Shown here: positions 1 to 64,000 of the stretch, piece by piece
How the letters are laid out: each line of letters starts with the position of its first letter
Position numbering within the stretch: position 1 is the stretch's first letter
Assembly (NCBI RefSeq): GCF_964204865.1
Contig: NC_135256.1
Location: forward strand, 11,346,001 to 11,410,000
Length of the DNA stretch: 64,000 bases
Source of the DNA: Styela clava
Lineage: Eukaryota
Reading direction: 5' to 3'
Program-made: the position numbers and the translations under genes
Notes under the pieces: model-generated
What the model was told of the DNA's origin: nothing
Seen by the model: the letters and a program-made list of their open reading frames with translations, nothing else
Database searches by the model: none

Positions 1-501
1 GTATATGGACACCGTATGATATATGTTCAGGCTAATGTAACTCTCTCTTTTGTCCACACAGTTTTCAGGAATTTTTAGCATGATTTTGTCAAAAAATGAG
101 TAGGTGGCTTTATTCTTGTGGAATTTGTATAGTTACTTAATCAGATATAACAATATTGACACTAATTAGTTTTGAAAACTTTAGCTTGCAATATATTGGT
201 CCATAGACTATGTGAAATCATTGTTTTATATGTATGTGCGGAGGGGAGTTCATGAAATAAATTTTGAAAATCATCCTATGGCCTTTGTTAATGCATAAGA
301 ATCTACTCCTTGATAGTAGGCTATGTGTTTTTTTTCCAAGTGTTTGGTTTTTAAGAACATTTGTTAATCAAGATTGTTTGGTCATTATTTTATCTTATAT
401 TCTGTCATCACCGATTGATTTTTCATCTGTTGGCTGCCGTTTTTTTTTAATGATTCTACTTATATAAAATCAGTCAAAATTAGCTTTAGAAATAGTAAAA
501 A

Positions 502-1407
502 ATGAGTGCTTTGCGCCTAAGATGCAAGTCTGAACATGGGACACAAGTTCTTAACAATCTTACATCATCTTCAACTCTTCTTGATCTGATGGAAGCTATC
601 AAGAAGATATGTGATATAGAGATTAACGCACAGAAGATTCTCTCTGGTTTCCCTCCAAAATCAATGAAATTGGAAGACAAAACATTGACTTTGGGATCTT
701 TATCTATCAAATCTGGAGATACATTTACGGTGGTAAATGGGAATAAAGCAAAAGACACATCGTCCAATAATCCGGAAGCAGACAGGTCCGATAAACCACA
801 GCCTGGTGTAAGGAGAAAAGAAGTACCTGCGGATAACTCGTGTCTATTTTATAGTGTTTTTTATGTACTCGAAGGTTTTCTAGAATACGAAACGGCAAAA
901 AAACTAAGAGCAAAAATAGCCGAGCAAGTCACCAGTGATCCAGAGAAATATTCAGAAGCAGTTCTTGGGAACACCCAAATTGAATATAGTGCTTGGATCC
1001 AAAGTGATACATCATGGGGAGGTGCAATTGAGCTTGCAATACTTTCGGAAATATTTAAGGTCGAAATTGCAGCGGTCGATATAAAATCACTTAGGTTGGA
1101 CATATATGGCCAAGATAAAAGTTACAGCAGTCGAGCGTATTTGATATATGACGGAATTCATTATGATCCATTATATTTTGATTCGTGTAATAAACAACTG
1201 CCACTGCAAACTATATTTTCATGTGAGGACCATGCAATGTTGACAAAAGTGATGGAGCTCGCTGAAATTGCACACAAAGCAAGACAATTCACTGATACTG
1301 GTAATTTTACTCTGATATGTGTTACTTGCCAGAAAAAATTGACCGGTCAAAAGGAAGCACAAGAACATGCAAAACAAACTGGACATGGTAACTTTTCAGA
1401 GTGTTGA
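502..1407 (+). CDS. YOD1: Ubiquitin thioesterase OTU1/YOD1, intronless, 301 aa
   Basis: N-terminal UBX-like domain (ILSGFPPK), OTU catalytic motifs VPADNSCLF, WGGAIEL and IYDGIHYD, and C-terminal C2H2 zinc finger (CVTC...HAKQTGH). Confidence 0.95.
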   Translation: MSALRLRCKSEHGTQVLNNLTSSSTLLDLMEAIKKICDIEINAQKILSGFPPKSMKLEDKTLTLGSLSIKSGDTFTVVNGNKAKDTSSNNPEADRSDKPQPGVRRKEVPADNSCLFYSVFYVLEGFLEYETAKKLRAKIAEQVTSDPEKYSEAVLGNTQIEYSAWIQSDTSWGGAIELAILSEIFKVEIAAVDIKSLRLDIYGQDKSYSSRAYLIYDGIHYDPLYFDSCNKQLPLQTIFSCEDHAMLTKVMELAEIAHKARQFTDTGNFTLICVTCQKKLTGQKEAQEHAKQTGHGNFSEC

Positions 1408-3379
1408 CAACGATCTTCCTGGTTATTATTCATATTCTCACGCTGTGATATAAATACATCAGAATATCGATGCCTCATTGCCAGCTATCAATTTAGACTC
1501 CAAATATTACGCAAACTTTGTATTATTTAAAATATTGGATGTTCAATAATATTGAGAAACTTTTTTGATTATAAATTGTTCACTTTAAAGATTGATCCCA
1601 TCGTGACAGGGAAGCTGTTTATGATAGTTGGCTGTCACAGCCTATAAATCCAGGTCGCTCGTGGAAAAGCTAGCAAATTTAATTGAAAATGTGATAGTAA
1701 TCGATCCACAGTGTAAATTTGCACTGGAATGATAACCAGGCCCATTGCCTTAAATTATAAAATAGCAGATATTGAAAAAGATGCATGTTTTCCCCCCGCT
1801 AGCAAGAGTTGACTAATGACTTCACTAAACAAGAGTTCATTCACTTGAGAGGCTCCAGCTCTGACCATTTACACTTTCCAGCTCGTAAATTTCAATTTAT
1901 AATATTAATTTGAAAGTTTTAAGTTGAATTCATATTTAAAACCTTAGTCTAGAACCCCACGTCATTTCACGTTTATGAAAATAGTAAGGCTTGATGCTGG
2001 GTTTCTGTGACAACAACCACCCTCCATTACTAAGTCATATACTTCCATCAAAGTAGCATCATAACACGCTTGGTTTCTGACCTGCTACCGGCAGAGAGTC
2101 ACAAAGGGCAAAGCTGTTTATTGTTGCATCAGTAATATAGTCTTCCATTTCATTTATTTGTGCTTGAAATGGTACCCTGGACAACCTGTCTGTGTTAGTG
2201 TTTCGTCTTTGATTTGAATTAAATTTCAACTGAAATCCTAATATAGTTTTGAGATCGGCCTCAACAGAACAACATTCAACAGCTGATATTTCATGGTAGT
2301 AGCCACACTTTATAAAACCTCAATGGGCCCAGCTCGCATGTAACAAGCGCGTGACATGATCATAGAAGTAAAACAGCTTAATACAACAACCAGTCAACTC
2401 TTTTCTAACCAACACTCATCTATCTATATCTGATACCTTACTCGCCATCATTCCTTTCAAAAAAAAACATATATTTAGTGACAAATGTATAAAAAGCAAT
2501 AAACTTTATATCGAGTGTGTCCGGAAATGAACCATCAACAACATTATTCTTTAATTGGTTCAAAAAATATATCTGTTCAAGAAATATTTGCACCGGTAAC
2601 ACAATGGAAAAAGAAGTAACAGAAGACAATAGTAAGTCACTCCAAATGAGAGTGGGGCAGAAATTAAATACTACTCTATCAAAATGAATGAGACTCAAAC
2701 CCACTCAGTTGAAATTGACTGAAACGATATGCACGACTCAATTCGAGTCTTAATGATAATTTGTTATCGCATTATCCAACAAGGACTCGAGAAACAGGTT
2801 ACGTAAAAGCACAAATTTGGCAAAAAGACAAAAATGGAACATTTAGAAATTGGGCTTGACAAAAAATGTATAAAACAATTGATAAGAGTGGATGCCTTCA
2901 GAGTAAGTGCACCTAATAAAGATAAAGTTCATATTGGATTCATTTATGGTTGATAAAGTAGTTTGTAAAAGGGAAAAATGTATCAAATCCAGAGACTATC
3001 ATTAGACATCCTGATTTGGTCAACCACACGTTCAACCTTTTTGACATACCAGTAATTGCATGACAATAAATCCTTTTAAAACGTTAAAATGAATAACAAC
3101 TACTTCATATAACCCATGCGTTCAATAACTGCACACGCCTAGACTAGTCATTAGTGCAATGGTTTTCAATAACACATTTGATATGTCCGCCGTACTCTGA
3201 AGAAATATATTACCGACCTTAAATTGTAAGTTTAATCATCACGCAACTCGGCAATAAATTAATCGCGATTTTCAATTACAGAACCACAATAAAGTACTAC
3301 TAATTAATATTGATTCATTTTGACAAAACAAAGTGCAATAAATATTGAAAGCTAAAAAAATAACTCTGCAACTTGGCGG

Positions 3380-6300
3380 CTAACTATTGTTCTTCTTTTT
3401 AGGCATTCGTTTCATTGATTGAGGACTATTTGGTGTATGAGATTGAGTTTTTTGATTAGTTGGTGATTGTAAAATATCAGATACAAGTTGTCGATGATCT
3501 ATACATTTGAGCAGCATTGTTTTTGCTTCTGATATTTGATCCGACACAACGCGACATCTTTGTAAATTTGCCTGAAAAGAAATTGAAAAATAAATGAATT
3601 GCTTGATAATTCAGATATCAGATGGAAATATAATTTTGTATCAAAAAAGGGCCTTGTTTACTAAATCACGTTTACTTGCCTTATACCAGCTATAGTTATT
3701 TATATTATATCAAGTCACTGTCTGTACACATCGGACAAACCATGACATTTTCCATATCATATGCCACAATTGGATATGTATTATAGGATTGCATTAAGCT
3801 GTTGTATTTTACATTCTATATCAGGAGTCGGCAACCTTTTGTCGCTAACGGGCCAAAATTAAGAGTTGCAAGTCTTGGCGAGGCCACACATATTTTTGAA
3901 AAGTTAAAAATATGACAGATGGCCGATGAATCACATTTTTTTCACACAGATCAAAGTTGAAATCAAGAACACCGCGACAACTTGTGAACTCAACTTAGAC
4001 GTCTTACTAAAAGAAAAAATAATTACAAATGACAATTAATGTGACACTTTGCATCACGCTTGATAGATTTTCGACATTACAAGAAAAACTATTTTGGATT
4101 GAAGTAAGATAGATTGCATTGGCCAGCTTTTGTTAGATATTCCATAGTTTCAGGCACTTCAGTGTTTGCTTGCAGCTGAAATCCCGGTCAGTTGAATCAA
4201 CGAGGAGAACTGTTGACAAAACCACTGCAATATGGTATTTGAAATATATTTGGCACGAAACTAAGAGCAGAAACACTGACCTGTGCCAATTCTTCAATAT
4301 TCGAAATTTCGTCTTTAACTTTGTTAGACCGTCTGTCTAGTGGTGTTGATGGTGAATTCACCGGTCTGTTTTCAGTGGTTCCTGATATGGAACCAGACCT
4401 CGACGATCTTGTAGATGTGGCTTTACGGAAGGAATTTGATAATGATGTAGGAGTGCCAGGGGAAGGTGATGCTAAATTGTTCTCAAAAGTTGCATCCGTT
4501 ACGAGTGAGGATTTATATTCTACAAGTCCATTATAAACAGCTTGCATTTTTTCGTATACATCCTTCTCACAACCAACCTGAGAAAGAGATAAAGGGGGTT
4601 AAACTAATAATTGTAAAAAGGTTGCTAGGATATTGTATATTTAACTGAAGGCCTGTTCTGCTTGCCTACTTCCTGTTTCGAATACCTATATGTTCACTGC
4701 CACAAGAATACCTAAACAAAATACTACTGAAAATAATATAAAAAACAACATTAGCCTGTATTCCTTTTAAAAAATAACAATATATTTTGGAGCTTTTGTT
4801 CGATTAAAGTGTAGCTTCTTCAGACAAACAAGATAGAAAATAAGCAAACATCAATAATACTTGCTATTTAGTGGAAAGAGATTGTATCATATTTATATCT
4901 ACTATCAGATTATGGTTTCAATATTTGATGATAAGTTTGATCACCACAGTTAAACTTCACATTTGTAATAAATAAAAAAAAACATCTAGTTGAGACTTAC
5001 CATATCATCAAGTTGGAATGCGAATCTTGCTATTTTAAAACCTTTCAACCTTTTCTTATCGCTTCCAAGATCACTTACTGTCGTCTTTTTTTCTAAAAAA
5101 CGGAGAAAAAAATAACAGTTTATTCAATGAGATTCAAGTATGTATCATATCTGATTTATGTTACGCATAACATACCTTTAACTCTGACATCAGAATAATG
5201 CAGGTAATGATTGCTGATTGGTCTTGTGTGAGGTTTTGCTTTATTTAAAATTGCAACAGACGGCCGCTTACGTGAAGCTACGTACCTGCGTAAAAAAAGA
5301 ATAATTTTACTTGTATTTGACATCATGCAAAAATATAAGAATGGGTATTTAAATTTCCTTGGTAGCTAATATATCAAAAGAGGTTGATGCAAAATGAAAC
5401 GCAAAAGAAATAAAAAAAAATGTACAAACATATAATTTACCCACGACTAATTACAAACAAAGTAATACATAGAAATGAAAATTACCTGACGCCATTTCGA
5501 TCAGTATATTCAGAAAGGGGTTTCGATTCACTTAAAGTTGGTGACTTTGAAGCCTCTGTTTTTACATATGATGAGGATTTGTTGTGACTTTCTTCTTTTA
5601 TAACTTTTTTGCTAGCTTGTACTTCAGTTTTTGTTTGCCGATGCAAGAGAGCTGATGGTTTGTGGCCTGAAATTTAAGATAAAATACAAATAGAGTATTT
5701 CTGACACATACGTCTCCGAAGAGTGCAAACAAGAAGACTCAATATAATTTCCTTTGGTAGTTTGAATTGGAACCCCATATTGAAAATTGTTATATCTCTT
5801 GCCAATTCAAGTATTGAGTGTTGAAAAACTGTGGCCACTTTCCGCAATATTGGCTTTAGAAAAATTTACTGATATATTACAATATGGCATAAAAATTTTA
5901 CCTGGTAACTTTACAGATGGAGTTGTTGAAACATCATGAGCTGAAGTAATATCAGCCATTGGTTCGTCCTCACATTCATCAGCATCATCTGTTGATTCTT
6001 CGTCTTCCATAACAACCTCGGGTGGATCTGAAATCATGACTATTGTTAATCACAATTGCCTATGTTCATTGACTGAAACATCCCCTTTAATAACAGCGAT
6101 TTTTTCATGAGGTAGTAACAAGAAGAAGAATAACAACAACAGCATAATAACAAAAGGTCCACTTTGTGTCCAATAAGTAATCTCATTTTTTAAACCAACC
6201 TTCTGAAACAATGTGAGTTTGTTTTCTCGGTCGTTTTCTGGGAGATAATCCAGTAAGCTGATCTACATTGTTCATGTTTGTCCATAATTTAGCAGGTGAT

Positions 6301-9300
6301 ATTGCTGATATCAGGTGATTAGGTGGAGTATGATTTTGAAGTTGTGTTATGATGTTGTCGACAGAAGTTTTAGGATGTTCTGTAATGGACTGGTGCTCCT
6401 TTTTAACATGATCGAATGCAGATATTCTATAATCATAAATATTGTTGATTAGAGAAATGTAGCAATATGTGATTAAGAAAAATATAGAAGGATAACACAA
6501 GAATTCAATTCCACTCTTTTACCGTTGCTTCTTTCTGCCTTGAGCAGGGTTCCCCTTTCTGAGAAGAAATCATCTTCTGGTAGGAGGTTCATTGTTTTGA
6601 AGGAGAAATTTTTATTTGCATGTAGTATTACTAATATTCTTCACTTATTTAGTATTATTGTAATACATATTTATCCGCACATTATAAACCATTTGAATGT
6701 ACAAAAGGCAGATACTAGAAAAAACTGAAACAGACGTTTTGTGCCTAACAAGGGAGGATGAGGCGTTTCAGAATATGCAATGGGTGGAATGTATTAAAAA
6801 AAAGGTGGGAACATGCATAAGAATTGCATTTTGATCCGGAAGAGTAAAAATAGGTATCACATACAATTTTTTCAATTGTTATCAAAGTATGAAGTATTCC
6901 ATACAAGTTTATGCAAAATTGATATCCTCCAGGTTTTGGCAGTATTCTCCCCGTAATGCTCACCAATATAAAAAACAAACAAACAATACAAACCTTTCAC
7001 CAGGGTGATTTGAATCGGGCCGCATTCTTTGATGAATGAAAGAATTAACGTTGTGATTTACAGGACCAGTGGGTAAATAGGGTTGTGGTGCAGTGCCAGT
7101 AGACGATGCCACGACAGATGGTGTAGACTTGATGACCTGGGCAGCCTTTGATCTTGGTTGACCAGGATATAACGCTGGCTTTGTAAATATTGTGTTCGTC
7201 TTGATATGTTGCCCCGATGCTTGCGTCACAATACGGTGTGGCACGTTCGAAGAAATTTGTGGGCTCTAAGAACAGTAAAAATTGTTACAATTACACAGGG
7301 ATGGGAAATTCAGAATATTGAATGAATTCGATTTCAACCATTGCACAATAACTTTGATATTTTAAGTAAACTATTTATTAGTTGACGGCCGACATTATCT
7401 CTAGCAAGCAAACAAGTGCCCCAATTTCTCTTGTTTTGTCGCTTGCTTCTGCAAGTTATGCACACACACAAGGCAAAATAAAAATAACATAGGATTCGTC
7501 ATTCTGGATTTGATTTAGGTATTCTAGAATAGTATTCTACAATTACATTACAATTCAACTATTATAAAATGTTTGTAAAGACGCGGTTCAATATTTCAAA
7601 ATCTTACCTCGGCAGCGTAAGTATGCATCGATTGATTCTGAAAATGCAATTTCTGGCTCGCAGAATCTGAAGAAGTAGTTATAAGAGGAATTAAAATCTG
7701 TGTTTAGAAGTAAGAAAAAATGAGTCTATATTTCCAGTTCAAACTGAGATGATTACTAGTATACCATTTTGAAAACTAAGGAGCCTTGCTAAGTTGGCTT
7801 GCTAATTTTACTTATATGGTACTTATTCATGTTTTCAAAGCCATGTACATGTCCAAACGGCTACTGATATCTAGCGATATGCAAGAAAGTACTATTTCTG
7901 TGAGGGCCGAAATATTCCGAGTACCAATTTATTTCATGAATGAAGTTTTTATACAAAGCGTGTGGGCCGCACTAACAAATGTTGGCCTCAACACAATCAC
8001 CACATTAAACTTCAAATCATGACACACCTGCTTTCTATTCCTGTGTTAATTACCACTAACAAGTCAGCCTACTACAAAACAAATAACCTAGCACTGCCAT
8101 TGTTACAACATAAATCCGTTAACAGATAATATATTTCAGAGCAATTTTTTTTTTTAAATTGAAAGTGGAGTCTTTCGAGGGCCCCGAAAATTTTGGCTGT
8201 GGGCTGTATTTGGCCTACGGGCCGCAGTTTTCCGATCATTGTGTCTATACTTACTTGATTCAGATTTTACAGGAGTATGTTGTTGTTGCTGTGAAGTTGT
8301 ATGAAAAGCTGAATGACCAGGAGGTTCCATTTTTACTTGTAAATCAATGTTTAGAGGGTGTATTGAAAACGATTGATTTGCGCCTTCTTTTGCTAGAACG
8401 AAAAATGAATTTTAAAATATGAAAAAACAAAAAAAATTAAAATCACTTCGACTATAAAAGATGACATAACTTACCAGGATTATTGGAGAATTGTGAAGAA
8501 TGAGTTTTTATGCTGTTCACCTTCAACGGTGTGATACCATTACTTGGAATGATTTTATTCCCATATACTAGAAACAAAGATTAAATTTTAAACTATTATA
8601 AACAGTCAATCATTCTATATTGAAAGCTATGGATTGAAAAAAGGATGTCAAATTTTTTAAATGAACTAATAAATGCTTGTTAAAGCAGGTTTCTCAAACT
8701 GGGCACTCGGCCCCAAGTGGGCCATGGAGCTGTACTCTAAGGGGCCATGAGAAAGACCTTTATCAGATCCTTTTGCTATGACTACATCAATTCAAAGTGA
8801 ATCGTTCGAATTTAATAAACGAATAAATTCTTATTAAAGCAGAGTTCAGAGAAGATTTCTTGAACTGGGCCCTCGTCCCCCAAGTGGGCCACAGAGCTGT
8901 ACTCTAAGAGCCACTAGAAAAGGCATTTACCAGATACCTTTTGCGATGACTACATTAAATTAAAAGTAAATTGATTGTGAAATTCTTAGACTTTAATGCG
9001 TTCATTCTTTTTCTTTCGTTTGGTAGTTTTACGTTTTCGGAACATGGGTAATAAATGAGAACCCATATAAAGCAAAACTGTGTGTTTTTATATAAGGACA
9101 AGGGCCAAAGTGTTGAGAGTCTTTGAGAGAAGCCACGGATAATTAAAGTCAATAACCCCTAGTTAAGATTCACAAATTAAAATAAGAATAAATACAATTC
9201 TTCCCATTAAAATTGCAGCATTTATAAAACAACACCATGTCAAATTTAAGAAGACGAACCTTGATTTGGCAACACAGGTTTGGTTTCCCCTTTTTCATTT

Positions 9301-12300
9301 TGATTTCCCGCAGTCGGTACGATTATGGGAACATCTTTCATTTCTCCAGCGTTATTTGTTAACTTTTGTCGATTTATATGATAAGGAGCAGACCTGTAAT
9401 AAGGCAGAATCAGATTGTCAGTTTCAAGTACAAATTTGGTTGAAACAATTTGATTATCGGTAAATAAAGACAAATTTGATAGAAATCCTACAAAGCTAAA
9501 AAATTCATTTATTTTTAATAATGTATCAAGTTGAATATGACATAAAGTTAACATTTGTGCAAAAATTTATTTTGAGAAAAATGGAGCAACCTAATTATGA
9601 AATTCATCATATCAAAACCTTATACGTCGCCCATTAAGCTGAATAGCTATGTAGAATCATTTGGCGAAAAACATGCACGATGACAGGCTTTTCAAAAACT
9701 AACAAAATTCAAGATAGAACAATGAGTTTCTTTTCAAGACAAAAGTCATTTTCTATAGGAGGTCCATTTCTAGTCCTAATTGATTACTGCTAACTAATAT
9801 ATTACAAATATATACCTTCTGTCATTTGGTAAAGTGTGGAAATCTCGACGTTGATTTGGAAAGTTTGATGCAGATGTGAATGACAACTTTTTAAGAACAT
9901 TTGAACTGGAAAAAAAAAAATTGAAAAACCATTCGTGAAACAAATACCCGAGAAATAGGAATAAATTAGAAGACTGCAAATAACACAGCAACCAAATTTA
10001 TTTATCACTGTTTAAGATAAAAAATTCTAATTAATTGTCCTATCACATTTGAATCATTCAAAATCTTTTCAATGAAATTTCCTAGAATTCTTGTAGGAGC
10101 AAGACACAAGCACAAAAATTAGCTAATCATCGTTACCTGTCAGGCCTTTGTCTTCTTAATATAGCTGGCTTCGGAGACATTGTCGGCGTAGAAGGGCCAC
10201 CACCACTTGGCGGGTTGACTTGATTATGAGACGTATTGCTTCGATTTGCAGTATCAGTGACTGTGCAAATGAAACACGAATTAGAAATGACAATTATTAT
10301 TCTAACAAAAATAACACAAGACATCAGCAAGTGAAAAAAATGGTTGCTTGTTGGTAGTTGACAAGTATATTTAATAACTGCATCAATAACTTGCCAATTT
10401 AAAAATTTGAAATATGAAGCCCATTAGTAGGAAAAGACTGACTCTAGATATTTATAAGGCATCTAAATCCATAACAAGGAAAAAACATTGTTTGTAATCT
10501 TTGTTACAAAAAGAGTCAAGATTGTTATTATCATCCTATACAAGCAATGTTATGATCCGAATTGATACATTAGTCATATCTGTTATACAGATGTAAACAA
10601 CAAGTAGTGACAATGAAACGAATGTCTGAATATTTCACCTTGCAACAAAGAAGGAGCTGCACCACCAGAACCTTGTAAATGTGTCGTTAAAACGCTACTA
10701 CCATGTTGAACTCTTATTGCTGTTGCCACCTGATGTGGATTCGATGTACCTAAATTGAAAGATTAAAAATTTTGGGTTAGAAAAAGTATCCACAGCTATA
10801 AACCATGCTGTGCATTCATAAATTCCAGTGGTCAAGAACTCGGGTCCATAGTAAGATATTAAGATTCCATAAGCTTTTCATGTACAACATAAAATCCAAA
10901 TAAACTACTCTTCATTGTGGTACTGCAAAGGAGAAAAAAATCAAAGGCAGCCCTCTAGTAGAGACCATTTCTAAATAATATTATTAACGAGAATATCGGT
11001 CAGAGACCGAAAATTTATCGATCGAAAGTTAGGGGATCCCACAAAACAGCGCTCTTATTCCATAGTGACACCTTGTGTCCCATCACTAATCAAATAATAA
11101 CTCGCTAATTATACGACATAATTCGCCCAAAATAAATAGGCTTCTGGTCCGAGATAAGATGAATGCACATGCAAAATCTGGAGCAGATTCAATCTCGCTT
11201 TCGTGAGATATCGCGTGCATCTAACAGACAGACAAATACCCATCAACATACTTACCGATTAAAATCGATAAGTAACTAGCTTATTAGGTCTTCACAACCT
11301 TAGCAAACTGTTTAAAAAGGTCCATAGGATGGAAAATGTTACTACCGGTCGAAGATCTTACAATTATAATTTAAAATATCTAATCAAAAGTGCAAGCAAA
11401 AAACAAAATATTTTACAGTACATATTCACATTTACAGTGAAAGAAATCCTATTTCTTTTGAAAAACAGCGCAGAATATTCCAAGTTTAAAAATAATCAAC
11501 TAACTAAATGGTTTGATTTACTTAGAATGCATTCCTAATTAAATATATTCTAGAATATTTCTAAGAGTTTTCAGAAGTTTTTTTAACTAAATTATCGCAT
11601 TGGCCGTTTGTTCTGAATCTGAGATGAAAAGGAGTCTATCATTTCAACAATAAAGTATATAAATACATGTAACAAAATACAACTTACTTGTTATTGTTAT
11701 GCTGGGTCTTGAAGCAGCAGTACTTCCCGCAGATGATATTGTCTGTTGAGCAGCATAGTTCAAGGTAGTTGGCCAACATAAAGCAACAGACTAGAAAATG
11801 ATTACAATACATAAAGTTCATTATATTCATATAAAACAGCTTTAGCAGTAGTTAACGTAGTGGTCAAAGTAAACAAAAATCAAATTTTTCCCCAATATAC
11901 TTATCATGTCTATGAGTATTACAGAACAAACCTTATTATTTGCTGCAACAGGTATGGTGGATACAATTGTTGACTGTGATGTCATAGCAGTAGAAGTGGT
12001 GGGTGTCGGTTTGATTGAACCAACTTGTAATACCGCGGGACCTGTTGTCCTAGACACCGTTGAACTGGATGTGTTTACTGATGATATCATTGGAACTGTC
12101 AATCGGCCGCTTGTAGCTGTCAATGCTACCCTCGACGTAGGCTGAAAATGTAAGGATTGTAATGCAATTTAATGTCGTAAAATACTAGATTTGTACACCA
12201 ATGCACTTAAAATGAAAGATTTTTTGAATTCAATTTAAACGAAAGTAAAACTCTCTATATTATAAGCACTGTTCTTAGCGAAGGGAAATTAAAATTCTAT

Positions 12301-14698
12301 AATATATTGCTAATGGAGTAAATCGATGTGTTTAAAATTGAATGAGTGAAGATTTAAGCTATTCAAATACTGTCAGCAATAACTAGCTACCTTACATCGA
12401 TTTCTTATTATTCACTAAAGAATTTTGCTTAAATCAATGTCATCTGAACTCATTCAGAAGTAAAGGGGAATCATCACTGAGCAAAGTTACATGATACTAC
12501 AAAAATACCAAGAGGTATCAATTCTCATTATGTAAATATCTTAAAATCAAAAAGTTAAGTATTTTCGTTATTACACAAATCAATCAATCGATATCTGGTT
12601 GTTAGTGCATTATCGAGCAAGAACCTTAAGCAGTTTTTATCCTATAATATCAATCAATTGGTAATTAGACAACAATAGTTAGTTATTGATCATCTACCTG
12701 TTGTTGAGGATATACTTTTGCAATTGGTATAGAAGATACATTAGCTGGATTAGGAGCTGGTATGTAAGTGATTCCTGGTCCACATGTCATCACTGTTACT
12801 TGACCGGTCGTGTGTACAGAAGTTGATGATGGAAAACTCGCTAAAGGCAATGAATAAGTAAATATTTACTCAGTTTCAATTCATATTCTAACGATAATAA
12901 AATCGTTTTATTCTGGAAATTTCGAGTTTACCTGTAGTAGTGCTTGCAGATGGCTGGCTGACAATTGTAGCAGAAACAGATAGTTTCTTAATCGCACTAT
13001 TTTGGCTGTGTATATTAGTTTGAAATCCAGGTGCTACCACTTGATAAATAGGCTTGTTACCTAAAAATAATGAACAATATATTTACAGAAGTCTTAAACT
13101 CTAGTTAATTTTGAATAGCTCAGATAACTCACCTGCGGAGAGTACAGGTGTGGCTGTAAGTGCATTCCTGTGAACTGCTTCTGGAGGAGGTATATTAGGT
13201 AGGGTTGGCAAAATACTGATGGTTGATTTCGTCTGCGGCAGATTGCCATGCCTGAAAATATAAAATAAAAAGACAAGTAAATCAGTTGAGCTTCAGATAT
13301 TGAGTTTTTATTTCCAATACAGTCAAAAAAAAATATTGAGAATAGTGGAAAAAACTGTACCAAAACATTTTGCTGAAATTGCATAAGCGACAGCATTTAT
13401 GTATATTTAAAAAAAACGTACTTCTTTGACAAATCATGAGGAGACATTGCCACAGTCGTTGATGTAGATGTCACTGCATTATTTTGGAATATGAGTTTTG
13501 TTTTTGACACTGTGACTGCAGCTGTTGCTGATGTATTCGACACTGGTGGTGTGTTGAGGTCTTGCTGATGGATTACCCATGAGTTCGTTGGAACTGGTAC
13601 TCGGGTAACATTTAAAGGTTGTGATGGATCGCCATATGTACCCGTTTTCGTGACTTGCCGTAATCCAGGACCAAGCAACACAGGAACAGACTAAAAGTAT
13701 AAGAAGTGTTTAGGTTGGAACAAAGTGAATCTCAAAACAGGAAACACATGAATATCAAATTTTTTTCCATAACCATTGCATTGAAAGTCGAAACATTACC
13801 TATATTTAGGGTTTAATAAGTATTAATATTGTTTATAAATGATAGTAATCAGAATTAGTCTAGATTGACCTTATTTATTTTCGATTCGATGACGAAATAG
13901 TAGTCAAAACAAGATTCCAAATTGTATTGAAAATTGGCCTATAAGATATTGATACTCACCTTTGCCATTGGCACTGGTTTAACATTAGCTTTCACGTGTG
14001 TGTCAACAGAAACTGCGTTTAGAGGTGTGCCTATTTTTTCAATGGAAGCATGACCAGAGTAAACTCTTGGTACAGCAACACTGCCTGCGCTGGGCTTATA
14101 ACCAGTGGATACCATTAATTGTGGTTTGGACCCAATTTGACGAGAAACTTGAAATCGGGTAGTAACTGCAGTCGACTAAAAACAGAAAATATCACATTTT
14201 TTGAAATAGTTTCAATTAGGGCTGTGAAATTTGGGAACATATATAAATGACTCTGTTATAAATGACAGTTATTAGAAAATTAAATTTTGAAAGCAAATTT
14301 GTGGCGAATGCAGGCCTGCTTTAATAGACTGTAAGGAATACTTGGTAAACATAATGCTTTTCAAGTTTCTGTTAATAATTTTGACTTCTTAATTATCACC
14401 CTTGAATGTATAAAATTCTAACTCCATGAAATTCAAAATTAGCTTTGAAAATGAGACTCTTCCGCCAGGCAAAACAAGCCAAATATAAATACTCACTAAA
14501 TTTAGTATTACTTACAATTAAAGCTGGTTGAATGATAGTAGCAGATGATGACTGTGTGGCTGGGTTGTGTTTGTCTCCAGGCGTCATCAAAGAGTATTGG
14601 CTTCTAGGTATAAACGGCGAACCTGGGGCAGGTGGGTTTGCAATAATAGCACCAGGACGTAATAATCGATTTGGCGTCGGTTGTTTGCTTTCTGTCAT
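3380..14698 (-). CDS. SAP130: Sin3A-associated protein SAP130, about 20 exons
   Basis: Long S/T/P-rich low-complexity exons, then SPKPAILRR (~10150-10180), SPRKRPRKQ (~6220-6245), NHYLHYSDVRVK (~5176-5215) and C-terminal LAQ|ANLQRCRVVSDQISEAKTMLLKCIDH. Last exon 3571-3380, stop TAG at 3380-3382. Start is uncertain: ATG 14698, or ATG 17038-17036 spliced in frame to the acceptor at 14833. Internal exon boundaries are approximate. Confidence 0.85.
3822..3890. mobile_element. hAT-type MITE end fragment
   Basis: CAGGAGTCGGCAACCTTTT...GGGCCA...GGCCAC resembles the left end of the 25432 element; no matching right end identified. Confidence 0.45.
7960..8241. mobile_element. hAT-type MITE remnant
   Basis: GTGGGCCGCAC and TTTGGCCTACGGGCCGCAGTTT resemble the right end of the 25432-25933 element (TTTGGCCCGCGGGTCGCAGTTTG). 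Confidence 0.5.
8686..9139. mobile_element. hAT-type MITE with tandemly duplicated left end
   Basis: Starts CAGGTTTCTCAAACT. A ~110-bp block (AACTGGGC..CCCCAAGTGGGCCA..GAGCTGTACTCTAAG..CCTTTTGC.ATGACTACAT) occurs at ~8690-8792 and again at ~8855-8960. Degenerate TTTGAGAGAAGCC end at ~9135. Confidence 0.6.
10986..11274. mobile_element. Helentron/HINE (DINE-1-like) non-autonomous element
   Basis: Hairpin TCGGTC-AGA-GACCGA (10996-11010), subterminal inverted pair TTATCGAT (11015) / ATCGATAA (11264), short (ACAG)n tract (~11224-11233), terminal hairpin TACTTACCGATT-AA-AATCGATAAGTA (11249-11274). No TSD seen. Confidence 0.6.
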
Positions 14699-15715
14699 TG
14701 TTACTTTATGAAATCCAATATCATCATTATAACAAAAGTTTATCATAAAACCTTTTGAGTGAAAAAATATGGTATTAGAGATTGAAGTTGATACAGACTT
14801 CGATACTTGACTCAATGAAAAGTTAGTTTCTTCCTGACAGAAAAACATTTGAATGAATGTAATTTTTTCCTCAGTGGCCTGGCCAAGTTATGTCCAATTA
14901 AAAACCGATATAAAAAATGAGCAATGAAGCATGGTATGCTATGCAAGTATTTTAATTCGAGTTGTTCCGACACAATATTGTAAAAAATCATATCAATGCA
15001 TCATGGGAGAACAGCATTAAACACTATTCGCCCCGAGGCAAAAAGACACAAAATATAGAATATATATAATAGTTGACAAGAAACATGCAATGGTTTCAGT
15101 CGACAGTATATTGTTGTTTTTCATTATGTGGTCTTCAAAAAAATTCAAATTAATATAAGATGACTAAAATTATAAACCTACAAAACCAATTTGTATACAA
15201 ATTTCAAATTGTTTATAGTTTTCAGTTGCTAGCTAGATGTACTAAGTATATATACCAAATTTCTCAAGCATATAATAGTCTCGCAGCAAAATTTTTTAAA
15301 TTGGATTTAATCCAAACCAATTGATAAATATAACTGATATTGTGGCATCAAAAACTATTTGTAAGGTGCTGGAAACCCTCAAATATATGAAACTAAATCA
15401 CATTTATATTATCCTCATTCTACACAAAAAATCCTGATGTAAGAAAAAGATAGTAGCAAGGCTGTGTTTTATCTGAAAGTGTCTCATTGCTCAATGTATA
15501 CATCTCCCAACTTCAGCTATCTCTTTTCAAAAGACTGAGAATGCCAATATCTTGATTGCTTAATCATGAATCAATATTTAGTCATTTAAAAAAGACTTGC
15601 CTGAACAAAAAAACAGAATGTACCCAAAAAATACACGAGTAGAAATAGAAAGATTAAAAGTGTAAAAAATTGATATTTTCATTTTATACCATATAGAAGG
15701 AATATATCCTGCGTA

Positions 15716-16361
15716 CAGGGTGGCCCAAAAGTAGGTATACAGTTATTGAACTATTTTATATGCTTTGAAGCTACTTGCAGTTCACTTTATGTTGCTCGTT
15801 AAGTACCACAAAAATTGCTTATTTTTTAGATAATAAATCTAGTGTGAATTTTACATTAGTTTTCTAGCTGCTTGGAAGGTAATACATTTGGTAAATCTTT
15901 ATTTTATTTGAGGGTTAATGGCGAATATTTAAGAGATTACCTTAACGAAGTCTTTCCTGCAGCGTTGGTTCGGAAGAAGGGGTGGCATTGAATGGCCACC
16001 ACGCTCACCTGATCTGACACTAATGGATTTCTTTTTTTGAGGTGTTGTAAAGAATAAGGTGTATGAGTAAAATCCCAAAACAATAAATGAATTAGAAGAT
16101 TACATTCATGACGCATTTAGAGAAATTGATGAAGATCGAAATTTGTGTCGTACTGTGTGTCAGAGTGTTTTGGACAGGTGTGAAGAATGTTGCAATGTTG
16201 GAGGAAGACATTTTGAGCACTTAAGAGATTAAACAGTTTCTGTCTACGATATAGCTAGCATTCTTAAACTTTAAAAATGCCTAAATGAGAACTACAAACC
16301 TACTTTTGGACCAAACCCTACTTTTAATAACTAACTGTATACCTACTTTTGGGCCACCCTG
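15716..16361 (+). mobile_element. Tc1/mariner-superfamily internally deleted transposon
   Basis: 30-bp TIR CAGGGTGGCCCAAAAGTAGGTATACAGTTA and its reverse complement, with TA on both sides. Confidence 0.93.
15925..16232 (+). pseudogene. Degenerate transposase C-terminus
   Basis: Translates RWFGRRGGIEWPPRSPDLTLMDFFF*GVVKNKVYE*NPKTINELEDYI...CCNVGGRHFEHL. WPPRSPDL is a Tc1/mariner-superfamily motif; internal stops present. Confidence 0.88.
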
Positions 16362-17399
16362 TATATGGATATCATCCTTCAAAAATGTTTTTTGAAAGGA
16401 TTTATTTTATTTTATAAGCTGGTGATTTTAAGATTATGCGTGTTCATAATATTATAATATAGGAATAGATGTGAAAATGCCAATATCGGTTATCATTATG
16501 GCATTTCAGGTTTCAAGTTCACCCAGAAAAAATTATACATTCGATTGTGTAGCTTTTTTTTTAAATTACCAGTATCCTGAAATTGAAAATATTTGTTGTT
16601 GAAATAGATATGAAATCAATGTTTAGTTTGAGATATTCGCTTAATCTATTTGAGTTGAAGTAGAATGACCTCTGCATCAAGATAGCAGAAGCCACAAAAC
16701 AATTTAACTTCGAATCTCATCAATACAGGTGAATTACTGTTTTTTGAATCCAATTAAATTAACAATTTGATTGAATTTTATATCTCTCTCTTAGTACATG
16801 TAGTTCAGAAATATGTAACTGTCGATAATAGACTTATAGACATGGTTTACTGCCACTGGACAACCATGGGTAATGGTCAGCTAGTATAAATATTATGCAT
16901 GTAAGCCATCAAATATTTCAATCCATATTATATGTTAGGTTTGTTCTATATACAGATATAACGTTACTTATATGAAAAACGTAACGAATACATAGCTAGA
17001 AAAATGTAAGATATTCAGAAAATTGCATTTGATTACCATCTTCAGATCTTACTCTATCATACCTAATCAATCGAAATAAAACAGATGGTTATAATTAGGC
17101 TGTTGCATAAGTCTGTAAGTGATATGCCAGTACCGGTACAGCACTAAGACCCATACAGTCATGCAGTCCTAACACAGTCCATCAGTACCGGTATTACTAT
17201 ATTATGTTGAATCTCCCAGCTCTAGGCTACATACAGACATAGAAAATAAATATATCATAGAGTCTAAGAGTAAAATGTAGCATCTTACTACATAAGCTCC
17301 ATGTGATTTACTTCCATCCAAAATCGAAACGAAGACAACCCAGCTTAAACTCAAGACGCGATACCAGTATTATCTCTTTTTCGAGCCTCCGTTAGATCA

Positions 17400-17830
17400 G
17401 CCGACAGTTTCACAAAATAAAAACTGTGACACTTCATTACGCAAGACAAAAGTAGTCTATTCAGAATACAAAAACTGACTAGAGTCAATATGAACCAATG
17501 GAAAACCTTTTTTACATGCGGCACAAAAGTAAATAAAAAACAATCTCGTTTTACAAATTTAAGCCGACAGCAAGCAGCCCTTCAAAAATATTCCGACTGG
17601 TACAACAACATGATTGTGGTGGGAGCCGTGCGCAAAAGATTGCAACCCCCGCCATACCATGTTTCCATTGGTTGATTTTGGTAGCAAAGCATTATTTCTA
17701 TTGGCCACTGGTGCGGAAACGTAACTCAGCCGTGAAAAAGAAAAAAGCGTCCCTCGCAAAAGACCGTCGCGACATAAAAACAGAATGGGCGGTTTGAAAG
17801 GATTGGGAAACCCTGAAGTGTAGACGTCGC
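17400..17830. promoter_or_regulatory. Putative promoter region of SAP130 (possibly bidirectional)
   Basis: Locally CpG-richer, ATTGG/CCAAT boxes (~17667, ~17700, ~17802), upstream of minus-strand donor-like sites at ~17287 and ~17035. Confidence 0.45.
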
Positions 17831-18397
17831 TATTTAGCGATGTTTTCGACTAGAGATTGTAATTGAAGTGCAATGGCATCGTAAATTGATGTCCTAGATT
17901 TGTATTAGGAGCGTAACTTAGTCATTTAGTATCGGGAATAGTCAGTTAAAGTGATGTATATATTGGAATTCGTTTGGTATTCTCAGTCGTCGATCCTCGA
18001 TACGGCCGAGCGATTTCGTTTTGAGGGTATGCGCGGGTTGCAGTATGTTTCGTCTGTTCTGATCTCAGATGTTTTTATTATTTTCTTTGCCGTCGCAATA
18101 TATCGTTAATACCGCGATTGATTTTACAAATAAATAATATTAATTAGACATTATATTTCTGTATTTAAGTTTAACCTATAACTTTATGATGCCATAAAAA
18201 CATCATTGGAAAAGCTGAAAAGGGACCTGTATTCAGATAATAATAAAATGGGAATTGTAAAAATAGGTAACTTATGTGGAAAGGTTACAGTTTCATCTGA
18301 ATCTTTCATAATGTTTGTGTATTCTACATATGCTGTTACATTTTGATGCAAATAAACAAAATTCATGTTCATGTGATTTTTATATGATTCTCATGAA

Positions 18398-19471
18398 TAG
18401 GGATGTAGCCATGTAGGTTTAAGAATTTCGAAGCGATTCGAATCAACATCAATTCGAAGCAATTTGAGAAAAAACAGCTTGATTCTATTTGAAAAAATAT
18501 TAATTTAGATAACACGAGGCGATTGCAAGACGCCGCAGTGTTGTCTTGTTGAACAATAACATTCATTTTCTCTACGCTTACAGCGTTCCCAAGTCTTAAC
18601 ACTCCGGGGGTTGTTATATTTCATATGGGTCGCCGCCTCAGAGGAACCAATGGTTTCGTTAAATTGTTTTTAGACTATTCAAAATGTCAGGAAGTTAAAC
18701 GAATATGTTATTATATGAACAAGTATTTAAATTACCTAAGTTATATAATGTCATCATATTAACAACAATATTTGCAATAAAACATAGGTCTGCGATGCTT
18801 CCCTCGTTATCATTTGCTTTCTTTAAAATCACGGCGCAAGCAATATTAACGCATATTTCACTGACGTTTATCATTTGAATGAATTTTAGAAGAAACCATC
18901 TCTATACATCCTATATTGTTTGCGAACATAAATTACTGTAATAAGTAAATATAACTGAGTGTAACTCTATATAGAAATAATGGGGCTCCCGAAGTATGCG
19001 AACCAAGATGGCGGACATCGGAATGTAATATGTGTACCAGGTTAGAGTTAGGCCATAATTTTAGGTATAAATACTACGGGAGGCTCTTGGCTAGTATTCG
19101 AACTGATAATAGGACTAGAATAAGGAAAATTGGAAAAAAATTATCGCCTAACCCTAACCTGTTACCCATGTTACGTTCCGATGTCCGCCATCTTGGTTCG
19201 CATACTTCGGGAGCACCGAAATAATACATATCCTCTAATATATTATGTAGTTCAAGCATCAATTTAATGTTTTCTTCTACTAACTTCACTCATTCCTCAA
19301 GTTCATTATTGTTATTTAATCACCCTTTATGCTATAGTTCTTTTAAATCCAAGGAGAGTTAACGATAATATGATGTTATACTAAATAGAATCAGATTCAA
19401 AAATATTCGAATCGGAACATTTCGATTCGGAATTCGCTTCAAAAATAAAATATTCGAAACTTACATCCCTA
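18398..19471. mobile_element. hAT (Ac-like TIR) non-autonomous element containing a nested MITE
   Basis: TIR TAGGGATGTA/TACATCCCTA; 8-bp TSD CTCATGAA (18390-18397) / CTTATGAA (19472-19479); subterminal TTCGAA/ATTCG repeats at both ends. Confidence 0.8.
18982..19217. mobile_element. Palindromic MITE family A, copy 1 (GG termini, 8-bp TSD; Merlin-like)
   Basis: ~80-bp inverted arms GG(G/T)GCTCCCGAAGTATGCGAACCAAGATGGCGGACATCGGAA...GGTTAG(A/G)GTTAGGC; perfect TSD GAAATAAT (18974-18981, 19218-19225). Confidence 0.93.
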
Positions 19472-19839
19472 CTTATGAACTAACTCCTTCAACGCATAAA
19501 CATGTACATATTTTCTATCAAAATATTATCCTTTTTTCATCGCTGATGCTATATGTGATTGCCAGACTGTATTTCATGGCTTTTTTTCACGAGAAAGCAA
19601 ACGTGCAATCACAGATTCCCGGCGTGCAACTTCTATTGAAACCGCATGAAAACCGAGTTTCTTAGCGTGCAACTGACAGAATTAACTTGTTTAAAATAAA
19701 CAAGTGTAAAATTATTTAAACGGAACATCCCAACTGTGGCTTTGACGCTTGGGTTTCGGTGTGTTTGGGAAATTGTAAAAGCTTTGACATGAGGCGATTG
19801 CGAGAATAAAATAATATGCAAAGTTAATAACAATTCCGA

Positions 19840-19856
19840 GGTGGAAGTGACGTAAA
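19840..19856 (+). promoter_or_regulatory. ETS-CRE composite motif, candidate GPS2 promoter element
   Basis: GGAAGTGACGTAA about 570 bp upstream of the GPS2 ATG, followed by a possible donor (AG|GTTAAA ~19938) and an acceptor TTAACAG at ~20398. Confidence 0.4.
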
Positions 19857-20419
19857 AATGTTAAATAAAGATTAGGATGTGGGGGCTTTAGACTTCTTAA
19901 CTAAGATTAAAGCTTTATACTTAACTAAGGAATCGTAGGTTAAAATTTCTGGTTCAAATTCCATGCTAACCACCCATGGTGTGATAAAATGAGTATGCCA
20001 TGCACGGAAAGATTCCATTTTTTTCTAAAATAGCGACTTACATATCAGTGGCTGCTATGGAAAAGTCTTGTTTGGAGCGAAAGGCATAAATATGTGGTAT
20101 AAAAAAATTAGATATACTGTTACCTTACACAAACTAAGTTTGCCAACCTCCTTATTCGTGCTTTTCTAACATTATTATCTGACCAGGATGACTGAGATTT
20201 TCTAAAAAGTTACTTATTATCTGACTGTTTTTTAAACTTGAATTAGAAATATCAAATCTGTTAAAATTACGCCTAAAAGAAATACGATTCGCGAAGTTGC
20301 TCTTTCAATCACGTTGAGTTGAACATTCTATCGCGTTAAGTTGGTTCGTTTATGTGAACAAAAACAAGTTTTTCATTAAATTTTAATTTTATTAACAGGT
20401 TAATATTTGTAAACCAATA

Positions 20420-21475
20420 ATGCCCTCTTTGGTTGAAAGAGAGGAGATGTCTGAGCCTATGAAGGAAGCCCTTAGGCGGCATGTTGTTCGAGAGAGAGAA
20501 AAACGAATGCGGGAAGAAAAGGAGGCTGAGAAAGACTTTGAACGGCGTGCTAAAATAGAAGAAGAAAGGAGAAGGAAAGAAGAGGAAGATAGCGTCACAT
20601 TGGAACAAATAAAAGATCAACTGTCAAGTTTGCACAAAAAACATGAGACTTTGAAAGACGAGAAACACCAGCTTTTTTGTCAATTGAAGAAAGTTCTTCA
20701 AGAGGAAGAAAGAAAAAAGCAAAAAATAAAAGAACAAACCGAAATGGTTGCATCCAGTCATGGCCATTATTCACATTCTTTATCCAACATGAGCAATTAC
20801 CAAATGATGCAAGGAGGACATTACCAACACCACCAGGCAATGCCATATCTATCATTACCTGGTCGTCAATCGTCCCCTCGTATTCATCCTAGTTTGAGAC
20901 ATTCAATGAATCCGCAGACTTCCCCAGCCCCTCACCAAGGTGTCAAGAGACCACATAGTCCCGCATCACCCCAACCAAGCCCTATACAAATGTATCAGAG
21001 AGCGAGTATGGCTGCGTCTGGCCACCTGCCGACAGCGCCTCAGCACTCAAAATATGATCACGCTTTTAGTGCTCACCCTTCAAGTCACTTTTCCTTATCA
21101 GGCCTGACTAATCCCCCAACAACACAACATGGTAGCATTCATGGAACACCATCACGTCATATAAGCGTTTTACATGGCACTCCACCAACCGCTCGATCAA
21201 ATGATCAGAGGTCACCATACAATTCTTTATCATTGGATAAACAGCTTGAAATGGCCAGTCAAAAATCGGGTTTCGGAGATGATTCTGGTTCACTATCTTC
21301 TCCCGGTAGACGATCTATGATACGAATGCTGCCGCAAGGACCACTGATACCCCAACAAGTCACTCAGGGTTCCAGATCAAGATCGGGATCACCGGGTAGA
21401 TATCAAGGACATCCTGAAAAACCTCATAGCCCATTTCATGTTGCAAATCCATTGTCTGGTTCAAGATATTATTGA
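20420..21475 (+). CDS. GPS2: G protein pathway suppressor 2 (NCoR/SMRT-HDAC3 subunit), single coding exon, 351 aa
   Basis: N-terminus MPSLVEREEMSEPMKEALRRHVVREREKR...EKHQLFCQLKKVLQEEERKK matches the GPS2 coiled coil; P/Q/H/S-rich tail ending RYY. Confidence 0.92.
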   Translation: MPSLVEREEMSEPMKEALRRHVVREREKRMREEKEAEKDFERRAKIEEERRRKEEEDSVTLEQIKDQLSSLHKKHETLKDEKHQLFCQLKKVLQEEERKKQKIKEQTEMVASSHGHYSHSLSNMSNYQMMQGGHYQHHQAMPYLSLPGRQSSPRIHPSLRHSMNPQTSPAPHQGVKRPHSPASPQPSPIQMYQRASMAASGHLPTAPQHSKYDHAFSAHPSSHFSLSGLTNPPTTQHGSIHGTPSRHISVLHGTPPTARSNDQRSPYNSLSLDKQLEMASQKSGFGDDSGSLSSPGRRSMIRMLPQGPLIPQQVTQGSRSRSGSPGRYQGHPEKPHSPFHVANPLSGSRYY

Positions 21476-22636
21476 TAATGCAACCATAGACAACTAGTTA
21501 AACTGTGATTGTTCATGATTTTCAATTGTGGCATTTTTAGCTAATTCATTGTACTTGTATTTCGTCTCATCTGTATGAAGACTAAAAACTCCAAAATGTC
21601 GAGACTTCTGGTAGACTGGTCATATGAATGTTATCCATTTTCAATATTTCTTTATACAAAAAAAAAGCTATTTCTTGCTTCTAAATTCATAAAGTTTCAA
21701 ATTATATAATCTTGACTGTGGGTTCTCAAGAAATTAGACAGATTTTAAGACGATTGAATACAGATGGTCAGAGTTATTGTTTTTCTATTAGTTTGCAATA
21801 TTTGTTTTATGTCAAATTTTTCATTTTTGTCAAGTTTCTTTAGGATTTTAATTCAAAATAAATCTGTTCAGGTAATTTGAAGTCAAAATGTATTTTGCAT
21901 CAGAGTTATAGAATGATAAGCTATTCTGATATTTTATATCATAAGTTTAGATTTCATTTTTCGATTGTCTCATATGTCACAGTGAGTCATCATCAGTTTG
22001 TGAATTAAAATTCTTGATCACTGTGTGTACTAACTTTGTCACACTCTTGTGTGATGTCACACAAATGTATCATTTATCTAAATTTGGAGAGTTATGTCTG
22101 ACAGCCCTCAGACTTACTCTAAGGAAACTTTATTGTCATGTTATATCTGTCTGTGACATCTTTCGTTTTGAGTTTTGTTATTCATTGGAATAATTCTACC
22201 GAAACCTGGTCTAATCAATCTTTTATGAAATATCACATTTGGCTTGTATTGCATGTCCCACATAAATTGTAATAATCAATATTCCAATATTATCACTGGT
22301 AACTGTTGGTAAACTGCCTGCCTGAGGAAGTCTGATTTGGTCGAATAAATGTTGTAAAATGTTATGCAGGAATTTTGGCCAGTCATTATTGGAATGTATT
22401 CATAATAGCTATTTTGGTGTTTCATGGACTCTTGCTAAAGTCATGTTCTTGTCCAGTTTCAGAGCTATTCTCGATCTATATTTTTCCTTGAATAACTTTC
22501 CTAATGTGTTCCGTGTTTCTTTTTTGTCTATATTACTGCGATTATTGTACTTGATATATTATACCAATAAAAAAGCCGCTTCTTAAAGTTTTCAGCATAA
22601 ATAGCTCTGTTGCTTAATTAGTTGTCTGTTACACCC

Positions 22637-25600
22637 ATGATGTCTCTTGGTTTGTCGGATTTTACAGACATTGAATCTGAAGAAACTTTTTCTACAAATG
22701 GATTCGGAAACAATATTCTTACAGTTTTTGAACAGATTCGAAGAGAGGTAGGTGAACAAATTGTTGTGCATTATACATATGATAATAGTTCGATATATTG
22801 TTTAATTATGTAATTGAAATACTGACATGCATTTTTACAGGTAATAATACATGGATCGTTTATAGATTAATAAAATAATACAGTTTAGTATTAATAAAAT
22901 AGTGAATACGTCATACATTGAGTTTCGATTTACTTTTGAATATCTGGTTTCACTGTAGTTGCGCAATTTTATCTTTTTGTCAGTGCTCAAAATTTGGCCA
23001 GCAATTCACTTACAATGACCTATGCGTTTTTGATATTAACTAGTTCATAACATTGTCCTTGTTGGCTAACTATAGGAATTATCACATACAAATTTATTAA
23101 CTAACTTATGAATACTTACTGAGTAAACGTCATACCCATATTTTGCCCATGAATAAAAGAATACAAAGTATTAACCTGAGTAGAATAAAATTAAAAATTT
23201 GTAATTATGTCAACATATATACTGTTCTTGTTTCAAAATTTGTTCGAATTATTATTCTATCCGTTCATTTCAATACAGGGAAAGATGTGTGATGTTGTTC
23301 TGAAAGTGGAAGGTGGTCAATTTTCTGCTCATCGTATTGTTTTAGCTGCTTCGATACCTTATTTCAATAGCATGTTTACAACGGATATGGTGGAGGCTAA
23401 TATGCCTGTCATTCCAATGCAGGTAAGGTTTAGTCATCTATATAATTCCATTATTGCCCTGAAGGCTTCCTGTTGGCATCATTTTTTTAATTTATGGGAA
23501 CATGTTTATGGATGGTTGTATCAGTGTATAAGCATAATGGTATCACCTTATGTATAAGACATCCGTTTCCAAAGGGTATGCTGCGGTGCATTTGCTAAGT
23601 GCACCCTGAGAATTAACGGAATTGTGTTAAACACAACTAATATATATTTTAATCATTGAAAATGTTTTGTTTCCTATATTTAATGCTGTGAATATGAATC
23701 GGTAAATTCATTTAACCTTTCTATGTCATTTGCTTTCTGTTACGTAGTGTATGTAACAATAGAGGTATTATAACTAGATGCATTTTGTGAGCTGCAGTTT
23801 ATTTATCTCCTGAACTGAGTTCAAAGCAACATGTGTGATATTTATAGTACTTTAATAGAAAATCAGGCATATAGGAGGAGGAAGAGTTGGACCTTTTGCC
23901 CTTATTTCTTAGGCCTACATGTTTACAAACCTAAAAAGGCATAAAGTATACATTAACGATCACAAAATTCAATTCAAATGCAGCAATGACTTTTTCCTTG
24001 ACAATTTGGCGCCGAACAAACAAAGTCTGAATCACTCCTGTAATAGTCTACATCCCCCCCCCCCCCCCCCTTCCCCGTCTGTGATTATTTGAGTTTGAAT
24101 ATAGGGTGTAAAATTTTAGGTTTAATTAATCCAAACTATTTTATTTTGCTTTTACTTCAGTATTTCATTCAGTGATAGTTGTCAATCCATATTGCATGAA
24201 TGATTTTTTTTATTATAAGTATCGTTTTTCAGGGAATAGATGTTGCTGCACTCGAGGCAATCATCAACTATGCATACAGTGGTCGAATTACACTTGATAT
24301 TACCAATGTACAAAGTATATTAGTTGGTGCAAATTTTCTTCAATTACAAAATGTAAAAGACTATTGCTGTGAATTCATTAAGGTTAGTATCGGCAGTCAT
24401 TATATGGTTTTACTGTTTTATAGTTTCAGTGGGTATTATTTTGTGATACCATGGTATTAGGTGCCATAATCACCTGTATATTGTGTGAGATGCGATTTTT
24501 CTCCCTGATTCCTGACAATGGTAAAGCATCATAAATGAACGTAATGATAAAGATTGCCTTTTTTTAACGATTGACTCTGAATGGTGGAATGATTACAAAA
24601 CGACATTCGAAATTTGATTAAAAAATATTACTCTGAACTTATATAGCAAGTGGCGAACACAGACTGTGTAAAATATTCGTGTCACAGCTCATTTGTTTAC
24701 ACTGTTTATGTCATTCTTTCTATGCGATACTGTAAGCCCATATCAGTTTAATTCAGCTATTTATAACATCTGCTAATCTTTGGTTGAGGTATCACTTTAT
24801 TTATAAAAAATCTTATCTTATTTGAAAATAAAGTGCCAATTTTTTGCAGTCTTCTTGGCAAAATCTCATCTTCATAGTTTAACAAGAAAAAATTGGACGA
24901 CATAATTTAATGTCAAATTTACCTCAGGTTGTGGACAGTAGAAAGGCCTGTTTTACTATTCTAAATATATTATGAAGAAATAGTTGTTTGGAAATAAGTT
25001 GGAAATGTGTAATTTGCAATTCTATATAATATTATTTAAATTGGAACATAATCATTAAATTGGCTTGTTCGAAATCAGGAATAGATAATGTGTTGGCTGT
25101 ATTCCTAATTTCATTAGCATTTGTCTCATTCTTCTACTGAATACATTTTAAAATGATTTAAAAAAATTAAATGTTTAAGTTATCGAATCCAAATTCTGGT
25201 AATTTTAAATAAATGCAGTTATATTTTCATCTCCTTATATCACATATCTGAATTTTGTTCCTGGTAGACGGTAGTACAATGTGGAAATTGAGTAGCGTTT
25301 GTGCATGTAATATTGTTTGATTTATATGTGGCATTATGTATCAAGTTAGTTTTCACATTTATACTGTTATCATATTTCATGGTTTCGAATTTCTACTTTA
25401 ACACAGGAAGTTAGTTAGTTAGCATTCTAGCTAGGGGTGTGCAACCTTTATTACAGGAGGGCCAGACACAAATAACTGGGTGAAGCCGCGGGTCGCACCT
25501 TTGTCTAAGATAACCTTTCTAGTAGTTGCGGCACAAAATATTGTTTCTTTGTGTTATTAATCTTACGGCATTATTTGGGGTCCTTGCAGAAATAGTGAGT

Positions 25601-28600
25601 TACAAGGCTAAATTTCTGGAGAAAACTGATATTTAAATCATTTATTACTGTCACATTGGCTGTGATGTGAACGAATTTAGTGAGAAACACGTTTTTATAA
25701 CATTGTGTATTTTGCAACAGAATTTTGCTTGCTAGTTTTGCTAATATAACAGTGGCAGGTACTGGTATATACTTTGTGATGCAAAAGGATTAAAATTGCT
25801 CGCACATACCAGATTAACTAAACTAAAAACATTTTTCGTGGGCACACTATTTAAAATGGCACTACTCCGCGGGCCACTCAATTTTTTCTAGTGTGCCGCA
25901 TTTGGCCCGCGGGTCGCAGTTTGCACATCCCTTGTTCAAAGTATAAAGCCTAAGTATATTCCATTAACTTATCACCTTCTTGTTAAAATGCAGAAACGAT
26001 TACATCCGACAAATTGCCTGGGTATACGACACTTTGCCGAATTGCTAATGTGTGGATCATTGGTAGAAAAGGCAAATAGTTTTATCGAACAAAGATTTTT
26101 AGAAGTCACGAAATCACAAGAATATCTCCAACTTTCTCTTGATGAAGTTACAGACTTATTAGCAAGAAATGAGATAAATGTTTCTTCAGAAGAACAGGTA
26201 TTTATTTATTTCTGTTTTAATCACATCAGTCTCAAAATAGTACAGTATTTAGTAGTATTAGGCTAATTGGGATACACACTGATATAAGATGATCCAAACT
26301 TGACCGTATTCTCATTTATTCGATATTGAAAATAATAAAATATTTAAATAACCCAGTTTTTAATTAAAAAAAAAAAACGTTATTAAATTTTAAAACGTGG
26401 GATTACTGTATTGGACATTGTTCTGGTGTTATAATGTTGGCATGTTATGACAATAATACTTTAAAACCTGAGCTATGCGTCATAGACTTGCAAGTGAAGC
26501 TTGTGAGATCGAACTATTTCCTTCAATATGCACCTTTATATCTAACAATATTAATGATAAAACGAGAAAATTGTAATTATTGTTCCATATCTTGATCGAT
26601 TCCTATACCGATTGGTTCAATATTATCCTTTTTATATTTCATCGCTTACATTTAATCTTTTGAACCTATTTTGATATTGAACGAACAACATGATGTACAC
26701 AAAAGATAGTAAACCATGACTGAATCATTAAAAGATGTTTTTTGATGACTGTTTACTTTACTGAATGGTTAACTTGTTAATAATATAATATCTCAATACA
26801 TGCAACAGTGCATCATACCTTTCAATAATTATTTTCATACTCATACTCGTAATCACGTATTTCCAGGTATTTCATGCTGCTACAGTTTGGATTAAGGAAG
26901 ATCCAACAGAGCGAACAAAACTGATGCAAGAACTGCTCCAATACATCAGATTACCTCTTCTACGACCACAATTCCTAACAGATGTAGTGCAGATGCATCA
27001 TACTGTGAAAACCTGTCTGAAATGTAGAGATCTCGTTGACAAAGTAATTATCATTCCTTCATCTATGTTCAAACAGACTTCTTTTGTTTATATTTTTAGG
27101 TTTTGATTTCATGCGAGGTAAATAAATATTGTATGCTTTTTGGTTAAACTTCAGGCCAAACAGTATTTTACACGACTGGTATAAACAAAATAAATGTTTT
27201 AAATTATAAAAAAATATAATTTTGGCATAGTCAAAGAAATCAGTGGAACATTAGCTTGTTCCTCAGATGCTATGACAAATAGGATTGCTAAACTTTATTT
27301 AAGCAGTTTATTATGTTCCAAAAGAAATTGCTAGTATTTTACTGGATGACAATATTGTAGCAGAAGAGAGCTGTATTTAAACTAAAAAATTATATCCAGG
27401 CAAAAGATTATCATTTGATGCCAGAACGTAGATATGAGTTTCCTCCAAATATGGTTCGACCAAGATGTTGTACCGATGTACATACCATGATTTATGCAGT
27501 TGGGGGTTTAACATCTAGTGGTGAAGCACTCAACATTGTGGAAAAATATGATCCAATTGTTGGCAGGTATGGAAATTGTTTTACTTATTTCAATTACGTT
27601 AAGTCTTTTTGGATACGACTAAGCTTTACATTCCAGATCCCTGTTCTGTTGCTTGCCTATATAAAGAAGCGAGCGGCCAACAAATGTTGTTATTCGTTTA
27701 AGTTTATATATTGTTATTTGTTTTTATATCAATATCGAAATAATTTTTAACTTGTGTGATGGGAATTACATTGTCATTAGATAATTTGTTAGCATTTGTT
27801 GACACAGTACACCTGATATTTTCCAGTCAAAATCCAAAATAATCTTCGGAAATGGTTGTACTGCTAGTCCCGAATTCATACATGTTCACGATATATAATA
27901 TGCTTACCATATATATGAAACATAAAACAGAGACAGTGTAGATATAACAAACCCTGGTTCGATTCTGGGGCAAAGTAATAGTCAGCTCGTATCAAATCAT
28001 TGGAAAACGTGCAATTTCCTTTCGCATTTTGAATAATTTATCGGCAGTACAGCTAACGTTAGATGTCAAGTTGACGTATCGGACAGATAACATATAGGCC
28101 GTAACAATATAGTAGTTCTCTCTCATACTGAACTATAGAAGTGAAACGCAAATCAGTGATATTGATGTATTGATATAAAATAGAAAAAAATATTTATGAC
28201 TTCATGACCGGGACATTTAAGTCTACTGGAAGGACGTCGTGACAGCTTCTCAAAATCGGAACTATGTAGCATTTTAAGACATGTTGTTCATATCTAATTT
28301 CTATGATATTTAGATGGGTAACAGTATCTTCAATGAAAACATGCAGAAGTAGAGTCGGGGTTGCTGTGCTTGCCGGTCAGTTGTATGCAGTAGGAGGATA
28401 TGATGGATCTCAAAGACTAAAGACTGTTGAAATGTTCTCTCCTGATACAAATGAATGGTGTGATGTCAAACCTATGAATATGAAAGTTAGTGTTAACTAA
28501 CTAACTAATGTCTAACTAGTAAATACTCATAACCAAAGTACTCCAATCACCTATCTACAGAACTTGAGTATACGGTCACATCACTTTCACAGTTTGTTGG

Positions 28601-31600
28601 TCATGATCAGACACCTATACCATATGACAGCCATTTCCAATTGTTGAGTAACAATAGAGGTAGACACCACTTTCTGCAATTTGCTAGCTGCAGTTTATTT
28701 ATCTGCGGAACCGAGTTTAGCGAACTGTAGTGATTTTTTTAGAATTCTGAGTGAAAATCAGGTACAGATGAGGGAGAAGAGTCGACTTTCTGCTTTCACC
28801 CCTTAGGCCTACACAATAAAAACTTTAAAAGACATAAAGTACACATTACCAATTTTGAAATTGATTTTTATTTAATAGTAGCACTTTTTTTTCATGAAGT
28901 GTTCGCTGAGTCTCCCTGATAATTTTGTGCCACACGAACAAAAAGTCGCCCTATGACATCACTGATCACGCTTGGCCATCTGGGAAAACATTAGTATATA
29001 ATATAAATTTAGTATTTTAGAGTGTAATTTTTTTGTGCAATATATAATGATTGTCTCATGCTCATTGTTTGTCTTCGATGGTATTCGATTTTGGATATGC
29101 CATCGACCCATATCTAATAGATGGTGTTCATTTTTGTGTGACTTCTAAGTTTTGTTTTGTTGTCTGAAATCAATTTTCTTAATAATCTCCTTTTCAGCGA
29201 AGCGCATTAGGGTGTGTTGCACTCGATGGAGAAATATTTGTGTGTGGTGGATTTGATGGCACTTCATCTCAGAGCTCATGTGAAGTATACAAACCCCATA
29301 CTCAAACCTGGGAATTAATCAAGTGAGATTAAAATTAGATAATTTTACTTAACATTATTGGATATGAAAAAAGTTTGATAGATTTTCAATGATTATTTTC
29401 AATCAAAAAGCCATTACATCTTTTTGGTCGAGCTCTCTAGACGAATATACATTGCTGTCAAAAAAGGCAATTAAAATTTTATTGCCTTCTACATGTGTGA
29501 GGCAGCATTTTAAGCTTTTACCAATATGATGACAAAATACAGGGTGAGACTTGCTGTGGAGACTGACCTATGAGTTTGCATGTCACAAATTGCTCCGAAA
29601 ATCGATAAATGGTGCAGTGAAAAGCAACCTCATCCATCACATTAATGTCGTTTGTGTTGTTGTGTCGAAAATGAAAAATTGTACTTTCTCATTGGTTAAG
29701 CACAGAAATTGATACTGCATGGACTGGGGGTCCGTCAAAACTAGGATCCACAAATGGGGGTCCTCGGACAAAAAAGTTTGGGAAACCCTGATCTAATGCG
29801 TACATAATTCCTCATCGTCAAATTTAGAAGAAGTTTATGTTGAAGCAGAGTAAGCATCGAACATAGAAAAAAAATTTGAGTTCAACATTATATGTGCTTT
29901 AATGATATTACTTACCTCCATTGTGTTTTGTAATTAAGACCTATGCAAAAGGGACGCAGTGCTGCTGCAGTTGGAGCATTTGAAAGAAATGTGTATGTTC
30001 TTGGGGGTCACGATGGACTACAAATTTTCAATTCTGTGGAATATTATGTCATTGAGAAAAATGAATGGACAATGGGGGTTCCGATGCTCACTAAGCGATG
30101 TCGTCATGGTGTAGCAACATTGCGAGGAATATTATTTGTTTTTGGGGGATATGACGGAAAAAAGTTTCTAGATTCAGTGGAGGTAAAATAGATTGTTATA
30201 AAATATTGTACCATATGTGTTATGTAGCAATGGTGTTATAAAATACTGTATACAGTATACTTTTTTGCGGATCGATTATAATTTTTCCTACTCGAAATTT
30301 AACGGTTTCAATATCATCTAAATGCATTGTAGCAAAATATAATGCGAGATTTTCCACACATGGATCTTTACTCTGTAGCCATTCTTCTCCATGCTCAAAT
30401 TTACCACCTTTTATGCGAATAGCCTTTAAAGTCAGTGTTGAAATAGTGTTTTTAATTCTTTTTACTTGCGAATCCCCAATTACATTAACAATGTGCTTTT
30501 CTTAAATGCTCTTTTCGACCAGATCACCTTCATTGCTTAGTGTCATTAATGATGCAATCGCATCCAATTTCAGTTGATCTAATTTTATGTGCAATTGCAG
30601 GTTTCTATGCTCGCTTGTTCCTCCAATAGTTGTTTTATCAATGAGATTGATTCGTACTTGTTTACATCAGCATCCTCTTTGTCATCTACCATCTTATAAT
30701 TTTGAATCCTTTAATAACAGCGAATAATTTTGCCTCGCTCACTAATGTCAGCTACCTTCCACATTTCGCACTCTGCTAGACTTATACACCCTGATAATTC
30801 AGAACTATGGTCTCATCCAAATTTGCAAGTTGGGATTGTAAGCAAATATAATAATAGTCTGTATATGACATATGTGCCAATAGGTACTGTTCTGTAGTCA
30901 TAGTCTAATATCAATTTCAAAATTGCCCATAAAGCTCCAACTTATAGTACTCTATGGTTAAATGAATACTATAATTATTGAATTCCAGCTGTTTGATCCT
31001 GTCACCTGTCAATGGTGTTTTGTGGCTCCAATGAGCATGCGGAGAAGTCGTGTTGGTGTTTCAACCAGTGGAGGAAAAATATATGCATTGGGTGGATATG
31101 ATGGGTAAGTGTAAAAAGCATTGTATGAAACGAATTTCTATTCGATTCAGGTGACAGTTTTTCCTTTTATATAACATTTCACTCAATTATAATTGTTTCT
31201 TGTCATTTAGTCAGCCTCTCTGAAAACAGTCTTAAGTTCAGACTTATTCAGTTTATTGGGTACAATTATTGGTACTCCCGAAGTATGTGAACCAAGATGG
31301 CAGACACCGGAACTTAATATGTGTACCAGGTTAGGGCTGGGCCATAATTTTAGATACAAATACTACAGGAGTCACTTGGCTAGTCCCCAAACTCATAATA
31401 TAACTAAAATTGGAATAAAATTATGGCCTAACCCTAACCTGGTACACATACTACGTTCCAGTGTCCGTCATCTTGGTTCACATACTTCTGGAGTACCCCA
31501 ATGTTTGCTCGATTCTGCAAACCTGACTTAACTCAATGTAACCATTGCTCTCATCAATCTTTTGAAGCAATCCAACTATCCAAGCATTATACTCGATTTA

Positions 31601-31764
31601 TTACATGGGCGTGTAGAACATTGTGGTATTTTGTTTTTAGATGTTCAAATTTATCATCAGTTGAGGTGTACGATCCTGAAACAAATACATGGAAACTTGG
31701 TGATCGCATGTGGGCACATGAAGGAGGTGTGGGAGTTGGTGCAATCGCTCTTGAACCTGTCTAG
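22637..31764 (+). CDS. KLHL18: Kelch-like protein 18 (BTB-BACK-6xKelch), 11 exons, ~577 aa
   Basis: Exons 22637-22747, 23279-23422, 24233-24382, 25994-26197, 26867-27043, 27400-27566, 28314-28485, 29198-29322, 29939-30182, 30989-31104, 31641-31764 join in frame with GT-AG. Motifs [53 protein letters not shown]. Confidence 0.92.
23757..24035 (+). repeat. Dispersed repeat B, copy 1 (old transposon-derived)
   Basis: Colinear shared blocks with 28652-28960: CAATAGAGGTA, AGCTGCAGTTTATTTATCT, GAAAATCAGG, CTTAGGCCTACA, CATAAAGTA.ACATTA. Confidence 0.75.
24054..24070. repeat. C17 homopolymer
   Basis: Run of 17 C in a KLHL18 intron. Confidence 0.9.
25432..25933. mobile_element. hAT (Charlie-like) MITE
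   Basis: Ends TAGGGGTGTGCAA / TTGCACATCCCTT with subterminal GCGGG(C/T)CGCA repeats; TSD degenerate. Confidence 0.75.
28652..28960 (+). repeat. Dispersed repeat B, copy 2
   Basis: Colinear similarity to 23757-24035. Confidence 0.75.
29724..29790. mobile_element. hAT MITE right-end remnant
   Basis: GGGGGTCC repeats followed by AAAAAGTTTGGGAAACCCTG. Confidence 0.5.
31271..31498. mobile_element. Palindromic MITE family A, copy 2 (diverged), in last intron of KLHL18
   Basis: GGTACTCCCGAAGTATGTGAACCAAGATGGC...GTTAGGG...CCTAACCCTAACC...CATCTTGGTTCACATACTTCTGGAGTACC; degenerate TSD CAATTATT/CAATGTTT. Confidence 0.88.
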
Positions 31765-32398
31765 TTAATTGTTTGTAATGTCTCCGCTTTTTTGATCAAC
31801 GAGACTGTGGAACCTTTCACACAAAGATATTACGCATGGCGTTTGTTCGATGCTGCTATGGAAACGATTTGTAGCAAAGTTTCATTTTTGTAAAACACAC
31901 ATAGTTTTTTTTTTTTAACTGTGATACTCTTCGCCTTTTGTAACTCAATGTATTGTGCAATTTTTTTCATTGTATTTCTATGTGTTTGTATTTGCGAATT
32001 TTTAATGTATTTTTGTCTTATGAACTTGCCAGTTTGCAGCTGAAGACACATGCATGCTTTTGTTGTGCGTTTTTCTGGATTCTGTAGTTATGCTTTCAAA
32101 AAGATATTCTCTAGTGCATACTTGTGGGATTTGTTGCTGACATATGTTGTTGTTTACGCTGAGATTAGTTTTTTTGTAAGAGTTGTGCCGATGTAGACCT
32201 CACAAAAACCAAGTATTGCCATTTGTTCATGTTGACATGCAAAAAATGAAAATGCCTGTAATATTTGGTTCGAATTGCCCCATAGAGAGTCCCACACAGA
32301 GCCCAAAAAGTATGACGTCTACTGCCTGCATCATTTCATTGAGACTACCTACTAATCATTTTGTACAGATGATAATAAAGTTGACGATTTTGCTTCAG

Positions 32399-32733
32399 CG
32401 GTCCTGTAAAAACCCGATCTGCCGGGGACATAACTTTGCGCACCGACCGAATTTCCAAAATAAGCCCACGAAGTGTAAGAGTCTAGATCCGACACAGTGC
32501 AACCAGCGCCGTAATGTGGTAAAATTGCTTATTGCACTGTCAAGCCCACTGCAGAGTGCAGATTGCCAGGTATTGCGTATGTGGGATATTCTAACAGACT
32601 GAAAGTTTGTTTTCATTGAATTGTGGGAAGGTACGGCAGATTCTGCGCATTTGCGAGAAGCTTTGGGCGGGGCTAGATTACCCACCAAAATCTTTATCAG
32701 TTTCCAAGTGTAGAATGATGTATAATGAGAAAG
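32399..32733 (+). other. Putative non-coding 5' exon (acceptor TTCAG at 32398, donor AAG|GTATGT at 32733), probably of KPNA
   Basis: Acceptor ends 19 nt after AATAAA 32374-32379; consensus donor; no recognisable protein encoded. Confidence 0.5.
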
Positions 32734-33224
32734 GTATGTTTATATTCTCATTGTGTCGCAATTAATTATATATACATGGTAGAGAAACAAAATCTTATTC
32801 AATTCAAACTCTGGTTTATCATTTAAAAAATTTAGCCTTGAGTTAGCTTATCAAAACGAGATTTTAGGAGGCAGATCACCACCAAACTGACACAAAAGTC
32901 CAACACTTTCTCAAGTCCATGAATGTTTACGCAGCTTGAAAAAGTCTTCTTATAATGAACATGCTTGATTCGAAAGGTTTATGCGCATTAGCGCTTGCAA
33001 ACTGGTGTGTATGCTCATAACCAGAGCCAAGGCTAGCCTATCGCCGATTTTTTCGATTACGGCAACCAAATTGAAACTCTTCGGGGAAGAAAACGACTAT
33101 TAAGGTATTTATTTTATTTGCATTTATTCGAATCTGGAAACACAAGACATAACAGCTAAAAACTGAACATCACGTAAAACTACGAAAACGAGTCACTCAG
33201 TAGGAATAGTTGCTTAACAAATTC

Positions 33225-33400
33225 TGAGGGTGACGCCATAGTTAACTAATTGCTGATTGGACATTGTTACGTAACCAAACGAAAAAGTTCGATGCATGGG
33301 GAAAATACGTCTGATTGGAGTCTACTCTACAGACGCATGATTGCGTTGCGAAATAGCCGGGGCCCGACGGGCGTCATTTCTGCTTTTCATGATTCTGTTT
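33225..33400 (+). promoter_or_regulatory. Putative internal promoter of KPNA
   Basis: Two CTGATTGG (NF-Y/CCAAT) boxes at ~33254 and 33311, TGACG and TTACGTAA bZIP-type sites, and a CpG-rich tract. Confidence 0.55.
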
Positions 33401-33749
33401 TTTCTAGCCTTTTCATGGAGCTTTAGGGCGTACCGGTACCGGTGGGTCAGAACTTAGGCTGTTCCATCTGCTTAATTTTGTTGGCTGTTGAACTTTCACT
33501 TGTAAAATATGATTAGTCTGCTAGTTTCTAAGCTCAAACAAAGATTTAATTATTCTCTGTGGTCTACCGGCTCACCGCTACCGGACAGCCGGTACTTAGG
33601 TTAAAAAAAAGACTCGACAATATCAGATTATCGCAGTGTCTGAAAGTAACTTGTGGCTGCGTCAAGCTTGTCAAACCACCGTATAGTTTGTCCTAATACA
33701 GTAATATCTGAATATAGGTCTGTGGATTGTTGAATATCTGGCTGAAAGG

Positions 33750-36700
33750 ATCGAATTTACTGTTCTCACAATTTATGTAACATAACCAATTTTCATTGCT
33801 ATCCCACATGTCATTCTGATCATGACATGTATTCGATTGATGCTCAAGTAACCAATAGTACAGAAGAAAAGGGAAATGGCTTCTGGAAAAATAATGTCTC
33901 TGTTTATAACAGCAAACCATTCATTGAAGACCTTCAAAATAAGTGGAAAAATTGGTGTACGTTAAAGATATTATTCGAAACAAAACAGCATTGGTGGTGC
34001 GAAATAAAAAATAAGATAAAAGATCTGATTATCAAACACTCTGTCAAACTTGCCAGACAAGCAAGAGATGAATATGATAAAGAAATGAAACAACTAGATG
34101 ATTTAAAAGTGAAATTGGACAGAGGAGAAAAAGTTTTAACCCAGTTTAACAAACTAAAGAAAGAGATAATTAAAAAACAAAGACAAAGAAATGGTAAAAT
34201 TAGAATTCTAAACTTGGCCCACCACTATGATACATATGAAAAATGTAATAAGTCATTCTTTAAGAATCTGAAAAAAAAGCAAAAAGAATGTTATATCCAC
34301 AAATTGAAGGACAAAGAAGGTTTCATACAAGAAAATTTGACAGAAAAAATGTACCTGGTAAAACAATATTATCAAAATCTGTTTAAAAAACAAAATAATG
34401 ATATGGAGATTCAAAAATACTTTATTGAAGCTATTCCAGCTTCGAGAAAAATACAAGAAGAAGACGCAGAAACAATGCAGAGACAAATTGTCATAAACGA
34501 GGTTCAGGAAACCATTACATCTTTCAAAGAAGGTAAAACTCCAGGACCTGATGGTATAAGTATAGAGTTTTATAAGAAATGCTGGACTGTCATAAAAAAT
34601 GATTTTTTTGAAGTATTGGAGGAAATTTATGAAGAAGGACTCATCGCAAAAGACTTCAAAATTGGATATACAACTTTAATCCATAAAAAAGGAGAACTGG
34701 ATCAGGTTAAAAATTACAGACCAATAGCTTTACTAAACACAGATTATAAAATTTTGACCAAAATATTAACAAATAGATTGAAATGTATTTTACCTAATAT
34801 GCTAGATACCCACCAAACAGCTATACCAGGGAGGCGTATTTCTGATGCACTCATATTGTTAAGAGACATATGTATACAGGAACAAAACAAAACCGGAGAA
34901 TCTTCCATAATATCATTGGATTTTAACAAAGCCTTCGATAGTGTAGATTTGGATTACCTCTTTAACGTTCTTCGTAAAATCGGATTCAAAAATAAATTCA
35001 TGAGTGTAATCCGGACATTATATATAAATTCAGAAACTCGAGTGTTACTAAATGGTTATCTTAGTGAAGCAGTGAAACTCGAAAGAGGAATTCGACAAGG
35101 AGATCCGTTAAGTCTTTATATGTTCACATTAGCTATTGAACCACTCTTAATTAGAATAAATACCTGTAATTCTATCAATGGAATATTGATACCACAAAAT
35201 AAAGAAATAAAACATATCAGCTATGCGGATGATATTACCTTGACAATTCGAAACAAGACATCAATATATTCAGCACTGGATTTGATAAACAAATTTCAAC
35301 TAGCAACGGGAATGAGGTTAAATATGGAAAAGACGAAACTTTTGAAAGTAGGAACATGGAATAATCCCAGTTTATTTTCTAAGTTGTCTATCGTTCAGAC
35401 TTTAAATATACTTGGAATAATTTTTTCCAATTCTGACACATCGGATGAAAATTGGCATTTTTGTTTAAATAATGCCAGAACTGTAATAGACGAATTGATG
35501 GATATTCCTCTATCTTTGGATGGAAAATGTCTTCTAATTAAACTGAAAATATTACCCTTGTTTTTATATTGTGCGAAAGTGTTTCCTATTCCCCTGCATA
35601 TCGGTAAACAAATCAATAAAGATGTGGAGTTTTTCATATTCAATGGAAGAAGTGTTTTAAAAATAGAAACTTTGTGCAAATGCAAATCATTGGCTGGATA
35701 TGATATGATTAACATTCCTATTTTTACTATGAGCATGTATGTCATGACAGCATTTGAGTATTATTGTAAAAGAACTAATATTGCTATTGATCAATGCAGA
35801 CAATCTGTTTTCAATTTTGTTGAATACAACATAGGTCAACAGCTTAGTTTATTTTTCAAATTGCCTACTAATAATAGTGTATCCCATGTTTTTTTCCCTC
35901 AGAAATACTATGGAACTATAATCAGCTTTCTGAGACAGTACAACATCACTGAAACTGATTTAATTCAAGGAAAGCATAGACATTTATATAATAAAATTGT
36001 AAATAATTCGAAGGGTGGGGATAGAATTGTTTTTTTGAGAGATGGTAATTTAATAGGGGCTTGTTCAAATATACATTCTAAAATTTTGGCCAATAATGTA
36101 AGGACTTTCAATTATAAATTAATGTGGGACATTTTATCAATCAAGGTTAAGCCAAGAATAAAACATATTTCTGGGGATGATATTTGTGTGTTATGTAAAC
36201 AAGATTCTGAATTTGTGTCTCATTTGTTTTGGAATTGTGTTTTTACTCAGAATGTCTATGATTATATCTTTTCTGTGGCATTAAAAATGAGTAACTGTGT
36301 GATAAAAAATAATTATAAAACTTGCATTTTATTGGACTTAAATGACCAATGTTATATAAATTTATCCATTATACAACGTAATGCTATTATATTGTTATTT
36401 TGTACAGCAAGATATAAAATTTGGTTGGAGCGTAACGCTGTAATATTTCAAAATCATAACCCAAGCATAAATAATGTTATTATGAAAATTAGGAACTCAC
36501 TTCTAATGAGAAGAAATATAGAAAAAGTGAGAAAGGAATTTTGTTATATAAAAGAACTTGCCATGATTTGTAATAACTTGTGAATAATTATAAAATTATG
36601 TTTTTTCATGCTAAATAATTAAAAATAAACTATGTAATTTGTATTACGAAATCAACAAATGAATTATTGGAACTCCCTGGATTATATGGAATATTATATC

Positions 36701-36844
36701 TGATGGAATTATCTTGATATTACTGGTATATATGTTTGTTCACTTACGGTACACAATATATCTTTATTTATATTGCATTTATTTATTATTTACATATTGA
36801 ATAATCCACATTGTGGATCCATTTAAAAAAAAAAAAAAAAAAAA
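33750..36844 (+). mobile_element. 5'-truncated non-LTR retrotransposon (L1/Tx1 clade)
   Basis: TSD GAAAGG at 33744-33749 and 36845-36850; A20 tail 36825-36844; the element begins inside the APE endonuclease (in-frame DRIY...HSDH just upstream of the ATG). Confidence 0.93.
33827..36583 (+). CDS. LINE ORF2 remainder: reverse transcriptase plus C-terminal Cys/His zinc-binding domain, 918 aa
   Basis: KTPGPDG, NYRPIALLNTDYKILTKIL, SLDFNKAFDSV, GIRQGDPLS, YADD, CVLC...HLFWNC; no stops or frameshifts. Confidence 0.95.
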   Translation: MYSIDAQVTNSTEEKGNGFWKNNVSVYNSKPFIEDLQNKWKNWCTLKILFETKQHWWCEIKNKIKDLIIKHSVKLARQARDEYDKEMKQLDDLKVKLDRGEKVLTQFNKLKKEIIKKQRQRNGKIRILNLAHHYDTYEKCNKSFFKNLKKKQKECYIHKLKDKEGFIQENLTEKMYLVKQYYQNLFKKQNNDMEIQKYFIEAIPASRKIQEEDAETMQRQIVINEVQETITSFKEGKTPGPDGISIEFYKKCWTVIKNDFFEVLEEIYEEGLIAKDFKIGYTTLIHKKGELDQVKNYRPIALLNTDYKILTKILTNRLKCILPNMLDTHQTAIPGRRISDALILLRDICIQEQNKTGESSIISLDFNKAFDSVDLDYLFNVLRKIGFKNKFMSVIRTLYINSETRVLLNGYLSEAVKLERGIRQGDPLSLYMFTLAIEPLLIRINTCNSINGILIPQNKEIKHISYADDITLTIRNKTSIYSALDLINKFQLATGMRLNMEKTKLLKVGTWNNPSLFSKLSIVQTLNILGIIFSNSDTSDENWHFCLNNARTVIDELMDIPLSLDGKCLLIKLKILPLFLYCAKVFPIPLHIGKQINKDVEFFIFNGRSVLKIETLCKCKSLAGYDMINIPIFTMSMYVMTAFEYYCKRTNIAIDQCRQSVFNFVEYNIGQQLSLFFKLPTNNSVSHVFFPQKYYGTIISFLRQYNITETDLIQGKHRHLYNKIVNNSKGGDRIVFLRDGNLIGACSNIHSKILANNVRTFNYKLMWDILSIKVKPRIKHISGDDICVLCKQDSEFVSHLFWNCVFTQNVYDYIFSVALKMSNCVIKNNYKTCILLDLNDQCYINLSIIQRNAIILLFCTARYKIWLERNAVIFQNHNPSINNVIMKIRNSLLMRRNIEKVRKEFCYIKELAMICNNL

Positions 36845-38199
36845 GAAAGGCTTTAATATTTCAAATACTAGTTTTTTCTCTTTGTTTTGGTGAATATTTT
36901 TTTATTTCTGTCTTTGTTCTGAATTATCGAAGACATTACAGCAGAATTCGAATTTTAATATTCCAGAATTGTCTTATTGTGGATTTGTGGGAATATTTCC
37001 AAAGCCATGTTTCACGTCAATATACAGGACATGTACCGGTATATGCAGATATGGGGCGCATTCTCGCTAAGCGTTAAGAATATGCTTGCCATTGACCTGT
37101 AATTACTGAATTACCCAAAAATTATATATCTGATAAATTATGTCAGTATGTGGTACTGGGAAGACCAGCGTTCTTAGTTTTGTATTTTTATCTGAATGTT
37201 TTTGTTAGTAAACTTAGCGATCATTATCATTTTAAATCTAACTTTAGGCTCTTCTGATTATTCTGATCCTCTTCATTCCATTGCTGTTATTTTTCTGTCT
37301 GCGTAATTGTATTTTTATGTAAAGACAGAAAGATAGACTAATCAGAATTACTTACCAATCTTCCAACTGTTACATTTCCTGCGGAGAGTTTCGCATTTTA
37401 ATGATCACACAAATTATTAAATTATGGTGATACAAACTTCAGTAGAAGCTTTTGTCACACCGAAGATGTTTCTATTTCAACATGTTTTGTTTTATGAAGA
37501 TTTATTATATTATGTCTAAAACAACTGATTCATAGCTTTAACGATGGTATTGCACAACAAATTTGAAATCTTATTCCAAACAAGCTGATTGGTTATACTA
37601 TTTGAAGTTTAAAATATGTATTACTGTATTATAAATGTTTATGACTTTTATGTCACTCTAAAGGAGTTTTATGAAAGCTGAACTTGTGGCTGAAGTCGAT
37701 AATGACATAATTGCCAACTTATAATGGGTGATTCTCAGATATATCGTTATACAGCAGTCATATCCTGAAATAAATTTTGCGCCAGCCAGTTCATTTGATG
37801 GAATTTTTATTTGAAAGATGTGGATTTTTTTGGAAAAATATGTTTACTTTGCGTTACTTTGCTAGACTCTAAAATAGAATAGAATTCAAATGTTTCAAAA
37901 TGATTAGGAGTCTCCTATTTTTTCATTTTAATAATATTAAAACGTATTGATCATCATCATTAAAAATGATAAACAGGGGGGGCCGAAACCTAATATCTCC
38001 TATTCTGAATACGTTCCTGTAATAATTCAGCAATCAATGAATTTTTAATCAAATGTAATTTTGGAAATGCAAGGGTTAAGATATCATACTTGGTTCTTTG
38101 TATTTACAGCTTTCAGAAATGAAATGAAGGCATTTGTGATTATACTGTCAGATTTTGAATTGCTTAAAATTATTTTTTAATTGAAACTATTCAAAATTA

Positions 38200-38324
38200 G
38201 GTACTCCTGTAGTGTGTTAGCCAAGTGAATATACCCCCTGCCCATAGGCTTCCGTCCCTTCACACAACTTGATGTAAAGTAGGCGAACAAAATTAGTTAC
38301 CTTCATACACACTTCTGGAGCGCC
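38200..38324. mobile_element. Short MITE with family-A-like termini
   Basis: GGTACTCCTGTAGTGTGT...ACACACTTCTGGAGCGCC; near-TSD CAAAATTA/CAAAAACA; interior unrelated to family A. Confidence 0.6.
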
Positions 38325-38574
38325 CAAAAACATCCTGGAATCAATAATCTAAATAACGAATATAATCAGTTTTACATTTTCCTTTTTCATTAGTTTAATC
38401 ATCAAACTAGTGGTTTTGTGAAATAACTTGACAGTCTTATATATTTCTGATGTTTCCCCTTACTATTTTATCAACTGTTGTTTTTGCAGCCTATATATAA
38501 ATATTATAATAAGGATTTTATCTTAATAATTTCATTTGCTCCAAACACATTTGCTCCAGTATAAAAAAATAAAA

Positions 38575-41500
38575 ATGAATGATGAAGAAAGAGGCGGCAA
38601 TCGTTTTAAAAGTTGGAAGCACAAGGGCAGAGATCAGGAGGTATAAATGCTTCTTACAACTTTATATTATAATGAATGTTTCACCTTATTAAATTAATCT
38701 ACTAAGCAGAATAGCCATTGTAACACATCCGTCACTTCTCATTTATGAAGTCAATGGTTTTGTCCTACAAGAAGTTTTAATTTAATTGTCGTAATCAGCA
38801 AAACCCGCGAAATGCAATTGTATTTTCTTCCTTTTATTGACTAGAAAGTTTTAATAGTTTAATATTTAGTTTCATTTTTTCATCTAAACATATGTACCAT
38901 GGATATCACAAAGCAATATTGTCTTCTGTTCATTATATCTATCTATATTAAATAAATAATTTTACTGTTTCAATGAGCTTATGGTTTTAAACTACAACAT
39001 GGTGATCTGAATTAATGTTAACATGACAATGTTTTTGCAACCCTAGCATTCTAATTAATAAAAAACATATTTGCAGTCGATGCGGCGTCAGCGTAATGAA
39101 ATGTCAGTCGAGCTACGAAAGCAAAAAAGGGATGACAGATTATTAAAACGCAGAAATGTACCAATTATTGATGAATTTGATGAATCTGATTCTGATCCAA
39201 GACCGGTATGACTAAGAATGATATTTTTATTCCAATGTGTTTATATATTTATTTTTTTTATTTGGAGAATGATTTTTAGTGTTGAAATGATTTTTTTCTA
39301 TTTTCACTGTTATTCTTGTGAAGAGTAATAGGCACTGTGGTAAATATTTGCAGTCACTATATGCCAAAAAAACTTTTAAGTTTGTCAAAACATATTTTTC
39401 TTTTGAAACTGTTCATAATATGAAGTGAATACAGGATGTGACAAACTGGCAATATATTCTCATGTCTTAACTAGCGATATTGAGTTTTCAGAAAAAAACT
39501 TTAGAGACAATTATTTTCGTATCATATTCGACCCCCATCCCCACAGTAGAATCAAATACTCACAAAATAAACATAAAGCACTACCTAAAATTGGAACTGA
39601 AACAGGTTCAGCTTTCAAACCCTCACCAAAAGATTGCCCCTGGTTCACAATAACAAAAGAATAAAAAAGTAGATTTCAGAAAAAGTGACATAGTAGGGTT
39701 GCCACATCTGGATACATTTCTTTGGAATCTGATCTTCCCGAATCTGTATTTTTTTATTTTATTTTTTATTGAATATGTAGATTTGTCCAAAGTCACAACA
39801 AAACAAGCCCAAATATTGGAGAAAAATCTAACAATGGAATATTGATACACAAACATGCTATAAGCTACTTTGATTAGACTGTAATGACATATAGGTTGTT
39901 TTTTTTACATAATGCGTAACATAATTATGAATATTACTCATTACCATCTTATGCAAAACTATAAAATTTATTCAAAGTAGCAAAATTATTGTTCATGACA
40001 TTCCTGGTTTTAATGTCGATTATCATCATATATGGAGAATTGTTAAATATAAGGAGAATTTCCTATTTCCCCAGAGGGTATATTAATGTATATAAAATAA
40101 ATCATCAATGAATAGAATGACTGCTGATGTGATATATTAGAAGTTAATGTACCACGTACATGTATACTTTTACAAAATGTTGTCAAAATATTTCAAAATT
40201 GTATGAAGGAATTAGTCTATAATGGAGGACTTTGATGAATTTGAATAAATAACATTAGATTTGTATTGTTATTTTGAAGGTGAATACAGTTAAGAATCTC
40301 AATCTTGAATATTAATATTCAAAAAGCTATGATAACATAAAATTTGTTTTTGGCAAAACACCAAATTCGTCCATGATTCGAACTTGTTGATATCCATGAA
40401 TCGTACTTGTTGATATTTTCATATCATTCCTTTAGTTGATTGAATCATTACATTACACACCTGTATAAAATTTACCCTAATAAAATATTGATAAAATACT
40501 CACAACAAATGTACATGCAAAATTTATATATGATGGAATCATTTTATTGAACGTCTTCTACTTTGGCATATTAATGGTAGAATTCAGTTTATTTTTCTTG
40601 CCACGAGACTAATATACATTTTTTAAACTCCATCATATTTGGTTTTTCACAGTCAACTTCAAAATTGGAGGAAATTGTTGCCAATGCTACTAGTGATGAT
40701 ATTGGTACTCAGTTAACTGCGGTTCAGCAAGCCAGGAAATTACTATCTAGTGATCGGAATCCACCAATTGATGACTTGATAAAATCAGGTAAATTTTCTA
40801 ACACTGCGATGTATTGCATGTAAATCATGCCACCATGATGCGGATTGAGGTTTGGAAATTAAGGACATAGGAGTAGAAAGACGCAAAAATCAGTTTTCAA
40901 ACTTTTTTCATCCCCGCCCACTTGATATGTCCAAATTTTTTCTCGACCCGCAGTAACTGAAATGATAACAGTGATAATGAAATTGACAATAACTTCAATG
41001 AGACCAATGAGATCAAATCTTAGCTGTATTTCAGTGATGATGGGTCTCTGTACTGGTTCCAAATCTTTCAAATTTGATCGATATTTTGTTTCAACAATCA
41101 GTCAGTGTTGAAAAAAGATTTTACTGTAACCTCGGTTTAGGCTTTCGCGACCCGACCCACTGGGATTGGGACCCCTAATCTGAAGCCCTGGTATAGATAA
41201 CTCCTGATAGATTTCCACTTATATTACCGGTAAGCTTTGTAATATATTATGGAGCAACACAGATCTTAAATTATAGGTTAATTCAATTCAAACAATTTCA
41301 AAACAAATGATGTTTGAGTAAATAATTATATACTACCGCCATTTCGACAGGTCTATGCCATCTTGTGTCATGCTCCTAGGAAGAATTTTTTTTATATGAA
41401 AAGAGGAATTTGATGACATGTATCATTCAGCTAACTTATATCAAGCTGCTATTAATTAGTATGTGTAAAGATCGATATATAGTTGTAATTTCACATAAAT

Positions 41501-44500
41501 AGATCTGTCAATGGAAATGATAAATTGTATTTCAATTTAATGGAAAACATGCTTGTAATTGACCTAACTATGATTACATTTATCTGCTATTTTGCAAAAC
41601 ATAATATAATTATCACTCGTCATGGAAAACCAAGGCATGAACTTATTATACCTTTAATATTATTTTGCACTAAAACAAAATTTATATGCAGACTGGCTGA
41701 ATAGAATAAATTCTTTAATGTAGTTGAATACCCTACATTGGTGTCACTTGATACTATTTTGTCTAAGGTCAAAATTACAATTTTGTGTTAAACAATATGC
41801 AAACAAAACTTAGATTGTTAAAAGGAATAAAATGTTTTGGGTGAATTTGTTAGTAGGCACAAACCAGCGAATTGAGTAAGTGCATATAAGTGGGCGAAAG
41901 AAATGATTGCATTCTGGCATTGTAATGACTTAACAAATTTTTGAAACATATCTTTTGATGTGATCAAACTAAATAGTATTAAAAAGTACAAACAGACAGG
42001 TAAACATTTTATGAATGAAACATTGTGAACTTGATTTTGATAAACTGCTCCTTTTTGTAAATATTTGTCCTCGTTTAACTTGTAGGTATATTACCAATAC
42101 TCGTGGGATGTCTGAAAAAAGCTGATAATCCGTCATTGCAATTTGAAGCTGCGTGGGCTCTAACTAACATTGCGTCAGGAACGTCAACACAAACACAGGC
42201 AGTCGTTGATGCAGGTAATTTTTACACACTCGTGTCAATTTGTATTACCTACCAGTAAGTCGACTTATCAACACAACATGGAGCTATGTGTGCTGTTTGT
42301 TTTACTTAGCTTATTAGTGGAACTTTTCTCATGCCTTATATTATTTTAACAGGATTTGATTCCTTCCTATACTCATTTGAAATTTGTGTGACATAATATT
42401 GTTATCATCTATTATGACTCTCGTGAATAGTTTATATATATATATGCTGGATCCTGTGCTTACAAAATATAATCCCTCACATATATCGAGGGATAACGAG
42501 TCTTTGTACTGATTAACTTTTTATTCTAATCAAGTCTATATTTTGAAATACATTAAGCAACATTTTGCTGAGTATTGATAAATCATTCAAGTGTTTGCTT
42601 TTTGTGTTTACTGCCAAATTAAGGAGGATGCATTTTCCTTGAATTCACAAAAACTCATCTTTCTGTACTTTAGGTGCTGTGCCTCTCTTTCTTCAACTGC
42701 TCAGATCAGACCATCAAAATGTTTGTGAACAAGCTGTTTGGGCTCTCGGGAACATAATAGGTGAGATTAAATCATTTGCTTTTCATATTTTCTTTCTTAT
42801 TAAGTATGGTTATCCTTGTACTTGATTTTAATGAATTCTAAGTTAAGTACTTGGAGTCATGGATGTGTTTAACGTGTTTTTGTTGAATTAGGAAATATTA
42901 GAATGGTATTTTTATCATTGATAATTGATATATATGTCATAAAATATTGCTGGAATAATACTAATAAAATTCAAATATCTTTACAATTTAAAATGTTTAC
43001 TTTGAGTGGCATTATTTCACACTTTCGAACCAGGTTTGTCAAAAACACATCTTTATTTTAATCGCTTCAAAATTACTTTTTTATTCAGGATTTCAGGAAT
43101 AGTTTACAATATATCCGCCTGAAAAATTATCATTTCGGGCAATTGCAGAGTACAACCATGCGAGCCTTTTTTTAAGTTCTGAAACCTTCCAACAATAGGA
43201 AACAAACTTCCCTGCATTTCCAAATTAGAATAAATTCAATATTCATTATTTAAAATTATAATTTTGAAATGTATTCAGCTGATTGGAATATTCTGATTTG
43301 ACCCATTCAAATTTTGACAAATCCTGCTTCAGCCTCATTAATTCATTTCTCTTCAATGCTTACAATCGTTTTTCTATCAAACTTACAGGTGACGGACCTA
43401 AATTACGAGATGAAGTCATAGATCTTGGTGTTGTTGCACCTTTGTTGGAATTCATCAATCCAGAGATACCGATCAGTTTCCTGAGGTAAAAATGAATGCA
43501 ATACTAATTAATCTACCATTCATTATATTATTTCAATAAATCAATTATAATATCAAATGATTAGACTATCCAATTAGGGAGGTTTTATTGAAGCCAATTC
43601 ACTAAACTTCTCCATTTTTTCTATGTTGAGATTGTAGTAATTGGCTTCTATCACAGTTGAATTATTTTATAAAAACTTACCGTATATCCTTGCATATAAG
43701 CTGAGTTTAAAACTCAAAAAAAAGTTGCCAAACTAAGGGACGACTTATACGCAATAACTCTGATCGCACCAAAAATTCAGCTTATACGCGCATAACTATG
43801 ATCGTACTAACCTCTTCTGCAACCATTTGCTGTAATGGGTACATGGGGGCTTGTTACGGTTTGTAAGGTATTGCCATGCGTATTTTTAATAGTTCACCAT
43901 TTTAGGACCATTTTTAGGAGACCTATATGCGAGGATATATGGTAATTCAATACTATAGGCACCTTATCTATTTGTTTTATGTCTAATATTGTATTAGATT
44001 GAATTATTCAGTGAAAACAGATTATTTATGTTAGTATAATCTTTAGAAATGTTGCAAAATTCACTTTGTGAGTTTTCATACTGGTTAAATAAAATTTTAT
44101 TAGTGTCCCTAGTTGAAAGCAGTCAACATTTACTATCTTACCTTAATTATTAAGGAATTGCAAATGTATAAAAATCTGATAGCACATTAGGGAGAGTATA
44201 ATCAATATCTATTATATGGAAATCATTTCTCTCGTCCTGTTTGGTTAAATAATAAAGATTACTGCCAAAAACCTGTCTTATGTAGTTAAAAACAATCTAA
44301 AACGGGACATAAATAATAGAAAATACATGTACTGTTAATGGAATGGAAAGGAACTTGATAATATTGATTATCATTCACTTGTTTAACCCTGTCACGTACA
44401 ATCACAAATAATTGTTTATTGATCAAGCGCCATAGATGAATGGACATGTTCGTATGTACACTCATCCATGGCCATGTCTGGTAATATATAAATAATCACT

Positions 44501-47500
44501 GAACAATTTTCTATCAATTGTTTCACTTTTGTCTGTATGATAATGAGGTCCTATGTTTGGTAATAAGCTTCAAAAATTGTATTATGAAACATAAATGATC
44601 TACTATTACTTTTGATGTTTATGTAATAGAAAATTATTTGGCTTTCTGGTACTATATCATGGTTTATATTGTATTTAATTCCTGCTAAGGCTGGGTATGA
44701 TTACCGACGTTTTTGGCATGTATTGGTTTATATAATATTACATGTCAGACACAGCTGTTTTATGTCATTGATTTATTCAATGATAGATCAATATTGAATT
44801 GCTTTTATTCTTTCGCTTTTAATTTTCACTGTATCTATTTATCACAATAGAAATGTTACCTGGGTTATTGTCAACCTCTGTCGAAATAAAGATCCTCCTC
44901 CTCCCATGGCTACCATCGAAGCACTTTTACCTGCTCTTTGTGAGCTGATACATCACCCAGACAATAATGTAAGCAATATCATTAAATTTTTTATATATGT
45001 AATAAATTTTACCATTTGGTGAAACTTTTATTTACGATTGGACGTCGTGATTTTAGTATAAGTCACGCCAGAGCATATATCATATGGGACACATTTAGTT
45101 AAATTCAAGTAAATTTAGAAAAATGTGATATAGCAGGTAGGGGATGGGCCGGGATTCGGATCTGGACTCGGATTCGAGTCGAACCCAGGCATTTTTTGGA
45201 CTCTGATTCAAAAGAAGGACAAAAAAGAAGGAAAATATATTCTTAAATTGATTCAACAGCTATCTGCGGAACCATTAAGCAAAAAATATGAGCTACGACG
45301 TATGTTTGTGAGCGCACGATGCTGTAGTATTGTCAAAAACAGGTTTTCCAAATTTACATTGTGACGTCACGGACTCGGAGGATTCGATCGAATCTCTGTA
45401 ATGCCGGACTCGTCCCATCCCTAATAGCAGGTCCTTGGCCGAATGAATGGTTCACTAATCGAGGCAAACATTTTTCAGTGGTAAAAGTGTCTAGAAAGCT
45501 TTTATTTGTTTTTTTGTGTGCGATGACGTCATCAAAATAAAAAATTGTGCACCCTCTGACAGTCCCGCTTTCGCAATCTGGTAGTAAGGCGAAGTCGTGG
45601 AGGCTACACATCTGTACAACTTCATTTTCGCTTTCATGTCCATATATTTGATCATCGGTCTCTTTTCAAAAATAAATTGTAAAGTTTGGTTAGTTCAAAT
45701 TACCAGTTTTGCTGTTTTAAATTATTAGCGTTTGCTAAACAGGAAATATATTACTAGATGATGACAATTTTTATCTGCTGAATCAAGTTTGATTCGTAAC
45801 ATGCTGATTACCTTACGTGTTTGGGCTACAACTACAACATCTAATTTCACTTTTCATAAGTTTTGTTGCACATGCATAACTTAAGTGATTGCCATTGAGT
45901 CTTTTTTTTACTTGCTCCAGATTCTTGTGGATACGGTGTGGGCCCTTTCTTACCTAACGGATGGAGGAAATGAACAGATACAGATGGTGATTGATTCTGC
46001 AGTTGTTCCATTCCTCGTTCCTCTGCTCAGCCACCAGGAAGTTAAAGTACAGGTAGGAATTGATTCGTATCATAATATTGCTTGATCAATATCATGAGCA
46101 TTATGACTTCATCAGAGAATTGCCTCATTGTGGCAATCTTCAATTTATTTATATATATCTTCATGGTAATTTTTTGTCAGTTTTTCTTGTCATGATGAGA
46201 TTTATGTGCAGCCCATAGAAGACTCAGCTCCATCTATTAATGTAAGTTTGTCTTTGGCTCCAACAAAACTCAATGGATCCAGGCTCCAGCGCTCCAATTC
46301 TGCTGCTATTATCAATTTAGATGTAGAATATCCCGATGCTAAAAATTTATTGGGTACTTTTTGTAGTGTTAGATTTCTTTTATCAAGCGCTTTTTGTAAG
46401 ACATACATGTTGTTTTCTGATCAAGTGTTGGTGTGGGAAAACAAGCACTTTGATATTGAATGCTATTTGTATTAGTATGATATATTGTTACTTGTATTTT
46501 CGATCGCTGCTTTTTGTTACAGACTGCTGCACTTAGAGCTGTTGGAAACATTGTCACTGGTACTGATGACCAAACTCAGGTTGTCTTAAATTGTGGTGTT
46601 CTTGAACATTTCCCAGCATTGCTATCTCATCATAAGGAAAAAATCAACAAGGTAGAAATTAGCATATACTTATTGTGTATTGGAGATATAATATATCCAG
46701 ATGTATTTGGCACATGATTGAATTATATCTTTTGTCGATATCAGACTCATTAGAATAGCATGCTAATCCTTAATAAATCTTTCCTTCTTAGTATTTATGC
46801 CCTAAAAGAATAATCTTATTTCAATTGGACTAACGACCCAATACTTGGTTTTTGTATCTCAAGTTTGAATATGTTGCCCTCAGGGATGGTAAAAATGAAA
46901 AGACTTACCGGTACTATTCTGCACATATTCTGAAATAATATTATGAAAAAATATAGAATATCAGCAGAGAAATTGGCAGAAATCATTGTTAATTCATAAA
47001 AATTGAATTTGGTAATGTAATAGGTACATCCTGTCTCAGCTTCATATACAAACATGCCTAATATAATTCCTTTTTTTTCTCAATTTCTCTTCTTTACAAC
47101 TCTTATTTTAAGCGAAGTTATTCCTATATGGCTCTCGATCTTGAATTTTTAAAATGCCAATATTTAGATTTATCAATAAATAATTTACCATATGTCAGAA
47201 TTTCAAATGTATTCGAATACTTAATTCACGTTGGACATTACTGAATGTCCTGCTATGTTGGCATTGGTTCAAGATCATGACTATTAATCAATTATCTGTG
47301 GCTGGTTTTAATAAATTGATTAGAGCTATGCTAGAGAAGGATTTTGGGACTCCTTGCAGGAATTAGTTTCATACCATCTACCATGCAACATGTCTAGTAA
47401 AGCCATGCTCAGAGATATGGAAAATTATATTAAGTCAATTCCGATATTCTTTTTCTTCTAGGAAGCGGTCTGGTTCTTATCTAACATCACAGCTGGTAAT

Positions 47501-50214
47501 CAAACTCAAGTAGAATCTGTGATACAAGCTGGTCTCATACCACAAGTTATAATGCATTTAAACAAGGTACCTTCACAATGAAGTTTGTACAATGTAGAGT
47601 ACCGTAATTCTCATCCAACTGTACTCGTTTGAATTTTTGAGTAACAAGTTTCAAACCTATTTTAACTCATATGTGACCTTACCTTTGTTGCTGTTTAACA
47701 AAGGGAGTGAAATTTTCAATGTCCAATAATTTTTCAAAAAAAAACGTAAAAATATTTGGCACAATGAGAAAGATGTATCATTTTTATTTAAAATTTTGGT
47801 TCATCTTACTCTGAATGTATTAGAAATTTTAGAAAAGTGAATTTTCAATGTTTTACAAAATTGAAGTATAAAAACTAAGATATAATCATATTCTGTTTTC
47901 ACACAGAGTGATTTCCAAACACAAAAGGAAGCAGCTTGGGCCATCAGCAACCTAACTATATCTGGAAACAAAGATCAAGTGGCACATGTTGTTCGCCAAG
48001 GTGTCATTCCACCATTTTGTAACCTGCTGACTGCTAAGGATAATCAGGTGGGTGTCGAGTGTTGAACTTATCAAGTGCTGCAAAGTAGGTGACTAAAATA
48101 GCAAATTTAGAAAATTTCTTGTTGTTTTTTTCCCTTTGAAACTTGCACTGAGGTACATGGTCAATCAGGTAGACAAATTTCTCAAGTATTTCCCCATCTG
48201 CATGTCTCATGAATTTCTAAATTATAACATTTTAGGGCCCTATCGAAATATTGTAGGCAGGCAGATCAAAACAAGTTCACAATAAGCCATTCCTCAATTT
48301 CTTCAATTTTTTATATTGGCCATTTAACCCTTTCCGTGCGGTGGGCACGTATACGTACCAACGACAAAAGTCGCTAGATTGCGGCGGGTACGTTGATGTA
48401 CTCCACTGTTTTATTTAGCAATCGGTCGCAAACTGTTGGTCTAGTTTTTCCGGGTTTTAGTTTATTGATAAGAAGTCTTCTTCGAGATCAGCATAAGCGA
48501 AGGTAAATCTCGCTTTCGTTTACGACGGGAATTTTATTTGCGGCGGAACGAGGGAGTGTTTTTGAAATTTATGCAAATTTCAGTGTTTTTTGGGTGGTAA
48601 TAGAAGACATATTATCCCTTCCATCTACCAAAGTATTTTGAGTTAGATCACGAAATTGCTACAACAATATTATGCTATTGTTTGCCAATCACGAAGCAGT
48701 AACAGTAAAGGATTTAGCGAATATTTCTATTTTTTATCACGGTTTGAAGTTTCAACTCCCAAGAAAAAAAATGCCTTTTTTCTATCCGGTTTGTGACTCA
48801 GACTACCCCTTTTGAAAAAACTTTTTTTTTAATCGCCAATTGCAAGCTCTTTAAATAAGCTTTCCAACGAGCCGTCAGTGGGCAGCAGAGGATCATTAGT
48901 TTTTCGTTAGTCGATCGATTAGTTGTGGGGGTACAAATGCATAAAATCGGCGTAGCAAATACGATTATTTAATAAAAAATAAAAATCGCATGGAAAGGGT
49001 TAAGCATTCTTTCTTTTCCATGTGCCTTTCTCTTATTGGTTCTAGTGTTATAGCAATGTAAATTATGTAATAATCTCAAAATATTGTAGGAAGGCAAATC
49101 AAAACCAGGTTACAATAGGCTAATCCTTGGTTATTCCAAAATTCACTATTATTTTGCTCCGGTTATCAGAATGTGACACCATTTCTTAGTCTTAATCTTT
49201 TCCTATTGCTTGTTATATTTGTAATCTCAAAGTTATGTAGGCCAATAACATGATACAGTATTTGTTTATCCAACAGATTATTATTGTATGGTGAAGTAGT
49301 TCGCCAAAGAAAAGCTTGTTTGACTGCAGTCTTCTCCCACTATGCCGTTTCGCATTTCAACTGCCTCAATATATTGATTTTTAAGCAATTTTCATTTATT
49401 ACTGCTAGGTCGTTCAAGTGGTCTTGGATGGAATTATCAACATATTGAAAATGGCAGGTGAAGATGACGCTGTTGCTACTCTGATCGAGGAATGTGGAGG
49501 TGAAGAAGACTAAAAATTATTATTTGTTATCTTTTTCCGTCATGATAACAAGCTTCTATATTTGTTTTATACTTTCTCAGGTTTAGACAAGATTGAGGCA
49601 CTTCAGAATCATGAGAATGGAGATATTTACAAGCTGGCGTACGAGATCATAGATCAGTTTTTTTCTGGAGACGTAAGATCGATTAATGTTATTTATTTTG
49701 AACTTATATCATCAATTTCACAACTTCTGTCTGCTTATTATATATTGGTGTGGCTACTCTTCCAAATTTTTATGCCTGTACTGTATAAATGGTGCTCCCG
49801 AAGTATGCGAACCAAGATGGCGGACATCGGAACGTAACATGCGTAACAGGTTAGGGTTAGGCGATAATTTTTTCCAATTTTCCCTATTTTAGTCCTATTA
49901 TCAGTTCAAAGACTAGCCAAGAGCCTCCCGTAGTATTTATACCTAAAATTATGGCCTAACCCTAACCTAGTACACATATTCCGATGTCCGCCATCTTGGT
50001 TCGCATACTTCGGGAGCCCCGTATAAATTTTGATTTTTGTACTCTTTATCTTGAGAATATCATCCATTTTAATTTTTGTAATTTGTTTAATTTCATTTAC
50101 TTTTGAATGTATTTTCTCGAACAGATTGAAGAAGACATTGCCCCAGATAGCACACAGGGATTCCAGTTTGACCCATCTGTTAAGCTTCCACCTGATGGAG
50201 AATTCAAGTTCTGA
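38575..50214 (+). CDS. KPNA4: Importin subunit alpha, alpha-3 clade (KPNA3/KPNA4-like), 14 exons, ~513 aa
   Basis: Exons 38575-38640, 39077-39205, 40653-40788, 42086-42214, 42674-42760, 43389-43485, 44851-44968, 45921-46052, 46523-46651, 47462-47566, 47907-48047, 49409-49499, 49581-49672, 50125-50214. IBB ([23 protein letters not shown]), [52 protein letters not shown]. Likely co-orthologous to KPNA3 and KPNA4. Confidence 0.93.
40889..41190. mobile_element. hAT-type MITE remnant
   Basis: TTTTCAAACTTTTTT start, CGACCC/GACCC subterminal motifs, ends GCCCTG. Confidence 0.5.
43680..43942. mobile_element. Tc2/pogo-like MITE
   Basis: 21-bp imperfect TIR CCGTATATCCTTGCATATAAG / CCTATATGCGAGGATATATGG, flanked by TA; internal CTTATACGC repeats. 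Confidence 0.8.
45138..45423. mobile_element. hAT (Ac-like TIR) MITE
   Basis: TAGGG(G)ATGGG / CCCATCCCTA termini, perfect 8-bp TSD ATAGCAGG (45130-45137, 45424-45431), GGA(C/T)TCG subterminal repeats. Confidence 0.9.
48328..48999. mobile_element. piggyBac-type non-autonomous element
   Basis: TTAA TSD on both sides (48324-48327, 49000-49003); 13-bp TIR CCCTTTCC(G/A)TGCG. Confidence 0.9.
49791..50020. mobile_element. Palindromic MITE family A, copy 3 (inverted relative to copy 1), in last intron of KPNA
   Basis: Near-identical to the reverse complement of 18982-19217; perfect TSD GTATAAAT (49783-49790, 50021-50028). Confidence 0.93.
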
Positions 50215-53055
50215 GAGAGAGTGTCATGTTGTCCCGCCCGCCCCGTCCTATTCTCTTCCTGCACTACCTACCCCTCTGGAGTGCTCGTTTGATGATGAAG
50301 ATGATGCTTGCTGCCTGTCACATCACCCTAGTACAAAGCAGTCAACCAGCTGTTTTGGACAACTGTCTGTCCCACCTCCCCCTCGTGTGTGATGGTGCGT
50401 GCGAAGTGAACGTGATGATGCGTATGTGATGATCATAAATAAGCGTGCTGTGTGAGTGCGTATGAATGATACAGACCTTTTTCTGTATCGTGTGCCTGCG
50501 TAACATGAGTGATACGAGACTACTGACTCGACTAATTTGATCTTCTTCTTACTGTTGAGTGCTACTTTTCAAATTTTGACTATATCGTCACCGCAGAAAT
50601 ATTCAAAACTAGTGCTGTATATCTGCTGAGTGATTGTCATTCTCTGGAACAAACAACACAGGATTTAATTGGTGCAAAATATTCTCAAGCTTATCGAGTG
50701 AAAGACTGTTGTTGAAATTAGATTTACCGAACATTATTGTATTTTAATGGCGTAAAATGTAAAATATTTTGCTTTTAACCGTTTGTGTTTTTTTTGTTTT
50801 TTTTTTAACTTTACAACAATCAATTGAGAATGCTAATGAGTATGTTATTTCAACCAAGGTACCCTAAAAGGTTGATATAGCAATTTGCTTTCTCTAGGTT
50901 CATTTTTCATCACACTGAGATTGTGGGTTAGTTTGCTATATGGCAGCGAGATAATGGAAAAATATTGAATTTCTTTTCAGTTTTGGTCTGACTTATAATT
51001 TTATGGGGTTCATTGAGTATATGGATAGAAAATGGGATGGTCTGAATTATAACGTCTTGGCAAAAAATGCATGATGTCCTTGAATGACTGTTAGAGAAGT
51101 GATTCATGTGCAAATTTGTATTGTATTTACTCCCATTGATTACAAAGATATCTATGAAAATCAATATAAATTTCTATTATTTCGTCGGACATAGGAGGTC
51201 ATACATGGACTTCAAATTGTCTAGTATTATTTTGTGCCTGTTTGTGCATTATAAAAAGAATTTTTTCAAGTGCATAAATAAAATTCGACAAAGGCGGTCT
51301 CTTTGGCCCGACGTTCTCAAAGCTGTGTACCGAATCTGCATAATTGTTCGTAGTTTTACACCAGTGTGCCACCTAACTAAATCTGTACCAATGATTGATG
51401 TGCTAATGTCACAGCAACCTCTTGTTAGAAATGTTATTTTATTTTTTGCATTTACCCACTTTGTACATTTATTATTTATTAGTGATGCCCAATTTAAACT
51501 GACCATATGATTTCATCAACAAACATAAGATGTTTACAATGTGAGTATGTTGATGCAAAGTCTTGTTGTTTTAGTTCTCCTTGGATTGGCAGTACATGCA
51601 ACTTTTCACCAATTACCAAGTAATGTTGTTTTTATTATTTTATTAGTATATACCCACCTATTGGTTGTATATTATTCCTAGCCCGATCACATCATGTTGC
51701 CTCCAAATGCAACCTGTTCTAAACTTATAGACGAAATAAATGAAAGCTAGTTGCCATGAAAAGTTTGTTGCTGTACTGGACGTGTGTTTTTTAATAGCAT
51801 TTTTGTTCTGAAGTGGGGATGAATATAAAACAATAATTGTAGAAAATGTCATAAAAAAATCTCTCCAAAATTGTTGCTAGACAGAAAGGAAACATTTCCA
51901 AACCATAATGAGCAATTTTTGTATTAGACTAGTGCTTATAAATATAGTTTTAGTGTAATCAGCGCTTTGTGAGGCGCGTTTTATAACCTTATGGGACTAG
52001 AACTCGACTAGGGTTCTGCACTGACGACGACAAAGCACATTAGCAGTGTTAAATAATAGCGCGATACTCTGACCAAGCGTAGGTACAATCACACTCGCTT
52101 TAACATCAAACGAACTTAAGGAGTGTTTTAATCGTTACTACAACCTAATGGTCATGTCTGGTCAATGTCAGTAAATGCTTTGTAGAAAGCAATCAATGCG
52201 AAAGTTGCGCAAATATTGACGAGGGCGTTTCATTTAAAAATGATTCGTATCTCAACAAAGAACAGATTACTCTGCTTCATCAGTTGAAATATTTGCACTG
52301 TATGTAATCTTTAGTCAGTTTGAGCAGAAAGTCTGTCGGGTAGTCGCCTAAAGACACGTTATACTTCATTTAATCATGAAATGAGGGTAAAGAAGTGTAA
52401 GTGTATTAAACTTCATGAAATTTCATGGCAATCAAAAAGAGAAAGTCTGCGATAAAATTCATAATTTTCAAGACAAAGCTTTCTGCTCTTAGCGCATGTG
52501 AGTTGTGGTAATATTCAGAACTAGAATTTGGCACTTTTTATAAGGCAACTGAAAGTGGTACAATATTCATATGCGTCTCGTATATTTGGAGTTAAACTGT
52601 ATCGAGGACACTGGTTTTGGATTACTCTCTATCATAGCGACAGTACCGGTAATTCGTAATTAGTCAAGATCAATATATATGCTGTGTCTGCCCTGACTGG
52701 ACAAATGTCCGCATGGTTTTTTGTTCTTAATCGTATTTTAAACTTTTTCTCGGCTGAGTCGACGATACAGGCCATTGAATATTGACGCACAGCCTCTGGC
52801 GAAATAGTAAAGAGAAAAGCCTCGGCTTTGTTTGCGCGTATCATATAAAGTAGCGCGACAAACAAAGAACATGAGCGAAACGTCTGCAAATTAACCATTT
52901 TGCATGAGATAGCTTGGTCGACAAATATTTGTATTCAACACGTTGTTGTTCTCCAGGTATTGAGTAATAAGATTAGTTGCCAATATTTCGTAATAACACC
53001 TTAAATGGAGTGTTAGTGAGATGGACGAGGTCTGCCCATTGCCTGCTTTAGATTG

Positions 53056-53390
53056 ATGGCATATCACGTAAAGTACTGGCTGGACGTGCAGACACGTAAG
53101 ACCGTTTTCTGCGCGAAGCAAGCTGTAATTTATTCGTGCTTCCATCGAAGAATGAATAAATACTTGGCCTCTTCTATACTTGGTTTTCTGTTTGTTTGCC
53201 TGGTATACGCTACATTCAAATGTAACATAAGTAAGCTAATTCGCTATTGAATGAAAGAACATTGTGTCAGAAAGTCTGTCATTATGTACTAATTTATTCC
53301 CCAGGTGCGTCGTCGCAATATTCTACCAAGTTGGACAACGGAGAGAATTTACCGCAGTTTATCGTAGACTTTTTTCAGGCATTTAAAGAG
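53056..53390 (+). CDS. Alternative N-terminal exons (53056-53230, 53305-53390) of the CPTP/GLTPD gene encoding a signal-anchor
   Basis: Splicing 53230/53305 and 53390/54765 (GT-AG) stays in frame with the GLTP domain; encodes ..HRRMNKYLASSILGFLFVCLVYATF.. Confidence 0.65.
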
Positions 53391-54788
53391 GTAAGTTACT
53401 ACGCTATAAACGCGCTGGCGATAAAATCATCCACGCGTTTCGGGGACTGGGTGGTTTATGGGCAGGGCATGAACACTGCGCCGCTTACAGCTCAAAGTCA
53501 AAGCCGTCTGGGGATTCGAGAGGCGAGGGTGTGATAGTTGGTGATAGCCGACAAAATATTAAACAATTTTTGTATCAGTGCATGATGTACAATATCATTA
53601 GAATATGAACTGTAAGAGGATAATCTTTTCACACTGTGTTCAATATGTCTGTATGTTACAGTGCAGTCATTGCTATTTCTAGCCTCTTAGATCCTGTCTT
53701 GTATAATTCCCACAGGTATCTCAGCGTTTTCTGGTATGACTTTGGAAGCTCTTATATGTACTTGTAGGTCCATATAACGATTTGCTAGGTCTTTTAGCAA
53801 CTCAAGTTGGACAAGCCGTTAGTCATTTCACGATTTCCTTTCCATGTCAAATCTGATCCAGGTAATTGTTAATTAATTGGATCTTTTCCACAATCAGAAA
53901 TTTTCATTAGGTGTTCTGCAAACAATTTATGATATAAGAACTGTTAGGCAACTTGAAAATTGATGGTTTAATATACAATTTAGATATTACAGTATTGGGT
54001 GACCAAATTGAAGCGAGGTTTTACTATTAACTTTGTCATTTTTGTTTCATTTTGAGAATGATTTTTATTAGTAGCTAATTTTACGGTGTGTCGGTTTGGT
54101 AAATTCAGTTTGGAGTTCATTCAGTTATTGCTATAAAATATTAATGTTTTTGAAATCTTTCTGTCTATTTTACTCCAATTAACTGCAATTGAAAGATTTA
54201 TTTCATACTGGCAATGATGTGTAAAGTATTTGTTTGATCAGGTTTTGCTTGGCTAAAATTTTGCATAATATTTTGTGTATGGTAAATGTCAAACCATTCA
54301 ACCACTTGCCCAGCTGGCCTTAAACTTGCATTAAATTAATTAACGTATAATTGTAAATTCAATCTTTCTATATCTATATCTAGATGTAAGGTAATCTTAA
54401 TATATCTGGATATAGTATTCCCATCAACTTATTATATCGAAAGTTGTAGTTATTTTAGTTTTTCAAATATATAATAAATAAGCTAACTGACTTACTGATC
54501 CCGCCAGGTAATTTTTTACGTGTTGTTCTTGCTGTTATAATTCTGTTCAGTTGTGAATAAGTTTCAACTATTTGTAACTGTCATACACTTAGGTCTTTAT
54601 CAGTACTGACAATATTGACTAATTTTCAACACTTAGTGTACCTGAAATGTATAAAGATTCGTAACAGACTTTTTTATGGTACTATGTTTTATTTATAATG
54701 AATCATTTATGTGTCATCCATTCTTGTTCCTGTATTAATATAAACACTGTCCTTAACTTTCAAGGAAACCAATCCTGAACCAAAAAAG

Positions 54789-56689
54789 ATGGCGGACAAG
54801 TGCAGTGCACATTTTTCACTAGTTAATCTTTCTGAAAAGTTTGTTCGTTGTGCTACAACAGAAAATAAGGTAGAAGTCGACATGGATGCTTGTCTCGAAG
54901 CTTGGCATGAGTTGATTCGGTATGTATTCGACTTATCGGTATTAGCTTATATATTGATGTTATGGAATAGGTTTAACTGCAATATCAATAATGTTACAGC
55001 TTTTTAAATGCAATGGGAAAAGCATTTTCATTCGTATCATCTGATGTTGTATCGAAAGTTGAAATACTTGAAGGTTTTCGAAAGTCTGAAGCAAAAGAAA
55101 ATTATGAAACTGTAGAAAAGATGATGGCGTATGAGAAGAAAGAAAACCTTATTAATTACGAGGAAGCACCTTCAAGTAAGGTACGAAAAATTCAAATTTT
55201 CAGTTTTTACACTATTACACCGTCAGTTTATTCCATCTCATCCAAATAAAATCACATAGACCAGGGTCTCGAATCCATCTTAGTTATTTTGGAAATAATG
55301 TTTTAACAATGTATCGCGAATGTATATTACAATGCTTCGTTTGGTAACTTTGATATATCTTCAGGTGAAAGCATCTGGAAGCCGCACATTGCTCAGATTA
55401 CACAGAGCATTGAAATTTTTACTCCTATTTTTGGAAAAACTGGCAAAAAATGAAGAAGATGGAAAAGTGTCATTGATGGGATACAAAGCATATCATGCTT
55501 CACCAATGGCAAAGTATGTCGGCCAGTACTTTCGAATTAAAACTTTTTGAAATTGAAATTTGCTGAAGATAATTTTACAAATGCATAGTGTTAGAACCCT
55601 GATGACATTTTTGTCTATTATAGAATATAGAGACAGGATGATAAACAAATGCTGAAAGTAGTACCAAGCAAGTAATAGGTTGAGATACCTAATAGGTTGA
55701 AATTTGATATACTAGCCTGCAACTACAAAACTCTGTTCAGACTTGCATACCTTATTGCTTTGATCTTTTTCCTACATTGTGCAAGGCTCCTATGTATCCT
55801 GAGTTTTCAATGTTCGAAAAGCATTGATGAAAATCATGCATCTTGTTTCAGTAATTTAAATATTTTGATTTTTGACAGGTACCATCCATGGATTGTGAGA
55901 AAAGCTGTGGGTATTGCAGTTTATATGTTGCCAGATCGTGAAAAATTTATTAAGCAATTATGTCAGGATTTAACGGAAGAAGAACTTGTGAAAACTACAC
56001 TAACTACATCAGAGAGTATGGATGCAGTATATGAATATACACAAGCACTATATAGGTAAAACTCATTGTTTATGTTTAAACAAAATTTGATCTATGCAGT
56101 GCATTTTGAATAATCCAGGCTTTGGGCCACTCAGTTGTTCTGATCAAATATGGTGCTCAGTTATCTTGAACTTTTGTAACCAAATTTGGGCCGTGTCTAT
56201 CGGTTGAGCATGTAATTGTAAACAGGGCTGGGTTGTCGTAGCCTGGATCCATAGAATAGTGACATTCGCGGAAACAGAAATTTTTTAATTTTCCAGCTCC
56301 TGACCATCTAATTCTTCAGAATAAGTTTGAAATTCAGAGTTTAATTTTAAAAATTGAAATCTTTAATGCTTTTGAATCCGAATGCCATGAAACTGCTTTT
56401 GGTCTGATATTCATGGAGGTGGTCATATAAAAAAACATGAATGGCTATGGAGCTGGATACTGGCTCAGAGGTAAATAAATGAAGCTCTGGTACCTGCAGT
56501 CACAGTTTGAATATACAAGCTTCCCACCCTGATTGTGAACCTATTCATTGAAACATTCTAATAACTGTTTAATGCAACCTCATAGCAATTAGATGGCTGC
56601 TGTATCATATCTGCTATTACTTATCAGTGCTAATCTAATCGGTGTTAATTTTTCTTTTCAGTAAATACGAATTATCAGAGATACCCTGA
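54789..56689 (+). CDS. CPTP: Ceramide-1-phosphate transfer protein (GLTP-fold, CPTP/GLTPD1-2 family), core 221 aa
   Basis: Exons 54765/54789-54919, 55000-55180, 55365-55513, 55879-56055, 56662-56689. Motifs FSFVSSDVVSKVEIL, SGSRTLLRLHRALKFL, YHPWIVRKAV. Confidence 0.9.
56223..56531. mobile_element. hAT-type MITE
   Basis: CAGGG...CCCTG termini, 8-bp near-TSD ATTGTAAA (56215-56222) / ATTGTGAA (56532-56539). Confidence 0.65.
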
Positions 56690-59636
56690 TGAAAAAGAAC
56701 GAAACTCCTCAACTTCAATTTCTTATATACCAATTACAGAAGTAGAGTTCAAGCTCAGAAAGAAAATTAAATATTATCCTGCTTCAATTTACTATTGGAA
56801 TCCATACATAAATTTCACTGCTGATTTCTTAACCATCCCACACACAGTATCATAATAGTGTCTTCTGGAAAAAATCTTAATCTGCTTTATACAGCTGCTT
56901 ACCAAGCCTCACAGCCTCTTCAAACCTACAAAATTAGAATGTAAGATTGCTTATAAACATATTCTGATAACCAGATATAGGTAATACGAAAATAGCTAAT
57001 GCTAGAACTGATGAATTGTTTTGGCGGTTCATTGATGTTTTTATTATACAATAGGTATTTAGATGTGATCAACCTATTGATGGTACAATCTTAAGTACTT
57101 AGGCAAACTGCACAACCCATTGCAGAATATCAGATTGCACTTAAACTATTTCAGATAGATTTTCCTAAATATTCTGGTGATATGAATAGTCTTGGCACGC
57201 TATATTTAACTCTGCAAGGTTTAAACACGCGTGAGCATCGTTTGCATGAAGTAACATGTTCGTGAAATCGATGTGGACAGATCTGATAAAACGAAGCTCA
57301 AAGAAGATTATTATTCATTTTGTGCATTGCTCTGGTCATGAATGTGTATTGTAACTTTATGTTGAAACTCACTTTGTGAAAGTACACCCACACATATGGA
57401 AATGTTCTATTTTAATGGAAATGTGTCAATGTTGTGCAATATTATGCATTTTGTGTTAAACATTTCTTTATTGTGTTACTGCTTTGTAACAAGTATTTGT
57501 TTACTATGTTCATATAATCCATTGATATTTATTCTTATCCATTTTTAAGTCTTGGTAACAGTATTTTGGAAAGCGACTTGTGTTTCCTCTGCTTGGGGGG
57601 CAGGCCTTAGTCAGAGCACATGTGTGAATTACGTAAATTGGCCGGATATCGAAAATTTAACGAATTTATTATTTTGCCAAAATACATATGTGGCTGAAAT
57701 ATGTAGGCTTGTCGATTTTCTCATTGTTGCAGGCAGGTTAAGTTTACTTTATTTCGGATTGCGGGATGTAAAACGGAATTAATTATAATTCTCGATAAAA
57801 GACCGGAAATCCATGGTTATTTCCTAATGATAAAACCCGTCTCCTTGTTTATTTCACGGATATTCTGGCGCATTCTATTATAACAGTCCTGACATTTTTA
57901 GTCGGCAGGAGTATTTTATCTGTCATTGCTAAAATTTATTCTGGCGTCCAAAGTTCTATTTGGACAGTGGAGAATTTTTAAAACAACATCGTCTTTCTGA
58001 AATATTTCGATAACGAGTCCAAAGTTTCTCCAGGAGGGGTCTCCTCCGACAGTTTTATAGTCTGTGCGCGTCATAAAATGACATTGTGGTCATTTAATTT
58101 CGCATTAGAAAAAGTTTTTCCAACTGTGCGAATGCGGAAGGACTGTCGGCTTCAAGCCCGTACAGGCATGGGCCACGTGATAGACAACAAATCGATGTCT
58201 TGAACCGACGAAATAAATTGACCATGTGCGAAAATAATTAAAGTACAATAAAATATATGAAGCTGGACAATCGTGATATGATCTAGTTCTAGTCTAAGGA
58301 TATTTACACCGCTAAAGCTCGCGGTAAACAAAAATTTGTGATTTCAAATTGCACAAATCCCAAATAATTCATTAATATTACTGCTTAGTGAGAAAATAAA
58401 TGTGTGTTAATGTTTATAAAATTATAACCGAAGTGTATCTTCATTTATTTTTCATCTGCTCAAGTAAACGTAAAATTAAACTCACTCATGTGCGCGTTAT
58501 AAATTTTATACTATATGCGTTCTAAACTTTATTTTAGAAGCCCTATTGAATCAGTCTTTAATATGTTTTTGCTACATGTATGTTTCATATCATGCTGATT
58601 ATAGAGTCGAATAAAATCTCTCCTCGGCTGCCAAATGCCAACGATATTTCTTTGATTTTTGGACACAGATGCATCTCTTCACAACGATAAGAGGCTTGGG
58701 GTATGACGTATAACGCGTCAGCTGTTAATATTTGTTTTTGCCATGGCGCAATTCGCAGTTGGGCAGATGTTAAATCTTCTTATGTTAGTGCGAAACCATT
58801 GTTTTGAAAAGGTAGATTTTATTATTGTATAAAAAGGGAGAAAAGCTGACCCAGACCACAGTACAACTTCGATTGCGTGTGCCGTGTACTACGCGATGTA
58901 CATATTATTGTATCTAACGTTCAGTCAGACGCTGCAAAAAGTTGAGATTGCAATATCAGAATACAATTAGACCACAAAATTAACAGCAATCAGACTATAG
59001 TCTACAAGTGTCTTGGTATTATTAATAAAAGGTAGTCGTAAATCTACTGCTTCTGGCAGTCTGGTGCCGGTATACGGTACCGGTACCGTACTTTATCCTA
59101 CTGGTTCTTCAGCAATTTCTGTATTCAGCATAATAAATTTTGGGCAGGTTAGAGATGAATAGTGGAATTTGACTGATTCAACATTGCGACTTTAAGAGAT
59201 TTTTAGTGCAACTTTGACCGAACCTTGAGAGATAAAATGATTCATCAGTCATACCACAAACCGAGAAGTTACCATACTGCCATAAAGCTTAGTTGTCCAT
59301 ATCAGGAGTTTCCCTAAACATATTATTTCAGGTTGAAATCTTATTGAAGATGATCAGATCCACGCATTGGCAGTGTATTGGTGTACGGATTTGACAATAT
59401 TAAACCCAATTGGAGTTATGCCAGCTAACGTATGAGAATCTAGTTTGAACGATTTGATGTCAACTGCTTGGCAAAATTATTTCATGAGTAACAACTTGAC
59501 ATTTATTAACTAAAAGCAACATACGATATATCCAAAGGTACTACAAACTCCTCACTACTCGAAAATTTGAATTTTACAGTTAGCTTATTCTAGACCTGTT
59601 TTTTACCATTTCCTACTAATAAATTAATCTAACACA

Positions 59637-61331
59637 ATGTCTAATGTGGATCCATTCGCAAAGATTGACATGTCATTAGGTGAGTAATCAAGTGATTTCA
59701 GACAGCTGTTGCAGAAAGGCATAGAAAAATTAAATTATATATTTTTTCTGAATATTTTGATTGGAACAGATGACATAATCAAGCTCAATAAAAAAGAGAA
59801 GAAAAAGAACGCTGCTGCTGCCCAGAAGGCAAAAAATCCAGCTCCGAAGAAATTGACTGCAGTCCAACGCAGACGAGCTGAATCTTTGAAATTAAAAGCC
59901 AGAAATACAAGAATAAACAAATTGAGGCAACAGAAAGGTACTATCATTGTATATAAAAATGTTGTACATCGAATCCAGTTACAGTGTTTATTCTTCCTTA
60001 TTAAATTGCATCAGTTGGACTTTCACAAAAACTCTGATACCTTTGAAGAAATACCATTGTTAAAATTTGCATTATGAGGACTTTTTCAATTCAGGTCAAA
60101 AGGTACAGACAACCAAAAATGCTTCGTCATTTGGAACAGCGACACAGAGACTGAGAAGGTATGGTTACTTTTTCCTTGCATCATGGCAGTGATAATCGGG
60201 TATGCTATAATTAAAATGCCTTTTTATACAGAAATGCTGCAAAAAAGAATATTCGAAGCAAAAATAATGTTGGAATGACAAGAGGAGGGAGAGTAAACCC
60301 TGCGAAGCAACAGCAGTTTAGACAACAGAGAAAGGTAATATCTAATGCTATGTGTAGTGAAATAGGTTTACAGTTTTGATCACTCCACACTCTTTATGGT
60401 TGACAACTGCCCCATTGATATTTTACTTTGATTACATTTTTAAACAATTCGTACAATACTCAATATTTTTCAGAATCAAATAGCAAACAGAGGTGTGAAT
60501 AATAAACAGGGGCCACAGCAACAAAGAGGACCAGTCAGATTTACTAAAATTGCAGGTAAGTTCATCTTAACGAAGTTTTTCAAGCACTTATCAAAACTCG
60601 AATAAATTAATGATTCTCTTTTTAGGCAGGCCATCTATTAAGGATAGACTCGGTGCCAGGATTAATATCAGAAAAAACAATCAAAGACAAAAACGTCAGC
60701 AAATGACGAATAGAAACAGACAAGGACTGGTCCCTGTTCAGGTAATTGTTCTCACTTTCATTTCCGGTATATTAGATTGAAGTAAAAAGTACCTTAATAA
60801 TTACCAAAATTAATAATATAAGTTTTAAGTCTCTCAGTTATGATTATTCGGATGATTATTCGGACTCAACCAAAACATAATCTCTTGTCAATCTTCATTT
60901 ACATAATTCATGCAATGGATAGATAATTGGGTATAAAATTTTCAGGCATCTAAGAGGGGTGGAAAACGACGCGGTGGACCAACAAATTTCTCTCGACGAC
61001 AAAATTTTAATGAATCAGGAAGAAATCAAATGACACAATCAATAAATAGGCAATACAATCAGCAACCAAGGCGGACGGCAGGGTTAGTACAACATTATGT
61101 GATAGTTATACTAACATTGAGCCACTCACTAGAATTTTCCTAATTGTTATCCAATGCCAATTTAGACAACAGACGAGGGGTCGTGGTGCCAGGAGGCAAA
61201 ATCAAAGAAATAACAACAATAAGTCTTCAACAAACAACAGATCTTTGCCAAATTTCAATAATAAAAGAGGAAGAGGTGGTGGACGTGGACGAGGCAGAGC
61301 CGCAAATCAGCGAAAAGTTACATTATATTGA
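59637..61331 (+). CDS. FYTTD1: UAP56-interacting factor (UIF/FYTTD1)-like protein, 8 exons, ~292 aa
   Basis: Exons 59637-59679, 59770-59937, 60095-60158, 60232-60334, 60474-60555, 60626-60741, 60946-61082, 61166-61331 join in frame. N-terminal UAP56-binding motif KIDMSLDDIIKLNKKE, basic R/Q/N/G-rich body, RGG tail, no RRM. Confidence 0.72.
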
Positions 61332-61741
61332 TCCGTTGTAATCTGATTCCGTCAGCTGACCTACCAATGCTAGTAGTTCGTGCACACTGTATAGTACAGT
61401 ATTCGAAATGTAAATGAATGAATGAACGAATAACTTAAAGTAGTATATTTCACAATGCTTGTTTTTACGTTTTTAGTGGTCATGTCCTTTTCATTGCAAT
61501 AAATTAAAAAAAACAGTCTTTACTGTAATTGCTGAATATATTAAAATATCACCAACAAGAGTTGCAACAAATGATGACAGACAGACAGTATATTCAACTT
61601 GTTTTTATAGTCTCGTCCTTCCCAGTTTGCATCATAATAAAAGCGGCTGTTCTCATTTCAGGATTGAAATTTCGCCCACATTGTTGTGGTCATCCATCTT
61701 TTTTTCTCTGGTGGTCCAACATTCAGATAGCTTTTCTCTGT

Positions 61742-63032
61742 TCACCTTATGGTGTTGAACATGCTGCATTCCACAGTTGAAAATTGCTGCGACGTAAGCC
61801 CCATAGGCAATGTTGGATCAAACTGCTTCCGTATACCATTGAATGAAAATACTTTAATTTGTCTCAGATGAGTATCCCTACCGTTTTGATGATTCTGTAG
61901 ATTGTATTGGATAAGGGAGAGTGCGAATTGCACTTGAATAATAATTAGCAGTTTTAGCAATACCATACTCTTAGTTTATTTTATTACTACTAAGATGTTT
62001 TACAAATTGCCTTACTCATTGCATCCAGATTTATCTTGTTCTTTTTTCTTACCTGCAATATTGCCACTTGCAATATAAAGGCCCGGATTGACTTTTGATG
62101 AATCTTGTCTTGTAGCTTTACCACAACCCAGCCACACGGCTCTTGCATGTATATTTGCTGAAAAGAGTAAACATACAAACAATTATATTCATAACCATCA
62201 TATAAAAAAAATTCACAAACTTGTACCTCAATTTCTCTCAGGTCGTGGTAATGATTGCCCACTCTGAATGACACTCTACTTGGTGTGTAGCTTTCATCTG
62301 ATTTATAGTCTGTGTAAATCGCCACACAACCAATATCTGTCTTCTGTCTGAAAAAATGGAGGACCCCGGTGATAAGTAGAAAAGAAAAGCTATTTTCTAA
62401 AAAGTCGATATATTAACCTGAACTGGACATTGACCATATGCGGTTGAGTGCCATCGGACTGCCAATATGATTCAAGATTGTCATCTCTCAACAATGTAAC
62501 TCCATAGCCTTAATTCAAAATGAAAAAGATTGGTATCGCAAATATGCACCAAAACATATGTTGCAAACCCTCGTTATAATAAAAATTTATGTAATGGTTA
62601 GTGAAGAACTGGTTGCCAATAAGTGATCTAATATTGAAAGGGCCATCACATAAGTGCATTTGTCTTTGAAGGGTTACTCAGCTTTCTTGCATAGAGCCTT
62701 GTTAATGGCAAAGTTGTAAAACACAAAAAGATTGTTGCTGAGTGGATTATATATAAATTGGATACAATAAAAGTTCAGAAGTTGATAAAAATCATATGTA
62801 AATGTTAAGAACCAAGAATCTGATTTTCAAATTAGTAAAAATTTTATTCATTTAATGCAAAAATATTGCTTTCTTTTTTACCTTGTTTACAAGAAGAAAC
62901 TGACCAAACAGCCCGCTCTCCTATCTCTCGACTACTCCCATCATTAACTTTTTTTATATCACCCACTATTTCATATCCAACAGGTCCAATATCAAAAGTT
63001 GTATTGGCGTGATTGTCATCATCCGACGACAT
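61742..63032 (-). CDS. ANAPC10: Anaphase-promoting complex subunit 10 (DOC1), 5 exons
   Basis: Exons 63032-62882, 62508-62418, 62347-62227, 62157-62053, 61893-61742. Motifs [49 protein letters not shown] and C-terminal IR tail. Confidence 0.95.
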
Positions 63033-64000
63033 TATCTTCCACTATTTAAAGTTCTTCGCCAAGAATCCTAACGCTTTACGTCATATATACATTGGATGAA
63101 AAGGGGCTAGTATCGATTAACAAAATATTATGCAGGACGCGGTTATACGAGAAATTTCATTACTAAAATGGACCTCTAAATCGCAAGATACGAGATGACT
63201 CCTATTGCAATGCTTTTTGCTCAAATGCTTCTGGAAACACATTTTCAACGACATCCTATACGTAAAATTGGATTGTTCCCTTTCAATAGTTGTTAGAAAA
63301 CAATGTGGTTGCATAATCATGATTAATGAGTATAATTAATTGCAGAAATAGGTTACATGTTTCAGCTGCAAATGAGTAGTTAGTGCGCATAGAATTCACA
63401 TGTCCTTCCCGAGATACGTTGTTGCCCATAATTGGAATGTTTAATCTGTTTTATGCCTTTGATCCTAATATGATAATTGAAAAAAAGTTTCCAGGTCTTC
63501 ACGTTTCATGCAAAAATATATGCAAGAAGAATATTTAAAAAAATGTGTGAGACCGTAGTAGTATATATTTACGGTGAGACTTACTGCTTATTAAACATTT
63601 TGTCAGAATTTAAAAATGGGAACATATTTTTTCTATCATATGGGAAACGATGTGATGAACTTCGCACCAAAGTGACGATTTGTGCCTGGTTTTGTTCTGT
63701 TCTTTGTGAGACATGGGCGGTGGGATCTCGCGTGAATATTTTTACATTCTGAACTTTTTCCTTCTGGCTTAATATTTTGACGTTGATTAAGTTGAGATTT
63801 TCCAATGTATGTAAGTTACCTATATTATTATTATTAGGGACCTAACAATAATGTTTTATGAAATATAACTTATTAGTAATACAGTAATATCGTGAAATAT
63901 TCATTTACTAAGCCGGTAATTGTTATTTTTATTTCCTTTTGTAAATTTATGATTCTAGTAACCTAACTAAAAAATTTAAATTTTATAATCATATAGAATG

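Follow-up and report, generated by a model that had tools for sequence, protein, structure and literature searches.

In Ciona, 1,310 candidate operons have been reported, which together hold about a fifth of the genes, so that one more pair of this kind is in itself ordinary. Among them, 1,079 of the 1,310 consist of two genes, and 60% have a first gene with a single exon; the operational definition applied is a distance of less than 100 bp between genes on the same strand (PMC2760879, in the excerpt drawn on here). In Ciona operons, the G of the acceptor AG receives the poly(A), and it has been argued for spacer-less operons generally that prior cleavage would remove the acceptor (PMC1488885, likewise in excerpt). 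The leader of Botryllus, Halocynthia, and Styela plicata is tabulated in the excerpted part of PMC3795323. As regards Styela clava, a literature search whose coverage left most subscription journals outside found no description of operons, and the genome paper of the species makes no mention of operons or trans-splicing. A further search on the GPS2/KLHL18 pair returned texts in which neither gene is named.

The pair described here lies in a window of Styela clava NC_135256.1, that is, the whole stretch of 64,000 nt analysed, from 11,346,001 to 11,410,000 of the forward strand (assembly GCF_964204865.1); positions without a contig name are counted within it. The GPS2 coding sequence (20420..21475, plus strand) is a single exon of 351 aa with a match to PF15991 (E 1.4e-33), and unspliced RNA contigs cover its single frame, so that the first gene of the pair is without an intron in its coding sequence. 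The named homologues found are all ascidian, Clavelina and Ciona among them, and a scan of metagenomes found no relatives. The KLHL18 coding region (22637..31764, plus strand) consists of 11 exons encoding 577 aa, with BTB, BACK, and Kelch domains. Its 10 GT-AG joints are seen in the RNA runs and are absent from run X10, and the spliced frame from the ATG at 22637 is identical to the 577-aa "kelch-like protein 18 [Styela clava]". It is probable that GPS2 and KLHL18 are made as one operon transcript, which is likely cut apart by a 24-nt leader spliced onto the AAG at 22588.

The evidence for this reading comes from sequencing data. Four of the 15 listed runs were used (X1, X5, X9, and X10), all as contigs. 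None of the 15 is recorded as RNA; X1, X5, and X9, which come from three studies (X5 from study P2 and X9 from study P3), are treated as RNA because they contain GT-AG joints that are absent in X10. The latter has no spliced joints, covers the introns, and is DNA-like. Contigs of this type cannot show start sites, and they drop rare forms.

The contigs of the two genes meet at one point. In X5 and X9, two of the three RNA runs and from two studies, KLHL18 contigs fit the genome from 22586 with 0 differences, and the fit is preceded by foreign 5′ letters, 42 in X5 and 3 in X9. The GPS2 3′ UTR (21476..22588, plus strand, 1.1 kb) is taken to end at the acceptor G, where an unspliced X5 contig running from 21661 to 22588 stops (one of the three RNA runs); the corresponding contig of X9 ends at 22560. 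The GPS2 3′ UTR contig thus reaches 22588 and the KLHL18 mRNA contigs begin at 22589, which places the genes on the same strand and less than 100 bp apart. Because the end of the GPS2 RNA and the start of the KLHL18 RNA coincide in the contigs (22588/22589), one operon transcript is likely. In X1, again one of the three RNA runs, a contig extends across the joint from 22141 to 22745 and then into the spliced KLHL18 exons 2-3, although it represents an assembly and not one molecule, and DNA in X1 is possible. The joint region is single-copy. Contig depth, which cannot rank parts, is lower over the distal GPS2 3′ UTR than over the GPS2 coding region, and this could reflect upstream poly(A) sites or the splitting of alleles. 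In the bin 22542-23175, the depths computed from the listed contigs are 18.0, 31.6, and 50.0, and those seen are 18, 31.6, and 50; as the listed contigs explain all the depth, the 42 letters of X5 are not adjacent genomic DNA.

A leader that may account for such foreign letters is present in the genome. The 16-nt Ciona leader followed by a donor gave 11 matches against 11 in the control and was rejected for Styela clava. The stolidobranch leader tabulated for Botryllus, Halocynthia, and Styela plicata gave 634 genome matches against 0 in the control. When followed by GTA, it gave 115 matches (control 0), most of them in a single array, which lies on the contig of the window itself. This array of SL RNA genes (contig C8, 4.23-4.60 Mb; loci L031-L043 and L046) shows a TATA box, a 24-nt leader exon, and a GT donor; its regular part has a period of 1,634 bp, and in the stretch examined the exon ends in TTAAG. 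In the irregular part of the array, the donor is followed by a sequence of a second type. A search of the SL loci against Rfam returned no match. At GPS2, contigs of all three RNA runs fit from 20397, that of X9 with 18 foreign letters in front. The region from 17826 to 20398 (plus strand) is likely the GPS2 outron, about 2.5 kb long, with the acceptor TAACAG at 20398; its 5′ limit corresponds only to the start of a contig. The foreign letters on GPS2 and KLHL18 are likely the leader, an identity which is based on their position, and 21 of the 42 in X5 go beyond what a 24-nt leader explains.

The transcript would begin well upstream of GPS2. A CpG-rich block at 17300..18100 is likely a divergent promoter shared by GPS2-KLHL18 on the plus strand and a SAP130-like gene on the minus strand. 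Its CpG observed/expected ratio (o/e) is 1.33 compared to 0.72 in the whole window, it contains 5 CCAAT/ATTGG boxes, and a low-depth RNA contig begins within it at 17826. The SAP130-like gene, which lies upstream of GPS2, is matched weakly by Pfam, at E 0.0015, which does not reach the cut-off. The two genes diverge from one CpG-rich block (14834 on the minus strand to 20398 on the plus strand), and in each of them an acceptor lies about 2.5 kb from this block, ahead of the start codon. The SAP130-like protein and GPS2 are presumably both co-repressor subunits.

The alternative that survives best, although it is unlikely, is that KLHL18 is trans-spliced but transcribed on its own, from a promoter within GPS2 (in the coding sequence or the 3′ UTR); its outron would then overlap the GPS2 3′ UTR, and GPS2 would be cleaved at its AATAAA. 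With a promoter of its own, KLHL18 would show a leader joint and a low read-through no different from those of the operon, and the canonical AATAAA 17 nt upstream of the joint agrees with it. Moreover, the mean outron length in Ciona is 438 bp, and acceptors there are in some cases overlapped by start sites (PMC4691747, in excerpt). What such a promoter does not require is that the GPS2 contig should end exactly on the acceptor G. The CpG content bears on both sides. The 500-nt bin over the joint, with 11 CpGs, reaches an o/e of 1.02, whereas the 1-kb bins at 21-23 kb give 0.64 and 0.61, compared to 1.02-1.37 upstream of GPS2 and 1.19 in a block at 52-53 kb at the start of the GLTP gene in the same window; in the GPS2 3′ UTR, the ratio is 0.43. 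This contrast weighs weakly against a separate promoter, since it is a weak hint given that Ciona has no CpG islands (PMC4691747, in excerpt).

Two further places in the window were considered as operons. Importin-alpha and GLTP, a candidate second operon, were set aside, as a high-CpG block lies between them. A single-exon gene for an OTU1/YOD1 deubiquitinase (499-1407, plus strand) is a candidate first gene of an operon.

Returning to the operon transcript, the position of the joint follows from the way in which the contigs start. Between 22500 and the KLHL18 ATG there are five AGs, ending at 22575, 22588, 22595, 22604, and 22621. A leader ending in TTAAG predicts a first fitted base at 20397 for the acceptor 20398, at 22586 for 22588, and at 22594 for 22595; indeed, only a leader that ends in AAG after a letter other than A, and that is joined at 22588, predicts a start at 22586. 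The observed starts at 20397 and 22586 therefore make the AAG at 22586..22588 (plus strand, joint 22588/22589) the most likely acceptor, and TTTTCAG (22589..22595, plus strand) becomes the opening 7 nt of the KLHL18 mRNA; both KLHL18 contigs include it in their fitted part.

Judged by its sequence, 22588 scores poorly as an acceptor. A cis-acceptor matrix trained on 10 KLHL18 sites only (7 CAG, 2 TAG, and 1 AAG) places it at the 36th percentile and 22595 at the 77th. It is nevertheless very unlikely that the pair is an operon with TTTTCAG at 22595 as its main acceptor. In its favour, this site more closely resembles the 10 cis acceptors within KLHL18, and acceptors in Ciona often occur in close pairs (PMC4691747, in excerpt); as the main acceptor, however, it predicts a fit from 22594, whereas two studies give 22586 with 0 differences, and a leader ending in CAG is ruled out by the GPS2 fit from 20397. 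Minor use is compatible with contigs that drop rare forms, and TTTTCAG is possibly a second, minor acceptor.

The preliminary description of this DNA had assigned the joint to TTTTCAG and predicted both RNA ends at 22595/22596, which is 7 nt too far downstream, as the contig starts fit 22588/22589. Its core, co-transcription resolved by a spliced leader with no spacer, is independently supported by the RNA contigs and the SL RNA gene array. The motifs were also read exactly, in letters and distances (AATAAA at 22566-22571, TTTTCAG ending 24 nt after the hexamer, and the ATG 41 nt further on), and both gene names hold, given the PF15991 match and the frame identical to kelch-like protein 18. 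As to the motif pair alone, an AATAAA with TTTYCAG or TTTTTAG within 30 nt occurs for 5 of the 222 hexamers on both strands of the 64-kb window, and the pairing is not beyond chance.

Least credible is the explanation that the foreign letters are not the leader but stem from cis-splicing of an exon further upstream or from an insertion or deletion between alleles: the 42 letters of X5 do exceed the leader length, four possible donors of the form [CGT]AAG/GT occur at 15-22.6 kb (one within the GPS2 coding sequence), and the animals are polymorphic, but X5 depth is zero in 14934-15567 and 16836-18103, its surplus of 2.0 in 20640-21273 is below the 4.2 expected from 42 letters at depth 63, the reference sequence as far as 22588 is present in X5 as well, small gaps are opened by the aligner elsewhere, and one leader end accounts for both GPS2 and KLHL18.

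Leader copies are also found within retrotransposons. The Styela clava genome contains a Ty3/gypsy family, encoding gag, protease, reverse transcriptase, RNase H, and integrase, which carries the 24-nt leader in both LTRs (L044, C1:13882500-13891800; L045, C1:14846800-14855800; and L049-L078). The LTRs measure 715-754 bp, have TG...CA ends, are 99-100% identical within an element, and are flanked by 4-bp target duplications; the family is young. The LTR ends about 160-185 bp after the complete host leader. Thirty loci were read of 148 matches to the anchor motif, and, counting related copies that are not independent events, in 20 of the 30 the leader joins 9 nt ahead of a YAG and in 6 at the YAG itself, while the remaining 4 have no leader match within 2 differences. 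Two of these four LTRs belong to one element, and in them a U/G-rich tract runs up to the same two AGs; this leader-less form may have arisen by decay of a leader. In one LTR variant, the leader is partly doubled, and one element is devoid of it. Judged from its sequence, the arrangement looks like a trans-spliced RNA that was copied into the LTR, and the pattern of joints suggests that, in Styela clava, an upstream AG can receive the leader even when a better YAG follows a few bases later, as at KLHL18. The trans-splice site does not have to be the YAG that looks better, a point of consequence for annotation made from sequence only. A literature search on leaders inside LTRs returned no matching title.

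Other dispersed leader copies were observed. At L011 and L024-L028, a repeat consists of a near-complete leader, then GT, and then a stretch which we take to be a tRNA B-box-like motif; it is possibly a SINE-like element containing the leader. Further copies, at L012, L013, and L022, have no donor and may be retrocopies of trans-spliced RNAs. At L012, the leader runs into a stretch of 7 nt with CAG at its end, after which comes ATG; this closely resembles the KLHL18 5′ end. The window itself contains a 945-aa open frame with RVT_1 and zf-RVT domains, that is, a LINE-type element (33746-36583, plus strand), and three copies of a very abundant short MITE-like element with terminal inverted repeats (18980-19222, 31273-31500, and 49793-50020), whose depth in the sequencing runs is in the hundreds of thousands.

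A mechanism for the operon can be proposed from these positions. Transcription would start near 17.8 kb, and a leader would replace the 2.5-kb outron at 20398 to give the GPS2 mRNA. A second leader would join at 22588 to give the KLHL18 mRNA, and the GPS2 3′ end would be polyadenylated at, or just before, the G of 22588. YTRAY is the consensus for branch points, and 22530-22585 holds one match only, a candidate branch point at 22550..22555 (plus strand) with its A at 22554, 34 nt before the acceptor and inside the GPS2 3′ UTR. The AATAAA (22566..22571, plus strand), which corresponds to positions −22 to −17 from the joint, lies between this candidate and the acceptor, and both it and the candidate fall within the final 40 nt of the GPS2 3′ UTR. 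The GPS2 3′ region has 4 A(A/T)TAAA hexamers, of which the upstream ones span 21857-22349.

As the GPS2 3′ UTR would contain both the branch point and the AG, the acceptor would be lost if the AATAAA directed cleavage, and each transcript would therefore tend to yield either GPS2 or KLHL18 mRNA. It is tentatively suggested, as a possibility somewhat doubtful at present, that the AATAAA acts as a functional either/or switch, at which cleavage-polyadenylation and trans-splicing compete for a single bond and so set the GPS2:KLHL18 ratio. [quoted passage not shown] More generally, an operon that keeps its AATAAA offers a simple test of cleavage versus trans-splicing as the maker of that end, a question which the excerpted part of PMC1488885 leaves open.

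The pairing itself seems to be lineage-specific. According to protein records, and assuming that these refer to the same assemblies, GPS2 and KLHL18 lie on contigs of unequal length in Ciona intestinalis (18.3/8.8 Mb) and in Clavelina (25.7/24.6 Mb), so that the pair appears unlinked in both.

Among described operons, those of Oikopleura dioica are alike in being tunicate operons resolved by one leader; they differ from the Styela pair in having spacers of 23-30 nt, a 40-nt leader, and no AATAAA in the upstream genes (PMC1488885, in excerpt). The SL1-type operons of C. elegans share with it an upstream AATAAA (3 of the 3 characterised), little or no spacer, and the use of a general leader (same excerpt), but they belong to a nematode, are a minority class there, and use a different leader, and the likeness may be convergent. 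By analogy, the GPS2-KLHL18 layout, with an AAUAAA just upstream of the likely trans-splice site and no spacer, fits the SL1 type, yet the pair is not a member of it, not being from a nematode. In that type, a transcript undergoes either 3′-end formation or trans-splicing. Were the switch true, the stolidobranch line would have assembled a chordate equivalent of the SL1-type operon.

The closest likeness is to Ciona. Its spacer-less operons have abutting same-strand genes, an upstream 3′ end at the acceptor G, and a foreign leader on the downstream gene (PMC1488885, in excerpt), and two-gene operons and single-exon first genes are also found there (PMC2760879, in excerpt). The leader differs, 16 nt in Ciona and 24 nt in the stolidobranch Styela clava. 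A further difference concerns the poly(A) signal, which the preliminary description had regarded, when beside the acceptor, as a signature of ascidian operons, which it is not: an AATAAA within 40 nt of the joint is present in the Styela pair and in 2 of 18 Ciona operons, the other 16 of the 18 being without it (PMC1488885, in excerpt). With this pair, base-level evidence for zero-spacer operons now extends to Styela, and GPS2-KLHL18 is best regarded as an ordinary Ciona-type spacer-less operon in which the poly(A) signal over the branch-point zone is atypical.

Follow-up and report, generated by a model that had tools for sequence, protein, structure and literature searches.

Can one gene supply both a membrane-anchored and a cytosolic lipid-transfer protein? 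This question is raised by a locus on the + strand of the 64,000-nucleotide stretch of Styela clava DNA analysed here (the window), for which the initial annotation had proposed a GLTPD2-like anchored form and a CPTP-like soluble form of a single protein. Judged by its sequence, the gene is a CPTP-type member of the GLTP superfamily: the protein has the PF08718/GLTP fold (Pfam E 1e-38), human and mouse CPTP are the best Foldseek matches of its model (TM 0.93, rmsd 2.0 and 38% identity to human CPTP 4k80), and the phosphate-headgroup motif DxxxK...RxxxRxxR...H is complete (D154, K158, R206, R210, R213, H251), following the C1P-binding motif given for CPTP-type proteins in PMC8953657. The Styela genome holds four GLTP-family loci, with the CPTP motif at one of the four, and an ESM Atlas search returned further GLTP clusters only. 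RefSeq lists the same proteins as isoforms X1 (316 aa), X2 (282 aa) and X3 (235 aa; XP_039250721.2 to XP_039250723.2), under names that say nothing on anchor, topology or evolution; X1 and X3 are identical in length to the two forms initially annotated, from which X2 was absent.

The coding part of exon A (53056..53230) carries Met1, a conserved basic N-region, a second in-frame ATG at 53152 (Met33) and the hydrophobic segment, while exon B (53305..53390) encodes the linker or stem. As originally described, the two exons have GT/AG ends, are in frame to 54765 and add 87 aa, giving the 316-aa form, and this extension holds basic residues, the stretch LASSILGFLFVCLVYATF (KD19 maximum 1.96 at 36-54) and an N57-I-S sequon. 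Hydropathy, an AlphaFold helix (residues 26-58 in the model) and flank charge mark residues 36-54 (53161..53217) as a predicted signal-anchor or transmembrane helix. The GLTP fold begins in exon D (54765..54919), which also contains Met96 (54789) and Cys100 (54801-54803), and continues through exon E (55000..55180; D154, K158), exon F (55365..55513; R206, R210, R213) and exon G (55879..56055; H251, Cys277) to the last coding piece and stop (56662..56689), with contigs covering the 3' UTR to at least 57700. The alternative first coding piece of X2 (52425..52497, from RefSeq) has no hydrophobic segment and is joined to 53305 from the donor GCAT|GTGAGT.

Splice junctions were read from contigs of four runs from three studies, in a survey starting at 52500 (3' of the X2 donor). 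The RNA status of these runs is a guess from the data, not from the record; five introns lying up- or downstream were spliced out as GT..AG in 4/4 runs, and the bin 55632-55805 had zero depth in all four. Such contigs prove presence and never absence, rare forms drop out of them, and their depth is unfit for ranking isoforms. The proposed junctions on both sides of exon B, 53230>53305 and 53390>54765, were seen in 4/4 runs and the proposed 53861>54765 in 2/4; a further joint, 54507>54765, absent from the initial annotation and using the alternative donor CCAG|GTAATT of a piece at 54490..54507, was also seen in 2/4. A single Styela gene gives rise to spliced RNAs with and without the hydrophobic N-terminal segment, and because both kinds of RNA are made, two protein forms are likely. 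Separately, trans-splice acceptor-like sequence occurs at 53052, 53716 and 54765; several trans-splice acceptors are described in Ciona genes (PMC11155486), no spliced leader was seen among contig loose ends in the four runs, and a literature search found no report of spliced-leader trans-splicing in Styela.

The soluble form had been attributed to a separate exon at 53716-53861 ('exon C'), and part of this proposal stands. Its donor is used (2/4 runs), MSNLIQ from 53844-53861 reads in frame with 54765 to give 235 aa (RefSeq X3), and a frame check bore out that including the piece in the long form stops the long frame. A joint into the 53716 acceptor, by contrast, was found in 0/4 runs, among contigs that drop rare forms; exon B reads unspliced into the intron in three of the runs (53362-53683, 53362-53945 and 53362-53862), two of these contigs crossing 53716, and a contig of the fourth run (53532-53859) likewise crosses it, for unspliced crossing in 3/4 runs overall. 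All of exon C is enclosed in an old dispersed repeat (53666..53978) with 65-74% identity to copies at 10 loci compared, of 11 found, and the donor GT of 53861 was not seen at that column in the six other copies aligned. PiggyBac-type ends were rejected for the repeat, because the guessed motif was not found at its ends in the 10 loci; nor were terminal inverted repeats conspicuous. With acceptor use unseen and the piece within a repeat, we set the cassette-exon reading aside as unlikely; nor does MSNLIQ hold up as an ancestral switch, being repeat-borne, with its acceptor unseen in use and its first codons varying among RefSeq versions (MSNLIQ, MSNLIK, MSNLTE). The ATG (53844) has the weak context TCCATGT, and since 14 of the 113 AG|GTR sites on the + strand of the window have an in-frame ATG within 10 codons, an in-frame MSNLIQ alone is little above chance. 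The piece appears to be an alternative donor or 5' end particular to this lineage rather than an ancestral cassette, and may be a local exonisation of the repeat in Styela. If 53861 serves solely as a distal donor for exon B in RNAs that include exon A, NMD-type RNA would be expected, because their long frame ends 327 nt short of 53861 and nine further AUGs precede MSNLIQ.

Another start for the soluble form is offered by Met96, which lies in the strong context AAGATGG and, because a stop occurs in the coding frame just 5' of the 54490..54507 piece, would be the first in-frame start of the 54507 RNA. A methionine within 20 residues before helix 1 is present in the anchored forms of tunicates (5/5), cyclostomes (2/2, hagfish and lamprey) and other invertebrates (7/10, including snails and Hydractinia), compared with 6/49 for GLTPD2 and 0/4 for amphioxus. 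From this comparison, internal Met96 rather than MSNLIQ is likely the conserved device for making a soluble form. RNAs without exon A could stem from intronic 5' ends or from alternative donors at 53861 and 54507 and would have their translation start at Met96 or a few codons 5' of it, while trans-splicing to 54765 (possibly) or leaky scanning would be other routes to the short form. The long form would enter the ER via residues 36-54, its basic N-flank staying cytosolic. We thus favour, with somewhat more confidence than doubt, a gene that makes a predicted type II membrane (or cleaved, secreted) lumen-facing form and a cytosolic form, the latter likely from Met96.

Alignments with Ciona and Clavelina show conservation of the hydrophobic extension, as the initial annotation would lead one to expect (0/1000 shuffles reach the scores), and in three other ascidians conservation covers residues 1-32 (0/1000). 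Scores against hagfish were reached by 5/1000 shuffles, and those against amphioxus, GLTPD2 and one tunicate-clade protein by 46-87/1000; beyond ascidians the N-extensions, going by these alignments, are alike in layout and mostly not in sequence. Long and short forms are annotated in Clavelina (324/288/248 aa), Ciona (321/226) and amphioxus (314-400/214-231), so that RefSeq isoforms from Styela, Clavelina and amphioxus, together with the Styela junctions, attest both mRNA forms, anchored and unanchored, for the outgroup gene. Clavelina's own short form joins at the same point as that of Styela, while in amphioxus the short form has a first exon of its own, and the same two forms would arise through separate first coding exons. 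Anchored forms also occur in hagfish, lamprey, Lymnaea, Physella and Hydractinia; many protostome entries are annotated as short only, and the short forms in annotations may stem from gene models truncated at the 5' end.

The Styela protein shares with GLTPD2 a hydrophobic N-terminal segment with a basic N-flank, as judged by hydropathy and charge. Net charge is +4 before and +1 after the segment, and the N-flank is the more positive one in 36 of the 38 anchored proteins; a type II anchor is predicted, which would place the lipid-binding domain in the lumen, where Cys100 and Cys277 would form a disulfide. A linker Cys and a Cys277-equivalent are common to the anchored forms of tunicates, amphioxus and most GLTPD2. 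Among 56 GLTPD2 rows scored, 36 have both cysteines, 14 neither and 6 are discordant; both are found in 0/56 jawed-vertebrate CPTP rows, the linker Cys in 0/3 amphioxus short forms, and the anchored hagfish, lamprey, snail and Hydractinia proteins are without the pair. This covariation, which fits a type II anchor with a lumenal domain, amounts to few events, because the 'neither' rows are mostly related squamates. The N57-I-S sequon is present as annotated, but Ciona and Clavelina have FRCS in its place; because it is not conserved and lies three residues behind the hydrophobic segment, we discarded it as topology evidence. A sequon at N108 is kept in 14/24 tunicate rows, and because cytosolic CPTP carries a sequon in 70/77 rows, sequons are weak as topology proof.

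The earlier proposal that an ancestral two-isoform gene was split between the vertebrate paralogues largely holds, because the tunicate gene falls outside the vertebrate CPTP+GLTPD2 clade (support 99/98, 99/95 and 100/97 in three trees). A tunicate+GLTPD2 clade is rejected (p-AU 0.022), so that the Styela gene is not a GLTPD2 orthologue; it is a single CPTP-motif locus branching outside the vertebrate pair, as expected of a pre-duplication outgroup, and makes both mRNA forms. Among cluster representatives, which are not isoform surveys, an anchor occurs in 0/77 jawed-vertebrate CPTP versus 49/56 GLTPD2 proteins. The split appears later and more stepwise than one at the duplication itself: the hagfish and lamprey proteins, which the trees place with CPTP (support 95/92, and 86/85 with other rows), retain both anchor and internal Met. 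The ancestral animal design would thus be an anchor plus an internal start, with jawed-vertebrate CPTP left without the anchor and GLTPD2 without the internal start after an early vertebrate duplication. The human CPTP and GLTPD2 regions, at 1p36 and 17p13, are putative paralogous segments.

This account has to be weighed against other readings of the same data. Only the anchored protein might matter in Styela, if 53861 and 54507 are cryptic donors, lying in an intron that contains a repeat and is spliced slowly, and yield non-productive RNA; the location of exon C in a repeat in whose six other aligned copies the donor GT was not seen, intron read-through from exon B in 3/4 runs, the detection of each minor junction in just two runs, and the premature stop and nine upstream AUGs all fit this. 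We nevertheless consider it unlikely in view of the strong context of Met96, with an equivalent in 14/17 non-amphioxus, non-GLTPD2 anchored forms versus 6/49 in GLTPD2, the short forms that Clavelina makes at the same point and amphioxus from a dedicated exon, and the lack of a second CPTP-type gene in the genome to supply cytosolic activity. The hydrophobic segment could also act as a signal peptide that is cleaved off, with Met33 as the simplest start and the long form secreted: Met33 has an A and Met1 a T at -3, Ciona and Clavelina both retain the second Met, at which Clavelina X2 (288 aa) begins, and GLTPD2 has been measured as a serum protein (PMC8789809). However, residues 1-32 are conserved in the three other ascidians and the two coding SNPs listed in exon A are both synonymous, which makes the use of Met1 likely. 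An uncleaved anchor is favoured by a long basic N-region such as that of Styela, and we regard secretion by this route as rather unlikely.

The topology could moreover be reversed (N-out), so that the anchor tethers to Golgi or ER membranes a GLTP domain facing the cytosol. Characterised GLTP-fold proteins are described as cytosolic and the trans-Golgi as the site of C1P synthesis (PMC8953657), and the 46-residue linker could bridge a contact site, yet the charge bias indicates N-in/C-out in 36/38 proteins and the covarying Cys pair is limited to anchored lineages, making this arrangement very improbable. Finally, hydrophobic N-extensions may have been gained independently in several lineages from a cytosolic-only ancestor, with the GLTPD2 anchor a vertebrate novelty. 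The extensions have little sequence similarity between phyla, amphioxus has a different exon layout and many invertebrate entries are short; but anchors and stems diverge fast, one layout recurs across cnidarian, gastropod, amphioxus, tunicate and cyclostome proteins, and the cysteines are shared by anchored tunicate, amphioxus and most GLTPD2 forms, so that repeated gain seems quite improbable.

Under the favoured two-form reading, the Styela gene combines traits now found apart. Vertebrate CPTP (GLTPD1, PF08718) shares the GLTP fold and full C1P motif, Met96 aligning near its start, but in jawed vertebrates has neither the hydrophobic extension nor the Cys pair. GLTPD2 shares the basic flank, hydrophobic segment, a 35-67 residue linker, the Cys before helix 1 and, in most lineages, the Cys277-equivalent, but rarely has the internal Met and carries a conserved C-terminal sequon (56/62 rows) that Styela lacks. 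That isoforms can be partitioned among duplicated genes is already known, with Ciona troponin I and the fish mitf and synapsin duplicates as examples (PMC3395134), and a literature search found no report of such partitioning for the CPTP/GLTPD2 family. As with Ciona troponin I, a single gene of an invertebrate chordate that has alternative isoforms is matched in vertebrates by separate paralogues; unlike in troponin I, mitf and synapsin, the trait partitioned here is the predicted compartment (cytosol or secretory lumen), seemingly switched by an internal start codon.

The Styela gene likely preserves an ancestral two-compartment design that was split in jawed vertebrates into cytosolic CPTP and GLTPD2, the latter little studied and probably lumen-facing. 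More tentatively, a lumenal or extracellular GLTP-fold arm may have existed since the cnidarian-bilaterian ancestor, encoded by one gene with a signal anchor and internal AUG, with human GLTPD2, a GWAS gene for plasma sphingomyelin, as its disulfide-stabilised heir in the secretory pathway, a view we hold possible rather than probable. Both the level of sphingomyelin in plasma and the risk of atherosclerosis have been tied to variants of human GLTPD2 (PMC6760179, PMC8989972), and our literature search found no mechanistic study of the protein. For GLTPD2 the comparison predicts that it faces the secretory lumen or is shed, moves sphingolipids there, and has a disulfide joining the linker Cys to a second Cys close to where the fold ends. 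The family would thereby provide a chordate example in which compartment is set by isoform choice in invertebrates, whereas jawed vertebrates have it fixed by separate genes and cyclostomes show an intermediate condition.

One exon of the gene, used as a query, gave a 100% match to Styela clava CPTP-like isoform X2; the cluster of this entry comprises RefSeq proteins 316, 282 and 235 aa long, from two annotation versions. The protein carries the full C1P motif, and human CPTP is the best structural match to its AlphaFold model (mean pLDDT 83.7). A GLTP-family search of the genome returned eight matches at four loci. By our reading, translations of the remaining three loci show a glycolipid-type motif, DxxxNxxK...WxxR (motif types as given in the accessible text of PMC8953657), which leaves this locus as the sole predicted CPTP-type gene found among them. 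Its neighbours are an importin-alpha-like gene upstream (Arm, Arm_3; 47886-50392), a weak forty-two-three (FYTT) match downstream, under its cut-off (59688-61417), and ANAPC10 (61990-63041, minus strand). On contig C4 lies an intronless 512-codon open frame with a PH-like N-terminal region and a GLTP domain (L002:535-2070, minus strand), alongside a multi-exon FAPP2-like locus on C1; the open frame is possibly an intact retrocopy.

At the transcript level, the two-form N-terminus is a real feature of this gene. The initial annotation had joined exons A (53056-53230) and B (53305-53390) to exon D (from 54765), adding 87 aa with a hydrophobic segment in a 316-aa form, and had proposed a separate exon C (53716-53861) supplying an in-frame MSNLIQ for a short form; a sequence check bore out the joins, the 87-aa and 316-aa lengths and the MSNLIQ frame. 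In contigs covering 52500-57700 from four of 13 listed runs (three studies), whose RNA status is a guess, yet in which introns are cut at GT..AG and bin 55632-55805 is empty in 4/4, junctions 53230>53305 and 53390>54765 were each found in all four runs, 53861>54765 in two and a further junction new to this analysis, 54507>54765, also in two. A third N-terminus, from RefSeq X2 (52425-52497), is basic and lacks the anchor (MAIKKRKS...), and apparently arises via an upstream donor bypassing the anchor-coding region. An 11-codon uORF in strong context (53021-53056) has a TGA overlapping the main ATG (TGATG); together with three more short uORFs (52871-53005) and an acceptor-like CTTTAG ending at 53051, four bases ahead of Met1, it could point to translational control or a trans-splice site.

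No joint into the 53716 acceptor occurs in the contigs of the four runs, contigs being prone to drop rare forms; in three runs they pass from exon B into the intron, in two of these beyond 53716, and in the fourth one contig spans 53532 to the 53861 donor. Searching the genome with the intron gave 11 other matches, all inside 53666-53945, and ten fetched loci (65-74% alignment identity) show the repeat reaching to about 53978; the putative acceptor, ATG and donor of exon C all fall within this dispersed repeat. The CAG|GTAATT donor is shown by none of six aligned copies, and RefSeq versions vary at the start of the form (MSNLIQ, MSNLIK, MSNLTE). Should exon-A transcripts use the 53861 donor, the long frame would end 327 nt upstream of that site, with nine AUGs between 53305 and 53844 (two if the 5' end is at 53716); an in-frame ATG comparably near a donor-like site is present at 14 of 113 sites. 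Given the repeat origin, the upstream stop and AUGs and the near-chance ATG, exon C looks like a cryptic donor or a local exonisation rather than the separate exon first proposed, and it would be productive only in transcripts with a putative start within the intron. A young repeat family (L013-L017, on contigs C16, C13, C10, C9 and C8; 98-99.7% identical, at least 1.9 kb) includes a piece related to this old repeat.

The conserved switch to the short form would be the internal Met96, a predicted start, rather than exon C. Met96 (54789, exon D) has a strong context, AAGATGG, and aligns near the vertebrate CPTP start. When anchored forms were scored for a Met at most 20 residues ahead of helix 1, for which we estimate a chance expectation of about a third (at 2% Met), it was present in 5/5 tunicates, 2/2 cyclostomes, 7/10 other invertebrates (one at the edge), 6/49 GLTPD2 and 0/4 amphioxus rows. 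Entries of 226 aa from Ciona and 228 aa from Phallusia begin at the internal Met, some short database entries being possibly truncated models, and a 248-aa Clavelina isoform opens with a distinct short piece that attaches at this point as well. In amphioxus, the long isoforms differ from the short ones throughout the first two helices, consistent, at the protein level, with separate first coding exons, which would account for two forms without an internal Met.

The hydrophobic extension proved to be conserved, residues 1-87 scoring 109 against Clavelina, 114 against Ciona intestinalis and 105 against C. savignyi (matched by 0/1000 shuffles); residues 1-32 are also conserved, and both coding SNPs in exon A, among 40 of 117 differences listed, are synonymous. 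Outside ascidians it is alike in layout, not in sequence, with anchored forms in amphioxus, hagfish, lamprey, two pond snails and Hydractinia (10 candidates looked up). In 36 of 38 hand-picked anchored proteins, positive charge is higher in the N-flank than in the C-flank; by the positive-inside rule, under which the more positive flank of a membrane helix lies on the cytosolic side, the GLTP domain of the long form is predicted to be lumenal. The N57 (N-I-S) sequon, also listed initially, is not conserved, and sequons occur in 70/77 cytosolic CPTP rows as well.

A putative disulfide would link C100, in the linker, to C277. Both cysteines are found in 10/10 tunicate and 11/11 amphioxus anchored rows (three amphioxus rows have the Cys at the position of helix 1), against 0/56 scored jawed-vertebrate CPTP rows (21 skipped), while 56 scored GLTPD2 rows (six skipped) divide into 36 with both, 14 with neither and six discordant, counts that represent few events as the rows are related. 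The pair is absent from the anchored proteins of snails and Hydractinia and from the anchored CPTP-like ones of cyclostomes. Amphioxus has another CPTP-like gene (proteins P0393 and P0274, with accessions adjoining those of the first), also anchored and with both cysteines, which suggests an independent tandem duplication keeping the anchored form.

Three IQ-TREE runs on 54, 45 and 30 rows, hand-chosen from about 380 proteins (one row dropped from the second for a motif mismatch) and with GLTPD2 labels partly our own assignment of 'CPTP-like' entries, placed tunicates outside a vertebrate CPTP+GLTPD2 clade (99/98, 99/95 and 100/97). A tunicate+GLTPD2 clade was rejected (p-AU 0.022). Anchored hagfish and lamprey proteins group with CPTP (95/92, then 86/85), P0282, another anchored protein, came out as the sister of GLTPD2 (100/98), and anchored rows number 0/77 in jawed-vertebrate CPTP and 49/56 in GLTPD2. 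In the simplest history, anchor and internal start would have been combined in one ancestral gene, both early vertebrate copies would still have had the anchor, and jawed vertebrates would then have fixed one form per copy. The earlier evolutionary reading, an ancestral two-isoform state later split between paralogues, is largely right; its short-form mechanism is probably wrong.

The Styela isoforms themselves are already in RefSeq, and there is precedent for isoforms being divided among paralogues, Ciona troponin I being the classic case (accessible text of PMC3395134). The listed papers and accessible passages on GLTPD2, CPTP and the GLTP superfamily describe neither an anchored CPTP in invertebrates nor the CPTP/GLTPD2 history proposed here, and a GLTP review may already mention the GLTPD2 N-terminus. 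As described in the available portions of the respective papers, GLTPD2 is a plasma-sphingomyelin locus (PMC6760179, PMC8989972) and has been measured as a serum protein (PMC8789809). The main value of the finding lies in its predictions about GLTPD2.
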